A DNA stretch of 63,465 nt, counting the filler, from Octopus bimaculoides (lineage: Eukaryota), in assembly GCF_001194135.2 (NCBI RefSeq). It is 5 parts of 3 records of this genome, joined end to end, with 100 filler letters (N's around TTAATTAATTAA, not from the genome) between each part and the next. Parts side by side here need not be neighbours in the genome. Positions count along the whole stretch, not along the records: positions 1 to 9,827 come from NC_068990.1; 4 more parts are not named here. One strand, 5' to 3'. Position 1 is the first letter of the stretch. Every line of letters begins with the position of its first letter. The notes beneath the pieces are model-generated. The model was not told the origin of the DNA and searched no databases. It worked only from the letters and a program-made list of their open reading frames with translations. This document shows, in pieces, positions 1 through 63,465 of the stretch. Both the position numbers and the translations under genes were made by a program.

Positions 1-10
1 CGTATATATG

Positions 11-60
<50 letters not shown>

Positions 61-67
<7 letters not shown>

Positions 68-278
68 TTGTGTGTCTGTGTTTATCTCCCCAACATCGCT
101 TGACAACCGATGCTGGTGTGTTTACGTCTCCATAACTTAGCGGTTCGGCAAAAGATACCAATAGAATAAGTACTAGGCTTACAAAGAATAAGTTCTGGGG
201 TCGATTTGCTCGACTAAAGGCAGTGCTCCAGCATGGCCACAGTCAAATGACTGAAACAAGTAAAAGAGTAAAAGAGTA
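61..278 (+). mobile_element. SINE family A, 3' half following (TA)n(TG)n
   Basis: Near-identical to the 3' half of the full copy at 57448-57833 (acatcgcttgacaaccgatgctgg...gactgaaacaagtaaaagagta). Confidence 0.8.
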
Positions 279-332
279 TATATATATGTATGTATGTATA
301 TATGTACACACATACACACACACACACACACA

Positions 333-520
333 TTGTTGTATTTCGGGACAAGAATTTTTTTTGCCAAATACACACACACACTATATATTTTCTTCTTAAC
401 TCATTTATTACTGTTCTTATTTTATTACTTTAACTCGTGTCCATTGCCCAGAAATCTTTCATCGCACATCTATGACCTCTTCAATGACACTTTTCATTTT
501 TGTATGTGTTCTTGCTTCAG
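333..520 (-). mobile_element. Inverted pseudo-LTR at the 5' end of PLE-1
   Basis: Reverse complement aligns with 3266-3285 and 3766-3896 (gaagcaagaacac...HHR...gacaatggacatgagttaaagtaataaaataagaa...gtatttggcaaaaaa) and with 30420-30600. Confidence 0.7.
445..490 (-). ncRNA. Minimal type I hammerhead ribozyme, family 1, copy A (C3 mutated)
   Basis: GUGUCA-UUGAAGA-G-GUCAUA-GAUG-UGCGAU-GAAA-GAUUUC-UGGGCA. Confidence 0.55.
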
Positions 521-1220
521 AGTATAGAAATAATGATAGACTACCCTAGTAAGCACCCTAACTATAGATTGCCTGTTTTAGACACTGAACTCTGGCTAGA
601 AACGAAGTACGGTAAGGTCCAGATCCTTCACTCTCATTATGCCAAACCCATGGCCTCTAAGTACCTTGTTGACAAGGACGCAGCTATTGTGGACAATGCC
701 AAGTTGAACATTCTGATAGCTGATTGGTGAGAGTGATGAGGAATGTGTCTCGCATGTGCTACCCTATAGAATTGGAAAGACATACAGCACTTCATCCACT
801 GCATGCAGTTCTCAGGCTATGACCAAAGGGACAGGACTAGAGTGAACAAAGGAGCCAGGACTAAGTACAACACCATCATAGAGAGTGATTCTAAGAGAAT
901 CTGCCTGCTGTACAGGAGTAAATCCTGGAACAGTACAGAAAAGACCAGTAATAAGATAAATAAGACCAACACTTGGTATGACAACAAAAACATACAAGGG
1001 TGTCATGTTCGTTGATGCTACTCCTGGCGGTGAACTAACACACCTTTTTAGAAAAACATTAAATAAGACTAATCTATGAATTAAAGTAGTCAAGAGGCCT
1101 GGAGCCCCTTTAAAATCCCTGATCTGCAATACCTATCCCTTTCATAAGTCCCCCTTTACAGAGTACAACTGTGTTGTATGTAGGTTAACTATAAGGTTAA
1201 CTGTAAGGTTAAGAATGTAG
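521..1220 (+). mobile_element. Penelope-like element PLE-1, RT thumb and linker remnant (frameshifted)
   Basis: IDYPSKHPNYRLPVLDTELW...HYAKPMASK...MQFSGY...LLYRSKSW...VMFVDATPGGEL...IKVVKRPG...NCVVC...VNCKVKNV; continues after the LTR insertion. Confidence 0.8.
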
Positions 1221-2297
1221 TGTAATAGAACGACCGTGCGAACCAAAGGAGAATGGCGACGAGACAGAAAAGGCTCCTTTTAATGTGTCGCACAGTCGAA
1301 CACAAAAACATGATATATAACATAGTTGGCTCGCCGTGAGAGAATGTGAGCCAAGTGCCAGTAAAAGAACAAGAGAGTGACAGAGACAACCGTTATATAT
1401 ATAAAGAGAGTAAGTTTATTAACATAGTGAAACTGTATTATCTGTGTGTGCATGCATGCGGCATATATAAATGACACAATACATAAGTCAGGCCTTCGTG
1501 TACAAGAGTATGTATACAACAATATGAAATGACGGACTGTCGTATAAGCAATAGTGTGTATACAATATGTGAGAGTACAATATGTGTGTGAGAGAGGGAG
1601 GAACACAGAACTTAGAAAGAGTGTCTGTAACATAGACTATAAAAGCCCTAAACACAGAGATAGAGAAAACCAGTTCCTATAAGAGTTACACAAGGAGATA
1701 GAATGTTCATATGCAGGAAGTTGTGGCCGAGAGAGCAGAGCTGTAATGTCACATGTCGTGTGTGTTGAGCGCCGATGCTGTAAACTGGTTACCTGGTACA
1801 GAATATTCTTGCAGGTTGTTCTGACTGTTAAACTTCATGGTGGAAATAATCCACTCATACAGTGTAGAGATGAAACCGCATTTGTTGATGTTGGTGTGTA
1901 CTCTGGTAGTGGTGTTGCTGGCGACGACATTGTGGTAGAAAGTACATTGGTGGTGATGACGTCGTCGCTGGAAACTGGCTGGAGCTGTGTTCTGTATGTG
2001 GTCAGAGACCAGACCTGTGAGAAGTCTGAAATCGAAGACGACTTAGTTGGAGCGGGCTTATTTATAGATGAAATAGTGCTCACCGGAAACGCAGAAAAAC
2101 TCTCTCTCACGTGACCTTATCTGAAGGCCACGATTGGACTGTATGTACCCTGGCGTGAAACAGAACTGGTGATGATTGCCGCGCAAATGAGAACCAATCA
2201 GGGTAATGGACACAAGGGTCCAAGGCAGCCGAAGGCTAGATGTTAGCCGCTTCATTATCATTTGTGATTGAATGCCTGAGAGAGAGGTTTCACTACA
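1221..2297 (-). mobile_element. Solo LTR, probably Gypsy-type, 1077 bp
   Basis: Termini TGTA...TACA. GTAG duplicated at 1217-1220 and 2298-2301. Excision restores aag aat gta gtg tat agc (KNVVYS). Minus-strand TATAAATA at 2059-2066 and AATAAA at 1415-1420. A homologous end starts at 63104. Confidence 0.8.
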
Positions 2298-2584
2298 GTA
2301 GTGTATAGCTTACAATGTACTGAGGAACGGTTCAGAAACATGACAAGTACCTACAGGCAGCATAGGAGAGCGTATAGGTGAACATTGGCAAGAGCTCAAA
2401 TAGAGGAAAAGGTCATCAGTGCTCTACCAACATGGTCAGGCAGAACATGGAGGCTTGATTAATAGCATAGTGGTTAAAGTACTATCGACACATACAACTG
2501 ACATGACAGTTAGAAAGATTACAGAGGCTACACACAACAGTAGACAGACTGAGCCTCAATAGAAAACACGAATGGAACAGTAAT
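2298..2584 (+). mobile_element. PLE-1 GIY-YIG endonuclease remnant
   Basis: VVYSLQCTEER...GSIGERIGEHWQELK*RKRSSVLYQH...VKVLSTH...RKITEATH...LNRKHEWN; homologous to 7549-7902. Confidence 0.85.
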
Positions 2585-3287
2585 AGCCACCACCACACCA
2601 TACCACATAACTAAAGACAGTAGGGATGAGAAGAGAGAGGGAGAAGGAGGAAAAAAGCCATAAATAATACACAGAAAAATATGGGATAATACACACACAA
2701 TAGACATATATGCATTTACTGGTGATACTTATGACAAATAGAAATAGATGTATACAAAGAAATAGATAAATTTATAAATAGATAAATAATTAAATATATA
2801 AATATATTTGTCACATACCTGTGATAAATGTAAGACAGAGATAGATAAAATGAAAAAATGAAACTGCATAAAGGGCATGGATACATACGAAGCGAACCCA
2901 TACACACACACACATGAAACTTTATGGATGGCCATAACAATGTCAACAACAAAACTAAGAGTCTGCAGGAACAGTGGTGCTAATGATGGTAATAACAACA
3001 ACAACTACCATGATGGCAACACCATGGGCAAACACACATACACAAAGTAATACAGGAACTGTACTATTTTTTATTCCCAGGAGAGTAGCAGCACAATTGG
3101 GTGAGAGGAAGGGGCTGAGGGGAAGGCCACACTGCTGCTAAAATCTATGACACACACACACAAGCATACATTCACATACACACACATGCACATGCACACA
3201 CACAAACAAGGACACAAATGCATGCACACAAGGATACACATCTTAGAAGAACAGAATGGAGTAAGTGAAGCAAGAACACACACAGCA

Positions 3288-3765
3288 TTATCATCATCAT
3301 CATCGTTTAACGTTCGCCTTCCATGCTAGCATGGGCTGGACGATTTGACTGAGGACTGGCGAACCAGAAGGCTGCACTAGGCTCCAATCTGATCTGGCAG
3401 AGTTTCTACAGCTGGATGCCCTTCCTAATGCCAACCACTCCGAGATTGTAGTGGGTGCTTTTTCGTGCCACCGGCACGAGGGCCAGTCAGGTGGTACTGG
3501 CAATGGCCATGCTCAAAATGGTGTTTTTTACATGCCACCTGCATAGGAGCCAGTCCAGCGGCACTGGCAACGACCTCGCTCGAATGTTTTGTTCATGTTC
3601 TACCAGCACAAGTGCCAGTAAGGCGACGCTGGTAACAATCACGCTCAAATGATGCTATTTATATCCACTGGCATGGAAGCCAGACAGCTGCTCTAGCAAT
3701 GATCATGCTCGGACGGTGCTCTTAGCGCTCCACTGACAGAGGTGCCAGTCATCGAATTTGGTTCA
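3288..3765 (-). mobile_element. RTE LINE 3'UTR fragment with (GAT)n tail
   Basis: Reverse complement matches 6300-6804, including the tandem units and ggaagggcatccagctgtagaaac. Confidence 0.8.
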
Positions 3766-3809
3766 ATCACTGAAGCGGTCACAGATGTGTGACGAAAGAT
3801 TTCTAGACA
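3766..3809 (+). ncRNA. Hammerhead family 1, copy B (A9 mutated)
   Basis: UCA-CUGAAGC-G-GUCACA-GAUG-UGUGAC-GAAA-GAUUUC-UAGACA; perfect 6-bp helix II. Confidence 0.6.
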
Positions 3810-4115
3810 ATGGACATGAGTTAAAGTAATAAAATAAGAAGTGGTAAATGGGTGGAGAAAAAAATATAGAGTGCGTGTGTTTATTTCGCAAAAAANNNNN
3901 NNNNNTGATGCACCTCCTTGAAAAATGCATTTTTTTGAAAATTTTTTTTCGGATTCCTACATTTTAGATGTCAGAGGTTATGAATATGCAAAAAATAAAT
4001 TTTTTTTTCAGAGATTTAATATAGCCTCTTTCTCCTTCTTCAAGGTCAGTGATGGTTCGTCGGTGGAAAAAGCATATAGTATTTTGCAAGTGGGGTAAGT
4101 TTTCATCACTAGTTA

Positions 4116-4174
4116 GTGATTAACACACGCTGAGGAAGGGTAACCACTCAGGAACTCGAGTCCATGTGTATCAC
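4116..4174 (+). ncRNA. Hammerhead family 2, degenerate type I
   Basis: GUGAUUAACACACG-CUGAGGA-A-GGGU-AACC-ACUC-AGGAA-CUCGAG-UC-CAUGUGUAUCAC: long helix I, 4-bp helix II, palindrome ACUCGAGU, GUC triplet at 4160-4162. GAAA is altered to AGGAA. Confidence 0.6.
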
Positions 4175-4220
4175 GTAAGGCTAGGGATGAGAACAATGAC
4201 CTTCCCTTGCAAAAACTAAT

Positions 4221-6804
4221 CAGACAGAAGGGAAGTTAGGAGACAGGTTTATTTAGCCAGACGGGAAGGAAATAAAAAGAATTTGCCAATGTTCTGCGCC
4301 ATGAGGACCGAAGACTTGAGGTATTTTGTGTTGCAAGACAGTGTGTGAGAGAGAATCGTGATATCATAGGAGAGAAATATGTCTGCATGGATGATGGTTC
4401 ACTTGCATTAAACAAGGCTGCAAAGAGAGACGTTTAGAGATGCCACTATGAAAGGTTGAATGGGAGAAAGAGTCTGCCAAATTCCAACCCAACACAGGGA
4501 CCAGCTATCCGAATTGACAGTACCTTGGTAGATAAAGCAATTAAGGGTATGAAGACAAGGAAAGACCCCAGCCCATCAAAAATCACCGCAGATATGCTCA
4601 AAATATCTGGCAGTGTTGGCTATAACCTAGTCATCCATATAGTCAACCAGGTGATACTTGAAGGAGTAATACCCAATGACTGGTGTAGCAGTACCATAGT
4701 CAACTGCTACAAAGGTAAAGGTGACACATTAGATACAAATAATTACTGATGTATCAAGTTGTTGGATCAGGTAATGAAGGTCACAGAGAGGGTCATAGCC
4801 CAACTAATTATGGAGAAAGTCAGTCCAGAGGAGATGCAGTTTGGGTTTGTATCAGGGAAAAGCACCACTGATGCTATATTTCTGGTAAGACAGCTGCAAG
4901 AGAAATACCTAGCTAAAGATAAACCTCTGTACCTGGCTTTCATTGACATGGAGAAAGCCTTTGATAGGGTCCCCCAATCCCTTATCTGGTGGTCAATGAG
5001 AAAACTAGGGATAGATGAATGGTTAGTGAGAGCTGTGAAAGCCATATACAGGGATGCTGTCAGTAAGGTGAGGGTTAGCAACGAGTACAGTGAAGAATTC
5101 CGAGTAGGGGTAGGGGTCCACCAAGGATCGGTCCTCAGCCACCTCTTGTTCATCATTCTCCTCCAGGCAATAACAGAGGAATTCAAGACAGGATCTCCCT
5201 GGCAGCTCCTCTATGCTGATGACCTTGCTCTAATTGCTGAGTCACTATCAGAACTAGAAGAAAAGTTTCAGGTGTGGAAGCAAGGATTAGAATCAAAGGG
5301 CCTTAGAGCCAACCTAGCTAAATCCAAAGTCTTAATAAGTAGGAAGGCAGACAAACCACAAATCCCTTCAGGTAGATGGCTCAGCTTGATCTGTAGAAAA
5401 GGCATAGATAGAAACTCCATATGATGTATGCTATGGACACATAAGTGGTGCAGCAATATCGAAGGAAGGCTAACTGGGAGGATAGTTTTTGTATGTGGTA
5501 AATGCTCAGGAGCAATAAACACTGAAAATGTGCAGAGAACAGCTTCTGTCACCTTCCAGGGAGAAAAACTACAAGTAGTTGATAGCTTCCATTACCTAGG
5601 TGACCAAGTCAGTGGCAGGGGTGGATGCTCTGAAAGTGTAGCTGCTAGAATAAGAATAGCCCAGGCAAAGTTCAGAGAGCTCCTACTTCTGCTAGTGACA
5701 AAGGGCCTCTTGCTCAGAGTAAAAGGTAGACTGTATGACGCATGTGTACAAACAGCCATGCTACATGGCAGTGAAACATGGGCCATGACTGCTGACGACA
5801 TGTGTAAACTTGCAATGAATGAAGCAGTATGCTTCGATGGGTGTGTAATGTCAGTGTGCATACACGACAGAGTGTAAGCACCCTGAGAGAAAAGTTGGAC
5901 TTAAGAAGCATCAGATGTGGTGTGCAAGAGAGATGACTGTGCTGGTATGGTCATGTGTTGTGAATGGATGAGGACAGCTGTGTGAAAAAGTGTCACACCC
6001 TAGCAGTTGAGGGAACCTGTGGAAGAGGTAGACCCAGGAAGACCTGGAATGAGGTGGTGAAGCACGAACTTTGAACATTGGGGCTCACCGAGGCAATGAC
6101 TAGTGACTGAGACCTTTGGAGATATGCTGTGCTTGAGAAGACCTGGCAAACCAAGTGAGACCATAACCCGTGGCCTATGACAGTGGTGTATAACCAGCCC
6201 ACTTATGAGTATCCTTCATTCATTGGACAATAAACTTTGCTTGTGAAGACCTGTTGAGGCAAGTGAAATCAAAATCGCTGATGTAGCCGATGACAGTACC
6301 GCCTGATTGGCACCCATGCCAGTAGAACGTTAAAAGCACATCTGAGCGTGATCACTGCCAGGGCCGCTGACTGGCTGTCATGCTGGTGGCACATAAAAAG
6401 CACCATTTAAGTGTGATCGTTGCCAGTGTCCCCTTAGTGGCACGGGAAAAACAACATTCGAGCGTGGTCATTACCAGTGCCGCCAGACTGGCTCCCGTGC
6501 TGGTGGCACATAAAAAGCACCATTCGAGTGTAATCCTTGCCAGCGTCGCCTTAGTGGCACTTTTGGCAGTGGCACGTGAAAAACAGCATTTGAGCATGGT
6601 CATTGTCAGTACCGCCTGACTGGCACGTAAAAGCACCCACTACACTCTTGGTGTGGTTGGCGTTAGGAAGGGCATCCAGCTGTAGAAACTTTGCCAGACC
6701 AGATTGGAGCCTGGTGCAGCCTTCTGGCTCACCAGTCCTCAGTCGAATCGTCGAATCCATGCCAGCATGGAAAGCGGACGTTAAATGACGACGATGATGA
6801 TGAT
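4221..6804 (+). mobile_element. RTE-clade LINE, 5'-truncated, disrupted RT ORF
   Basis: LYLAFIDMEKAFDRVP, GVHQGSVLS and LLYADDLAL motifs; 3'UTR minisatellite and (GAT)n tail. Confidence 0.92.
6310..6640 (+). repeat. Minisatellite within the RTE 3'UTR
   Basis: Units start ggcac..aaaa and alternate about 51 and about 66 bp. Confidence 0.75.
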
Positions 6805-7005
6805 GTGTGTGTGTATGTATGTGTGTTTGTATTTGCTCCCTACCATCACTTGACAACTGATGCTGGTGGGTTTACGTCTCCATAAATTAGCTGTTCAGCA
6901 AAGGAAACTGATAGAATAAGTAATAGGCTTACAAAGAATAAGTTTTGGGATCGATTTGTTCGACTAAAGGCGGTGCTCCAGCATGACTGAAACAAATAAA
7001 AGAAT
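6805..7005 (+). mobile_element. SINE family A, 3' half
   Basis: Matches 57650-57833. Confidence 0.75.
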
Positions 7006-7144
7006 ACGTTTATGTATTCATTTTGCAAAATTCTTGATGTGAATTCATTTGTTGAAACAGAAATTGTTCTATTTGAGGAAGGTCATGTTGCCAGTTTAGC
7101 CAATGAAAACTTGCTTCAGCTTTATTTCATATTAATTGTATTTT

Positions 7145-7190
7145 GGCCAGAGTTCTTTCATCACACTTCTGTGACCTCATCAGTAGTCAT
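7145..7190 (-). ncRNA. Hammerhead family 1, copy C (catalytic core intact)
   Basis: AUGACUA-CUGAUGA-G-GUCACA-GAAG-UGUGAU-GAAA-GAACUC-UGGCCA; helix I pairs 5 of 6. Confidence 0.7.
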
Positions 7191-7548
7191 TGCATTCTTC
7201 TTTCCGTTTTTGTATCTCTCCTTCCTAACGATCTGCCATTTTGTATTCCTGTTGTATGTGCCTTTATTTGTGCATGCATATATCCCTCTGTGTGTCTATG
7301 TTTAGTAAGTGTGTGTGTAGGAATGTGTATGGTACCTGCATTATCAGTATCCCCTGTTTATTCACGTTCGTTTTATTTTATTCATTTTATTTATTTGTTT
7401 TTATCTACTTACTTTATCATTTCTTTCCTTTTTTTGTATTAATTTAATTTATTATATTTTGTTTATGTATATAATTATTTAATTCCATTTATCTATCTGT
7501 CTGTTGTATTAGTTTCGTATTATTATTAGTTATGGGGATCTTGTTCTG

Positions 7549-7902
7549 TCATAAGTTGTGGTGTGTGGGTGTGTGTGTATTAGTGTTCCATTCTAGTTTT
7601 CTGTTTAGGCTAGGTGTATCTTCTATTATGTGTGTAGCTTCCGTAATTTGCCTAAATGTTGCGTCCATTCTATGTATGGACAAGATTTTAACTTCTATGT
7701 TGTTGAGTGAGACCACATGTTCCCGCTCGGCATACTGGTATAGAACAAATGAACTCTTCTCTTCCTTAAGTTCCCTCCAAAGCTCATTTACTCACTCTCC
7801 TATGCTCCGTGCTGTTTCTCCTATGTATGTTGTTGTCTTGTTTCTGTACCGTCCCTCTGTACATCTTATCCTATAGACTACATTCCTAGCTTTACAGTTT
7901 AC
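7549..7902 (-). pseudogene. PLE-2 GIY-YIG endonuclease with one internal stop
   Basis: VNCKARNVVYRIRCTEGRYRNKTTTYIGETARSIGE*VNELWRELKEEKSSFVLYQYAEREH...RQITEATHIIEDTPSLNRKLEWN. Confidence 0.88.
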
Positions 7903-9827
7903 TAAACGAGGCTGCAAAGAAAGAGGTTCGGAGATGCCGCTACGAAAGATTGGTCAATAAAGAGAATGAATGAGAGAAAGAGAGTCGGCCAAATGTCGAC
8001 CCAACAGCGGGACCAGTTATCCGAATTGACAATACCATGGTAGATAAAGCAATTAAGAGTATGAAGACAGGGAAGGCCCCCCCAGCCCATCAGGAATCAC
8101 TGCAGAGATGCTCAAAATATCTGGCAGTGTCGGCTATAGCCTAGTCACCCGTATTGTTAACCAGGTGATTCACGAAAGAGTCATACCCAATGACTGGTGT
8201 AGCAGCACCATAGTCAACTGCTACAAAGGTAAAGGCGATGCTTTAGATACAAATAATTACAGAGGTATCAAGTTGTTAGATCAGGTAATGAAAGTCACGG
8301 AGAGGGTCATAGCCCAATTAATTAGGGAGAGAGTCAGTTTAGATGAGATGCAGTATGGGTTCGTTCCAAGAAAAGCACCCCTGATGCTATATTTCTGATA
8401 AGACAGCTGCAGGAGAAATACCTAGCCAAAGATAAACCGCTGTACCTGGCTTTCGTTGACATGGAGGAAGACTTTGACAGGGTCCCCCGCTCCCTTATCT
8501 GGTGGTCAATGAGGAAACTAGGGATAGATGAGTGGCTAGTGAGAGCTGTGCAAGCCATGTACAGAGATGCTGTCAGTAAGGTGAGGGCTGGAAATGAGTA
8601 CAGTGAAGAATTCTGGGTAGAGGTAGGGGTCCACCAAGGTTCTGTCCTCAGCCCCCTACTATTTGTCATAGTCCTCCAGGCTATAACAGAGGAATTCAAG
8701 AGATGATGCCCCTGGGAGCTCCTCTATGCTGATGACCTTGCCCTAATTGCGGAGTCACTATCAGAACTAGAGAAGTTTCAGGTGTGGAAGCAAGGACTAG
8801 AATCGAAGGGCCGTAGAGTCAACCTAGCTTAAACCAAAGTCCTAACAAGTAGGAAGGTAGACAAAACACAAACCCCTTCAGGTGGATGGCCCTGCTCAAT
8901 CTGTAGAAAAGGCGTAGGCAAAAACTCTATAAGATGCACCAAGTGCAAGATATGGACACATAAGTGGTGCAGCAATATCAAAGGAAAGTTAAGTAGGAAG
9001 TTAGTTTTTGTATGTAGCAGATGTTCAGGAGCAATACACACTGTGAATGTGCAGAAAACAACTTCTACCACATTCCACGGAGAAAAACTAGACGTAGTTG
9101 ATAGCTTCCGCTATCTGGGTGACCAAGTTAGTAATGGGGGAGGGTGCGCTGAAAGTGTAGCTGCTAGAATAAGAATAGCCTGGGCAAAGTTCAGAGAGTC
9201 TTACCTCTGCTGGTGACAAAGGGTCTCTCTCTCAGAGTAAAAGGCAGACTGTATAATGCATATGTACGAACAGCCATGCTTGATGGCAGTGAAGCATGGG
9301 CCATGACTGTTGAAGACAGATATAGGCTTGCAAGGAATGAAGCCAGTATGCTCCGATGGATGTGTAATGTCAGTGTGCATAATAGACAGAGCGTAAGTAC
9401 TTTGAGAGAAAAGTTAGACCTAAGAAGCATCAGTTGTGGTGTGCAAGAGAGACGATTGCGCTGGTATGATCATGTGGCAAGAATGGATCACAATAGCAGT
9501 GTGAAAAAGTGCCACTCTCGAGCAGTTGAGGTAACCTGTGGAAGCGGTAGGCCCAGGAAGACCTGGGCTGAGGTGGTGAGGCACGACCTTTGAACATTTG
9601 GCCTCACTGAGGCGATGACTTCTGACCAACACTTTTTGAAATACGCTGTGTGTGAGAAGACCCAGTAAGCCAAGTGAGATCTAAATCCAAGGCCTCCGCC
9701 AGGGGTGTAGCCAGCCCACTTATGCGTACCTTCCTTCATTGGACACAAAACTCCACTTGCGAAGACCTGTTGAGGCAAGTGAAATCGGAATCGAAATTGA
9801 ACTAAATTCGACAACTGGCACCCATGC
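7901..9827 (+). mobile_element. RTE-clade LINE, second copy of the 4221-6804 family
   Basis: Collinear homology; YRGIKLL, GVHQGSVLSPLLF and YADDL motifs; runs into a gap. Confidence 0.92.
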
Positions 9828-10383
9828 NNNNNNNNNNNNNNNNNNNNNNNNNNNNNNNNNNNNNNNNNNNNTTAATTAATTAANNNNNNNNNNNNNNNNN
9901 NNNNNNNNNNNNNNNNNNNNNNNNNNNATATATATATATATATATATATAACATCTACTGTGTCTTACTATATTAAGTACTGTGGAATAACATAAACGGT
10001 TGCATGTCGAATTGACAATAACGCAGTTACCTTCGCTCCCTGAATTCAAATCCTACAAGAATTCATTTTGTATTGGATACTGCTACGACCGTTTAAAAGA
10101 AAATACCAGTCGTATCTGGTGTAGATTCAGTCATCCCTATCACCCTCTACCACCCTCTATCTCCCTCCTATAAACCCTTGTACCCCAAAGTGTTTGTCTG
10201 TGTCTATATATGTCGATGTGTCTTTAAATTATTAACGAAAACATTACATTTTCATGCCTTTTCCTCTTTTCTTCTGCTCCTCCCCTCCTTCTCATCTCCC
10301 CCCTGCTCCTCTTCCTCGATCATCGTCGTCATCCTCGCCCCCCCCCCACCTACGCTACTCTGTAAAAAACACCATTTTGTTAG

Positions 10384-10507
10384 TTCCAACAACAACTGCC
10401 TTGGCGGAGGTTCGCAGTCGTCAAAAGGAACGGGTAAAGCGGTTGGAGGTAGTGAAGCGGACCTGCAGTGTCAAGCAGCGTACGGACCCACATCAGTTGT
10501 CCTCAGG
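10384..10507 (+). CDS. ADAMTS-like protein exon (end of protease domain, start of disintegrin-like domain)
   Basis: ttttgttag|...|gtaaga, phase 2 to 0: SNNNCLGGGSQSSKGTGKAVGGSEADLQCQAAYGPTSVVLR, resembling the ADAMTS CL...AD.QC...G..S motif. Confidence 0.8.
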
Positions 10508-10793
10508 GTAAGAATTATTTCTAATTCTTTATTTTTTTATTTGTCCGCTTGTTTATTTGTTTATTTGTTTGTTTTACCAATACCGTATTCTCCATATAAG
10601 ATCTTTTGAGTTACTCAGTAGTAAGGACATTTTCTTGTGAATATTTTATGTTCACTGTTAAGCTATATATTGGACTGGACAGCATTAAGTCTTCTAGAAT
10701 AACATGAAGCACACACACACACGTATATATGTATGTATGTATATATGTATGTGTGTGACTATATATGTATGTATGTATGTATACATATATGTA

Positions 10794-10837
<44 letters not shown>

Positions 10838-11439
10838 AATTAAGATATAAACTCAAATTAGACAATCATTCTCATAAAGTTATATATTCGACTTAAAATG
10901 CGTATACATATATATATATTAATATATTAATATATTAATAATANNNNNNNNNNNNNNNNNNNNNNNNNNNNNNNNNNNNNNNNNNNNNNNNNNNNNNNNN
11001 NNNNNNNNNNNNNNNNNNNNNNNNNNNNNNNNNNNNNNNNNNNNNNNNNNNNNNNNNNNNNNNNNNNNNNNNNNNNNNNNNNNNNNNNNNNNNNNNNNNN
11101 NNNNNNNNNNNNNNNNNNNNNNNNNNNNNNNNNNNNNNNNNNNNNNNNNCGCAGACGTTCTCTTTCGACATCGTTCACACGCGCCTGACTGGGGCTCAGA
11201 AGTCACAGCCCGAGTTGTTATCTATAATCGTGAAAATTAAAAGCAATCCAAATTCAATGTTTTCTTGAAACAATAAATTTCTACAGAGATTATGATTTAA
11301 ATTTCAATCTATGAAAAGTTTCTGTTCTGCAATATTCTTGAAGAAACAAAAAGTTATTCAGCAACTCGGGCTAATACGAACGAGCCTGGTAGGTGTAAAA
11401 GACTAACTGGCGTTTTTTGTCAAGAGTACAGGCGACTGT

Positions 11440-11711
11440 CAGAGCGCTGATGTCTGTCGAGCGTTCCGCTGTCGCTATTCGATTGCTGTTATTCTGTGCG
11501 TCTGTGTGTAAAGATCAGTTGTGTTTTGGAGGATTGCTTTATTTTAAGCCTTAAATTAGAAACAGAGAAAGACATAATGCTAGATATAAGAAATAAGCCA
11601 TTTGGGGAAAGAAATAAAGCGGATAAACGTGAAATTCTTCGAGCAGGCATGTGTCTTATGCGAAAACTGCGAAGAGCCCGAGTGACGCTGATGACCTGGA
11701 GTCGCCTCTGA
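11440..11711 (+). mobile_element. Possible hAT transposon 5' remnant
   Basis: MLDIRNKPFGERNKADKREILRAG loosely resembles the N-terminus of ZMYM1-like hAT transposases; weak. Confidence 0.25.
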
Positions 11712-12071
11712 TATATGTGTGTGTGTGTTAGTGTGCCGCTAAGTGTTTTGCCCGGCGTGCTTTGCTTTAGACTGAAGCGTTAGGAGACGAGCGAAATATT
11801 AATTAACGAATGTCAAAAGGATAGGAGTTATGTAATTATCTTCATTAGCCTCCAGTTGTTTCTTCTATGAGAAGAAGTACGCTCAGAGCAGAGCGTTTGT
11901 CCAACATCCTTTAGCTTCCTTTGAATCTTCAAATGAAGTGTATAGTTATTTCGTAAAGAATTTAAATTAATGTTTGCGAGCATACGTGCGTGTGTGCGTG
12001 CGTGCATGTGTGTGTATTCATCAAATTGTTGGGTCACCTTAAAAGTGTCTCCATTCGAATTCTGTTTTTAG

Positions 12072-12176
12072 CAAGAGTACAAAGATGACTACACCGTAAT
12101 ATGTTCTGGAATGAAATGTACAGAGTCTGATACACCCATAATTCCAAACGATGGTATGTCATGTGGCAGAAAAAGG
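12072..12176 (+). CDS. ADAMTS-like exon, disintegrin-like domain
   Basis: tgtttttag|...|gtaagc, phase 0 to 0: QEYKDDYTVICSGMKCTESDTPIIPNDGMSCGRKR (P.DG..CG motif). Confidence 0.9.
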
Positions 12177-12292
12177 GTAAGCGCTTATTTAACTCTGTCA
12201 TTCGCCTATTCTCTCTCTGTCTCTGCCTGTCTCTTTTTCTCTGTCTTTCGGTCTATCTCTCTATGTATGTCTATTTAAACACAAATGCAGAC

Positions 12293-12337
<45 letters not shown>

Positions 12338-12769
12338 GACATATATGCATTCAAAAGACTAGACTTTTTTTGTCTCTCTCTTCTATGTTTTCTCTTTTCA
12401 AAAAAAATATATTTCTCACAGCGTTCACTATTTTCCTCTCGTTCTGGTCTAACGACTCTCCATGTTTGTTTTCGTCCGGTTTCCTTGTATGTCTCCAACT
12501 ATCCTGTTTTTGTTTCGAATTTTGACTCTCTATAAATCCTAAATATTATTTTAGAATTTATGAGAGCAGCTGTCTTTGAAGACTTACATTGTCGTTGAAT
12601 GCTCGAAATGAGGAGTAGATAGACAGCCGACAACTGATGAAGGGTAGTTTTTCTGTGTTTCCTTGTCCTGTTTTCCATTTTTCCTCTCGTTGTTTACGTA
12701 TTTAACTGGTTTATCTACATATATATATATACATATATATATGAATATATAGTAATCCCTCACCATATT

Positions 12770-12840
12770 GTAGTTCACCTCCCGCGGTTCGCCTCCCGCG
12801 GTTCACCTCCCGCAGTTCACTTATCGCGGTTTACTGTTTA
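12770..12840 (+). repeat. 14-bp tandem (gttcacctcccgcg), probably a pogo/Tigger-like terminus
   Basis: Three to four units visible; family assignment is inference. Confidence 0.45.
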
Positions 12841-13318
12841 AGCCTACGTCGATTTTTCCGTGGTGTTGTTTTGCATTTATAAAATAAATATATACAAATT
12901 ATAAAAATAATTCTACTTTATTTGCCATGGCCGCAACAGATGTTGCAATAATCGTAGATTAATCAGAGACTGATATCCAGAGATTATCCACAATAACAAA
13001 TCCAAATGCTGAACATCTACATGGTCGTTGTAAGTGAAACAATAGACTAATCTCTCTCAAAATCAATCTCCACCATCATGAAATGTGGAGACATGCCTAC
13101 CTAGGATAATGTATCACTGGATATATCTTAAACAAAGATGGGATGAATATCTTTGACCCCGGGGTTCTGGTCAGTCAGAACCTTGTGTTAAGCAACAACA
13201 ACATCAACAACAACAATAATAATGATTTCATTTATTTGCCACTAGGGTGAAGGATGAGGAGGACAATAGAAAGACAGACATAGAGTGTGGGGGGTTTTCA
13301 CATAAAGAAATGATAAGA

Positions 13319-13350
<32 letters not shown>

Positions 13351-13384
13351 AAAACATTTAACCCATATCTTTCCCTGTTTACAG

Positions 13385-13436
13385 TGGTGTGAAGCTGGTC
13401 AGTGTGTACGATCGGACAGTGCTCCAAATGTAATGG
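13385..13436 (+). CDS. ADAMTS-like exon, end of disintegrin-like domain
   Basis: ccctgtttacag|...|gtaagt, phase 0 to 1: WCEAGQCVRSDSAPNVM. Confidence 0.9.
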
Positions 13437-13772
13437 GTAAGTTATCTTGTACATCTAGTTTTCACATCAGTTTTTCCCAGCTTCATTCTCTGATGCCCCA
13501 CGACACACCATCAGTGATGTTTCCAGGCGCCATTACGTGTTTGAGGTTTGAACTTGAACTCTTTGACTGTCTAAAGCATTTTCATAAGTTTCTCCGAAAT
13601 GTCCATGCTTCTTTCAGATTCTTAATTAACCCCTGTTTCATACGTTCCGAGTAACATAAACCTTTCCTTTCAGAAGTTATTCTGGCGGCTAAAGAAAAGC
13701 ACTGGGAGCGTGTGTCATATATGGTGCATGGACGCCAGGGAAATATGTTCTGTTTAAAACATGCAATGCACA

Positions 13773-13986
13773 GAACAGGCATAGGGTTCACAATGACTAG
13801 TTATTTATCCAGTCTTCGTTATTCTCCCTTCTTTTATTTATCCGCTACAAGTCATAACGTTGACTCCAGTGAAATTAGAAATCAGAAAGTTTGTCCGACG
13901 CTTTGACGATTCTGTTAATTCACCGTCACAACAAGAATAACGAAGACTGGATAAATAAAGAGTCATTGTGAACCCTATGCCTGTTC
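13773..13986. mobile_element. MITE-like inverted repeat in an intron
   Basis: Arms of about 53 bp (13773-13825 and 13934-13986) are near-perfect reverse complements. Confidence 0.7.
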
Positions 13987-14962
13987 ATCCAAACTAGGCA
14001 TAGGGTCTGTTCATCCAAACTATACTCCGTGAAGAAATGGATACAGATTTCGATATTAAAAATCCTTGCATCTTTGATCTCTTTAAATATGCCAACCATA
14101 TACGGGGTAGGTACACATTGCAATTTGCAACAAAAATTTATATAATGTCAAGGTGATCACCAACCGACTGGGATACATCGAAACCCAAACAGCCGAGAGG
14201 GCAAAATCGACGGCAACAGGACTGCTTCGTATATAGGATAATAGCTACAAATAACTATAGATTTCTGGCTAAAGTGATGATGATCTACGTTGGCAGCAAT
14301 TAGTCTATAGAATATTTTATGGAAGAGTTCACTGAGCGTGAAGTGAAGAATCTGTAAAATAATTTCATATAGGGGTCATAGCATCAGATATGGATTCAAA
14401 CTCAATAGTTTGTCGCATTCTAAAAGAGGCAAGAAGTATTTATGTTTGTTGCTTCGAGAAGAAGATACATGTTGCCTCGTTTATCACTGATTCATTCTCT
14501 CACTGATCCGGGATAACACGGTACGCACGTCGTGAAACATGTTATGGTTATCACGAATTCATCTGTTATAACACGGGTCGGCGTGTTATAACACGGTAGA
14601 AGCTTTTCTACTGTGGGCCTCGAGTTTAGTGACAATGAATCTACCATTCATTCCACTTGCAAAGTGCGTGGAGATAACTCACTTATCACAGATCCCCATA
14701 TCACTGCTTTTTAAAAAAAAATTTACCAAACCCCGTGATAAACGGGGATAGATATATAAAAGTGTTTTGAAGAAATTACTTCAACTTTGGCTTTACTGAT
14801 GGGTCTTGTACCTTACAACAAGATCGATCCCTCTTTTAAATATTGCCATCAAATTGTTGAAAGTTCTAAAAGTTAAATAAATTTTCTTTAATTGCAATAT
14901 AAAATCAGAAATCTAAATAATTTTGAAAATGTTTTTCTCTTGTGATTTATGAAAACGCGCAG

Positions 14963-15100
14963 GTCATTGTCCATTTGGAGACCAGCCTGGAATTGTTGAC
15001 CAAGATCTTCCTTGTGCTGAACTCATTGCTGTCTCGCCAGGTGAATGCTACACGGGTCGCTGCTGTGAATCTTGTGCATCCAAGTATGTCGGACTTGAAA
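14963..15100 (+). CDS. ADAMTS-like exon, six-Cys PLAC-like module 1
   Basis: cgcag|...|gtaagg, phase 1 to 1: GHCPFGDQPGIVDQDLPCAELIAVSPGECYTGRCCESCASKYVGLE. Confidence 0.9.
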
Positions 15101-15379
15101 GTAAGGGTTCTCTGTCTTACTAGTTATATCAATTGTCGTTATAATTTGATCTGCTTCTATGACCGTTTGTATTCAAAGTGACCCCTCATTGGGGAAGTAC
15201 CCTCGTCAGCTTTTGAAGTGGAGACATAGAAGCTGCGATGTTTATGCTGTTCAAATGTTATTAGCGACTCAAGTGAGGTGAAATGATATAACTGCAACTC
15301 TGAATCGAAACCGGTTCTCGAAGTCGTCTGATTGGGAACATACAGAGCTCCTGCAACACTCTCTTGAAAATCGAACATA

Positions 15380-15418
<39 letters not shown>

Positions 15419-16156
15419 CTCTTATGTAATTTACCGCACATAATTATCTCTATGTAATTTGGTTCGAAGCAGAATTCTACTGAAACAGTTCTGACCAATA
15501 TGAAACCTATACTCATATCTTCATCTTCTTTGTTTTACATCTGAGTGCGCGCGCGCGCGTAGGTATGCATAGATGTATGTATATATGTATGCATATATAT
15601 ATTTGTTATTCACATTATTTACATTATTTACATTTGACGGCTATAGAACTGTATATATATATATATATACATATGTACGTATGTATGTACGTATATATAT
15701 GTATATATTTATGTGAGTATATGTATACATGTTTGTGCGCGTGTGTGTGTTTAAGTTTGTATTTGTCTTTCACCGTTTGACAACAGTCATTGGTTTGTTT
15801 ATAAACTCATAACATGACGGTTCGGCAATAAGAACCGATGGAATAAGCGCCAGTCTTAAAAGAAAGCTCGGGGTCGAGTTGATTGACTAAACCTTTGGAG
15901 ACGGCCCCTTTCTAAGGCTGCAACACAATGATGGAAGGGAATTTTAAAAACAGAATAAAATTGCAATAAACGTTTGATCCCAAATCAAAAACTAATATAT
16001 TCTGAAGCCCACAAAATACATTTTAAATAGATCGGTTATTGTGTTTAATAGATATATATATTTGTCGACTTAATATAATTAAGAGATGTGGGTAATAAAT
16101 ATTGTAGATGGTTTATATTTTGATATTTTAATTCAACTGTTTCGTCTACTCTCAAG

Positions 16157-16288
16157 ATTGTGAATATGGCGATCGTGTTACCGGTTGCCGGAAGTTTCTT
16201 TGCGCTTTCTACAACGCTAATGCAAGAAATAAACTCTGCTGTCACACTTGTTCCAATGGAAAACTTCGAAAGATTACTTCCACCCCAG
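16157..16288 (+). CDS. ADAMTS-like exon, six-Cys PLAC-like module 2
   Basis: ctactctcaag|...|gtatgt, phase 1 to 1: NCEYGDRVTGCRKFLCAFYNANARNKLCCHTCSNGKLRKITSTP. Confidence 0.9.
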
Positions 16289-16982
16289 GTATGTAGACAT
16301 AATCTTAGTCAACTATTTTATTCAATCTACCTCTAATTCTCCCTGTTCGCTTTTTTTTTTCTTAGCGTCCCTTTCAATTTTCTTCCCTATATCTATAATC
16401 AGCCTCGGTACTTTTAGTTTACTCATTTCTAATGGACTTCTTTGTTAAATAACTCTAACATTGCATAGAAATACTATTTACATAGTACAGGCAGACCTGA
16501 AGCAGACGTGGAGTAGAGAGGGCATGTCATTGACGTGGCTGCAAATGGCGACGAAAGGACTTGGACAAACTTAAGTGACTGACTCCGTTCATGTCTTATT
16601 GGAAAAAACAGGGATGTCACCAAGACTGGTAGAAGTATTTACTATCAGCTGATGTATCTCATTATTGCAAAACCATTAATAGGATACAAACCCTACAACT
16701 TTTTCATCAAGCTGACATACCATTGGTTCATTACAGAAATATCAAATCTTTGTTGAAGTATATTACACCTCGTAGCCTACAACTAAAATAATGATGGAAC
16801 ACTCAACCGAATTACCACACCTCACTGTAGACCGTCACTGGATTTCTTGGACTCAGCATTCCTTACCCTTTTCTACATCGAGCTTATCGCGTTTCTTCTT
16901 CTTCTCCTCTCATTCTTCCACCCAAACATGTTCTCTCTCTCCTCTCGCATTCTCACCAATTCTCGTCCTCTCTTTCTTCTAG

Positions 16983-17141
16983 AACCTACAACTACTACCA
17001 CAATGGAACCAACCACAGAGTTGCTGACCACTGAACAACTGACCGAATTAGTAACCTCTGACCTCGACTGGATGTCAACTTTCATGACCTTACCACCGCT
17101 CAACCTCACTAAATTACTATCCACCTTGAAATCAACAAAAG
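16983..17141 (+). CDS. ADAMTS-like exon, Thr-rich stalk
   Basis: Long polypyrimidine tract, ttcttctag|...|gtaact, phase 1 to 1: EPTTTTTMEPTTELLTTEQLTELVTSDLDWMSTFMTLPPLNLTKLLSTLKSTK. Confidence 0.75.
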
Positions 17142-17395
17142 GTAACTACATTCAGGTAGCGCTTCTACACGATACATACGCGTTGCAGTATGTATTACTA
17201 TGAAATACATGCGCATTACATTAGGTATCACTATGTAATATATAAGTATTACGTTAGTTACTAATATGTACTACTTACTATTACATTAGGTATTACTGAG
17301 TTATACATAACATAGCTGAGCGTTGCAATCCAATCGTCACCGCATACATACTTTATACAAGGATGGAAGTCAAACACAATATGACTATATATGTG

Positions 17396-18264
17396 TGTGT
17401 GTGTATAACAATAAGTATTCGGACTGTTGCCATAGTAACAAAGTTAAAGCACGCAGAGTAAAGTCGCTTAGCACAGATTGACTTTGAACTCTGCTGCGCA
17501 TGTGCACTAAATTTTAACGTTCTAGCTCACTTCCGCTGATTACAGCAGTACTTTTAAGTAATGTGTGAAACGTGTGATTGTTGCATTGTCATGACAAAGA
17601 AAATTGTCATGGCGATACCTGCTCAGAGGCCTACGCAAAGCTGCAGAAAGTGTATAGAGAGGAGTATATGAGCCTCACACAAGTGTATGAGTGGTTCAAA
17701 CGCTTCCAAGATGACCGAAAAAATGGCGATATTGACGAATATTCTGGGAGACCCGCAACCAGCAGAAATGAGAAAAACATCGCAGATGTGCGTGCAACTG
17801 AGAGGGGAAATCATCGAATCACCGTCTGTGCAGATTAGTTACGGTTCAGTTCAGTCCATTATCACTGAAATTTGGGTATGAGACGCGTGTCTACCAAGTT
17901 TGTGCCAAAACTGCTTTCACCTAACCAAAAAAACTCTTGGGTTTCCGTTGCACAAGATCTCCTTGATTGAATCGAGAACGATGAAAACTTTGCGTAGGCC
18001 TCTGTGCAGGTATCGCCAAGCTTTTGACAAAATTTGATGCAGATTCTCTACTCAACTCTCTGTGTCATGGTCAATGCGACAATTACAGGCTACACACCTT
18101 CCTTCCAAGCACTGCTGTAAACAGTAGAAGTGAGCTAGAACGTTAAAACTTAGTGCACATGCACAGCAGAGTTCAAGGTCAATATGTGCCAAGCAGCTTC
18201 ACTCTGCGTACTTTAGCTTCGTTACTATGGCAACAGTCCGGATACTTATTGATCAGACGACATA
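17396..18264 (+). mobile_element. Internally deleted mariner with about 140-bp TIRs
   Basis: TIRs at about 17396-17538 and 18122-18264; internal LQKVY...TQVYEWFKRFQD...SGRPATS and KFVPKLL transposase remnants; no catalytic domain. Confidence 0.88.
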
Positions 18265-18770
18265 TGTATACGGTTTTTCTTTGAGTTATATCTAAGTTCT
18301 TCTTAAGAATGTCATCTACAATAGCCTCGAGGCCATCAAAACCTTGTGAGCAGATTTGGTTGGCGGAAATCGAAATAATCCTGTGGTATAAAGATACACA
18401 GCTTACGACATCTTTTGATATATATACAACTTTACATAGACCTACACATGTTTCAACTGCACCGATTAGTAACTGTTGTAATTGCAACCCTACTATAACA
18501 CCGGTGCAGTCTCTTCAGGGTCTTTACTCGATATCCTTCGATTTAACCGTTTAAAGTTTCTTTTATCTACTGGATGATGTTGTGTTGTCCGTTAAGTTAG
18601 ACGCGAACAATCTCCATTTCAAGTTTTTATTGGATAATCATTTATAGTCCATTATTTCAAAACCTTCTATTGTTTAAATAATTATTCATTTATACTTGGC
18701 AAATATGAACTGCTTGATGCGCAAGCATCTCAATATATATGAATGTATGTATGTATGTTTATTTGTATAG

Positions 18771-18947
18771 CACCAACAGCAATGCCTACAACCAAAGTGT
18801 TGATTCCAACATTCAGAAGAAGCGACCTTATTCCGTGCTGGAACCCACATTTGAGGGGTTGGGTTTATCGCAAGAAATGTAACATGTTTGGTAAACGAAG
18901 GAAATACAGAAAGTCACCCCTGAGCCCAGTGTCCCGGAAGTACAGAG
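18771..18947 (+). CDS. ADAMTS-like exon, basic tail
   Basis: tttatttgtatag|...|gtaatc, phase 1 to 1: APTAMPTTKVLIPTFRRSDLIPCWNPHLRGWVYRKKCNMFGKRRKYRKSPLSPVSRKYR. Confidence 0.65.
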
Positions 18948-20192
18948 GTAATCTTTACGTTTATATTTGCACATCGTTCGTCCGGTTAATTATAGCTTTG
19001 TCATTCAATAATCTTTCGATGATAGGCAACAAAACGATCAGGTTTCCATGCTCCATAGAAAAGACTGATAATTCAGCCTTCCAGCCATCTTCCTATAAAT
19101 ACATCCATTTATGAGGTCATCTGTAAATTTGTTTATTTAGCTATAAGTAACACGAGTTGATAGGTTTTATGCCACCTCTGTGTGGAGCGAAGACATGTTC
19201 AATTATGAAAAGGTTTATATAAAAAGATGACTTACATGTTTTTTCTTAAGAGTTTCCGGCAGATTTGAACGTGAATATGTTAATCGCTGGTGTGTTTGTC
19301 ACAGGAAGTCATCTTCTCCTTTATGACAAATAAGTGTTCATAACATACTCGATTCATTATTGTAAGGGATTCTGTGACAGTCTGTGATTCAACATCGAGA
19401 GTGTTACGAACATGCATTCATCGTAAAGAAGTTGTTTTCCTGTAACGAAACACAGCAGCAATTAGCATATTCGTGCTCGAATCTGGAGGAACACATAAAA
19501 AATGTTCTTACAAATCATCGTTTTAATTCTCACTGTTCACCTTGCTTTATGGCGATTCATATAAACTGATAACAAAATATATCAATATAAAAAAAAGAAA
19601 AGGAAATATGCGCATGCGCTTTACACACGTATATGTATTATGTTTTTGTTTGTGCATTTTAAAGTCATACTGTAAAATAATATTGGGATTATAATGGGGT
19701 TAATATTTTCAGCAGGTGTATGTGAGCGGCATTACAGGCTTCAGGGCAATGCATTAAGTTCTTATAGAATTTATTTACTGATAGCATGCTACAAGATACA
19801 TAGATTAGAATTGGACCCCTAGACCCATGAGGCACCCAAGCGACTGCCCGGAGTGTTTATGGCTCAAGGTGACACTTGAGTATTATTCCATTGTAATAAT
19901 ACTAAATACGTTTCACGTATAGAGTAACCTCAAATATGTGATCTTCGTTGTACGAGGACACCGTCAGCTTGCTGTGCCGGGTTCATGATCAAAATCTCGC
20001 TAATCTTTTTAAACGTTCCTCCTTCCAAACAGGCGCAATTCTTTCCACCAAATAACGAAATGGAAAAAATCTTCAGCAACATTTCGATAGAGATTCGATC
20101 AAGCACTGGTGAACAAAAAAAATAAACAGGACAAAAAGCACAAAATAATTAAGTACAGTAGTTAGCATTAAGCAATTTGGGTTCACATACAA

Positions 20193-20625
20193 GGCGCAGG
20201 AGTGGCTGTGTGATAAGAAGCTTGCTTACCAACCACATGGTTCCGGGTTCAGTCCCACTGCGTGGCACCTTGGGCAAGTGTCTTCTACTATAGCCTCGGG
20301 CCGACCAAAGCCTTGTGAGTGGATTTGGTAGACGGAAACTGAAAGAAGCCCGTCGTATATATATNNNNNNNNNNNNNNNNNNNNNNNNNNNNNNNNNNNN
20401 NNNNNNNNNNNNNNNNNNNNNNNNNNNNNNNNNNNNNNNNNNNNNNNNNNNNNNNNNNNNNNNNNNNNNNNNNNNNNNNNNNNNNNNTAACTTAGCGGTT
20501 TGGCAAAATAGACCGATAGAATAAGTACTAGGCTTACAAAGAATAAGTCCTGGGGTCGATTTCTTCGACTAAAGGCGATGCTCCAGCATGGCCGCAGTCA
20601 AATGACTGAAACAAGTAAAAAAAAA
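20193..20625 (+). mobile_element. SINE family A, full length, with a gap in its internal microsatellite
   Basis: tRNA-like head (tggctgtgtgataag; ggttcagtccc), CORE-like gcaccttgggcaagtg, family tail. Confidence 0.85.
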
Positions 20626-20647
20626 TTATGTATCACGAATTCTCTTT

Positions 20648-20873
20648 GGAGGCGGCGAGCTGGCAGAATCATTAGCGCGTCGGACAAAATGGTTAGTAAC
20701 ATTTCTTTCGGCTCTTTACGTTCTGACTTCAAATTTCAACGAGGCCAACTCTGTCCCTCATCCTCTCGGTGTCAATAAAATAAAGTACCAGTCAAGTACT
20801 GAGGTCGAAGTAACCGACTTGTCCCCCACCCACACAAATTTGAGGCCTTGTGCCTCCAGTAGAAAGGATTATT
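20648..20873 (+). mobile_element. SINE family B
   Basis: ggcggcgagctggcagaatc head and catcc...gtcaataaaataaagtaccagt body; related copies at 23140-23280, 32075-32800, 39215-39900 and 52340-52520. Confidence 0.7.
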
Positions 20874-21704
20874 TCCTGCATAATATTTCTCTACTGATTT
20901 TCCATAGAAAGTTACGACGTTTCGTATACGAATACGTTTATATAAACAACGCGATGGAAGATTAAAAAAAAGTAGATAATGGGTGTATATACGTATTTCA
21001 GAAGTTGTTGCTCTTTTATCAGTATCACATCCAACCCATCCATGAACGCATGGCTTAAATACCCACAAAGTTTAGCGCTGTAATATATTCCTTCATAGTG
21101 TCCAGATGTAGAGTTTCAAGTTCTTTTTCTGTTGTCTTATGTCGGTGGAGATGTCACATACCCAATAAATTGCTGGATATGTGAGATGTTATCCCATTAT
21201 TATGTCTTCCAATGCCAGTAATACACGTGGCCTCTGTTCCTTACTGGAATACTGTGGCCGGTGGGAGTTTACTTCTTTATTCGCTCCTAAAATACAGAAA
21301 TTGGTAAGGAATTCAATGATTATGAAATCCTCTGGCATGTAGATTAGAAAAAGAGTTCATTTAAGCTGTCCACAATCCCAATATATAGTGTAAGTACAGA
21401 CTGACATCTGGTCAGTCTTATTCATATGACTTTAACTCGAGGTGATTATTGATCGCTGTCGGCCAACGTTGATCTTTGTTGATAATTAGTGATCTCTATT
21501 GATCGTTGTTAATCGCTGTTAGTTACTGTTGGTCTGTATTGATTAATGCTAATCACTGTATTGATCAATGCTAACCACTGTATTGATCAGTATCGATCTC
21601 TATTGACAGCTCTTGGTTTATGTTTTGTTTGATCTTAGTGTAAGGAACTTATATTGCGCTGCAACCAGATGGCGCAACAATACACTGGTGATGCAAAACG
21701 CGCC

Positions 21705-22100
21705 ATCTCGCATTGAGTCATCATCACTCAACACCCCACTAACACTGAGTCATCATCACTCACTCAGATTCACCAATATACCACCGAACCATCATTACTC
21801 ACCATCAACCACTTAGTCAGAGTCACCTACACTCACATCAATCACAGCACAACTGTGTCACTCGCACTCACTGAGTTAGAGCCAGATTCACCAATACACT
21901 ACTGAGTCATCTTCACTCACCAGCACATCGCTGATTCATCGTCATTTACCATCAGTCCATTGTGCCACCTACACTCACCGTCACATCAATACTCACAAGC
22001 ACATCGCTGAGTTAGTCACCTATACTCAACATCACCGACTGAGCCAAAGCCACCTACACCCAGCAATCCCTGAATCATCTGCACTCATCATGACACCAAT
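21705..22100 (+). repeat. Degenerate A/C-rich minisatellite (actgagtcacctacactcacc-like unit)
   Basis: Recurrent ctgagtca, cacctacactcac and agcacatcgctga words. Confidence 0.65.
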
Positions 22101-24123
22101 GAGGCATGGATGCTCACCACCCACACCATAGAATCCCATATACACACATCCACACCACCATATCTCCTACGCTCAGTAAAAATATTTTCTGAGTTTAGAT
22201 TAAGATATTTATTTCTGTTGAGTGTAGGGTTCTGTAAGAAGTTCACAGCTCATTTCCCCTCAACAGTTGAATACGTCTGGGGTTTAAAATCACAAAGACT
22301 GATTCATGACGAGTAACCCAAGCTGTATTAGTTTAAGATAGCTATAAGGGTATCATACTTAATGCAAACACATCACGGAAAGTCAAATTAACTGCGGTAT
22401 TCAACTGCAAATAATATCTCTTATGGAAGTACGGTGTTAATACAAAAATATATCAGTAGCAGATGAAAATCATCCAGTAGTGGTGATGACAATGCTAAAT
22501 GCTCATTTCTGTCACTTTGGGCTTTGTCAGTAGAAAGAATCCACTGGCACTCGCATACTGAGGCAAAATCTGCTGTTTATATATTTTTGTGTTTTTAACA
22601 CTTATCAGAGATATCTCAGAACGAATGCTGCATTAAATCAAGCTTTCAACGGTATGTCTGCCTTGAATAGGTAGACAGATTGCTATTTTAAACAAAGGCA
22701 TTTTATTTATCATTTATAGTGTAATAGTAAATCCGGTTCTGTGAATTGATTCAGTGAGCCCAGTTCGATCCCTCTTTGGAATGGCTCAGTTTCCTGTTTG
22801 ATGAAAATAATGCTTTCTTATACTGATACACAGATCTGTCTTCAACGTTTTGGTCTGATGTGATGGCATTCATGCCTATCCGATGTCTGGTTTGATGTGG
22901 TGACATTTTGTAATATTAATGCTTTTCTTAGAGATGAGGTGACGTCACTGAAGTTCTAAATGTTTAAGACTCTTACTGGATATGAGCATCGTTCTCATCA
23001 CGGGTTCCAATGCAGTCCGGGATATTTAGATTGGGGAAAGACACTTATTGATAATCGAAGATCGAACAGATCGAAATGTAGTGTAGATGTAAGTACTGTG
23101 TTGTAAAATAAGTACAAGGTCCATAGATACTGAGGGAGAGGGGCACATCTGATTATATGGATCCTAGTACATGACTGCTAATTATTTTATCGACCTCCGG
23201 TTGGCTGGACGGCAAAGTCGGCCTCAGCATGAGTTGAATGCGATTTGAACGCAGAATATAAACTGACACAACTAAACGATGCAGTCATATATATGTATAT
23301 ATATATATATNNNNNNNNNNNNNNNNNNNNNNNNNNNNNNNNNNNNNNNNNNNNNNNNNNNNNNNNNNNNNNNNNNNNNNNNNNNNNNNNNNNNNNNNNN
23401 NNNNNNNNNNNNNNNNNNNNNNNNNNNNNNNNNNNNNNNNNNNNNNNNNNNNNNNNNNNNNNNNNNNNNNNNNNNNNNNNNNNNNNNNNNNNNNNNNNNN
23501 NNNNNNNNNNNNNNNNNNNNNNNNNNNNNNNNNNNNNNNNNNNNNNNNNNNNNNNNNNNNNNNNNNNNNNNNNNNNNNNNNNNNNNNNNNNNNNNNNNNN
23601 NNNNNNNNNNNNNNNNNNNNNNNNNNNNNNNNNNNNNNNNNNNNNNNNNNNNNNNNNNNNNNNNNNNNNNNNNNNNNNNNNNNNNNNNNNNNNNNNNNNN
23701 NNNNNNNNNNNNNNNNNNNNNNNNNNNNNNNNNNNNNNNNNNNNNNNNNNNNNNNNNNNNNNNNNNNNNNNNNNNNNNNNNNNNNNNNNNNNNNNNNNNN
23801 NNNNNNNNNNNNNNNNNNNNNNNNNNNNNNNNNNNNNNNNNNNNNNNNNNNNNNNNNNNNNNNNNNNNNNNNNNNNNNNNNNNNNNNNNNNNNNNNNNNN
23901 NNNNNNNNNNNNNNNNNNNNNNNNNNNNNNNNNNNNNNNNNNNNNNNNNNNNNNNNNNNNNNNNNNNNNNNNNNNNNNNNNNNNNNNNNNNNNNNNNNNN
24001 NNNNNNNNNNNNNNNNNNNNNNNNNNNNNNNNNNNNNNNNNNNNNNNNNNNNNNNNNNNNNNNNNNNNNNNNNNNNNNNNNNNNNNNNNNNNNNNNNNNN
24101 NNNNNNNNNNNNNNNNNNNNNNN

Positions 24124-24158
<35 letters not shown>

Positions 24159-24906
24159 TTTCTTTTAAAATGAAATTGATAGTCAAAGATTATGTAGCAT
24201 TCATGCATTTCTGAAAGACAATAGGTGATGTAAGGTGAGAGTGACTTGACCTGGGAGACGAAAGCGGATCGTATATTCGCCTCATTGGTGGTTCCACGAC
24301 GCCGAAACACTGGTGAACATAAATGGCATTTGTTGTTGATGTTGAAACACTCGTTCATTTTGTAGGTAACCAAGCAGCAGGCTGCAGGATGCGTTGCAAG
24401 CAGTCTTGCAGGCAACCCTTGCCCATTGCAGGTTTGTCTCCCTTTGCTAGCCCTTGCGCACCGCTGCTACTGTCGCTATTGTCGCTACTGTCGCTACTAC
24501 TGCTACCCACACTACAACTGCTACCACCACCATTACCACTTCTGTCATCATCATTACAACACTTCAACTACTGTCTCTACAACAAAGTTCCCCTATTCCT
24601 CCTTTTCTACCACCACCACCACCGCCATCTCTATTCTCTTCTCTAAAATATTCTTTCTTTCTTTTTCTTCTTTGTTTTTTTTTTGTCCAGTTTCGTGTGA
24701 ACGATCAAAGTTTCCTCTCAAAATACCTGTCACTCCAACCAAATACTTATGTCTCCCAAACTTAGCCCAGACCCTAAAATACACATTTTGCTGGCCCTTC
24801 TTACCACCACCACCTCCTCTTCTCTCTTCTCACTCATCATCAACATTTCACACCCCTGTCAACCGTTTCAAGTCCTTTTTCTCTTCATCTCTCTTTCACA
24901 TTTCCA

Positions 24907-24973
<67 letters not shown>

Positions 24974-24974
<1 letters not shown>

Positions 24975-25345
24975 TCTTCGGAGATGAAGGAAATTTCTGT
25001 TCAGAAATCGTATCAGGAAAAGCATCGTGGGGTGCACACTGTCCAACTGCCCTATCAACAGCTTCAAAATGTGCTCGAAGACCTACGTAGTACATGTAGT
25101 AGTCCGCAAGAAATGTGGTACAATCCTAAAATGGGATCGCCACCAGAAAACTGCACATTTGCGTCAAAGACACATGCACACAAACGCTTCGGTCCATAAA
25201 CATCTGCAGAATTGCCAAACCTTGAACTTTGTTGTATCCATCAGAGCCACCGAATGTAACACAGGTGACTTTGGAATCAAGGAGGCCATCCTAATTATAA
25301 ATTGAAACCAGCATTAAACTACAGACAAGAACTACCCAAAGGAAA
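24974..25345 (+). mobile_element. Penelope-like element PLE-3, GIY-YIG remnant of a different family
   Basis: CTLSNCP...CSKTYVV...ATRKLH..VK...ASVHKHLQNC...IKEAILI..LKPALNYRQEL with frameshifts. Confidence 0.75.
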
Positions 25346-25416
25346 CTGACTATTATAACAACACTAATCTGTGTGTTTCACTACCTTCTGTATAACTGAG
25401 CATCTCTCATTTTTTT

Positions 25417-25464
25417 ATGTCCTGATGAAGAGGTGTTAATCCCGAAATATTGAATTACAACATA
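25417..25464 (+). ncRNA. Hammerhead family 3, degenerate, downstream of PLE-3
   Basis: AUGUC-CUGAUGA-A-GAGGUGUUAAUCCC-GAAA-UAUUG...; both core boxes intact, helix II has one mismatch, helix I/III register ambiguous. Confidence 0.5.
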
Positions 25465-26077
25465 AAACTTCAACTGCAGTTTTGTCCTCATTTTTGCATT
25501 TTATTTTACATTGTTTCGGCCTTAACAAGTTTTTATTTAATCCATACAAATACACATACGTACATAAACTCTCACACACACACACGCGCGTGCATACATG
25601 CATGTATGAATTCTAAAGTTAAACTGTTATAATCTCACTTCTGTAATTTCATAATTCTCTGCTTCTCCCCATCACTCTGTATTCATATACTTTTCATCTG
25701 TCCCATAAATAATCTTGTCTCATGCACCATATACTAAAACTCACTGCACCACCACCACCACCACCACTACCATTACTACCGCTGTCACCACCATGAGCCT
25801 CACAAAGCAACTGACCACTTCGCGCACGCACAACTGGTTTACTTTAAATGCAAGCGTGTACGCATGCGCGTGCTTTTATATGCATTGAGTGTGTGTGTCA
25901 GGTTGGGTTGACGTCTTTATGTGCACGTGTGTGAATCTGTGTGTGCATGTATTTGTGTGATTGCGCATGTGATTGGGAGAATGTGTTTGTAAATGCGTGC
26001 CTGAGTAAATGCTAATATATTCATGTTGGTAAATAAGATTGCATAAAGACATAAATATGCTTCTTTTGTGTGTGTGT

Positions 26078-26126
<49 letters not shown>

Positions 26127-26374
26127 TGTGTGTGTGTGTGNNNNNNNNNNNNNNNNNNNNNNNNNNNNNNNNNNNNNNNNNNNNNNNNNNNNNNNNNNNN
26201 NNNNNNNNNNNNNNNNNNNNNCTGTTTCTATGTTTTCTGCATAATGTTCTTTATGGTATCTGCATTTCTTTTGTATACATAAGTGTGGAAAACCCAGGTC
26301 CAAACTTTTTTACAAAAAACATCGATTGTTTCAACCTCATTATCGAAACAAAAACAAGTATAATAATAATAATG

Positions 26375-26432
<58 letters not shown>

Positions 26433-26439
26433 TGATGAT

Positions 26440-26665
26440 GATAATAATTTACTCAAGTTCGTTCTTATTGTTGGTAGAATTTATGTGGGTAGCGGGTAAC
26501 TACCAGTAACCTTAGGTACCCACAAGTTTTCATCAGTCTTTCAAGTGCTAAGAACTCTCCTGATAATCTTTCCTGTCCCTAAGAGGCAAACTTTCTGTAG
26601 AAGCTCTATAGGGCATTCTATTCCAATCTCCTTCAACCATTTCTCTATATCTTTACAATTTTCAT
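26440..26665 (-). mobile_element. RLE-type (R4/Dong-like) non-LTR 3' fragment
   Basis: KDIEKWLKEIGIECPIELLQKVCLLGTGKIIRRVLST*; runs into the (AAT)n tract at 26358-26447. Confidence 0.75.
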
Positions 26666-26699
26666 TATTAATATTATTACTATAATATACACTCAACAG

Positions 26700-27418
26700 A
26701 TTAGATTATTGGAAAAGAAAATCCTAACATCGGGCTACAACAAGTTGCCTTAGATGCTACGAACCTTCCTATTGGGTTACAGCAAGTAACCTTAGATGCC
26801 AAGAGCCCTCCTAAGTATCTTAGCCTGTCCCTAATAACACTGTTTTCTGGAGCTGTAATAATTTGGGTTTTATGCCTATTTCCTTTATCCATCTGTTCAG
26901 ATCTTTAGGGATAGTTCCCAATGCACCTATAACTACTGGGATACATTTTACCCGCACGTTCCTTAGTCTCTGTAATTCAATGGCTGGGTCCTGGTACTTT
27001 ACTATTTTTTCTGTACCGCTCATATAGATTTTGTTTCATAATTTGGCACTGTAAAGTCAATTATCTGGCACTTTCTATTCTTTTTATCTACTACTACTAA
27101 ACCAGGCCTTCTAGCTTCTATTACTCTGTCAGTATCTTATACTTCTTACTTTCTTATACTTTACTAGATTCCTGTTCAAACTATTTACCAGTATGGTCAA
27201 ATCCTAGCTTTCTACATAACTCCCATAGTGGATTACTCTTCCTAGATTGTCATATCTTTTCTTGTATTCTTTCTGTGCCAGCATGTTACATTCACTTACT
27301 ATATGGGTAACACTTTCCTCTTTTGATTTACATAATCTACGTTGGGAATCTACTTGGTTTTTATCTATCTTGGCTTTTATTCAATTAGTCCTTAATGGTT
27401 GACCTTGCGCAGATTATT
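26700..27418 (-). mobile_element. RLE-type (R4/Dong-like) non-LTR 3' fragment
   Basis: RLCKSKEESVTHIVSEC knuckle, RRPGLVVVDKKNRKCQIIDF, KYQD.AIELQRL...IPVVIGALG; 5' end abuts (ATT)n. Confidence 0.85.
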
Positions 27419-28169
27419 ATTATTATTATTGTTGTTGTTGTTGTTGTTGTTGATATTATATTTGTACATCAATCGAATGAGATAAATCGTTTAATGGAAA
27501 AGTAAAGTTTCAAATCATTCCAAAAAATGTTTCTGCGCTCGTTCATTTTGGCGATGAAGTTTATCAGGAGGATGTTCAAAACGTTTTCCTTGCCCCACCC
27601 CACACAATTCTTTGTGAGTGCGCTTGCAATCCCTGCACCCCCTATTCCAGAGCCTGTGCCAGTTCACTTTGTATAAATACTGTATACCGTCGTCATAATC
27701 TACGCTGCTTATTTGCAGTCTATATTGTATACGTATAACATTTGTGATATATGTAAACCGAGTGTATATTGCGTATGTTCTACGTACTGTAGGTATATCA
27801 TCATTATACTCTATATATACTGTTTCTATATTGTTTTCACACTGTATAAGTATTATTCATATACTGATTGTGTATTGTCTATATACTCTCTCCCCGCTCT
27901 CTGTATAAAACCTGTATCGTTAAAGGATGGTTTATAAATTTAAAATTATTTTAAAATATGAATATTGACTGAAAAAAAAAGTAGGACTCCACGCAAGTAA
28001 CATACAATTAATAATTTTAAATAAGATATAAATAATAAGTATAATTAATAAATATAATAAATAACATATAATTGATAATTTCATTGATAGCGACTTCAAA
28101 GTTTCGGCGGTAGATGGCGTTGTCAGTGTGCATCAACTTGTCTGCTCCATGCATAGACGGTAGAAGTAT

Positions 28170-28274
28170 AAAATAGACAGATAGATTGATAGATAGACAA
28201 ATAGACAGATAGATAGAGAGACAGATAGATTGATAGACAGACAGACCAACAGACAGGTAGACAGACAGACAGAC

Positions 28275-28319
<45 letters not shown>

Positions 28320-28397
28320 CATTTCTTTTATTAGCCACACAGGGCTCAACGAAGATGGGACAAATACAATGTAGAGCTTTTCTTTTTGGGAGGGGGA
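28170..28397 (-). mobile_element. 3' end of a young retroelement with an (ATCT)n tail
   Basis: About 80 bp identical to about 56152-56232, with AATAAA before the tail. Confidence 0.65.
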
Positions 28398-28497
28398 NNN
28401 NNNNNNNNNNNNNNNNNNNNNNNNNNNNNNNNNNNNNNNNNTTAATTAATTAANNNNNNNNNNNNNNNNNNNNNNNNNNNNNNNNNNNNNNNNNNNN

Positions 28498-28536
<39 letters not shown>

Positions 28537-28940
28537 GTATATATATATATTAATCACGCTTTTTTGTTACCGGAAGTCTACCGAATATCCGAACGAAGAA
28601 AAATGGTTAACGTGCGTCAAGACGACAAGATGCATCAATAGCATACATTGGAGAAGGACGAACTTGTTATGTTTTTTCAATCTTCCCCCAATGTTACTAT
28701 GACAATACCTTCTCCGTTAACCGGAACCTCAGTTGTGTGCGGGACTCACAAGTATATGATTTTCATTAATGGTTCTGCTTCATTTTGACTTCCATCAATC
28801 AATCCTCTTCAGCTGCATCTCTTCCCCTTAATTTGTTCTCCTGCAATTTTACCCCTCCTTTATATATATGTATACATTTTATGTTATCCATTACCGAGTC
28901 ATAACAAGAATCATTAACCGAAATATTTATGAGTTATTAA

Positions 28941-28987
<47 letters not shown>

Positions 28988-30089
28988 ATACTTAAGTTCA
29001 TATACAAATATATATACATGTATACACATGCATATGTAAATGTATGTGTATATCTATATCTTTCTATCTATATCTATATCTCTCCAGCTCTCTCCCTCTC
29101 ACTACTCTTCAAAAAGCGTGTGTTAGAATAGGGGTAGCTGATGAAGGAAAATGTTCTTTATGTGGCCTGTGTGTGTTCTGTGCTCTGGTTATTATTTCTT
29201 GTCTACGTTTTGTTTGCAATGTCCTGTACCCAGATATGCACCTATATATACAGGTAGACGTTAGTATGTACATACCTGTACGTATATATGCATATACNNN
29301 NNNNNNNNNNNNNNNNNNNNNNNNNNNNNNNNNNNNNNNNNNNNNNNNNNNNNNNNNNNNNNNNNNNNNNNNNNNNNNNNNNNNNNNNNNNNNNNNNNNN
29401 NNNNNNNNNNNNNNNNNNNNNNNNNNNNNNNNNNNNNNNNNNNNNNNNNNNNNNNNNNNNNNNNNNNNNNNNNNNNNNNNNNNNNNNNNNNNNNNNNNNN
29501 NNNNNNNNNNNNNNNNNNNNNNNNNNNNNNNNNNNNNNNNNNNNNNNNNNNNNNNNNNNNNNNNNNNNNNNNNNNNNNNNNNNNNNNNNNNNNNNNNNNN
29601 NNNNNNNNNNNNNNNNNNNNNNNNNNNNNNNNNNNNNNNNNNNNNNNNNNNNNNNNNNNNNNNNNNNNNNNNNNNNNNNNNNNNNNNNNNNNNNNNNNNN
29701 NNNNNNNNNNNNNNNNNNNNNNNNNNNNNNNNNNNNNNNNNNNNNNNNNNNNNNNNNNNNNNNNNNNNNNNNNNNNNNNNNNNNNNNNNNNNNNNNNNNN
29801 NNNNNNNNNNNNNNNNNNNTTCTTTGCTGGGCTGGAAGCCGTCTGTTGCAGCCATTTTCTAAAGTCTACTGATTTTCTTCTAACGAAGTGAAGTAAGTGT
29901 TCCAGTTTGTTCTGAATTAACTTGATTGACAGTTCAGGAGGTAGAAATACATCTACTACTCCACAGAGGACGTCCTCTGCACTGACTTCACTGCCTATTA
30001 CTCTTGTCACCCAAAACGAGAATTTTTCTACGTGGCAAACCGCAGGGACAATTCGTCAAACATTTGAACTGCTCTAAAGGGTACACATA

Positions 30090-30390
30090 GTGGAGCCACC
30101 TGACTTACTGATTTGAGTATCTAGTTCAAAATCGAAATGTCATGATTTCTATACTAGGCGACGCAATGTGCCATTGAGCAAAGCACTTTATTTCCCGTTC
30201 GCTCAGCTGGTAAATATCTGATGTTTGTGTATTTAAAAGAGCCAGCTTTGTAACATACAGTGTCACGCGGAAACTTCCTCTGAACTAAGATTAATTTTAT
30301 ACCTGTCTATGGAGTGCTAAGTCCACGAATAGGATGTTTCTTTGATCGGACCAAATGGAACCCTCGGTGTCATAACCGACAGAGTGCCAA
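30090..30390 (+). mobile_element. Degenerate SINE-like repeat
   Basis: CORE-like ccattgagcaaagcacttta; the tail resembles 53400-53455. Confidence 0.4.
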
Positions 30391-30419
30391 TCATATCTAC
30401 ATATATGTGTATGTGTATT

Positions 30420-30599
30420 TAAGAATAGAATGGAATTGGCAGAGCAAGAGCACACTCGCTGATGGAAAGTGTCGCTGAGGAGGTCACAGATGTGCGACGA
30501 AATATTTTCAGACAATGGACATGAGTTATAATACGAACGAATATAAACGATTGATGCACGATGTTTATTTGGCAAAAAAGATGACCGACCCCAAATACA

Positions 30600-30600
<1 letters not shown>
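30420..30600 (+). mobile_element. Solo PLE pseudo-LTR unit
   Basis: Aligns end to end with 333-520 (reverse complement), including the terminal ...ccc.aaatacaa; no coding remnant adjacent. Confidence 0.7.
30469..30514 (+). ncRNA. Hammerhead family 1, copy D
   Basis: GUGUCG-CUGAGGA-G-GUCACA-GAUG-UGCGAC-GAAA-UAUUUUC-AGACA. Confidence 0.65.
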
Positions 30601-30631
<31 letters not shown>

Positions 30632-30920
30632 TTCTGTATGTATGTGAATATGCTTGAGTTTCTGAGTAGTATAAAGCTTCTAACAAACACCACTCTGCGT
30701 CGTATGCTTTCCGCAGTTGTTAGGGGAAGTGCTAACAAGAAATTTTGAATAGTGATATTACGAAATTCGTCTCCAAATAAATATATGCGTAAATCTATTT
30801 TGTTAAAATGCATAAATGCAATTGAAATTCATAAATGCGTAAATACATAAATGCAATTCAAAATATACGTGTACGAGCTAATACACACACACAAACAAAA
30901 GATATATGTATATGTAGATG

Positions 30921-30965
<45 letters not shown>

Positions 30966-31463
30966 ATGTATTTGTGTTTGTGTTTATGCATTACTGCATG
31001 CTTGTGTTTGTCGCCTTTAAATTTCAACCGCTAGCAAAATCAGTAATTGCCTTGTATATACATANNNNNNNNNNNNNNNNNNNNNNNNNNNNNNNNNNNN
31101 NNNNNNNNNNNNNNNNNNNNNNNNNNNNNNNNNNNNNNNNNNNNNNNNNNNNNNNNNNNNNNNNNNNNNNNNNNNNNNNNNNNNNNNNNNNNNNNNNNNN
31201 NNNNNNNNNNNNNNNNNNNNNNNNNNNNNNNNNNNNNNNNNNNNNNNNNNNNNNNNNNNNNNNNNNNNNNNNNNNNNNNNNNNNNNNNNNNNNNNNNNNN
31301 NNNNNNNNNNNNNNNNNNNNNNNNNNNNNNNNNNNNNNNNNNNNNNNNNNNNNNNNNNNNNNNNNNNNNNNNNNNNNNNNNNNNNNNNNTATATATACAC
31401 GCACTCACACACACATGCACAAACACATATACACACATACATATATATATATATACATACATA

Positions 31464-31499
<36 letters not shown>

Positions 31500-31778
31500 T
31501 GTATGTATGTATGTATGTATTTGTAAATGTCGGTCTTTTGTAAATTTCTTTTACATGCTGATATCCTGTGGGATCCCAAAGCCATCAATAACAGATGTTT
31601 AAAATACAGTAATCAGCATTGATTTTAATCATGAGAGTTTTTGAAAATTCTAAAAATATATTTTTAATGATGTTTTTTGTAAAACTGTAACATCTTAGAA
31701 CTTAAGTGCTTCTTCTCATCTCCTCAACTCTCTCTTGCTCTGTGTTTCTAGTATTTATTATTATTATTATTATTAGTG

Positions 31779-31809
<31 letters not shown>

Positions 31810-32074
31810 AGGTTGTAGCTTTTGTCGTAGTGCGAGGTATATTATTAATGGCTGATTTTAAATATAAAACTAGAAAGCAAAAGTGATATTCTAAAAGTAC
31901 TTCTTTAATTTTTTTTTGTGGTTATTTTTCTTTTGTTTATTTTTTTTTGTTAATGCTAAGATAATACTTAATACTTTGATAACCATTCGTTGTTTCTTAT
32001 TCCTGACAATTCATAGTCGTTGCACTCAGCATTTGGTAACTCTGTCCAAAAATCTACATTTCGACACATTTCAG

Positions 32075-32800
32075 TAATCTAAGCAGTGCCGTAGAATCGT
32101 TAGCTCACAGGACAATATATGGAGTGGCATTTCTCTCGAATCACTATGCTAGGAATTCAAATTCTTCCGTAGTCTATTCTGCCTTTCATCCTTTTGGGTG
32201 TTCATCTTTTGTTAATCTTAAGATAATACGTTCATAATCATTCGCTGTATATTACTCCCGACCATTTATGGTCGCTGCGCTCAATCTTTGGTTACTCCGT
32301 CTAAAAGTCTGCTCTTCGAAATATTTCAGCAAATAAACAACGCCTTTAAGTAGCTAACTTGTGGAATAGCTACCTGATCGGATACAATATTGAGCGGCAT
32401 TTCTTCAGAATCATTACGCTGAGAGTTGAAATTCTTCCAAAGTTAAATTTGCCTTTTATTTTTCCAGGGTTTATTTTGTTTTCCTTTTAATTTTAACGTA
32501 ATAAGTTCATGTCTATTCGTTTCCTATTTGTGACCATTCATAATCGTTGCGCTCAGTCTGTGGTTGCTCTGTCCCTAAATCTACATTTCGACACATTTCA
32601 ACAACGAGGCAGTATCTTATGCAGCTAACTGGCAGAATTGTTAGCTCATCGGACAAAATTCTGAGTGGCATTTCTTTCGAATGATTGCCTTTGGACTTGA
32701 AATTCTTCCAAGGTTAAATTTGTATTTCTTACTTTCGGGGTCGATAAAATAAAACGCCTGCAAAATACGATGTAATCGACTTCCCCTTCCTGTCAGAAAG
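32075..32800 (+). mobile_element. Cluster of three degenerate SINE B copies with duplicated flanks
   Basis: Three repeats of the head (ggcatttct.tcgaatca...aaattcttcc); aatctacatttcgacacatttca occurs twice. Confidence 0.6.
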
Positions 32801-32869
32801 GCTGTATTTTTAATTTAAAAAAATAAAAAAATTAGGCACTCTGTTATTGTTGCTCTAGCACTCTCTTTT

Positions 32870-33145
32870 GCAGAACTGGTAAATTACGGGGACGCAAACA
32901 CATCAGCACCTGTTGTCAAGCAGTGTAGGTGAGGATAAACACAGGCACAAAAGCGCGCACACACACACTCACACACACACACATATACGATAGGCTTTGT
33001 TAAGTTTCCGTCTACCAAATCCACTCACAATGCTTTGGTCGGACTGAGCCTATAGTAGAAGACGCTTGACCAAGCTGGCACGCAGTGGGACACAATCCGG
33101 AAACATATAGTCGGGAAGCAAGCTTACACAGCCACGACTGCGCCT
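32870..33145 (-). mobile_element. SINE family A, degenerate
   Basis: Reverse complement matches the head and tail of family A. Confidence 0.7.
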
Positions 33146-33521
33146 GTGCTATCACATGTCTTCACATTGATATTATTTGGTCATCTACACCGATATATTA
33201 CTCTACTGCCTATAGACATGAATCCAACATTGATATAATTCATGCTTTTGACACGTACTATCATATGGTTTCTCATGCGTTTGTTTACTGTGGTTTCTAA
33301 ACGTCTTATTTAGCGTATCATATATTTACATCCTAATACATATATTAGTAATCACGATGATCTCCCAAGATGTTCACTGCACCTAATCTTGATCATATAT
33401 AACTGTTCCTAGAGTTGCCCCTGTCACTGCACTTAATTTTGATCATATATAGCTGACCCTATTAATGTCCATGGCAAATTTGTACGTTATTACTTTTAGA
33501 AATGATATCGTTATTTTATGA

Positions 33522-33628
33522 TATTAAAACTTGGGAGAGGCATTATGCCGGTAATAAACACAGGCACTGGTAATAAACACCAGTGCGTGTGTTTATTACC
33601 GGCGTAATGCCTCTCCCAAGGTTTAATA
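33522..33628. repeat. 107-bp near-perfect palindrome
   Basis: Arms 33522-33570 and 33580-33628 with about 3 mismatches; 9-nt loop. Confidence 0.9.
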
Positions 33629-34119
33629 GTATTTCTTTCAACACACGTATTGGCATCACGAATCTTGCACACCAAATACACATACGAAAAGTTATTTTAT
33701 ACTTTTTATAAATTATTTCAACAATTCGTTTCAATGATGTTCGACCATTCAAATGACTTCCAAGGCACGTTACTAGTGAATTCTATTAGCTGTCCCTGGC
33801 AGATTTCACTGAGAAGATTAAGGAGCCTTTGGCGCTAAATTCGATGTCATGATATCAAATTACCCAGCATTCCTCCTACATCGTTGTCAGAGGTAAGACG
33901 CTATTCTTTTTCACTATTTTTTCCCTATCATGCCTGTATTGATTTAGTGATTCTTCTATGGCTTACAAGTATTTTGACTTCTATTGTTAGCGAAGCCGGT
34001 GCTTATGTAGTACCATAGTATATTTATATATCTTATATATAATTATCAAGTTGCCTACACGGCTTTACGCACGCGGCCACCAACGTTATTATTTTTAGAA
34101 ATAATATCGTTCTTTTATA

Positions 34120-34158
<39 letters not shown>

Positions 34159-34254
34159 TGTGTTAACAATTAATGTTATCCCCAGGTGTTTTATCTCCTC
34201 CCTCTTGAATTAACTCCATTTATTTATTATCTACCGGTTTCGTTGTGTACATGC

Positions 34255-34515
34255 ATTAATGATTGAGCCATCTGGACATATGTGCATGGTATCATCGGGC
34301 GTTTCAGGTCTTCCAGCATCATACACCCTCCTCCAGCTTGTGTCCAGATGCCCAGATAGCTACCCCATGGCTCCACTCTTTTGTTCCACAGCCATCTTGA
34401 GGCCCCTCTGCCGCATCGGTGGTACTACGGATGACCTTCCTCCTTCTCACTCGCTCGATGCCCAAACTACTGAAGGGTCTGGTCAGGGAACGGGCTGGGA
34501 GAACCCTGCATCCAA
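34255..34515 (-). mobile_element. Hero-like RLE non-LTR 3' fragment
   Basis: [26 protein letters not shown]...SRWLWNKRVEPW with frameshifts; clade assignment is from recalled motif similarity. Confidence 0.6.
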
Positions 34516-34599
34516 CCTACTATGTTGAATATATACACATAGATACACATATGCACGCACGCATACACACACACATACACAAACGCAAATATATATGTA

Positions 34600-34653
<54 letters not shown>

Positions 34654-34881
34654 TATATAAATATATATATATGTATATGTATAACATACATGTGTATATA
34701 AATATATATACATGCATGCAAACATTTACATCTATGCATGTATATACGTGTGCTCAAATAGTGTTGGAAACTCAAATCGCATCAGCAGTTTAAATTACAA
34801 CCTAAGCGAAAATTTTGTTATTGGCTCAAATCGCATCCTCAATTCAAATCATGTTCTCGGATCAATATCTCGGCCTAAGCT

Positions 34882-34930
34882 AAAATTGTATGCCAAAATT
34901 GTATGCCAAAATTGTATGCCAAAATTGTAT
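34882..34930 (+). repeat. 13-bp tandem (aaaattgtatgcc) x3.8
   Basis: Directly visible; ctcaaatcgcat also occurs three times nearby. Confidence 0.9.
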
Positions 34931-35479
34931 CTCAAATCGCATTCCAAGTCCAAGTCCCGTTTTAGGTGCAAAACATATTCTATACAAAAATCATGTACTG
35001 TGCTCAAACTACTCTTCGGAGCTTGCAAAAACAAGAAACGGCCGAGATCAATTTTTCTTCACCATTTCGAATTTTGATAACACATATACCAGTAAATATA
35101 CTAAAAGTCTTGTAATCTATTCAATATGGCCTCTTAATTAGAAGTCTAGTACTTATATTAGAAATCAATGTTTCATTATTAGGTCAATATAATTTCATTT
35201 CGTAATTTGTTGACATAATTTCAGTGTTATTCTTAAATACTACTCTAGTCATTATATATTTTAATTGGTTCTAGCAGTAATTCCTGCTTATGCTGCACGA
35301 CAATCAATATAAATAATGTTTCATTACAAATCATAATGACTGATATACATATTATTTGAGAAAATATTGATCGATATATTTGCAAAGTAAATAGGTAGGT
35401 TACTGAATTGGATTCATGTTTATTACTGGTATCATCATATACGTTACCGAAATATAGTAAATGTACTTCAAATAGTAGA

Positions 35480-35583
35480 CGGTACCTTGGCAATTCTCTC
35501 CTTCTATAGCCTCTAGCTGACCAAAGTCTTGCGAGTGGATTTGGTAGACGGAAAATGAAAGAAGTCCGTTGCATATATATATG

Positions 35584-35642
<59 letters not shown>

Positions 35643-35830
35643 TTCTACCCGCCCCCATCACCGCTTGACAACTGGTGTTAGTGTGTATGTGTTCCCGTAC
35701 TCTGGTACTTATTGTACTAGCGTTTTAACAAATAAGTCCTGGATTCGATTTGTTCGACTAAAACCATTGAAGGCATTACTCCAGCATGGCTACAGTCAAC
35801 TGACGGAAACAAGTAAAAGAATAAAAGAGT
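35480..35830 (+). mobile_element. SINE family A, 5'-eroded
   Basis: gagtggatttggtagacggaaa, internal (TA)(TG)n and family tail. Confidence 0.75.
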
Positions 35831-36856
35831 ACATATATATAAAGCGGGATATGTGTGTTTCAGAGTCTGTATATTCAAATGAGATGCATATGTATCAAAA
35901 TTACATTTAAATTGTTTCTGGTGTCTAAAGGCTCCTTGGGCTGGGACATGTTGCAGGTTCTTTGTCATTCAAGAATCACTCTTGAATGGGATACGAGTTC
36001 GTCACATATCTTAATTTGCACGCGGCTGTAACTGGTAATCATTTATCCTTTCTCAGCCAAGTAGATTCTAACAGTGTGTTATGTAGCAAATTGATCGGGT
36101 ATAAAATGCTCCGCTCAATCGAAGAATCGAACCCCTGGCCTAACAATCGTAAGCCCAAAATGTAAATGTGTACGAATGCGAGATATTAATTACTCATGAT
36201 GCCTTCATAAAACAAGGACTAGTGCTGGTTATTTCCAAATATCGTTACTATAGCGATCAAAAATTCGATGGCAGATTTTAAAGATTTTTTCTTTATGTAA
36301 GTCTTTCAATTCGCTAGGTATTCATGCTGATCAAATTTTCCGTAAACTCAGTCTGTGAAGTATTATTTCAACAATGGCAGATCCATGGCTTATTTACATA
36401 ATATATTCCATTCCATCACTTGTCACATCACGTGACAATCCAAGAAAGCTGCGTTACTGACACAATATTTCACTGGTTATATTCAGATGTCTGTCGATTT
36501 CTTTATATGTTATACATGTTCTGCTATATTTTATTAACTTTTCACTCCATTCGTGAGTTGTTCGTAAAGGGTGAGAAAAAATAGTTTCCCTATATTCCTC
36601 GATGTCTTCGAAGGATTTCGAAAAATGCCTGTATGTCAGCTTTTGCAAGAGGAACGTAGTCTCGGAAGTAGCTGGGTTACGAATATTTGAAATATAGAGT
36701 ACTATACTGAGGTTAACTGAGGAGCAGATTGTGGTGTTAAACAAGGTGGTACATTAGTTCTAGCACACACATACGTTTAAAATTATGTACGCATACATGT
36801 GCTGATTTATATGTATACAAGCATGTATATAAAAGAATATACATTTATATAACGGT

Positions 36857-36949
36857 ATTACTACAGAATAATTCCACACACTAGACTTCCATAATACACA
36901 CATTGTGTTTTTTATGGAAGTCTAGTGAGTGGCATTATTCTGTAGTAAT
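36857..36949. repeat. 93-bp near-perfect palindrome
   Basis: attactacagaataat.ccac.cactagacttccataa pairs with its complement; loop of about 3 nt. Confidence 0.9.
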
Positions 36950-38106
36950 GCGCTTATATAAATATAAATAAATAGATATATTCTTGGGAATAAAAAGTGA
37001 TGTTTTTTTTCCCCTTATGAAATTTTTCACGCTAGCCTCTTGATAAAATTCTTGTAAAATATATTATCCTATTATTGAATTAATTAAAAGAATATATAGA
37101 TAGATATATACATATATATATATGCATATATATATATATGCACACACACACCTATATATATACATATATCCACACATACATGCATATATATGTATGTATG
37201 CATATTATATATACGCAAGTGCATTTCTATGTGTGCTTCTATGTTTGAATATAAGTTTACATTTACAAGTACAATCATAAATAATGTCCTAGTAGCGATA
37301 TTTCGGAAATTCGTTGTTATGACTCGATAAAAATAAACATTAAGAGCAAAAATAACAACAATAACAATATACAATATAGACATAACAAATATCCATTAAA
37401 TAATATAATGAAAGTAAAATATAAATCAATAGAACCAAGTGAACGTTGACGAGTACAGTTTATATTATTGTTTGTTTTGTTGGTCTACTTTGGTTTTTTA
37501 CTCATACCCAACATTCTGTTCTCCTCTCTGGTAATTCATCGTTGCTGTGGTTTCAAACCTCTCTCATTTCTTTCTCTATCTCGCCTCTTCCGCTAACACA
37601 TCTCTCTCACTATATCGCTCCTAATTATTCTCTACCTTTTTTGTCATTTCGCCATCTTTCATTCGCTCCTCATTCATTTTCTATTCTCCCCTCTTTTTAT
37701 GACATTAAACCTCCAATCTTTACAACATCTCATAAAAGTGGGATGTGAGGGATGTCACAGAGTGTAGAATTTCAGGTTAAATTCTCTGTCCTATTCTCTC
37801 TTTCATCGCTATAACTTTACCTTTCATCATCACCATGACTTTAATATAAATACCAGCTGTGTACTGGTTCGAATCAATTTCTTCGCATTTCATCTGCCTT
37901 TCCCTATCTTTCTATTTCGGGCTCCCGCTTTCTCTATTTTTCCATCACATTTTCTTTCTCGTTCATACACTCTCTCGCTACAAATTCGTGGCCTTGTTCC
38001 AATATGTTAAAATCATTATTCACTATATTTATAGCTTTACATACTCTATGTCTGAATGCCAACAACCCTCACAAAATGATGTTGGAAATAGGCAAACCAT
38101 CCAAGC

Positions 38107-38219
<113 letters not shown>

Positions 38220-39214
38220 TACCCGGCGTTGCTTGTGTAAATGATGTTATGAGAAACTGCATGATTATTATACCATAATAGCTAAGTAGTCTTGAGATAT
38301 TGTTTTTAAATTTAGATAAAAGAATAATATAAAGAATTACTACATATATATAATATAATATAATATAATATTATATTATTGTACTATATTATATTAGTTT
38401 ATTATATTATAATATATTTTATCAAAAAGACCCTATAACACCTACAGCACCGGCACAACTTTCACAATAAAATACAAGACAGACAATCGATACCCACATA
38501 CATCTCAAAAACAAAACTTTTGGCTGAAGGATGTATTCAATAAGTATATTGCTAACTACCGTACAGCATCTTGTGTGTCATTCTAAGCATAAAATTCTTC
38601 ATAGATAGTGATGTTCCAATTCAGACACATGATCACACAGCTTATCTAGGACTGTTGTCTAGTAAATCTCTCCTACTACATGACGAGTACGTTTTTTTTA
38701 AAGTAAAGCCACATTTAATTAAAGCCACATTTAATTAAAGCCACAGTTGAATTTGAAAAGACAATTTGAACAAGAACCGGAAGGAATTTTGCCCGATTCT
38801 CTAATGATGTTAACAAAGTGGGTAATTTGGTAGAGTGGAATAATATGCGGGACAGAAAGTCTCGCTGTTTTGTTTTATCCAACTCTATCCGGCTTGCGGT
38901 CAAATCCGGCGGCTTTTAACATTTGTCTGTTGTCTCTTTATGATTGATAAATCAAATACCAGTTCAGGTCAACAGATAAGCAACATTTTATAGTGCTTTG
39001 GGGAATATGTCTGTCAGAATATGTTCTGACTCTCTGTGTTCTTAGTGCAAAACCTGATATAAAATTGTTGTCGTGCTGCATTGTCATTTGCTTTCTGCTC
39101 CGAAGATATGTACGTCGGAGTGGGGAAATCTTGTTTGCGTCATGTATATCCGATAGTCTTTTGTACAGCTTCCAATGATGGTAATATTATAAAATACTAA
39201 ACTAGAAGTGATGT

Positions 39215-39900
39215 ACGAAGTTATAATGGTAAAGAATGTGACTCAAAATTAATTCTTTCTGCTATAGGAACAAAGCATGAGAAGTTTCTGCATGCGGTGG
39301 GATCGAAATGACTGCTTCGACCCCACTCCCAAATCATAATTATATGAGTCAGAACTCAGAACGTTAACGCGAGTGAAATGCCGTTAAGTATTTTGCGAGG
39401 TTCACGATTCTGCTAAACTGCCACCTCAATTTATATAAATTCTTTTCCAATTTTGGGTCAAGAGCCAGAAAATTTCACAGGAGCGGGAAATAGCTACTCA
39501 GTGCTCAACTAATACTTCTTTTATCGACCAAGGTAGGATGAAAGGCAACGTCGGCCTTGATGGAATTTGAACCCAGAATGCTCTGCGAACAACAAAATAT
39601 CAACGATCTAACGTTTCTGCCGGTTCACCGCCTTCCTTTATTATGGAACACAGCAATTTAAGGAAGAGGGAATAGTCGATCCAAGAACTACAAGACTGGT
39701 ACATTATTTTTTGGAAGGACGAGGAAGGAAATCTGAAGGTGACCTTGGCAAGATTTGAACTGAAAACGTAACAAGTTGTAACTAAGTGTCTTAAGAGAAA
39801 TTCGTTCGACTTTCTTAATGCCATAATCCTCCGCCCTAAAGTCTCGAACCTACAGTTTATTAGCACTTCATTTTATCGAACTCATAAGAATGAAAGGTCG
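39215..39900 (-). mobile_element. Cluster of degenerate SINE B copies
   Basis: Reverse complements of the family B body (tttatcgacc...ggatgaaaggc...gtcggcc..ggatttgaac). Confidence 0.55.
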
Positions 39901-41576
39901 ATTTAATCTCACCTAACTTCGAACTCAGCGACAGTTAAATGCATTACGCAATTTTGTTCACCATTCAGTAAAAGGGATATGTTTCCTATCACATACTTTA
40001 TATCTCTTGACTCTTTTCATTTCATCACCTATGTTTCTCTGCCTGCTTCTAACAGAAACACTTCTCCCTCTCACTCCAACTTCTCTCTTCGTGTTTTGAT
40101 GTTATATTGTTATACATTCATACACTGTTACTCACTCTCCCTGCCTCCATCTATTATCCATTCTCTCCTATGCTACATTTCTAAAACCAACTCTACGGCA
40201 AAGTATTATACGCCCACCCTCACTTTACTTCCTCTCATCATTCTAGAGCGTCTTTCTTTGCTATTTACCGAAATACACTTCCAAGCACCAATACACATAT
40301 GTTCATAACTCATGATATATTCATAATTGACGTGCACACATTAATATATACTTTTTTTACGATATATAAAATGTTATATCATAACGTAACTATATATATA
40401 TATATATATATATATNNNNNNNNNNNNNNNNNNNNNNNNNNNNNNNNNNNNNNNNNNNNNNNNNNNNNNNNNNNNNNNNNNNNNNNNNNNNNNNNNNNNN
40501 NNNNNNNNNNNNNNNNNNNNNNNNNNNNNNNNNNNNNNNNNNNNNNNNNNNNNNNNNNNNNNNNNNNNNNNNNNNNNNNNNNNNNNNNNNNNNNNNNNNN
40601 NNNNNNNNNNNNNNNNNNNNNNNNNNNNNNNNNNNNNNNNNNNNNNNNNNNNNNNNNNNNNNNNNNNNNNNNNNNNNNNNNNNNNNNNNNNNNNNNNNNN
40701 NNNNNNNNNNNNNNNNNNNNNNNNNNNNNNNNNNNNNNNNNNNNNNNNNNNNNNNNNNNNNNNNNNNNNNNNNNNNNNNNNNNNNNNNNNNNNNNNNNNN
40801 NNNNNNNNNNNNNNATCCTTATGCATAATACATTCAAACGATACATACAAGGTTTTCATATAAGCTGGGTAGATACATACAATGAGAAATGTTGACTGAA
40901 TATATAAATATATTTTGTAGATCTTGATGGAATATAGTGTATATTTATAGAAAATATGTTCTGAAATTATTGGCAGTATGATTGTTGAAGGATTTTATAG
41001 GCAATATATAGATGATTGAATATAAAGACACTGTGTGTATATGATGGCTAAATAGATAAACACTTCGTATAGATGTTCATTGAATATATATTCACAGTTT
41101 TGTTGATGATAGCAAGATGCATACTCACGGTTTATAGGCAGACACAGTGTATATAGACACAGTGAGTATATATTAATTGTAAAAGTAGATGCTGTGGTGA
41201 TGTGGACTAGCTAGATCGATACAGTGCACCTATATTGATTCTATAGATCGATATAATTTAGGTATATTGGCTTGATCGATAGATGTAGATTGTTAAGGTT
41301 AAGTGTACAGACCAAGAAAGGCTAAGTTGTTTCATTGGAACTGCGTATGATTGATTGTATTTAGGTCCAAGAGCCGCTGTATATTTTTTAAAGTTATATT
41401 TATAAATAAGTATAGATATCGCTACATAAGTCTACTGGTTGTTGTTAACTAATTAATTCCTGCCACATAATAGTGTTTTAGGGGTAAAAAAATCAAAAAT
41501 CTGAAATATTATATCAGGAGCTGCGCATAACAATTTTAAGAGCCGCGCTTCGGCCGCTGTTAGAATAGAGACAGAG

Positions 41577-41666
<90 letters not shown>

Positions 41667-41958
41667 TATAATCCTTTGGCCAAGCTGAGAGTTTCTGAGG
41701 AAAGTGGGAGGAACAAAGGTAGCTATCGTCAAACAAGTACCTGGACCAGAAAAATATGTTAGAATGAAAAGGACTCCCATCATGACAACTAAGAAACACA
41801 TTTTGACGTTATATACATTAACAGATTAAGTCAACCAACAAAGTGAGCTACTGTGTGATTTGAAATCAGAGCTAAATGAGCTGAATAAATTAAGCGAGGA
41901 ATTTCCAACATTGTCCTAATGACTATGTTAATTAGCCAATTTCTGTGCAGTTCTTGAA

Positions 41959-42275
41959 GGCCCATGGCTCAAAGGGTAAAGCGTTGGGCTCACAATCATG
42001 AGGCAATGACTTCGATTCCCGGACAAGTCTGTAGGCTTTGTTCTTAAGCAAGATACTTATATCACGTTACTCCAGTTTACTCCGCTGTAGAAATGAGTTG
42101 CGACGTCACTGGCGCCAAGCTCTATATGCATTTTGCCTTTCCCTTGAATAACATCGGTGGCATGGAGAGGGGAGGCTGTTATGCATGGGCGATTGTTGGT
42201 CTTCCCAAAACAACCTTGTCCGGACTTGTGTCATGGAGGGGAACTTTCTAGGTACAATCCCATGGTCATTCATGA
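41959..42275 (+). mobile_element. SINE family C
   Basis: A-box tggctcaaagggt, B-box ttcgattcc, CORE-like cttaagcaagatactt, and a distinct tail. Confidence 0.6.
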
Positions 42276-42393
42276 ATGAAGCGGTTCCTTTTATACACAC
42301 ACAGACACACACACGCACACACACATATATATATTCTTTTACTATTTTACTTGCTTCAGTCATTTGACCGCGGTCATGTTGGAGCACCGCCTG

Positions 42394-42472
<79 letters not shown>

Positions 42473-42900
42473 TATAGTGCAGTGTAGTTTTGAACGTGTC
42501 CTCACACACGATCGTTAGATTTTGGCTCCATTTCATACATCGGGCAATACATTTTGCTCTTCAGCAATATCTTCATTTCATATTGCTCCAGTCCACTCAG
42601 TAGGCAAAACTTAGTAACTTTGCGACACAGCAGCATCTGTCAGGCGGAGAAAGTAATATGTACCTCAAAGAATCTGGGAAATGGTTTTATGAGCTGGGAT
42701 AGTACTTATGATCCTTTTTGATATGGTGGTTGACGGAATTGACAATGAATAGAAGCCTATTAAATATAGCGCATGCACACACACACACACACATACACAC
42801 ACAAACACACACACACACACACACGAACACACACACACACACACACACACTCATATATATGTATGGAATAAACAGGACAGAAGGATACACGTGGGACAGA

Positions 42901-42946
42901 GACTCGCTGAAGAAGTCACAGGGCGTATGACGAAAGATTTCAGACA
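42901..42946 (+). ncRNA. Hammerhead family 1, copy E, in a solo unit
   Basis: CUCG-CUGAAGA-A-GUCACA-GGGCG-UAUGAC-GAAA-GAUUUC-AGACA. Confidence 0.6.
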
Positions 42947-43859
42947 AAGGAAACTAAAATAAGAATAAGAAGAAATCTGATCCCCCCCCATACACACATA
43001 CACACATATACGTGCATACATACATTCATGTGTACACGGATATATATCACAAATCATCATTTACACTCACTTCGCATAAATACATGTCTACATATGAACC
43101 CAGTATAGGCCAGTTTTTGTGTCGGCATGCTTGTATCTATGCAAATGATAGCTAGCGAAATAGATAAAATATATATGGTATGTGTTGTGACTGACGGAAA
43201 CAAGGGAAAAGATGTTAATTTCAATGATAAAAACAGAGCGTTAAATTCTCAGAAGCTTAGCTATGAGAATTTATAGTTATTGACTACAATATGTAGACAC
43301 GGTCAATATCTACATACATTATATTAAATATTGACTGGATAATTGATACCGGGTGTAGATGCTATCTGCGAATATATAGTTTCTAGATGGTGCATGGATG
43401 GACAACCTCAGTGTTTAGTCTATAATTGCATAATCACAATGTTATGTAGAAAATAACTCTATGAATAGACACAATATGTATAGACAGACAAACGCAATAT
43501 GTAAAACACACACACACATACACACACACACACACACATACATATATATATACATATTGAACATGTGTATGAGCAATTCAAAGAGAAGAATGCTGCATTG
43601 TTTGTAATAGAGTTTGTAAACAATATGAAGTTAGACAGAGGATCGTCCTAAAGTATGGGAATAGTAGGCATTTATCCAGGGTCCTTACGTCTCTAAGGGC
43701 CCAGTTCTAGTCTGTGTGTTTCCTGGCTCATTGCTGATATTTCCCGGAGGCCATAATGCTACTAAGCCGTAGCACAGGGTGCACAAATTTAAAAGAGGGA
43801 GCCAAAGAATATATCTTTTGTCCTCTTATCCACTACTTGTCGCAGTCCTTAGACTGCGG

Positions 43860-44115
43860 TCATTAGGGGGCGGCGCCATGCAGAACTTTTAGTCGAATGA
43901 GTCAACCCCAGTGCATATTTCTGTTTTTAAGCGTGAAGCTTATTGTATCGGTCTGTTTTGCTGAACCGGTCAGATAAACACAACAAAACAGGTTGTCAAG
44001 CAGTGGCGGGGAACAAACAGAGGCACAAAGACTAACACACACACACACACACACGCACGCACACACACACGCACACAGACACCCACAAACACACACGTGC
44101 ATATGCATATACATA

Positions 44116-44157
<42 letters not shown>

Positions 44158-45168
44158 GTATATATATATATATATATATACATATANNNNNNNNNNNNNN
44201 NNNNNNNNNNNNNNNNNNNNNNNNNNNNNNNNNNNNNNNNNNNNNNNNNNNNNNNNNNNNNNNNNNNNNNNNNNNNNNNNNNNNNNNNNNNNNNNNNNNN
44301 NNNNNNNNNNNNNNNNNNNNNNNNNNNNNNNNNNNNNNNNNNNNNNNNNNNNNNNNNNNNNNNNNNNNNNNNNNNNNNNNNNNNNNNNNNNNNNNNNNNN
44401 NNNNNNNNNNNNNNNNNNNNNNNNNNNNNNNNNNNNNNNNNNNNNNNNNNNNNNNNNNNNNNNNNNNNNNNNNNNNNNNNNNNNNNNNNNNNNNNNNNNN
44501 NNNNNNNNNNNNNNNNNNNNNNNNNNNNNNNNNNNNNNNNNNNNNNNNNNNNNNNNNNNNNNNNNNNNNNNNNNNNNNNNNNNNNNNNNNNNNNNNNNNN
44601 NNNNNNNNNNNNNNNNNCTGTGTATCAATGCCTCACGCTATCGAGGGACTAAATAAGTAAAAAAAAACTACTAAAAAAAGCAACATATTTACCGAAAGCG
44701 AGGTAATGCAGCTTTTCAAAATTTATCTCTTAAAAATATTTAACTCAACGGTAGACCACTGGTTTCTCAATCAAATACAGAAAAAACTGTGAAATAACCT
44801 GTATTCTTTTGTTCATCAGTACACGTATGGTCAAGATATATAAAAATAAACAAGAATCACCTACCACGATGTAGCCATCACAGCAACGATGACTTTTGTT
44901 ATTTTTAGTAGTTTTTTTTACTTATTTAGTCCCTCGATAGCGTGAGGCATTGATACACAGTTAATGCCCTTTACATATAATTATATATATATATATATAT
45001 ATATGCGACGGGCTTCTTTCATGTTCCGTCTACCAAATCTACTCACAAAGCTTTCGTCGGTGAGGATTTATAGTAGAAGACTCTTGCCTTAAGTGCCTCG
45101 TTATTGGACTATATCTGTAACCACGTGGTTAGTAAGCAGGCTTCTTACCACGTACCTAAGCCTGCACC
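43860..45168 (-). mobile_element. SINE family A split at its internal microsatellite by a gap and a MITE
   Basis: Tail at about 43860-44035 and head at about 45004-45168, in the same orientation. Confidence 0.6.
44618..44960. mobile_element. MITE with about 60-bp TIRs
   Basis: ctgtgtatcaatgcctcacgctatcgagggactaaataagtaaaa and its exact complement; the right flank is TTAA and the left flank is in a gap. Confidence 0.85.
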
Positions 45169-45324
45169 TTGTAGTGGGCGGGCCATAAACATGGATACAT
45201 TTTAAATGGTAGTGTCTTCGATCAGTACCAAAATATTTGTTACATATGTGTCCCATCATTATGATTTACCCACTTGATATGATCGGTATTTGAAATAACG
45301 ATCATATCCTTATTTATATAAATT

Positions 45325-45362
<38 letters not shown>

Positions 45363-46050
45363 TTTATATTTATATATATATATATANNNNNNNNNNNNNN
45401 NNNNNNNNNNNNNNNNNNNNNNNNNNNNNNNNNNNNNNNNNNNNNNNNNNNNNNNNNNNNNNNNNNNNNNNNNNNNNNNNNNNNNNNNNNNNNNNNNNNN
45501 NNNNNNNNNNNNNNNNNNNNNNNNNNNNNNNNNNNNNNNNNNNNNNNNNNNNNNNNNNNNNNNNNNNNNNNNNNNNNNNNNNNNNNNNNNNNNNNNNNNN
45601 NNNNNNNNNNNNNNNNNNNNNNNNNNNNNNNNNNNNNNNNNNNNNNNNNNNNNNNNNNNNNNNNNNNNNNNNNNNNNNNNNNNNNNNNNNNNNNNNNNNN
45701 NNNNNNNNNNNNNNNNNNNNNNNNNNNNNNNNNNNNNNNNNNNNNNNNNNNNNNNNNNNNNNNNNNNNNNNNNNNNNNNNNNNNNNNNNNNNNNNNNNNN
45801 NNNNNNNNNNNNNNNNNNNNNNNNNNNNNNNNNNNNNNNNNNNNNNNNNNNNNNNNNNNNNNNNNNNNNNNNNNNNNNNNNNNNNNNNNNNNNNNNNNNN
45901 NNNNNNNNNNNNNNNNNNNNNNNNNNNNNNNNNNNNNNNNNNNNNNNNNNNNNNNNNNNNNNNNNNNNNNNNNNNNNNNNNNNTATATATATGTATGTAT
46001 GTATGTATGTACATATGTCAGTATGTATGTATGTATGTATGTACGTATAT

Positions 46051-46096
<46 letters not shown>

Positions 46097-46319
46097 TGAA
46101 AGAGAGAAACACCGGTTATTTTGGAACATGTGTCGCTGACAGCCAGCGAAATAAAAAATCAGATATGAACTACGATGGGAGGCCTTAAATAGATCTTACT
46201 GCGGATGTATCAACACTTTATATACAAATCTCAACATGAAACAACAAACAACTTCTCTCGTTACACACCTATGTACTCTCAGACAGGTAACCAAAATACC
46301 AACGGACAATGTTGTTCTC

Positions 46320-46560
46320 TGCATCATCATCATCATTATCATCGTCGTCATCGTCGTCGCCACCACCAAAACCGCTATCTTGATTATCAACGCTATTACA
46401 CGTCTATGTTCCATGCTGGCATTGCCTGAACGGTTCGGTATCGATTGGTCGGAAGACTTCATTCCATTTGAATGTCCGCATTAGAGTGGTTTCTATGGGT
46501 GGATGCCCTCCTCAACGCTAATCCCCCTTACAACATTTTGGTGGGGGAGTTATTTTCATC
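46320..46560 (-). mobile_element. Diverged RTE-like 3' tail with an (ATC)n run
   Basis: ttccatgctggcat...ggatgccctcctcaacgctaa resembles 3300-3440. Confidence 0.5.
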
Positions 46561-47085
46561 CTAGCAGCCAAGGTTAGGTCTCCTGCGACTGAGTGGAACT
46601 ACAGTAGTGAAGTGGAAGGCAGCTTATTCTGGGGAATGGCAGGTTACAATGTCAAAAGATGAGTTACAACAGAATTGAGTTCTTGATGTTGCTGACTTTA
46701 TGTTCATAAAATATGTAACAGGATACACTGTAACGAAAATTTCAGAAGTAATTGTTTGTAATTCCCATCAAAAACTAGGGGTCAGAAACAACTGGACCCC
46801 AGTTCACACATAACACATGGAATGTTTTCTTTAGTTCACAGACCTTTCCTAAACAGAATTAAAAATTTAAAAGATTGGTAAGACGAAGATTGATTTTTTT
46901 AGCAGTCCTTTTCGTCATGAATTGGTAAAGTTTTTCTTCATCCATATTGACATGGTGGAGTGGGAGATACGCTAGTATTTTTAAAAATAAGAAATGATAT
47001 AATATATTAATATAGATTAAGAAAATATCTTGAAAAAACCCCCCAAAAAACAAAGGATGAACATCCTCATACGTATAAACATTCA

Positions 47086-47497
47086 TATTCTTTTATTCTT
47101 TAATTTCTTTACTTGTTTCAGTAATTTGAGTGCGGCCGTGCTGGAGCACCGCCTTCACGGGTTTTAGTTGAAAAAATCGGCCACAGGACTTATATTTAAA
47201 GCCTAGTACTTATTCTACAGGTCTCTTTTGCCGAACCAAAAATGTTATGAGGACGTCAACACACCAACACCGGTTGTCGAGTGGTAATAGTAGGGGTGGA
47301 AATACAGACACAGAGACACATGCACATAGATATATACATATATATATGACGGGCTTCTTTCAGTGACCGTCTACCACATCCACTCATAATCATTATGTCG
47401 GCTCGAGGCTAGAGGAGAAGACACTTACCCAAGGTTCCACGCAGTGGAATTGAACCCGGAGCCATATGGTTCGGAAGCAAGCTTCTTACCACAGAGC
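47086..47497 (-). mobile_element. SINE family A, near full length
   Basis: Reverse complement matches 57448-57833. Confidence 0.8.
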
Positions 47498-48479
47498 ACC
47501 AACGGTAAATAAAATTTTAAGTGAGAAGCAGATAAATCTATAAACGTGAAGAATATCGGGTCGAAATTACACTTGGCCAGAAGAAAGTCGAAGGCTACTT
47601 TTTCCATTTAAGTGGGATTTTAACCCAGTATCCCACGTTATGTCATATAAAACATTATCTACTGCGAGTTTCGCTATATAAAGTTAATTCAATTCTGGCG
47701 AAGTTTCAAATTTCTTTTAATGTAATCATTCGTACATTTTTCTACTTCAGTTGCCGAATAAAATAATGTAAGGTGACATATATCTCATACATACAAAAAC
47801 AGAAAACACTAGACTCACCCACACAAACATATATATATATATAATTATACTCAGATAATATAAATACACGTATAAAGTGACTCATATATACATTAATGTT
47901 ATACTTTATTTATGTGATGTATTTAAGTTCCATTCATTATGTTTGTATAATTGACATAGACATAAATTTATAGTTTCGGCTACATGTTGCGTCGTTAAGC
48001 ACTCTTAGTGCTTAAATAACTTATAGCTAAAATTTTACAGACACATACACACACACACATACAGAGACACACACATATGTATATCACGATTTCACTTAGG
48101 CATAGGAATGCCAAGAAACTGTTTGAAATCAATATCCTGATGCTTTACAGTGAAGTGCCAAGTTACTACAGAGCGTAATATGAACTAATGAATAACAAAA
48201 GAACGCGAGTTCCATAATGACTTCCGTTGCTTTACAGCTGTTTCGGTTGAAGGAAAATATTACGCTCAGAACCATAATTCAGACACATACACAGGTGCGC
48301 GTGTTTGTGGCAATAATGTTATTTAAAAAAAACAGTTGTAGAATAACATGGAACATTTACCGAATTTGAGACCAAGTTTACCCTCAAGATCAAGTTAACT
48401 TGGCCTTTATAATATATATGTATACACACACGCACATATATATATATATACACACACAAACATACATAAGTGTGTATAA

Positions 48480-48542
<63 letters not shown>

Positions 48543-48869
48543 TATAAATGTGTATACATATATGCATATATACATATGTATGTATATATATATATGTATA
48601 TATACATATACATACATACACATACACACTACGCGTGCGCGCAAACATATATATATGATGTGATAAGTACTAGCTAGTTAAGACACCTAAGTTATACAAG
48701 ACAAAAGTTACTCAAGTTACTGGTAAGAGATATCGAACACAGAACCATGTGGTACTCAAAAAGCGCGCACCTAAAACATTGGTTAATGTGTGTGAGTATA
48801 ATATCATACATTCTGTTGGGTTAACATTTTGCAATAGTTTAGTAACTTATTTGCTTTATTTACAACAGA

Positions 48870-49840
48870 ACAACCTAGCAATCAAAGCAGAGTCCATCTT
48901 GTTTTACCACCTGAAGCCACTTTCTGCCTGTTCTTAGATCTCACGCTGATACAAGATCTTGTCTTTCGAGGCGAATAACTCCTTCCCTGAATCTTCCACA
49001 TCTTCTTCTTTGAAGTATTACGAGCACAGGAAGTGAACCATGAATCAGAACAAATTACAATGTGATGGAGTGAAATCCGGACTACATGGAAGGCGTGACA
49101 TCATTTCGTTTTACTGAAATTTCCGGTGTTTCTTCGGCGAAGTGGGGGAGGGCGTTCAAGAGCCTTCAGTCCTTGCGTTGTCTTACTGCAGAAGAGCTCG
49201 ATTTCTGTTAACAAATACCGGATATTTTGCCATATATCCGCTTCAGCTGTCTGGAGTACAGATTAGCATCGATGGTGCGATCTTCAGGAATGAACGCGTA
49301 GTGAATTATCACATCAGAATTCCAAAAAGAGCAGAGCGTCACCTTGTGTTCAAAATGCCAATGTTCCGGAACCTGGCGCTTGCTTAAACTCTGCTTATGC
49401 ACACTGAGATTGCGGGAAATATTCCCCTCGGATTATTACTGGTTCCGATCCATAGCTCACTTCTTGCGCTCGGGACGCTTCATCAGCCAAGAGGAGATGG
49501 AAGCTTCAGTGAAGGATTAGGGCGCGAGTTCTCCTATCAGATAAAGCGTGATTTCTCCCATCAGTTCAAGCTAATGCATTACTTCATCCTAAGTCATACC
49601 GTTTTCTTGGCAAGGTTACAAGGGTCGTTTGTCATTTCCTTCCCCCAACTGAATGACCGTTGTCTTACTTCGAGCTCATCCACCTGGCAAGAAGTCTTTT
49701 GTTTTAGTCCTTACAAGATTAGCCACTGAAGTCGGTGAGAATGTTCAGTCGCCAACCATTCGACCGTCGAAGTACTGGTTTACAAGGTACCAGTAACAGC
49801 TCTCATCAGTCTCTGATGAAATCTTTGACCTTACAATATC
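48870..49840 (-). mobile_element. Degenerate mariner transposase
   Basis: HKVTLCSFWNSDVIIHY..IPEDRTIDANLYSRQLKR, LQ*DNAR and PCSPDFTPS motifs. Confidence 0.8.
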
Positions 49841-49841
49841 T

Positions 49842-49842
49842 A

Positions 49843-49877
<35 letters not shown>

Positions 49878-50046
49878 CTCTCTCTCTGAATCTCTCTCTC
49901 TGAATCTCTCTCTCTCTCTCTCTCTTTCTCTGAATCTCTCTCTCTCTTTCTCTGAATCTCTCTCTCTCTTTCTCTGAATCTCTCTCTCTCTTTCTCTGAA
50001 TCTCTCTCTCTCTTTCTCTGAATCTCTCTCTCTCTCTCTCTCTCTG
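49842..50046. repeat. Compound (CT)n repeat punctuated by GAAT
   Basis: Repeating ctgaatctctctctct(ttct) units. Confidence 0.9.
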
Positions 50047-50103
50047 TGAATATGTATATATTATATAAATACATATATCTATTTATCTATCTAACTAAAC
50101 ACA

Positions 50104-50159
<56 letters not shown>

Positions 50160-51898
50160 CATATCTTTATGTATTCGTGTGTATACATATACATACATGT
50201 ATATATGCATGTGTATGCGTATCTTTCTAGTATACATAACATATCTCGTAGGAAATAACATAAAACTCCACAACAGCAACGAATACGCCACCACCACCAC
50301 CGCCATACCACCACCACCACCACCACCACCACCATACCACCACCACCACNNNNNNNNNNNNNNNNNNNNNNNNNNNNNNNNNNNNNNNNNNNNNNNNNNN
50401 NNNNNNNNNNNNNNNNNNNNNNNNNNNNNNNNNNNNNNNNNNNNNNNNNNNNNNNNNNNNNNNNNNNNNNNNNNNNNNNNNNNNNNNNNNNNNNNNNNNN
50501 NNNNNNNNNNNNNNNNNNNNNNNNNNNNNNNNNNNNNNNNNNNNNNNNNNNNNNNNNNNNNNNNNNNNNNNNNNNNNNNNNNNNNNNNNNNNNNNNNNNN
50601 NNNNNNNNNNNNNNNNNNNNNNNNNNNNNNNNNNNNNNNNNNNNNNNNNNNNNNNNNNNNNNNNNNNNNNNNNNNNNNNNNNNNNNNNNNNNNNNNNNNN
50701 NNNNNNNNNNNNNNNNNNNNNNNNNNNNNNNNNNNNNNNNNNNNNNNNNNNNNNNNNNNNNNNNNNNNNNNNNNNNNNNNNNNNNNNNNNNNNNNNNNNN
50801 NNNNNNNNNNNNNNNNNNNNNNNNNNNNNNNNNNNNNNNNNNNNNNNNNTATATATATATATATATATGCGCGCGCGCGTGTGTGTGTATACATATATGT
50901 ATATATATATATGTATGTATAAATTTCCTTGTCTATATGTATAAACACACACACACGCACACAGACACACACACACACACATACATACACACACACACAC
51001 ACACGTATATGTTTATATAATGCTTCTATAACTTAATATGTAAACTAACAGAGTACATTCCAGGCCCTTCTGTCTCTGTAAATAAGTCAGAATTCTTTTC
51101 CTTTCTTTATGCGTGGGACGGTTGTATATATAAATATGATCGCACAGAGATTTCTTGTGCAATCTCGTCCCTATATATTCAACGCCTTTCTTAAAATTGC
51201 TATTTATAACTAAGTGCAACATATATTATGGCTTTCTGGTCTAGCTGAATAAAATGGCAAATAGCAGAAAAGACGCGATGACCCCTCATATCTATCCGGA
51301 TAATTTAGATATATTTAACAATCAACCCTTCTGTATACATCTATAAAGTTGTCAATGCTTACACAACTTACTAGTTTGTAATTACCTCCGGAAAAATCTC
51401 AAGCAACATATGCATGGAAAATCGGAATTAAGATTTATTTTGGAATGGTAATATAATATAAACATACATACAAATATAACATACATGCATGCATACCTGT
51501 ATATATGTATGTATAAATGTATATACATACGTGCATATATGTATCTATGTATAAATGTATTTACATACATATATATANNNNNNNNNNNNNNNNNNNNNNN
51601 NNNNNNNNNNNNNNNNNNNNNTTAATTAATTAANNNNNNNNNNNNNNNNNNNNNNNNNNNNNNNNNNNNNNNNNNNNTTCTTCTTCTTCTTCTTCTTCTT
51701 CTTCTTCTTCTTCTTCTTCTTCTTCTTCTTCCACCGTCTCGTCTTCTTTCTTTTCTTCCTCCTCCTCGTAATAATAATAATGATGATAATAATAATGATA
51801 ATAATAATGATAATAATAATAATAAATTACAATAGTCGACAAACAGAAAATCATGGTGGTGGTGACGATGATGACGGTCTTGATAATAGTGATAAAGA

Positions 51899-51934
<36 letters not shown>

Positions 51935-51945
51935 CTAATAATAAC

Positions 51946-51976
<31 letters not shown>

Positions 51977-51985
<9 letters not shown>

Positions 51986-52340
51986 TGCGGGATCTCAAGG
52001 CGACTACCATACCAGTGATTGTAGGATCTCTAGGAATGATAAAAAAAGGTACTTAAACCTATTTGAAAATGATACCAGGCTTACCATCCCTACAGGAAGT
52101 GCAAAAAATATTGCTAACTAGAACGACTCATGTACTGAGAAGAGCATTATCGCTGTGAAAACAACATCCATTCATGAATTTGTTTTTTTTCTTAAATACA
52201 TGCTTTATCTGTGAATTTGCGTGTGTAAACTGGGAATGCATACGAGTTTCTCTGCCCTAGGTGTACGGAAAACACTCGGCGAGAAATGGAAGAACATTTG
52301 AAGAAAGAAGAAAAATAACAACATAATAATAACAATAATA
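51977..52340 (+). mobile_element. RLE-type non-LTR 3' fragment between (AAT)n tracts
   Basis: KATTIPVIVGSLGMIKKGT*TYLKMIPGLPSLQEVQKILLTRTTHVLRRALSL*. Confidence 0.75.
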
Positions 52341-52799
52341 CTTTCTACTATAAGCACAAGACCTGAAATTTGGGGGTGGGGAGATAGTTGATTACATCGA
52401 CCTCAGTACTCAACTGCTACTTAATTTATCGACCCCGAAAGGATGAAAGGTAAAGTCGACCTCGGCGGAATTTGATCTCAGAACGTAGCGACGGGCGAAA
52501 TACTGCTAAGCATTTCGTCCACCACCACAACAACAACAACAACAAAAGCAACAGTAGCAAGAACAACAACAGTATAAACATCATATCATTAACAATGCCG
52601 CATATAAATCTCTATCGATCAGAAATCGATCAAGAAAACTTAGTTGAACAGAATGGAAAGGATAATAACTATATCGATGATATCACCCGTGTTAAAGAGA
52701 AGGCGTTTGTTTATGTTTGTGTTTATGTAAGTCATATATCCATATACGTACATACATACATACATACATGCAGAAGACTATGTATGAATATGTCAATAG

Positions 52800-53385
52800 A
52801 AAGAGGGTATGCGTTTGAAATCCAGGAACAGGAAATATCAACCAAGTACCTGATGCACAAAAGGGACAGAGACGCTGGATGTGATAATGATGCAGACTTT
52901 GTGGAGTTAACACTGAAGACAACACCCACATCATAAGCAGTTGTCCGAAAATGTCATCACGGTATTATCTACCGATGAAACATGATGTTGTTTGCCAGAA
53001 CACTGCATAATGAGATCCGTTGGAAGGATAATCCCGAGGACAAAGAAATAACTCACAATATGGTAGAAACCACAACCATTCATAATAAAAAGGAATACTG
53101 GTGGAATGTACCAGTGAAGACCTCAATAAAATGTAAGCGCAACAGACCTGATATTTGGGATAGAGAAGAGAAACTGTGCACAGTTGTGGAAATTAGCTGC
53201 CTAACAGATGTCAACATAAAGCTGAAGATCAGCTAAAAAGAGAACACCTATGCTGAGCTATTGAGAAATCTGCAGTTACTCTATCCAGATTACAAGTTCA
53301 GGTTTATACCTGTAATTTTTGGGATCCTGAGATATGTAATACACTGTTTAAATACCAATCTTGAGAAATTAGGCTTCTCAAACCC
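52800..53385 (+). mobile_element. RLE-type non-LTR fragment
   Basis: AFEIQEQEISTKYL, CRLC...THIISSCP, NRPDI...VVEISC and FRFIPVIFG motifs. Confidence 0.8.
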
Positions 53386-53454
53386 ACATAATTTCAAGAG
53401 CAAGCTGTTCCATTGATTGGATCAACTGGAACCTTCGTCGTAACCAACGGAGTG

Positions 53455-53511
<57 letters not shown>

Positions 53512-54378
53512 CGTATGTGTTACATGAATCATGAAGTCCTCTTAATACAGGAGTAACTCCAGTTAGGGACAATCAATGATATACACATGTCCAGGACTGC
53601 CCTGACCGCTAAAGGCTCGAGCCCTCTCTCATGCTCTCCAATCTACAGGTGCATACTTAGAGTAGGTAACGAGAGGTACCCAATTAACTAGATGTACCTA
53701 CATAACTTTAGCTATCTTGAAAGCTAGAAGTATCTAAATGATATAATGAGACCTGCACTGAATAAGAATTCATTTGACGATTTGACCATGTAATTGAGAA
53801 CCGTATTAATAAAAGGATAATAAAATCAGACTTATATGAATGTTTATTAAGATTGGAATTATTAAATATTTTTCAATTTATTGTAGATTTATTAAAAAGG
53901 CTTTCAACCTCATTCAAGAACTTGTCGTATTTAATAATGTACTAAAAACGAACCTTTTATTAAATTAAATCTATCGGGGGACATTTATGAAGGTAAATAT
54001 AGCATTTTAGGTAAGAATTAAGATATAAAAGGATATAAAGAAAATTCAGAGTTGTGTAGGAGTTCAATGGAAACAGCATGAAAGCACAAAGTAAAACAAA
54101 CTTATCTCTCCAGATGAAATTCAATGAATTAAAAGTAAAGGATGTGGAGATGGAACAGCTCAGGTATGCACGTAAGTGGAAGCAGAAACCAAAGACAATT
54201 TTCTTTGAGAGCAGTTGAGAGTTCAATAAAGAGATTGACTATAGAGAATGTAAGCTTATTAAGAATTCGTTGCTCATGGTGTAAATAAATTTTGTATAGG
54301 ACATCGTAATATAAAGATATATAAAGGAGATGTACCCCTGAGTATCTAAGCACTTCTAGGTATCTTCGGGTCTTTAGT

Positions 54379-54793
54379 TACTCTCTTTTTACTCTTTTAC
54401 TTGTTTCAGTCATTTGACTGTGGCCATGCTGGAGCACCGCCTTTAGTCGAGCAAATCGACCCCAGGACTTATTCTTTGTAAGCCTAGTACTTATTCTATC
54501 GGTCTCTATTGCCGAACCGCTAATGTTACGGGGACGTAAACACACCACCATCGGTTGTCAAGTGATGTTGGGGGGGGGGACAAACACAGACACACAAACA
54601 TATACGCACACACATATATATATATATATATACATATATACGACGGGCTTCTTTCAGTTTCCGTCTGCCAAATCCACTCACAAGGCTTTGGTCGGCTTGA
54701 GGCTATAGTAGAAGACACTTGCCCAAGGTGCCAAGCAATGGAAATGAACCCGGAACCATGTGGTTGGTAAGCAAGCTACTTACAACACAGCCA
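54379..54793 (-). mobile_element. SINE family A, near full length
   Basis: Reverse complement matches 57448-57833. Confidence 0.85.
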
Positions 54794-55308
54794 TTTCGAG
54801 TTACTCGGATGCATCTAGGTATATCTGGTTATCTAGGTACCTTTCGTTTTCTAGATACCTCTTGTGATCAAGGTCATCGCCGTCGTTATGTATCGGACCC
54901 TTGTTACAGCGCATTGTTGATACTGTCTCAGGGAGTCTCAGGGAGTAGCGTCCCTGCTTTCCTGTAGTAGTTTTCCACCACATTTCTTAAAAATCGTTTT
55001 AGAGGCCTTGGTCTCGGGACCACTCATGTCTAGAAACTGAGGTAGAACCGCCGGCCCCCGTTAACGGGGACAAAACCCAGTTATAAAAAAAACTGGATGA
55101 TGATGATTATCATTGTTACTATTATTTTTATTATTATTGTTGTTGCTGCTGTGGTAGTTGTATTCTAATAAAGTGGTTTGGAAACTTTATTCTAGCTTGT
55201 GTTTCCATTTGTTCTAAGGAACAAACACAATCGAAAACGTATTTATTTATTTATTTATTTATTTACTTACTTAGCTTTCTGTCCGTCTGTCAATCTACCA
55301 ATCAATAA

Positions 55309-55381
<73 letters not shown>

Positions 55382-55836
55382 GGAATGTGTTTGTGTGTTT
55401 ATGTATGTATATGTGTGTATATGTGTGTGTGTGTGTGTGCGTGTGTGTGTGTGTAAGTGAATGCGCGAGTGTATACAATATACAGCTATCCGCATCACAT
55501 GACATATCTGATCTCATCCAAAAATGAGTGCTCAATAATTAATTCAAATAAACTATGTTTGTGAGTGCATATATATATATATATATACATACGCACACAT
55601 TCACACACATACACCTATATATATGCTTGTGTGTCAGAGTGTGTGTGTGTGTGCGTGCGCGCCCGTACCAGTGTGTGACTTTAGTCGTAGGTATAACACA
55701 CATCACATACACGCAAATATATATATATATATACCGGAGTATATATGTCACTCGCTCTCTCTATATAATGTGCAACAAGGTGGGAAAAAGAGTACTCAAA
55801 TACCAGAGGTAGAGTAATATGCTTTATTTAAATAAA

Positions 55837-55873
<37 letters not shown>

Positions 55874-56079
55874 CAAGTATATACATACATGCAAACACAA
55901 CACGTACACACACACACATATGCACGGATACATGCATACATACATACATACGTACATACATACATATATANNNNNNNNNNNNNNNNNNNNNNNNNNNNNN
56001 NNNNNNNNNNNNNNTTAATTAATTAANNNNNNNNNNNNNNNNNNNNNNNNNNNNNNNNNNNNNNNNNNNNTTTTTTTTT

Positions 56080-56229
56080 TGATCCCTTTTGATCGAACTA
56101 CCCCCTTTTCCTTACTAGGATCCCTTTTGATCGACCCCCCCTTTTTTTCCCTTCCCCTCCCAAAAAGAAAAGCTCTACATTGTATTTGTCCCATCTTCGT
56201 TGAGCCCTGTGTGGCTAATAAAAGAAATG

Positions 56230-56275
<46 letters not shown>
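56080..56275 (+). mobile_element. 3' end of a young retroelement with an (ATCT)n tail
   Basis: Identical over about 80 bp to 28318-28397 (reverse complement); abuts a gap. Confidence 0.65.
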
Positions 56276-56703
56276 GCCTTCATTTATTCTATTTAATAAT
56301 ATGTATCGAATTAAATCTATTTAACTGACTTACTGAATAATATATTCATTAGTAAAATACAGATGTCCTGCAAATAGACGTCATGTTTGTAGCATCCGAA
56401 AATCTGTACACGGGTAGATTTCTGGTTGTGTGATGTTTATGATAGTATAATGTATACGTTAGTTAATACAAATATCGTATTAGTTGACATATGCCAATTT
56501 TCCCCCCAAAATGTATCTCAAAACTCCCTCTTCCCACGCCGGGTTCTGTAGGTGAAGTTGAACTCATGTTACATGTTTTAATGCACCAAAACTTTTCTCT
56601 TGAATATGCGATACTGAAATTGGGGTACGTCAAATATACCATTTGTGTCTTTTATGCCATCAAAAATAGTGTCTTTATTATCCCCAAGGGGCTTATAACG
56701 GAT

Positions 56704-57270
56704 GATAGTAACATCCGGTTTCATGGTGTTATCATAGGCCTTCAGGCATTAAGTGACTGAGACATAGGCATTGGGTCGGGAACGAAATTTGCTTACGGGG
56801 TACAAACTCAGGTCCAAATTTTTTTACAAACAAGATCTTATTGTTTTCTCTTCTTTTTTGTTTATTTCTGTTCTTTGTTCTTTGAGAAGAAACTTTTTAC
56901 ACACTGTTGCTTAAACCTGCGAAAAGTAAGTAGGGAGCAAATTTTGATTTTGCACCCACCAATATTTTAGGAGGTGAGCTTGCAACCCTTGCACGGCCTG
57001 TTCCTGGGCCCATGGACATAGGTAGAGTATATTTCCTCAGTAATTAAGAGAGGTTCTTGCTAAAGAACAAACGACAGTTTCTAATTAAGATGCGAGAAGA
57101 TAAGCCCCATGAGTGGCTTATTATGGTCGGTAGTGACATCCAGCTTCCTGGCGTTATCACAGACCTTCTGGCATTAAGTAACTGAGACGTAGACAGAGTG
57201 TATCTCCTCTGTAATTACAGAGTTTCTTGCCACAGAACAAAAGACAGTTTCTAATTAAGATTCAAGAAGA
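56704..57270 (+). repeat. Tandem duplication of about 170-bp period; first copy interrupted
   Basis: 56704-56768 plus 57023-57100 align with 57129-57270. Confidence 0.75.
56769..57014. mobile_element. hAT-type MITE, 246 bp
   Basis: 8-bp TSD GACATAGG at 56761-56768 and 57015-57022; imperfect TIRs CATTGGGTCGGGAAC and GTTCCTGGGCCCATG. Confidence 0.75.
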
Positions 57271-57447
57271 TTATTTCGTTTGTCTGTAACTTCAACCGAA
57301 TGATAAATTTTTGGAACGTGTTACTACATATTTTAACTGTCACAAAGTCACCAGATTACGAGAACTCCAATTAGCACCTATTTCTTTCTTTTTTTTTTCT
57401 CGAGATTCGTCCGTTTCTTAAGTATAAATGTGGAAAATTATCTATAT

Positions 57448-57833
57448 GGTCGCAGGAGTGGCTGTGTGATAAGTAGCTTGCTTACCAACCACATGGTTCC
57501 GGGTTCAGTCCCACTGCGTGGCACCTAGGGCAAGTGTCTTCTACTATAGCCTCGGACCGACCAAAGCCTCCTTATGAGTGGATTTGGAAGACGGAAACTG
57601 AAAGAAGCCCGTCGTATATATGTATATGTATATATATGTGTGTGTTTGTGTGTCTGTGTTTGTCCCCCCAACATCGCTTGACAACCGATGCTGGTGTGTT
57701 TACGTCCCCGTAACTTAGCGGTTCGGCAAAAGAGACCGATAGAATAAGTACTAGGCTTACAAAGAATTAGTCCTGGGGTCGATTTGCTCGGCCGCAGTCA
57801 AATGACTGAAACAAGTTAGAGAGTAAAAGAGTA
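57448..57833 (+). mobile_element. SINE family A, full-length reference copy (tRNA head, CORE-like box, internal microsatellite, tail)
   Basis: A/B-box-like head, gcacctagggcaagtg, microsatellite at 57615-57645, and (gagtaaaa)n tail. Confidence 0.88.
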
Positions 57834-57847
57834 TAGAGTTATAGATA

Positions 57848-57960
57848 TACGGAAACATTTTTTCGTGAACAGAATTATCGAAATATGGAATAACCTACAC
57901 CGTCGGTCGATAGCTGTCAGAACATTGTTTCTTGAAATTCGCCAAAACTACCCCTGATAT
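57848..57960 (+). mobile_element. Possible CR1/L2 3' remnant
   Basis: RKHFFVNRIIEIWNNL resembles the FF..RV...WN.LP terminus. Confidence 0.45.
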
Positions 57961-58084
57961 ACTTATGCGTCTTTCTGCTTTATGGTTCTTTTACTGTTCA
58001 TTTTTCTGTCTTTTATGCTTTATTCCGCGTATTATCCGTGTACTTTCGGCTTTCATATGCTGTCTTTAGCTACTTTAGTTTTAC

Positions 58085-58128
58085 CGCTTTCTGTTCCTTC
58101 TGTAGTGGCGCGAAATTATGGCCGCCAT
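58085..58128 (-). CDS. Candidate first coding exon, MAAIISRHYRRNRK
   Basis: ATGGCGGCC start next to NRF1-like sites; the donor cg|gtaaaa is weak; downstream exons were not identified. Confidence 0.3.
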
Positions 58129-58260
58129 TAAGGAAGTACAATCTACGCATGCGCAAGGGACTTGCCTTCCCAGAAGCCCCTCGAGTGCGCATGCGTAGTA
58201 AAACCAGTACTTAAAGCGCTTCGCGCGCTTTCTAAGCTCTTTTTAGCGCGATGCCTTCGA
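58105..58260. promoter_or_regulatory. CpG-rich candidate promoter
   Basis: Inverted CTACGCATGCGCA pair (58143-58155 and 58186-58198), minus-strand AATGGCGGC, GGAAGT, and dense CpG in an AT-rich window. Confidence 0.6.
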
Positions 58261-60456
58261 TGTAACAACAACTTGCTCCTTTCAGATGCCTCAACGAAGC
58301 TCTTAACCTTCCAATGCTGATTACAAGTTAACCAGCGGCTGTCAGGCTGAATAACACAGGATTTGTAAAACCAGGCATCACCAAAAATAAAACTTATTTT
58401 TATTATGTTGTTAATTGTTCTACTGTTTCTTAATATATAATTTTGTTGAAAGGTTATAGAGAAAGACTAATGTCTCTATTGCAACTATCAACCTTTTACA
58501 CTTCCTTTAACCCCTTTCCGACCAGTTGCTGTGCACCTGAGCACGGCATACAATAAACTCCTAAGTGTGTTATGAAATCTACAACCAACGTATAACTAAC
58601 CGAAGATTTATAACATTAGCTGTAGAAAGTTTCTCTTTTACCGACCTTCATGAGGCATTCACGATATTTAGACAAATGATTCATATAATATTAGAATTAT
58701 ATTTTGTGTCCGAGAGCAAGAATGTCTGAACTTGGCGAATAATCTTAGTTATCAATATAATAACTTAATATAATTTCTATGTTACTATCAGGAAGTATAG
58801 ATCGAATTAATGCTGTAATATCTGTAATATCCTGTCTGATAGGAAATTAGTATCTTTCTGACCTTTCGGGACTGCAGCTGCTTTGCATCTTCGATTCTTT
58901 TTTTTTCCCTCCTTTTACTTGTTTCAATCATTGGACTGTGGTCATGCTGGAGTATCGGCTCCTTGTTGTAAATAAGAGAAACCACCTGTTACTTACCGTT
59001 ATTCAGAGCGGATTACAAAACATATCATAAACCTCGTGGAATCTTGTTTGTACGATCATGGCTAAAATTGAAATTGATAACAACACTAATACCAATACAA
59101 GCAGCACTAATAACGGCTACACTTTATATAAAACGATGTATGTATACTCTTACAAACACATACATATAAACATACATACATATGATTATGAAAATTTTAT
59201 GTCAGTCTAAGAAAAATATGGCAGTCGGAACTCTCCTCTTAACAACAAGACAATATCCCACAATGCATTTGCTGTACCAATGCAGATTCTAACATTTAGG
59301 ATACTTGTCTGGTCCGTAGAGAAAATCCACTCCATAGATTTTAAAACCTGCACAACGCTACGTACCGGGAGCGAGTTCCTCATGAAGCACTCTGTCCCTC
59401 CCATACAACTCCAAACAGCTGGACTAACATACCTCATTAACGCTAATGAATTTTTTTTTATTACGGCTATAATTTCAATTAATTATTATTTATTTTTGGT
59501 TCATTTGATAAAGTATCGTTACCTGCACTTAACTATATATTCCTCATACAGAAGAGGTTATTGGAATATTTGCCAATGTCATCAATATATATATATAATA
59601 ACTTGGTCTAATGAACCCTTCTGTTGATTAATAATAGGTGGTAGGGTTAATTAATCACCAATTTTAAGACCACCACCACCAAGTACTCCAAGTACGTTCA
59701 AGTAAGCCACTCTGTTGCTAGCATGCGGGAAGATTTTTGGTTTAGGATAACCTCTTCCCTACTCTCACGAAGCCCTATAAAGGGTCATGGCCACAGCCTT
59801 TTCTCGAATTAAAAGATAAATATGATGATAGTGATAATAGTTTCAATTAATTAAAAAATATTATCGGCTCACCACATCAAGCATCGTAACCTGCACTTAC
59901 CTACATGTTCTTCATGCAGACGGGATCCTTGAAATATTTTCCAAAGCTCTTTAGTTAATAAAGTAAATTTAGTTTAATGAATCATTCTTGAAAATGTTGA
60001 GTAATAATTTCCGTTTGGTCATCTCATGACGTGTGTAATTTCTATTGTAAATATCAATCAACCAGTTCACTCATTATTGGTCACTTGTTAATCGTTATCA
60101 ATAGCTGCTGGGTATTCTCTTTCGACCTTTCCATTATTAAAGGAAAACATTAGTTGATTCAAGGAAGAATTCCTGTCATTTACGATGTCTCCGAATTGGA
60201 ATAAATAATACCTGGTGGTATTATTCGCGAATGTTCCATTAATCTGTTATTTTTCTTGGATTGTTTTCAAGAACGTCTTCTTGGAAATAATGATTAAATG
60301 TTTTCCTAGTCGTTTATGATAGCGTAAACATGAACGAGAATAGGAAAACTTTTTGTTTCGAATATATCGAGCTTTTATATATTCAATTGATTAGACAGAA
60401 TGGCCGGTCCATGCATCTACCTACCTACCTACCTACCTACCTACCTACCTACCTAC

Positions 60457-60519
<63 letters not shown>

Positions 60520-60798
60520 CTCACTTGTCTACATGTCTGTCTGTTTGGCTGTCTGTTTGTCTGTACATCCGTTTAGTGTTGACTGAAAGAAGATTACTCA
60601 ATACAATAGTAGAGATTAATATTTCTATTTTGTTCGAGTCAGACTCTCGGCTAGAGACGAAAGAGAAAAACTGAACAAATATATATGTGCTTGCATGAAA
60701 GAATATATACATGTATACACACATATACATATATATGCATATACATACATATATATGTATATATACATATATATATATACGTACATACATACATACAT

Positions 60799-60867
<69 letters not shown>

Positions 60868-60979
60868 CATACACACACATATATATGCGTACACACGCAC
60901 ATATATATGATGATTGCTTCATCTTGACAGATGACAGCCGTCCCACCAACACACACACTACACCCCATCACACAACACA

Positions 60980-63103
60980 ATCACTCCGTTGATAAGCCCT
61001 TAGATGACTTTTAAGATCAGCTGCCGACTGACAGGGTTTAAAACACAAGTGACAGACATTATTCAAGTTTCTTCTATATCTTTGCCCTTTGGAATCCGAT
61101 GCTGAAGGAATGTTTTCGTGAACTAACATATGTCTTTTAAATCCAGATGTTGTCTTACAAGTTTTTTGACATGACGCAAGTCGTAAGAGGCAGTTGGTGT
61201 CCAAGATCATTACCTATCTGGGCATTACGATTTTCATGTGAGTTCAGAACACGGTTACATATAATACATACCCAATGTTCACTGTTGATTACAGTTCCAA
61301 TTGTTCCTTTGCGACAGATCCTTATAAGTTCAGAGTGCTGAATCATCTTTTTCTCTCAGGCATCGTAACCAGTCCTAACAGCACCTCTCCACTTGTTCCG
61401 GTCTAGAACATCATTTTCCCAATCACTTTTGTTCATATCTAGTTTCTTCAAGTTTTCCTTCCCACAGTTTTTATACCTTTTCCTCGGCTTATGTTGTGGT
61501 CGCTTACCAGATTTTGAGCTCACCATAAAAACGCTCGTCTTTCATTCTAATAACACGTCCAGTCCATCTCATTTGAGCCAATATAACATGTTGTTCAATT
61601 GAGATGCAACGTGCCATGCGCAAAACCTTTGTATCTGGTATGAAACATTGCCACTCGACTCCTAAGATACGTCTGAGGCACTTTCGATGAAATCTCTCCA
61701 GCATTTTTATATGTAAGTGGCCCATGTCTCACTTGAATAAAGAAGTGCAGACAATACACACACTTTATAGACATTGATTTTTGTCTGCAGGGAAATACCT
61801 CTATCCGTCCATACTCGCTTTTCGAGCTTTCCAAATGCAACACTTCCCTTCCCTATTCGATAGTATATCTCTGCATCAAAACTACCATCTCTTGACAGTG
61901 TGCTTCCTAGGTAAACAAAGGTGTCAATGACTTCTGATCTTGTTCCATTCACCGAAATGTTTGGTTCAGAATATATTTGTCCTGGCACGGGAGTAAACAT
62001 TATTTTGATTTTCCCTAGACTAATTGTGAGTCCGAAATGTACACATGCAGTAGAAAATCTGTCCATTAAATATCGCACATCCTACTCTGAATGTGACAAC
62101 AAATCAGCATCATCAGCATAAAGTAATTCTCTAACAAGTATTTTGAAAGTCTTTGCTTTGCAGTTAAACTGGGTCAAATTAAAAATACGACCAGATGTCC
62201 GAAATCTGATTCCGATTCCTCTGTTGTAATCCTTGAAAGCATACCAAAGCAATGCAGCAAAATATATAGAGAAAAGTGTAAGGGCAGGAATACCTCCCTG
62301 CTTGACACCGTTGTCCATCAAATATTTATGAGATAGCTTACCATTAAAGACTACCTGAGCTTTCATGTCTCTGTGTAGTTCCTTAAAGATGCTCACAAAA
62401 TGTGTTGGGCAACCAAGTTTATACAAAACAATGCACAGTATTTCCCTGTTTACCATGTCAAATGCCTTAGTTAAATCTATATAGGTATAGTGGCATATCA
62501 TGTCCAATTTTCCACGTTCAGGTCTGAAACCACACTATTCTTCAGGAATCACATGTGGACACACATTCTCAACAAGACAATCTAATATGATCCTTGAAAG
62601 TATCTTCCCGGTATTTTCCAAGAGAGTTATCCCTCTAGAATTACCACACACTGCTTTTGGGCCCTTACCCTTGTATATAGAGATTAGAATGCCATTTATC
62701 CATTCCTGTGACACAGCAGATTCATTCCAAATTCGAGTTATCAGGTTATGAATTTCAGATGAAATATGATCCCCACCTGCTTTCGGAATTTCAACTGGAA
62801 TACTATCCAAGCCAGGAGCTTTACCTGATCTAAGGTTACATAATGCCAGATTTACTTCTTCAATGGAAGGTGTATCATTCATGTGTTGCACTATCTCTCT
62901 TTGCGGAATGCTGTTTATGATACCCATGTTCACTACAGACAGATTGTGGAAAAGATCTGCAAAGTATTCTCTCAATCTATTCATTATTCCAGGAGGATTT
63001 TTAATAACTTCATTTCCATCTTTCGATTTCAAGGGAACATATGATGATGAAAATTGTGGTTCAATAGCTTGCCGCAATAAACTATAGAAACTTCTAATGT
63101 TTT
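60980..63103 (-). mobile_element. RTE LINE (BovB-like), disrupted, different family from 4221-9827
   Basis: GKAPGLDSIP, RGITLL, IDLTKAFD, GVKQG, LLYADD, FVYLGS and LLYSSETW motifs; C-terminal C2H2-like motifs. Confidence 0.92.
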
Positions 63104-63465
63104 TGTAAGGGACGACCGTGCGAACTCAAAAAGGAGAAATGGTGACGAATGGAAGAAACAGAGGACTCCTTTTATTTAAACGTGTCACACGGTCGAACAT
63201 ACAAATATATATCAAAGATGATATACATGATATGTTATGCGACGATAACATAGATGACCAGTAATGAAAGACCACAACCGTATTAGATGAATAACAGAGA
63301 TATTTATTGTAGCGTTAAAGATGTATGTCTGTGTGAGAGTGTGAATGCGACATATAAGAACATAATCAAAGACAGGCCGTCATACAAAGAAAAGTGTGTA
63401 TGTGAGTGATACATGTGTGTATGAGTGTTTACAGCAGATAGAAAGAGAGTCAATAACACGTGAGC
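63104..63465 (-). mobile_element. LTR of the 1221-2297 family, truncated by the window end
   Basis: TGTAAGGGACGACCGTGCGAAC...GTGTCACACGGTCGAACA aligns with 1221-1305; interrupts the RTE ORF at NIRSFYSLLRQ. Confidence 0.75.

Follow-up and report, generated by a model that had tools for sequence, protein, structure and literature searches.

Three copies of a hammerhead motif, here called A, B and C, lie in a 9.8-kb piece of eukaryotic, repeat-rich DNA from Octopus bimaculoides, and we consider it very likely that they are relics of the minimal type I hammerhead ribozymes (min-HHRs) of the 3', or pseudo-LTR, region of Penelope-like elements (PLEs). The piece is part of a window of 63,465 nucleotides, this being the whole stretch of DNA covered by the first-pass annotation. 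The copies have a common architecture, they are placed beside remnants of PLE open reading frames, they are conserved above their flanks, and helix II and the core pair 3-8 of the motif covary among PLE relatives. Both the sequence features and the genomic context agree with this class; the PLE min-hammerhead reading of the first-pass annotation is supported by them and by the matches of a covariance model, R1, built from sequences outside the window. The class has been known since 2014, with dimer cleavage following in 2016-17, and the window motif is an ordinary member of it. By analogy with the published class, the ancestors of these copies would have cleaved as dimers and would have served in the processing of PLE transcripts.

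Architecture of the three motif copies

Min-HHRs were defined by Cervera & de la Pena (2014, PMC4209133), whose survey met them in the repeats flanking every PLE examined. Helix II of these ribozymes is larger than usual (6-8 bp) and helix I is short (4-5 bp); one nucleotide is unpaired between A9 and position 10.1, the latter being G, and helix III is absent or tiny, with a palindromic 15.2-16.2, which makes them workable only as dimers. Their place is in the terminal repeats of elements that code for a reverse transcriptase (RT) and a GIY-YIG endonuclease; single copies, tandem copies and copies on opposite strands are all known, and their activity in vitro is low, dimers included (PMC4209133). 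Dimer cleavage of min-HHRs is credited in PMC6765202 to Lunse, Weinberg & Breaker (2016-17). The window copies share with the min-HHRs of PLEs the type I topology, the core boxes, the bulge after A9, G10.1, the 6-bp helix II, the short helix I and, apparently, the loop-less, near-palindromic helix III, as well as a location near the end of an element with RT and GIY-YIG and the occurrence as single, tandem or inverted copies. They differ from the published ones in being decayed and, for A and B, in having G-U at 15.2-16.2.

Of the five copies listed in the first-pass annotation, the analysis covered the three that fall within the 9.8-kb piece, the other two (30469 and 42901) lying beyond it. 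All three sit where they had been placed, about 3.3 kb apart and in mixed orientations. Copy C (about 7144-7190, minus strand) is the only one with an intact core. Along its strand, the 5' side of helix I, UGACUA (7189-7184), is followed by CUGAUGA (7183-7177), an extra G (7176), the two sides of helix II, GUCACA (7175-7170) and UGUGAU (7165-7160, position 11.1 being U), around the loop GAAG (7169-7166), then GAAA (7159-7156), the helix III bases AGAACU (7156-7151), C17 (7150) and the 3' side of helix I, UGGCCA (7149-7144). The predicted position of cleavage is between 7150 and 7149. Copy A (445-490, minus strand) is mutated in its core, and reads UUGAAGA (484-478, with U in place of C3), an extra G (477), GUCAUA (476-471) and UGCGAU (466-461) around the loop GAUG, GAAA (460-457), AGAUUU (457-452), C17 (451) and UGGGCA (450-445). 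Copy B (about 3764-3809, plus strand) is likewise core-mutated, with CUGAAGC (3770-3776, with C in place of A9), an extra G (3777), GUCACA (3778-3783) and UGUGAC (3788-3793), again around GAUG, GAAA (3794-3797), AGAUUU (3797-3802) and C17 (3803).

Both core boxes, with a pairable 3-8, are thus intact in C, as had been claimed for it, and A and B carry one substitution each (U3, giving a U-G pair, and C9, respectively). The unpaired nucleotide after A9 is G in all three, and an unpaired nucleotide is present there in 15 of 15 aligned relatives. Helix II has 6 bp, closed by a G-C pair in B and by G-U in A and C, and in A it contains one internal A/C mismatch and extra G-U pairs. A non-G residue, C17, is found in every copy. 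Helix I keeps 5 of 6 pairs in C (UGACUA/UGGCCA), in agreement with the first-pass annotation, 5 bp with a bulge in A, and only about 2 bp in B, whose element is truncated just 5' of the motif, against an array of 66-nt repeats. The six bases of helix III are AGAUUU in A and B, which includes two G-U pairs, and AGAACU in C, where the outer two pairs are accompanied by A-A mismatches.

The string CUGANGA-R-GUCACA-loop-UGUGAC-GAAA-GAUUUC, previously described as common to the family, holds as a consensus and is complete in none of A, B and C. Similarly, the contrast drawn earlier between a conserved helix II and a variable loop is weak in the piece, the loops being GAUG, GAUG and GAAG and helix II being altered in A and C. 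The motif is conserved above its flanks: over the 45-nt motif, C is 73-76% identical to A or B, against 38-54% over 100 nt on each side. Copies A and B are 85% identical over a longer stretch (357-487 versus 3895-3767). When the 22-nt pattern GTCACAGANGTGTGAYGAAAGA (helix II plus GAAAGA) was searched with up to three mismatches, it matched A, B and C only (0.01 matches expected), and the strict pattern CTGANGA-N17-GAAA has copy C as its sole match in the piece (0.03 expected).

The R1 model was made from eleven motifs outside the window that lie beside related PLE open reading frames, and the whole piece was scanned with it, filters off. It returned exactly copies B, C and A (38.4, 34.0 and 27.7 bits; E 5e-9, 9e-8 and 5e-6), the next best match having 14.2 bits; the scores of the window copies are somewhat inflated, since one of the motifs in the model (from contig L003) has the helix II of the window. 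The 14.2-bit match (E about 0.03) is at 3912-3951 on the plus strand, in AT-rich sequence just past an assembly gap (3896-3905), and is probably spurious. The Rfam hammerhead models (types I, II and III, HH9 and HH10) gave no match at E<=10, either in the whole piece or in 7100-7240 (141 nt). They are likewise silent on the relatives with intact cores, and this negative result therefore reflects the coverage of the models, which do not accommodate a loop-less helix III, and not the absence of a hammerhead.

The UGAUGA and CUGA boxes of copy C could also be read as those of a box C/D snoRNA-like element, and Rfam archaeal and eukaryotic C/D families do match weakly at 7145-7206 on the minus strand. 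We regard this as extremely improbable: the scores are 8-16 bits against gathering thresholds of 36-70, with E of 0.5-10, the boxes are accounted for by CUGAUGA and UGAUGAAA, both belonging to the hammerhead core, and they are lost in copies A and B. The snoRNA reading of copy C is accordingly disfavoured, and the weak Rfam matches to C/D snoRNAs, together with those of microsatellite sequence to 'miRNA' families, were rejected as spurious. A search of the piece for tRNAs found none.

Hammerheads of other systems share some of these traits. Those of newt satellite 2 and of avocado sunblotch viroid have a helix III that is too short to fold by itself, like that of the window motif, and are active as dimers through an extended helix III; unlike the window motif, they keep a small helix III loop and conserved contacts between loop 1 and loop 2, and they are found in satellite repeats or in a viroid, not beside an RT-endonuclease open reading frame. 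For dimer-active type I hammerheads the source is Forster et al. (1988), as cited in PMC6765202 and PMC6155905. The plus-strand hammerhead of chrysanthemum chlorotic mottle viroid likewise has one unpaired nucleotide between A9 and helix II, an extra residue attributed to De la Pena & Flores (2001) where that work is cited in PMC4209133; this hammerhead is type III with full helices, and the bulge is the only feature that it has in common with the window motif. Neither the helix II GUCACA/UGUGAY nor an octopus host is mentioned in the min-HHR papers examined.

Penelope-like element remnants around the copies

Copy C was claimed to lie downstream of a GIY-YIG open reading frame, and this is borne out by the reading frame itself, by its relatives (phmmer) and by tblastn. 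The remnant, which is the C-terminal endonuclease part of a first element (PLE 2), spans 7552-7953 on the minus strand with one in-frame stop (7792-7794). Read from 7953 to 7552, the frame gives ...VVYRIRC...YIGETARSIGE*...AEREH...ITEATHI, and it ends about 365 nt upstream of the CUGA box of copy C; the 5' part of the open reading frame is cut off by a LINE-like copy (7903-9793). A phmmer search of 1.84 billion representative proteins yielded 136 relatives of the fragment at E<=1e-3, and the homology of the PLE relatives maps to 7947-7567 on the minus strand (tblastn). Pfam GIY-YIG is matched by 15 of 34 aligned relatives. One of them, P0123, carries RVT_1 at 341-482 and, C-terminal to it, GIY-YIG at 648-687; its residues 643-738 align with the window fragment. 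The consensus of the relatives, SNPF..C....C.VC.......CK.R.VVY.I.C...YIGET.RS..ER..EH...TEA..I, corresponds to a Cys-rich linker (C-x4-C-x-x-C) and then the GIY-YIG domain. The closest named relative is a protein of Octopus bimaculoides itself (XP_052825841.1, 53% identity). The endonuclease fragment had no match in a word-indexed protein search, sequence searches of the PDB that used the endonuclease profile and the relative P0175 gave chance matches or none, and Pfam, run on the short open reading frame fragments of the piece, detected no domain on the PLE fragments and only RVT_1, in a LINE-like copy.

A second element, PLE 1, is represented on the plus strand by the C-terminal half of the RT and the Cys-rich linker (518-1256), which by tblastn are colinear with residues 335-560 of P0028, a protein with RT motifs, YVDD among them, and with residues 111-360 of P0024. 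The RT is truncated at its 5' end and adjoins the inverted copy A at about 520. The relative P0001 is 53% identical to this fragment over part of the query; the one match in a protein search with the RT fragment was a Logan protein of 109 aa, on a 1.1-kb contig. The C-terminal half of the GIY-YIG domain of PLE 1 follows at 2359-2560 on the plus strand (tblastn), its DNA being 67% identical to 7881-7546. Between it and the rest of the open reading frame, extra DNA of about 1.1 kb (1257-2358) splits the GIY-YIG domain. Compared with the homologous proteins, the two sides of this segment lack only about 8 residues; the segment may be an intron or a nested insertion. The colinear fragments follow the PLE architecture, with RT, Cys-rich linker and C-terminal GIY-YIG in one open reading frame, of which only remnants survive in the piece.

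Copies A and B flank the 5'-truncated RT-endonuclease open reading frame of PLE 1, B on its downstream side and A in an inverted partial copy. Craig et al. (2021, PMC8557442) describe as typical of PLEs that inverted 5'-truncated copies adjoin the element, that hammerheads lie close to the 3' end and that microsatellites serve as insertion sites, and in the window the inverted 5'-truncated copy is accompanied by microsatellite ends, (TG)n at 25-81 and a GT-rich stretch at 6795-6835. In both A and C, a tail block of about 180 nt, 88% identical between the two, starts 160-210 nt further 3' and is followed by the microsatellite. Downstream of A it occupies 53-235 on the minus strand and ends in (CA)n on the element strand, that is, in the (TG)n of the plus strand (TRF); downstream of C it occupies 6804-6985, also on the minus strand, and then runs into the GT-rich microsatellite. 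The tail block is 90% identical to positions 5696-5926 of another Octopus bimaculoides locus (L012, chromosome CM046608.1), and no hammerhead was found near that site. Its extents, 180-230 nt, are 55-278 and 6803-6985 in the window, and 5696-5926 and 16973-17240 in L012. The tail block may be the 3' end of a PLE surviving in heavily truncated copies, or it may be a separate short repeat.

A second conserved block, GTGCGTGTGTTTATTT, is found about 65 nt downstream of copy B, at 3871-3886 on the plus strand (alignment A6). It is also present downstream of A (about 380-357, minus strand), in L003 (about 1900-1915) and in L012 (about 11340-11355), and in several elements it lies 40-100 nt 3' of the hammerhead. 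It may be another 3'-UTR signal. The remaining repeats include further microsatellites and two arrays of 66-nt units (3276-3751 and 6304-6814), which are mutually inverted and 73-79% identical; one adjoins copy B, and the other comes after the tail of the element of copy C. There are also two LINE-like RT copies (4409-6277 and 7903-9793) on the plus strand, with 84% identity to each other and a YADD motif in their RVT_1 reverse transcriptase.

These surroundings bear on whether A and B came from an autonomous PLE at all. They might instead derive from a short non-autonomous element, an animal 'retrozyme' or SINE-like unit borrowing the PLE machinery. Copy B lies 1.2 kb past the end of the endonuclease open reading frame, directly after the 66-nt repeat array, and copy A has no open reading frame upstream in its own orientation; moreover, a 2026 preprint ties animal retrozymes to PLE pseudo-LTRs. 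Animal non-LTR retrozymes (Cervera & de la Pena 2020, PMC7229834, and the same preprint) indeed resemble the window motif in consisting of hammerhead repeats related to PLE pseudo-LTRs; they are, however, short head-to-tail units that lack open reading frames and give circular RNAs, and the piece contains no such array and no head-to-tail tandem units with the motif. Copy A is placed as one would expect of the inverted 5'-truncated copy that PLEs usually have (PMC8557442), and contig L003 shares both the helix II of the window and its downstream block, the motif coming only 85 nt after an intact PLE open reading frame of 547 aa. We thus consider a non-autonomous origin of A and B distinctly unlikely, and retain the 3' region of PLEs as their source. 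The core substitutions in A and B, the weakened helix III of C and the broken open reading frames all suggest that the three copies are probably no longer active.

Relatives on other contigs and covariation

A profile search recovered 189 related PLE proteins, and the DNA surrounding eleven of them was examined. A minimal hammerhead is present on 10 of 10 metagenome and genome contigs that encode related PLE proteins. In nine of these ten it overlaps the stop of the open reading frame or lies at most about 410 nt downstream, on the same strand; the tenth contig (L007) ends just past the open reading frame, and its only copy of the motif is an inverted one upstream. At the Octopus bimaculoides locus the match, 405 nt past the open reading frame, is weaker and decayed (20.8 bits, E about 1e-3), with helix III disrupted. 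A metagenome scan for GTCACANNNNTGTGAYGAAAGATTT had 0 matches.

Helix II differs widely among the relatives (GCCGCC/GGCGGU, GUUUAC/GUAGAC, GUUACC/GGUGAC, GUUGAC/GUUAAC, GGCCUA/UAGGCC, GGAGA/UCUCC and GCCUCA/UGAGGC), and that of L003 is the GUCACA/UGUGAC of the window. Most relatives have a cleanly palindromic helix III (AAUU, AAAUUU, AGCU, AAUAUU or AACGUU), and in L006 it is AGAUCU. In alignment A5, which contains 15 hammerheads, loop 2 is mostly GNNG (first G in 12 of 15, last G in 14 of 15), and it is often GAAG even across wholly different helices II. On contig L002, the hammerhead overlapping the PLE stop (5364-5391, plus strand) has a near-identical inverted copy 2.2 kb upstream (3140-3167, minus strand), the same arrangement as that of copy A with PLE 1.

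Among the PLE relatives, helix II covaries strongly. In the 15-sequence model alignment, changes on both sides of a pair occur in 29 cells, compared with 8.8 after shuffling, and compensatory changes are found at 7 of 7 modelled pairs. Paired cells amount to 94%, as against 67% in shuffled alignments and 24-48% when the partner is slid, a percentage that is partly obtained by construction because the relatives were collected with a descriptor that requires the boxes and pairing in helix II; the search of dinucleotide shuffles with this descriptor, given next, is the fairer test. Core residues U4, G5 and A6, and G12, A13, A14 and A15.1, are invariant in the 15 copies, and the core pair 3-8 is C-G in eight, G-C in three, U-A in three and U-G in one.

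The descriptor asked only for the boxes and for at least five pairs in helix II. It found 19 matches in the real sequences and 4.8 +/- 2.1 in 100 dinucleotide shuffles. The features for which it did not ask (G10.1 with the bulged base before it, the pairs 15.1-16.1 and 15.2-16.2, any base but G at 17, and at least 3 bp in helix I) are all present in 11 of the 19 real matches, and no match in the 100 shuffles has them all. It could be argued that the window motif is merely a transposon fragment in which CUGANGA and GAAA happen to surround a hairpin, transposition alone explaining the copies, given that there are three copies only, two of them with core changes, that the boxes are short and that no Rfam hammerhead model matches. 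Chance resemblance is already disfavoured by the low number of expected matches (0.01-0.03), by the shuffles, which gave a full-feature match in 0 of 100, by the strong covariation and by the independent R1 model, which picks exactly A, B and C; the same architecture, with differing helices II, is moreover associated with ten related open reading frames. Such a coincidence is in our view very improbable.

Some of the variants at the core pair are of interest in themselves. A natural G3-C8 box, GUGAACA, occurs on three contigs, each with a different helix II (L003 1840-1867, L008 2766-2793 and L011 3284-3311), and U3-A8 variants (UUGAGAA, UUGACAA) occur on three more (L005 2594-2623, L006 2659-2691 and L007 88-115, minus strand). 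U3-A8 forms have already been described for Schistosoma PLEs. In the papers examined, Lunse et al. aside, we found only U3-A8 and an engineered C3G/G8C rescue, and no natural G3-C8; such natural forms may already be known.

Helix III, dimer folding and the role of the motif

The first-pass annotation held that helix III is too short to fold in cis, and it is: there is no loop in A and B, and in C two pairs would surround a 2-nt loop. AGAUUU is self-complementary with G-U pairs, as also stated there; it needs two of them, and the duplex has a predicted energy of about 0 kcal/mol (ViennaRNA). The motif combines the core (CUGANGA, GAAA and C17) with a short helix I and a 6-bp helix II from which one purine bulges out after A9; in place of a closed helix III there are six near-palindromic bases after GAA. 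In the mode of action proposed for the published class, two copies, whether on one tandem transcript or on two transcripts, would pair through these palindromes into an extended helix III; helix I would form in trans, resulting in a 'double hammerhead' in which each core would cut after position 17. The purpose of such cleavage would be the processing of PLE precursor RNA, possibly with the help of the element's own protein.

Plain MFE folding of monomers or dimers did not reproduce the hammerhead fold. The nested double hammerhead of copy C has a predicted energy of -8.2 kcal/mol, versus -23.7 for the unconstrained dimer; with AGAUUU in place of its own helix III bases it reaches -10.4 kcal/mol and with AGAUCU -15.6 kcal/mol, so that the double hammerhead lies well above the unconstrained dimer MFE for all three versions of helix III. 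These unfavourable energies agree with the low activity in vitro reported for min-HHRs. They also fit the observations on a PLE hammerhead of Anolis (2024, PMC11167929), which was cleaved only when the protein of the element was present. In the same work, a C3G/G8C double mutant partly restored activity, insertion in vitro did not depend on cleavage, and RNA ends at the cut site were not observed (PMC11167929).

An ancestral AGAUCU, as suggested in the first-pass annotation, is plausible but unproven. L006 has exactly this sequence, and copy C (AGAACU) and L003 (AGACU) keep the G15.2-C16.2 pair. Parsimony within the piece does not separate the two candidates, AGAUCU and AGAUUU requiring two changes each.

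One might suppose that the motif is kept in PLEs for a reason other than cleavage, as a binding or folding signal for the RT-endonuclease or as a selfish passenger, with a core that is largely vestigial in animals. The published minimal hammerheads do cleave poorly in vitro (PMC4209133), the Anolis findings of protein-dependent cleavage, of insertion without cleavage and of missing RNA ends point in the same direction (PMC11167929), hammerheads may simply parasitise PLEs (Craig et al., PMC8557442), and the predicted helix III of the window copies is very weak. Against this, the exact catalytic nucleotides are invariant in 15 copies although the elements that carry them are divergent, the 3-8 pair covaries (C-G, U-A, G-C), as expected if a pair of the active site matters, and both the palindromic 15.x-16.x and a non-G at 17 are kept. 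On balance we find a role unrelated to cleavage rather unlikely, and favour relics of once-cleaving min-HHRs. It is tempting to go further: this cephalopod-type PLE lineage, with its relatives, may contain a natural range of minimal hammerheads in which the active-site pair 3-8 was exchanged several times, and the G-U palindrome of A and B may point to a dimer that is protein-assisted or otherwise regulated and not to simple decay. This two-part reading we regard as speculative and unlikely.

The main use of these results is in annotation. The three sites, the open reading frame remnants and the tail repeats are best described as PLE debris, and not as a new class of ribozyme. The Rfam hammerhead models miss the whole class, and with some ten relatives a small covariance model is enough to find the copies cleanly. 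The relatives also form a compact natural covariation set, 3-8 swaps included, for the study of what the minimal hammerhead tolerates.

Follow-up and report, generated by a model that had tools for sequence, protein, structure and literature searches.

Seven internal exons of a TSP1-less ADAMTS-type gene in Octopus bimaculoides, a mollusc family member with a probably non-catalytic product

Seven exons were located on the plus strand of the window, which is a stretch of 63,465 nucleotides from Octopus bimaculoides (GCF_001194135.2) made up of five parts of three records joined end to end with filler (table 1). AG stands immediately before each exon and GTAAG, GTATG or GTAAT immediately after it, all 14 splice sites are canonical, and the intron phases run 2-0-0-1-1-1-1-1. 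The spliced exons form a single open frame of 295 codons, free of stops and frameshifts, with 19 Cys within residues 1–183 of the product. Exons, splice sites, phases and frame had been proposed by a model from the DNA alone (the sequence-only reading) and were all reproduced here, with gap-free alignment to a cuttlefish protein. The same applies to the proposed domain order, which runs from a disintegrin-like domain immediately into two six-Cys modules and on through a Thr-rich stalk to a basic tail; the peptide encoded by exon 7 has a pI of 11.5. The piece of the window bearing the gene starts at 9928, and the exons for the catalytic HEXXH motif, correctly reported as absent from it, lie upstream. 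At the 3' end, the exon-7 donor at 18947/18948 leads to at least one further exon outside the piece, and a search of 18948–28397 did not find the last coding exon or exons.

Table 1. Positions of the exons and intron features in the window, with their content and support.
Feature	Position	Strand	Phase	Content	Support or remark
Exon 1	10384..10507	+	2 in, 0 out	M12B end (NNNCL) and first third of disintegrin-like domain (ADAMTS_CR_2)	Sepia P0001 aa identity 71%; flanking introns of Gigantopelta in the same phases (2 and 0)
Assembly gap, 206 N	10944..11149			Inside intron 1	
Exon 2	12072..12176	+	0/0	Middle part of disintegrin-like domain	69% aa identity to Sepia; Gigantopelta homologous phase-0 intron (slash) at CGNKK/ICRKG
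Exon 3	13385..13436	+	0/1	End of disintegrin-like domain (WCEAGQCV...)	~16 bits added to ADAMTS_CR_2; 82% aa identity to Sepia; Gigantopelta intron map
Exon 4	14963..15100	+	1/1	Six-Cys module type A (CPFGDQPGI...C...CY...CC.SC)	98% aa and 80% nt identity to Sepia; motif kept in eight relatives
Exon 5	16157..16288	+	1/1	Six-Cys module type B (CEYGD..C..C....CC.TC)	100% aa and 82% nt identity to Sepia
Exon 6	16983..17141	+	1/1	Thr/Pro-rich stalk	91% aa identity to Sepia; pN 0.07 versus pS 0.73
Internally deleted mariner-type element	17409..18251			Lies within intron 6, with terminal inverted repeats of 180 nt and a remnant of Mos1 HTH_48 (31 bits)	Outside the gene product
Exon 7	18771..18947	+	1/1	Stalk end, two-Cys loop (CWNPHLRGWVYRKKC) and start of polybasic tail	86% aa identity to Sepia

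The cuttlefish protein (P0001, 867 residues) was assembled from Sepia esculenta RNA-seq using 103 contigs, with transcripts of approximately 4.1 kb, and the traceable runs belong to larval and juvenile studies of this species. The 295-residue product aligned without a gap to P0001 residues 424–718 at 84% identity; amino acid identities of the individual exons are given in table 1, and nucleotide identities were 70–82%. Between the window and Sepia, pN was only 0.09 at a pS of 0.77, at which synonymous sites are saturated, and all seven exons are therefore under purifying selection, which is strongest in the two modules. The piece does not contain the whole gene, which would fit a decaying pseudogene or chance open frames, but such an origin is highly improbable given the 295 intact codons, the 14 canonical splice sites, the pN/pS of 0.09/0.77, and the 98–100% amino acid identity of exons 4 and 5 despite nucleotide divergence of about 20%. 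To judge from the 84% identity, compared with 35–43% to other relatives, the window gene and P0001 would be orthologues and not old paralogues. The full domain order was read from the Sepia orthologue as signal peptide, pro-like region, M12B, disintegrin-like domain, modules A and B, Thr/Pro-rich stalk, disulfide loop and polybasic tail. P0001 extends 149 residues beyond ...SRKYR (junction codon G/TG); its tail has a pI of 12 and 51 K + R in 187 residues, and its only hydrophobic segment is N-terminal.

Assignment of exons 1–3 was examined with Pfam profiles. ADAMTS_CR_2 matched residues 24–84 of the product in a single stretch (profile positions 6–69 of 69) with 39.8 bits, the cut-off being 27.3 bits, and the score added up by exon (23.8 bits for exons 1 + 2, 24.3 for 2 + 3 and 13.6 for 1 + 3). 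The spliced product thus contains an ADAMTS-type disintegrin-like domain, which bears out the description of the locus as an ADAMTS-type gene fragment. A family profile of the protease and disintegrin-like domains aligned in both parts to ADAMTS-5, -1, -13 and -4 (best E 5.7e-28), and snake-venom metalloproteinases and ADAMs matched it in the protease domain only. The other molluscs retain in their disintegrin-like domain a Cys pair that has been lost from both the window product and Sepia.

Intron 1 contains one of the four N gaps of the piece, 436 nt past the exon-1 donor and 922 nt ahead of the exon-2 acceptor. Across the exon 1/2 junction the ADAMTS_CR_2 profile is collinear, the protein derived from Sepia cDNA reads ...GPTSVVMR/KHYVNDY... 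with no insertion, and the homologous phase-0 intron of Gigantopelta has no extra exon inside. Because all three are continuous at this point, no coding exon is hidden in the gap.

A TSP1 exon concealed in the 13437–14962 intron, which would have overturned the proposed architecture, was found neither there nor elsewhere in the piece. WxxW/CSxTCG-type motifs were absent from all six frames of the piece, Pfam TSP_1 gave no match in plus-strand ORF pieces of 9928–19200, and the Sepia cDNA is collinear with the exon model, running from the disintegrin-like domain straight into module A. TSP_1 likewise had no match in the Sepia protein or in the relatives from other molluscs, where Pfam identified Reprolysin and ADAMTS_CR_2, and the Cys-rich domain and spacer of canonical ADAMTS had no Pfam match in the spliced product, P0001 or P0003–P0008. 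It is scarcely credible that the gene is a canonical ADAMTS with TSP1, Cys-rich and spacer exons overlooked in an intron, in a gap or downstream. The N gaps and the missing 3' end would leave room for such exons, but the piece holds no TSP1-like motif or TSP_1 match, the 149 residues that follow in the Sepia protein are a Cys-free basic tail, the Sepia mRNA joins the disintegrin-like domain directly to the modules, and the exons of the Gigantopelta gene come in the same order, with no TSP1 among them.

The two modules are encoded by one exon each, of 44–46 codons. The Cys spacing is C-x14-C-x10-C-x4-CC-x2-C in module A and C-x8-C-x4-C-x11-CC-x2-C in module B, and the product shows the mollusc family signature of type A (C-P-x-G-D-Q-P-G-I...CY...CC-x-S-C) and then type B (C-E/P-Y/F-G-D...CC-x-T-C) after the disintegrin-like domain. 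PLAC has been described as a six-Cys region of about 40 residues in extracellular proteins (PMC8221789), and both modules agree with this wording. Pfam PLAC (PF08686) did not match the isolated modules at E up to 10, nor any of 11 relatives and module arrays with the E limit set between 0.1 and 10, in searches where HMMER filters discard most matches above E of about 0.1. A PLAC label for the modules agrees with this wording, and the Pfam model does not bear it out.

The order M12B, ADAMTS_CR_2 and six-Cys module was also found in the gastropods Gigantopelta aegis and Patella and in the bivalve Sinanodonta, and partial or protease-less records bearing modules were found in Elysia and Mercenaria. 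In the Gigantopelta aegis gene, introns occupy the same positions in phases 2,0,0,1,1,1..., with one module per phase-1/1 exon, and P0004 and P0005 likewise have a Thr-rich stalk after their modules. By these comparisons, the gene is a member of a mollusc-wide TSP1-less ADAMTS-type (M12B) family and not a one-off or an annotation error. As regards the earlier interpretation as a whole, the TSP1-less architecture proved real, and its lineage specificity, protease function and venom role were overstated or went unsupported. Lineage specificity is contradicted by the same layout in Gigantopelta, Patella and Sinanodonta and by TSR-less ADAMTS already described (PMC4856095, PMC4989167).

The catalytic state was assessed from the Sepia protein. 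Its zinc motif is RLLGHSLSAGYA (RLLGHSLSAGY at the HExxHxxGxxH site), in which two of the three zinc-binding His and the catalytic Glu are lost; the Met-turn stretch is absent, and no furin site (R-x-K/R-R) was found ahead of the M12B domain. The zinc motif is intact in the gastropod and bivalve proteins P0003, P0004, P0005 and P0008 (HELGHSLGxxHD(G)), and P0004 and P0005 carry the furin sites RSKR and RNKR. Because the Sepia orthologue has lost two of the three zinc His, the catalytic Glu, the Met-turn and the furin site, a non-catalytic role is probable, and the cephalopod-lineage protein is probably a binder or scaffold and not an enzyme. The term protease is accordingly doubtful for the window gene, whose nearest relative lacks these elements and whose own catalytic exons lie outside the piece.

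Alternatively, the exons could belong to a secreted M12B protease that is active, encoding its ancillary half, with a salivary, venom or matrix-remodelling role, the zinc site being intact in the window gene and dead in the cuttlefish copy alone. This is rather unlikely. Conservation of HELGHSLGxxHDG in the four gastropod and bivalve proteins, the furin sites in two of them, the abundance of metalloproteases in the posterior salivary gland proteome of Octopus vulgaris (PMC7693380) and the activity of the enzymes MIG-17 and Sona all speak for it. However, the closest relative by far (84% in the region) is catalytically dead, and this dead copy has derived traits in common with the window product (loss of the Cys pair; stalk and tail alike). 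The Sepia transcripts, moreover, come from larval and juvenile studies and not from gland-specific data, and the salivary or venom role is left without support.

The product would be secreted, the stalk (exons 6–7) is presumably O-glycosylated, and by analogy with ADAMTS ancillary domains the modules, stalk and basic tail may anchor the protein on the extracellular matrix or cell surface through partners or polyanions. The basic C-terminus might instead be a precursor whose many dibasic sites are cut to release short peptides, basic or amidated (e.g. ...CNMF-G-KRRK), with the ADAMTS-like part as carrier. Twelve runs of at least two K/R occur after P0001 residue 600, the F-G-KRRK motif immediately follows the two-Cys loop, and the region is highly conserved (86% in exon 7). 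Such processing is nevertheless quite improbable: the proposal is pattern-based, Pfam matches nothing in the tail, and polybasic tails are just as typical for polyanion binding.

We consider it likely that positions 10384–18947 hold seven consecutive internal coding exons from the non-catalytic half of a cephalopod gene, with junctions confirmed by homology only; this confidence applies jointly to the cephalopod exons, to the mollusc-wide TSR-less ADAMTS-type family and to a secreted, probably non-catalytic binder or scaffold. A wider proposal, which is possible but falls short of likely, is that coleoid cephalopods carry an ancient secreted ADAMTS-type pseudoprotease, in which the protease and disintegrin-like folds were kept, zinc binding and furin activation were lost, and function resides in the two modules, the stalk and the polybasic tail. 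The modules would then be a domain type (CxxGD...CC..C) absent from Pfam, with no solved structure and at most distantly akin to PLAC. If true, this would be the first 'dead ADAMTS', with a role as matrix ligand or scaffold, canonical ADAMTS all being regarded as active. The analysis yields a verified model of the gene's 3' half and places 'ADAMTS without TSP1' as a conserved mollusc family beside the MIG-17/Sona type. For matrix biology, the tandem exon-sized six-Cys modules are of interest as being under extreme constraint and unrecognised by Pfam, and the disabled active site of the cuttlefish orthologue would be unusual, marking a non-catalytic ADAMTS-type protein.

The uncharacterised mollusc proteins XP_041374975.1/XP_041374976.1 ('ADAMTS 7-like', Gigantopelta aegis), KAK6166468.1/XP_050418820.1 (Patella) and KAL3854149.1 (Sinanodonta woodiana) share with the window family the order M12B, ADAMTS_CR_2, A and one or more B. 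They differ from the window product in identity (35–43%), in their intact zinc motif and in module number (2 to 7 overall, with seven each in Gigantopelta and Patella; two in the window product). Their C-termini differ as well, P0004 having a transmembrane segment and cytoplasmic tail and P0005 a hydrophobic end.

Among characterised proteins, the TSR-less ADAMTS (MIG-17, Sona and Bombyx BmADAMTS-like) resemble the window family as secreted M12B proteins with a small Cys-rich or PLAC region right after the disintegrin-like domain and no TSR. MIG-17 of C. elegans is built as signal, pro, protease, disintegrin and PLAC (PMC4856095), and Sona (CG9850) of Drosophila, called most similar to MIG-17, as pro, protease, disintegrin-like and Cys-rich (PMC4989167). 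The Sepia orthologue and the mollusc relatives have this architecture, the likeness being one of published domain maps only. In contrast to MIG-17 and Sona, the window product has two six-Cys modules not recognised by Pfam PLAC, to which a Thr-rich stalk and a polybasic tail are added, and its nearest relative is catalytically dead whereas both of these are active. Canonical ADAMTS (ADAMTS-1, -4, -5 and -13) have the ADAMTS-type protease and disintegrin-like domains in common with the window family, which lacks their central TSP1, Cys-rich domain and spacer; these three are common to all mature ADAMTS, all of which are regarded as active enzymes (PMC4885070). ADAMTSL1-5, papilin and inactive ADAMs, as non-catalytic metzincin relatives that work via ancillary domains in matrix or adhesion, offer a functional analogy to the dead-site Sepia orthologue. 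ADAMTSL proteins are built of TSRs and have no protease or disintegrin-like domain (PMC4885070), whereas the Sepia orthologue has no TSRs and retains a disabled protease fold.

The part of the stretch drawn from NC_068984.1 (9928-28397) is AT-rich eukaryotic DNA (~36% G+C) with many microsatellites and transposon debris, and it carries the seven exons of the sequence-only reading exactly as they had been drawn, in splice sites, phases and frame. Each has AG directly upstream and GTAAG, GTATG or GTAAT directly downstream, the intron phases are 2-0-0-1-1-1-1-1, and splicing leaves 295 codons open, with 19 cysteines within residues 1-183. Pfam ADAMTS_CR_2, the disintegrin-like domain, was matched in a single stretch at residues 24-84 (profile positions 6-69 of 69; 39.8 bits, cut-off 27.3 bits), and the score adds up over the exons: 23.8 bits for exons 1 and 2, 24.3 for exons 2 and 3, and only 13.6 for exons 1 and 3. 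The frame crosses the assembly gap in intron 1 through splicing, not by contiguous reading. That this gap hides no coding exon follows from three independent results, namely the collinear Pfam match, a cuttlefish cDNA-derived protein that is collinear across the exon 1/2 junction, and the homologous gastropod intron (same position and phase), which has no additional exon inside. If the exon 5 donor (16288/16289) is left unused, a stop is reached two codons on (...STPGM*) and the product would end right after the second six-Cys module; an isoform read through this donor is hypothetical.

Features of the octopus gene region and homologous introns of the gastropod gene
Feature	Position or junction	Remark
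Exon 1	10384-10507	
206-N gap	10944-11149	within intron 1; 436 nt past exon-1 donor, 922 nt before exon-2 acceptor
Exon 2	12072-12176	
Exon 3	13385-13436	
Exon 4	14963-15100	six-Cys module type A
Exon 5	16157-16288	six-Cys module type B
Exon 6	16983-17141	
Mariner-type element, internally deleted	17409-18251	intron 6
Exon 7	18771-18947	
Gigantopelta intron	LYYLK/RKGNNCL	phase 2
Gigantopelta intron	SYFCR/DFYSNAA	phase 0
Gigantopelta intron	CGNKK/ICRKGAC	phase 0
Gigantopelta intron	VPAVL/DFCPQGD	phase 1

Relatives were sought among 1.84 billion representative proteins with a profile built from two aligned rows, the translations of exons 4 and 5. Eight proteins were matched, including a Sepia esculenta (cuttlefish) orthologue and the mollusc family, with the orthologue (P0001, 867 aa) as top match at 165 bits. 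Word-index searches gave no match with the spliced product and four short mollusc fragments, nothing else, with the family alignment; the exon-7 ORF, looked up for identical entries, gave no match. All records of P0001 stem from assembled sequencing runs, several of which belong to S. esculenta larval and juvenile RNA-seq studies. It is mRNA-derived, since its 2604-nt ORF runs uninterrupted on contigs of ~4.1 kb. Two further relatives, P0004 and P0007, come from runs SRR6473829 and SRR6063410, respectively.

The 295 residues of the window product were aligned to P0001 residues 424-718 free of gaps, and all six junctions are therefore correct to the residue. Amino acid identity over exons 1-7 is 71, 69, 82, 98, 100, 91 and 86%, nucleotide identity over the exons is only 70-82%, and pN is 0.09 against a pS of 0.77, at which synonymous sites are saturated. 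Taken together with the gap-free alignment, these values mean that all seven exons are coding and under purifying selection, also those of the Thr-rich stalk and basic tail, for which no other evidence spoke. Saturation of pS implies that the two sequences separated long ago, and their divergence fits an octopod versus cuttlefish comparison; repeats and composition of 9928-28397 suggest an octopod origin.

The gene for XP_041374975.1 of the gastropod Gigantopelta aegis was retrieved and its junctions were solved exactly; its introns have the positions and phases of those in the window gene. After the VPAVL/DFCPQGD intron follow seven six-Cys modules, each on its own phase-1/1 exon. Given one module per symmetric exon, exon duplication would explain the range of 2 to 7 modules. 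Every relative has two recurring kinds of module, type A (exon 4; C-P-x-G-D-Q-P-G-I ... C ... C-Y ... C-C-x-S-C) and type B (exon 5; C-E/P-Y/F-G-D ... C ... C ... C-C-x-T-C). The PLAC domain is described as a six-cysteine region of ~40 residues in extracellular proteins (PMC8221789), and both types answer to this wording, but the Pfam PLAC model was never matched on single modules, four-module arrays or relatives. The module profile had no match among PDB sequences, and the module pair as modelled by AlphaFold (pLDDT 69.8, medium confidence) had none in the PDB with Foldseek. Since the verbal definition fits and these three comparisons are negative, 'PLAC-like' is used for a resemblance, not for demonstrated membership. 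In the relatives P0007, P0015 and P0018, known from transcript contigs, modules A and B are followed by another one, of the classical C-x-D type (CVDSADINGQSCQRYIGEQGRHSCYNTRLSAYCCQSC), on which Pfam PLAC was not matched either.

The catalytic exons of the window gene lie outside 9928-28397. At the HExxHxxGxxHD position, where the mollusc relatives carry HELGHSLGxxHD, residues 376-396 of Sepia P0001 are RLLGHSLSAGYA: other residues stand in place of zinc histidines one and three, of the catalytic glutamate and of the glycine, and the Met-turn stretch is deleted. A furin site precedes the M12B domain in the relatives P0004 (RSKR) and P0005 (RNKR) and is absent from P0001. The latter carries a signal peptide, lacks a transmembrane segment and ends in a tail of 187 residues with pI 12. 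From its residues, the Sepia orthologue is predicted to be an ADAMTS-type pseudoprotease, transcribed in larvae. The window product and this orthologue are alike in two derived respects: one Cys pair is gone from the disintegrin-like domain, and both have the same stalk and tail. Because of this, and because the Sepia zinc site, Met-turn and furin site are lost, we infer that a non-catalytic, matrix- or surface-binding role is the more likely one in the window-gene/Sepia lineage. For the Sepia protease and disintegrin-like domains, AlphaFold gave a poor model (pLDDT 45.7), which was left unused.

P0001 runs 149 residues beyond exon 7 (residues 719-867), and its junction codon G/TG is compatible with a phase-1 donor at 18947. 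Permissive tblastn and blastn of this Sepia tail and the 3' UTR against 18948-28397 gave only noise; the last exon or exons are in a downstream gap (20365-20487, 23311-24123 or 26141-26221) or beyond the end of this part. The polybasic tail (P0001 residues 681-867; exon 7 of the window gene) is conserved, with pI 12, and P0001 has twelve runs of at least two K/R residues after residue 600. In P0001 and exon 7 the residues F-G-KRRK come after a loop with two Cys and resemble a prohormone amidation and cleavage signal.

Long plus-strand frames at 21600-22130 and 24366-25200 do not belong to the gene as exons; they are artefacts of low complexity, from TCA-CTC repeats rich in His, Thr and Ser and a (TAC)n run at 24907-24974. 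The mariner-type element is bounded by 180-nt TIRs (17409-17588 and 18072-18251), which are 86% complementary and enclose a further inverted repeat of 31 nt. What is left of its ORF spans 17578-17835, codes for 86 aa and includes a Mos1 HTH_48 domain (31 bits). Intron 6 also holds a 33-nt tandem repeat (17172-17309; 4.2 copies, 71% matches), and a 53-nt inverted repeat in intron 3 (13773-13986; 96% complementary, arms 108 nt apart) looks like a small MITE-like element. A SINE-like sequence, tRNA-derived in appearance (...GGTTCAGTCCCACTGCGTGGCACCTTGGGCAAGTGTCTTCTACTATAGCCTCGGGCCGACCAAAGCCTTGTGAGTGGATTTGG...), occurs at 20190-20364 and 18290-18390 and resembles an abundant Octopus SINE, the chief pointer to an octopod source; ARAGORN called no tRNA in 9928-28397. 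Minus-strand ORF fragments at ~26700-27400 (...IPVVIGALGTIPKDL...; ...VTHIVSECNMLAQKEY...) are of the kind usual at the C-terminus of ORF2 in non-LTR retrotransposons, with a weak zf-RVT match (17.5 bits, under cut-off).

In the family at large, Pfam Reprolysin (M12B) and ADAMTS_CR_2 were found in P0001, P0003, P0004, P0005 and P0008, and TSP_1 and PLAC in none of the five. The family profile of protease and disintegrin-like domains matched solved ADAMTS-5, -1, -13 and -4 over both domains (E 5.7e-28 to 8e-21), and snake-venom metalloproteinases and ADAMs over the protease domain alone; in these two domains the family is therefore of ADAMTS type. No TSP1-like motif was found in any frame of 9928-28397, and Pfam on plus-strand ORF pieces of 9928-19200 returned only the mariner HTH domain. 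The sequence-only reading had named a TSP1 exon hidden in the 13437-14962 intron as a finding that would refute it, and none is there, by motif in any frame or by Pfam TSP_1.

Public database entries for the mollusc relatives already exist, under the names 'ADAMTS 7-like', 'Peptidase M12B domain-containing' or 'uncharacterized'; literature searches turned up no publication about the family. What is new here is a variant: its tandem exon-sized six-Cys modules fall outside the Pfam PLAC model, its stalk is mucin-like and its tail polybasic, and the active site of the cuttlefish orthologue is disabled. The observation of a TSP1-less architecture holds, and its interpretation is supported in part. 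The central TSR, Cys-rich domain and spacer, common to all mature ADAMTS (PMC4885070), are missing from the mollusc family. Caenorhabditis elegans MIG-17 is built of signal, pro, protease, disintegrin and PLAC regions (PMC4856095), and Drosophila Sona, described as closest to MIG-17 and Bombyx BmADAMTS-like, of pro, protease, disintegrin-like and Cys-rich regions (PMC4989167); both are established TSR-less ADAMTS proteins and precedents for the architecture of the window gene.
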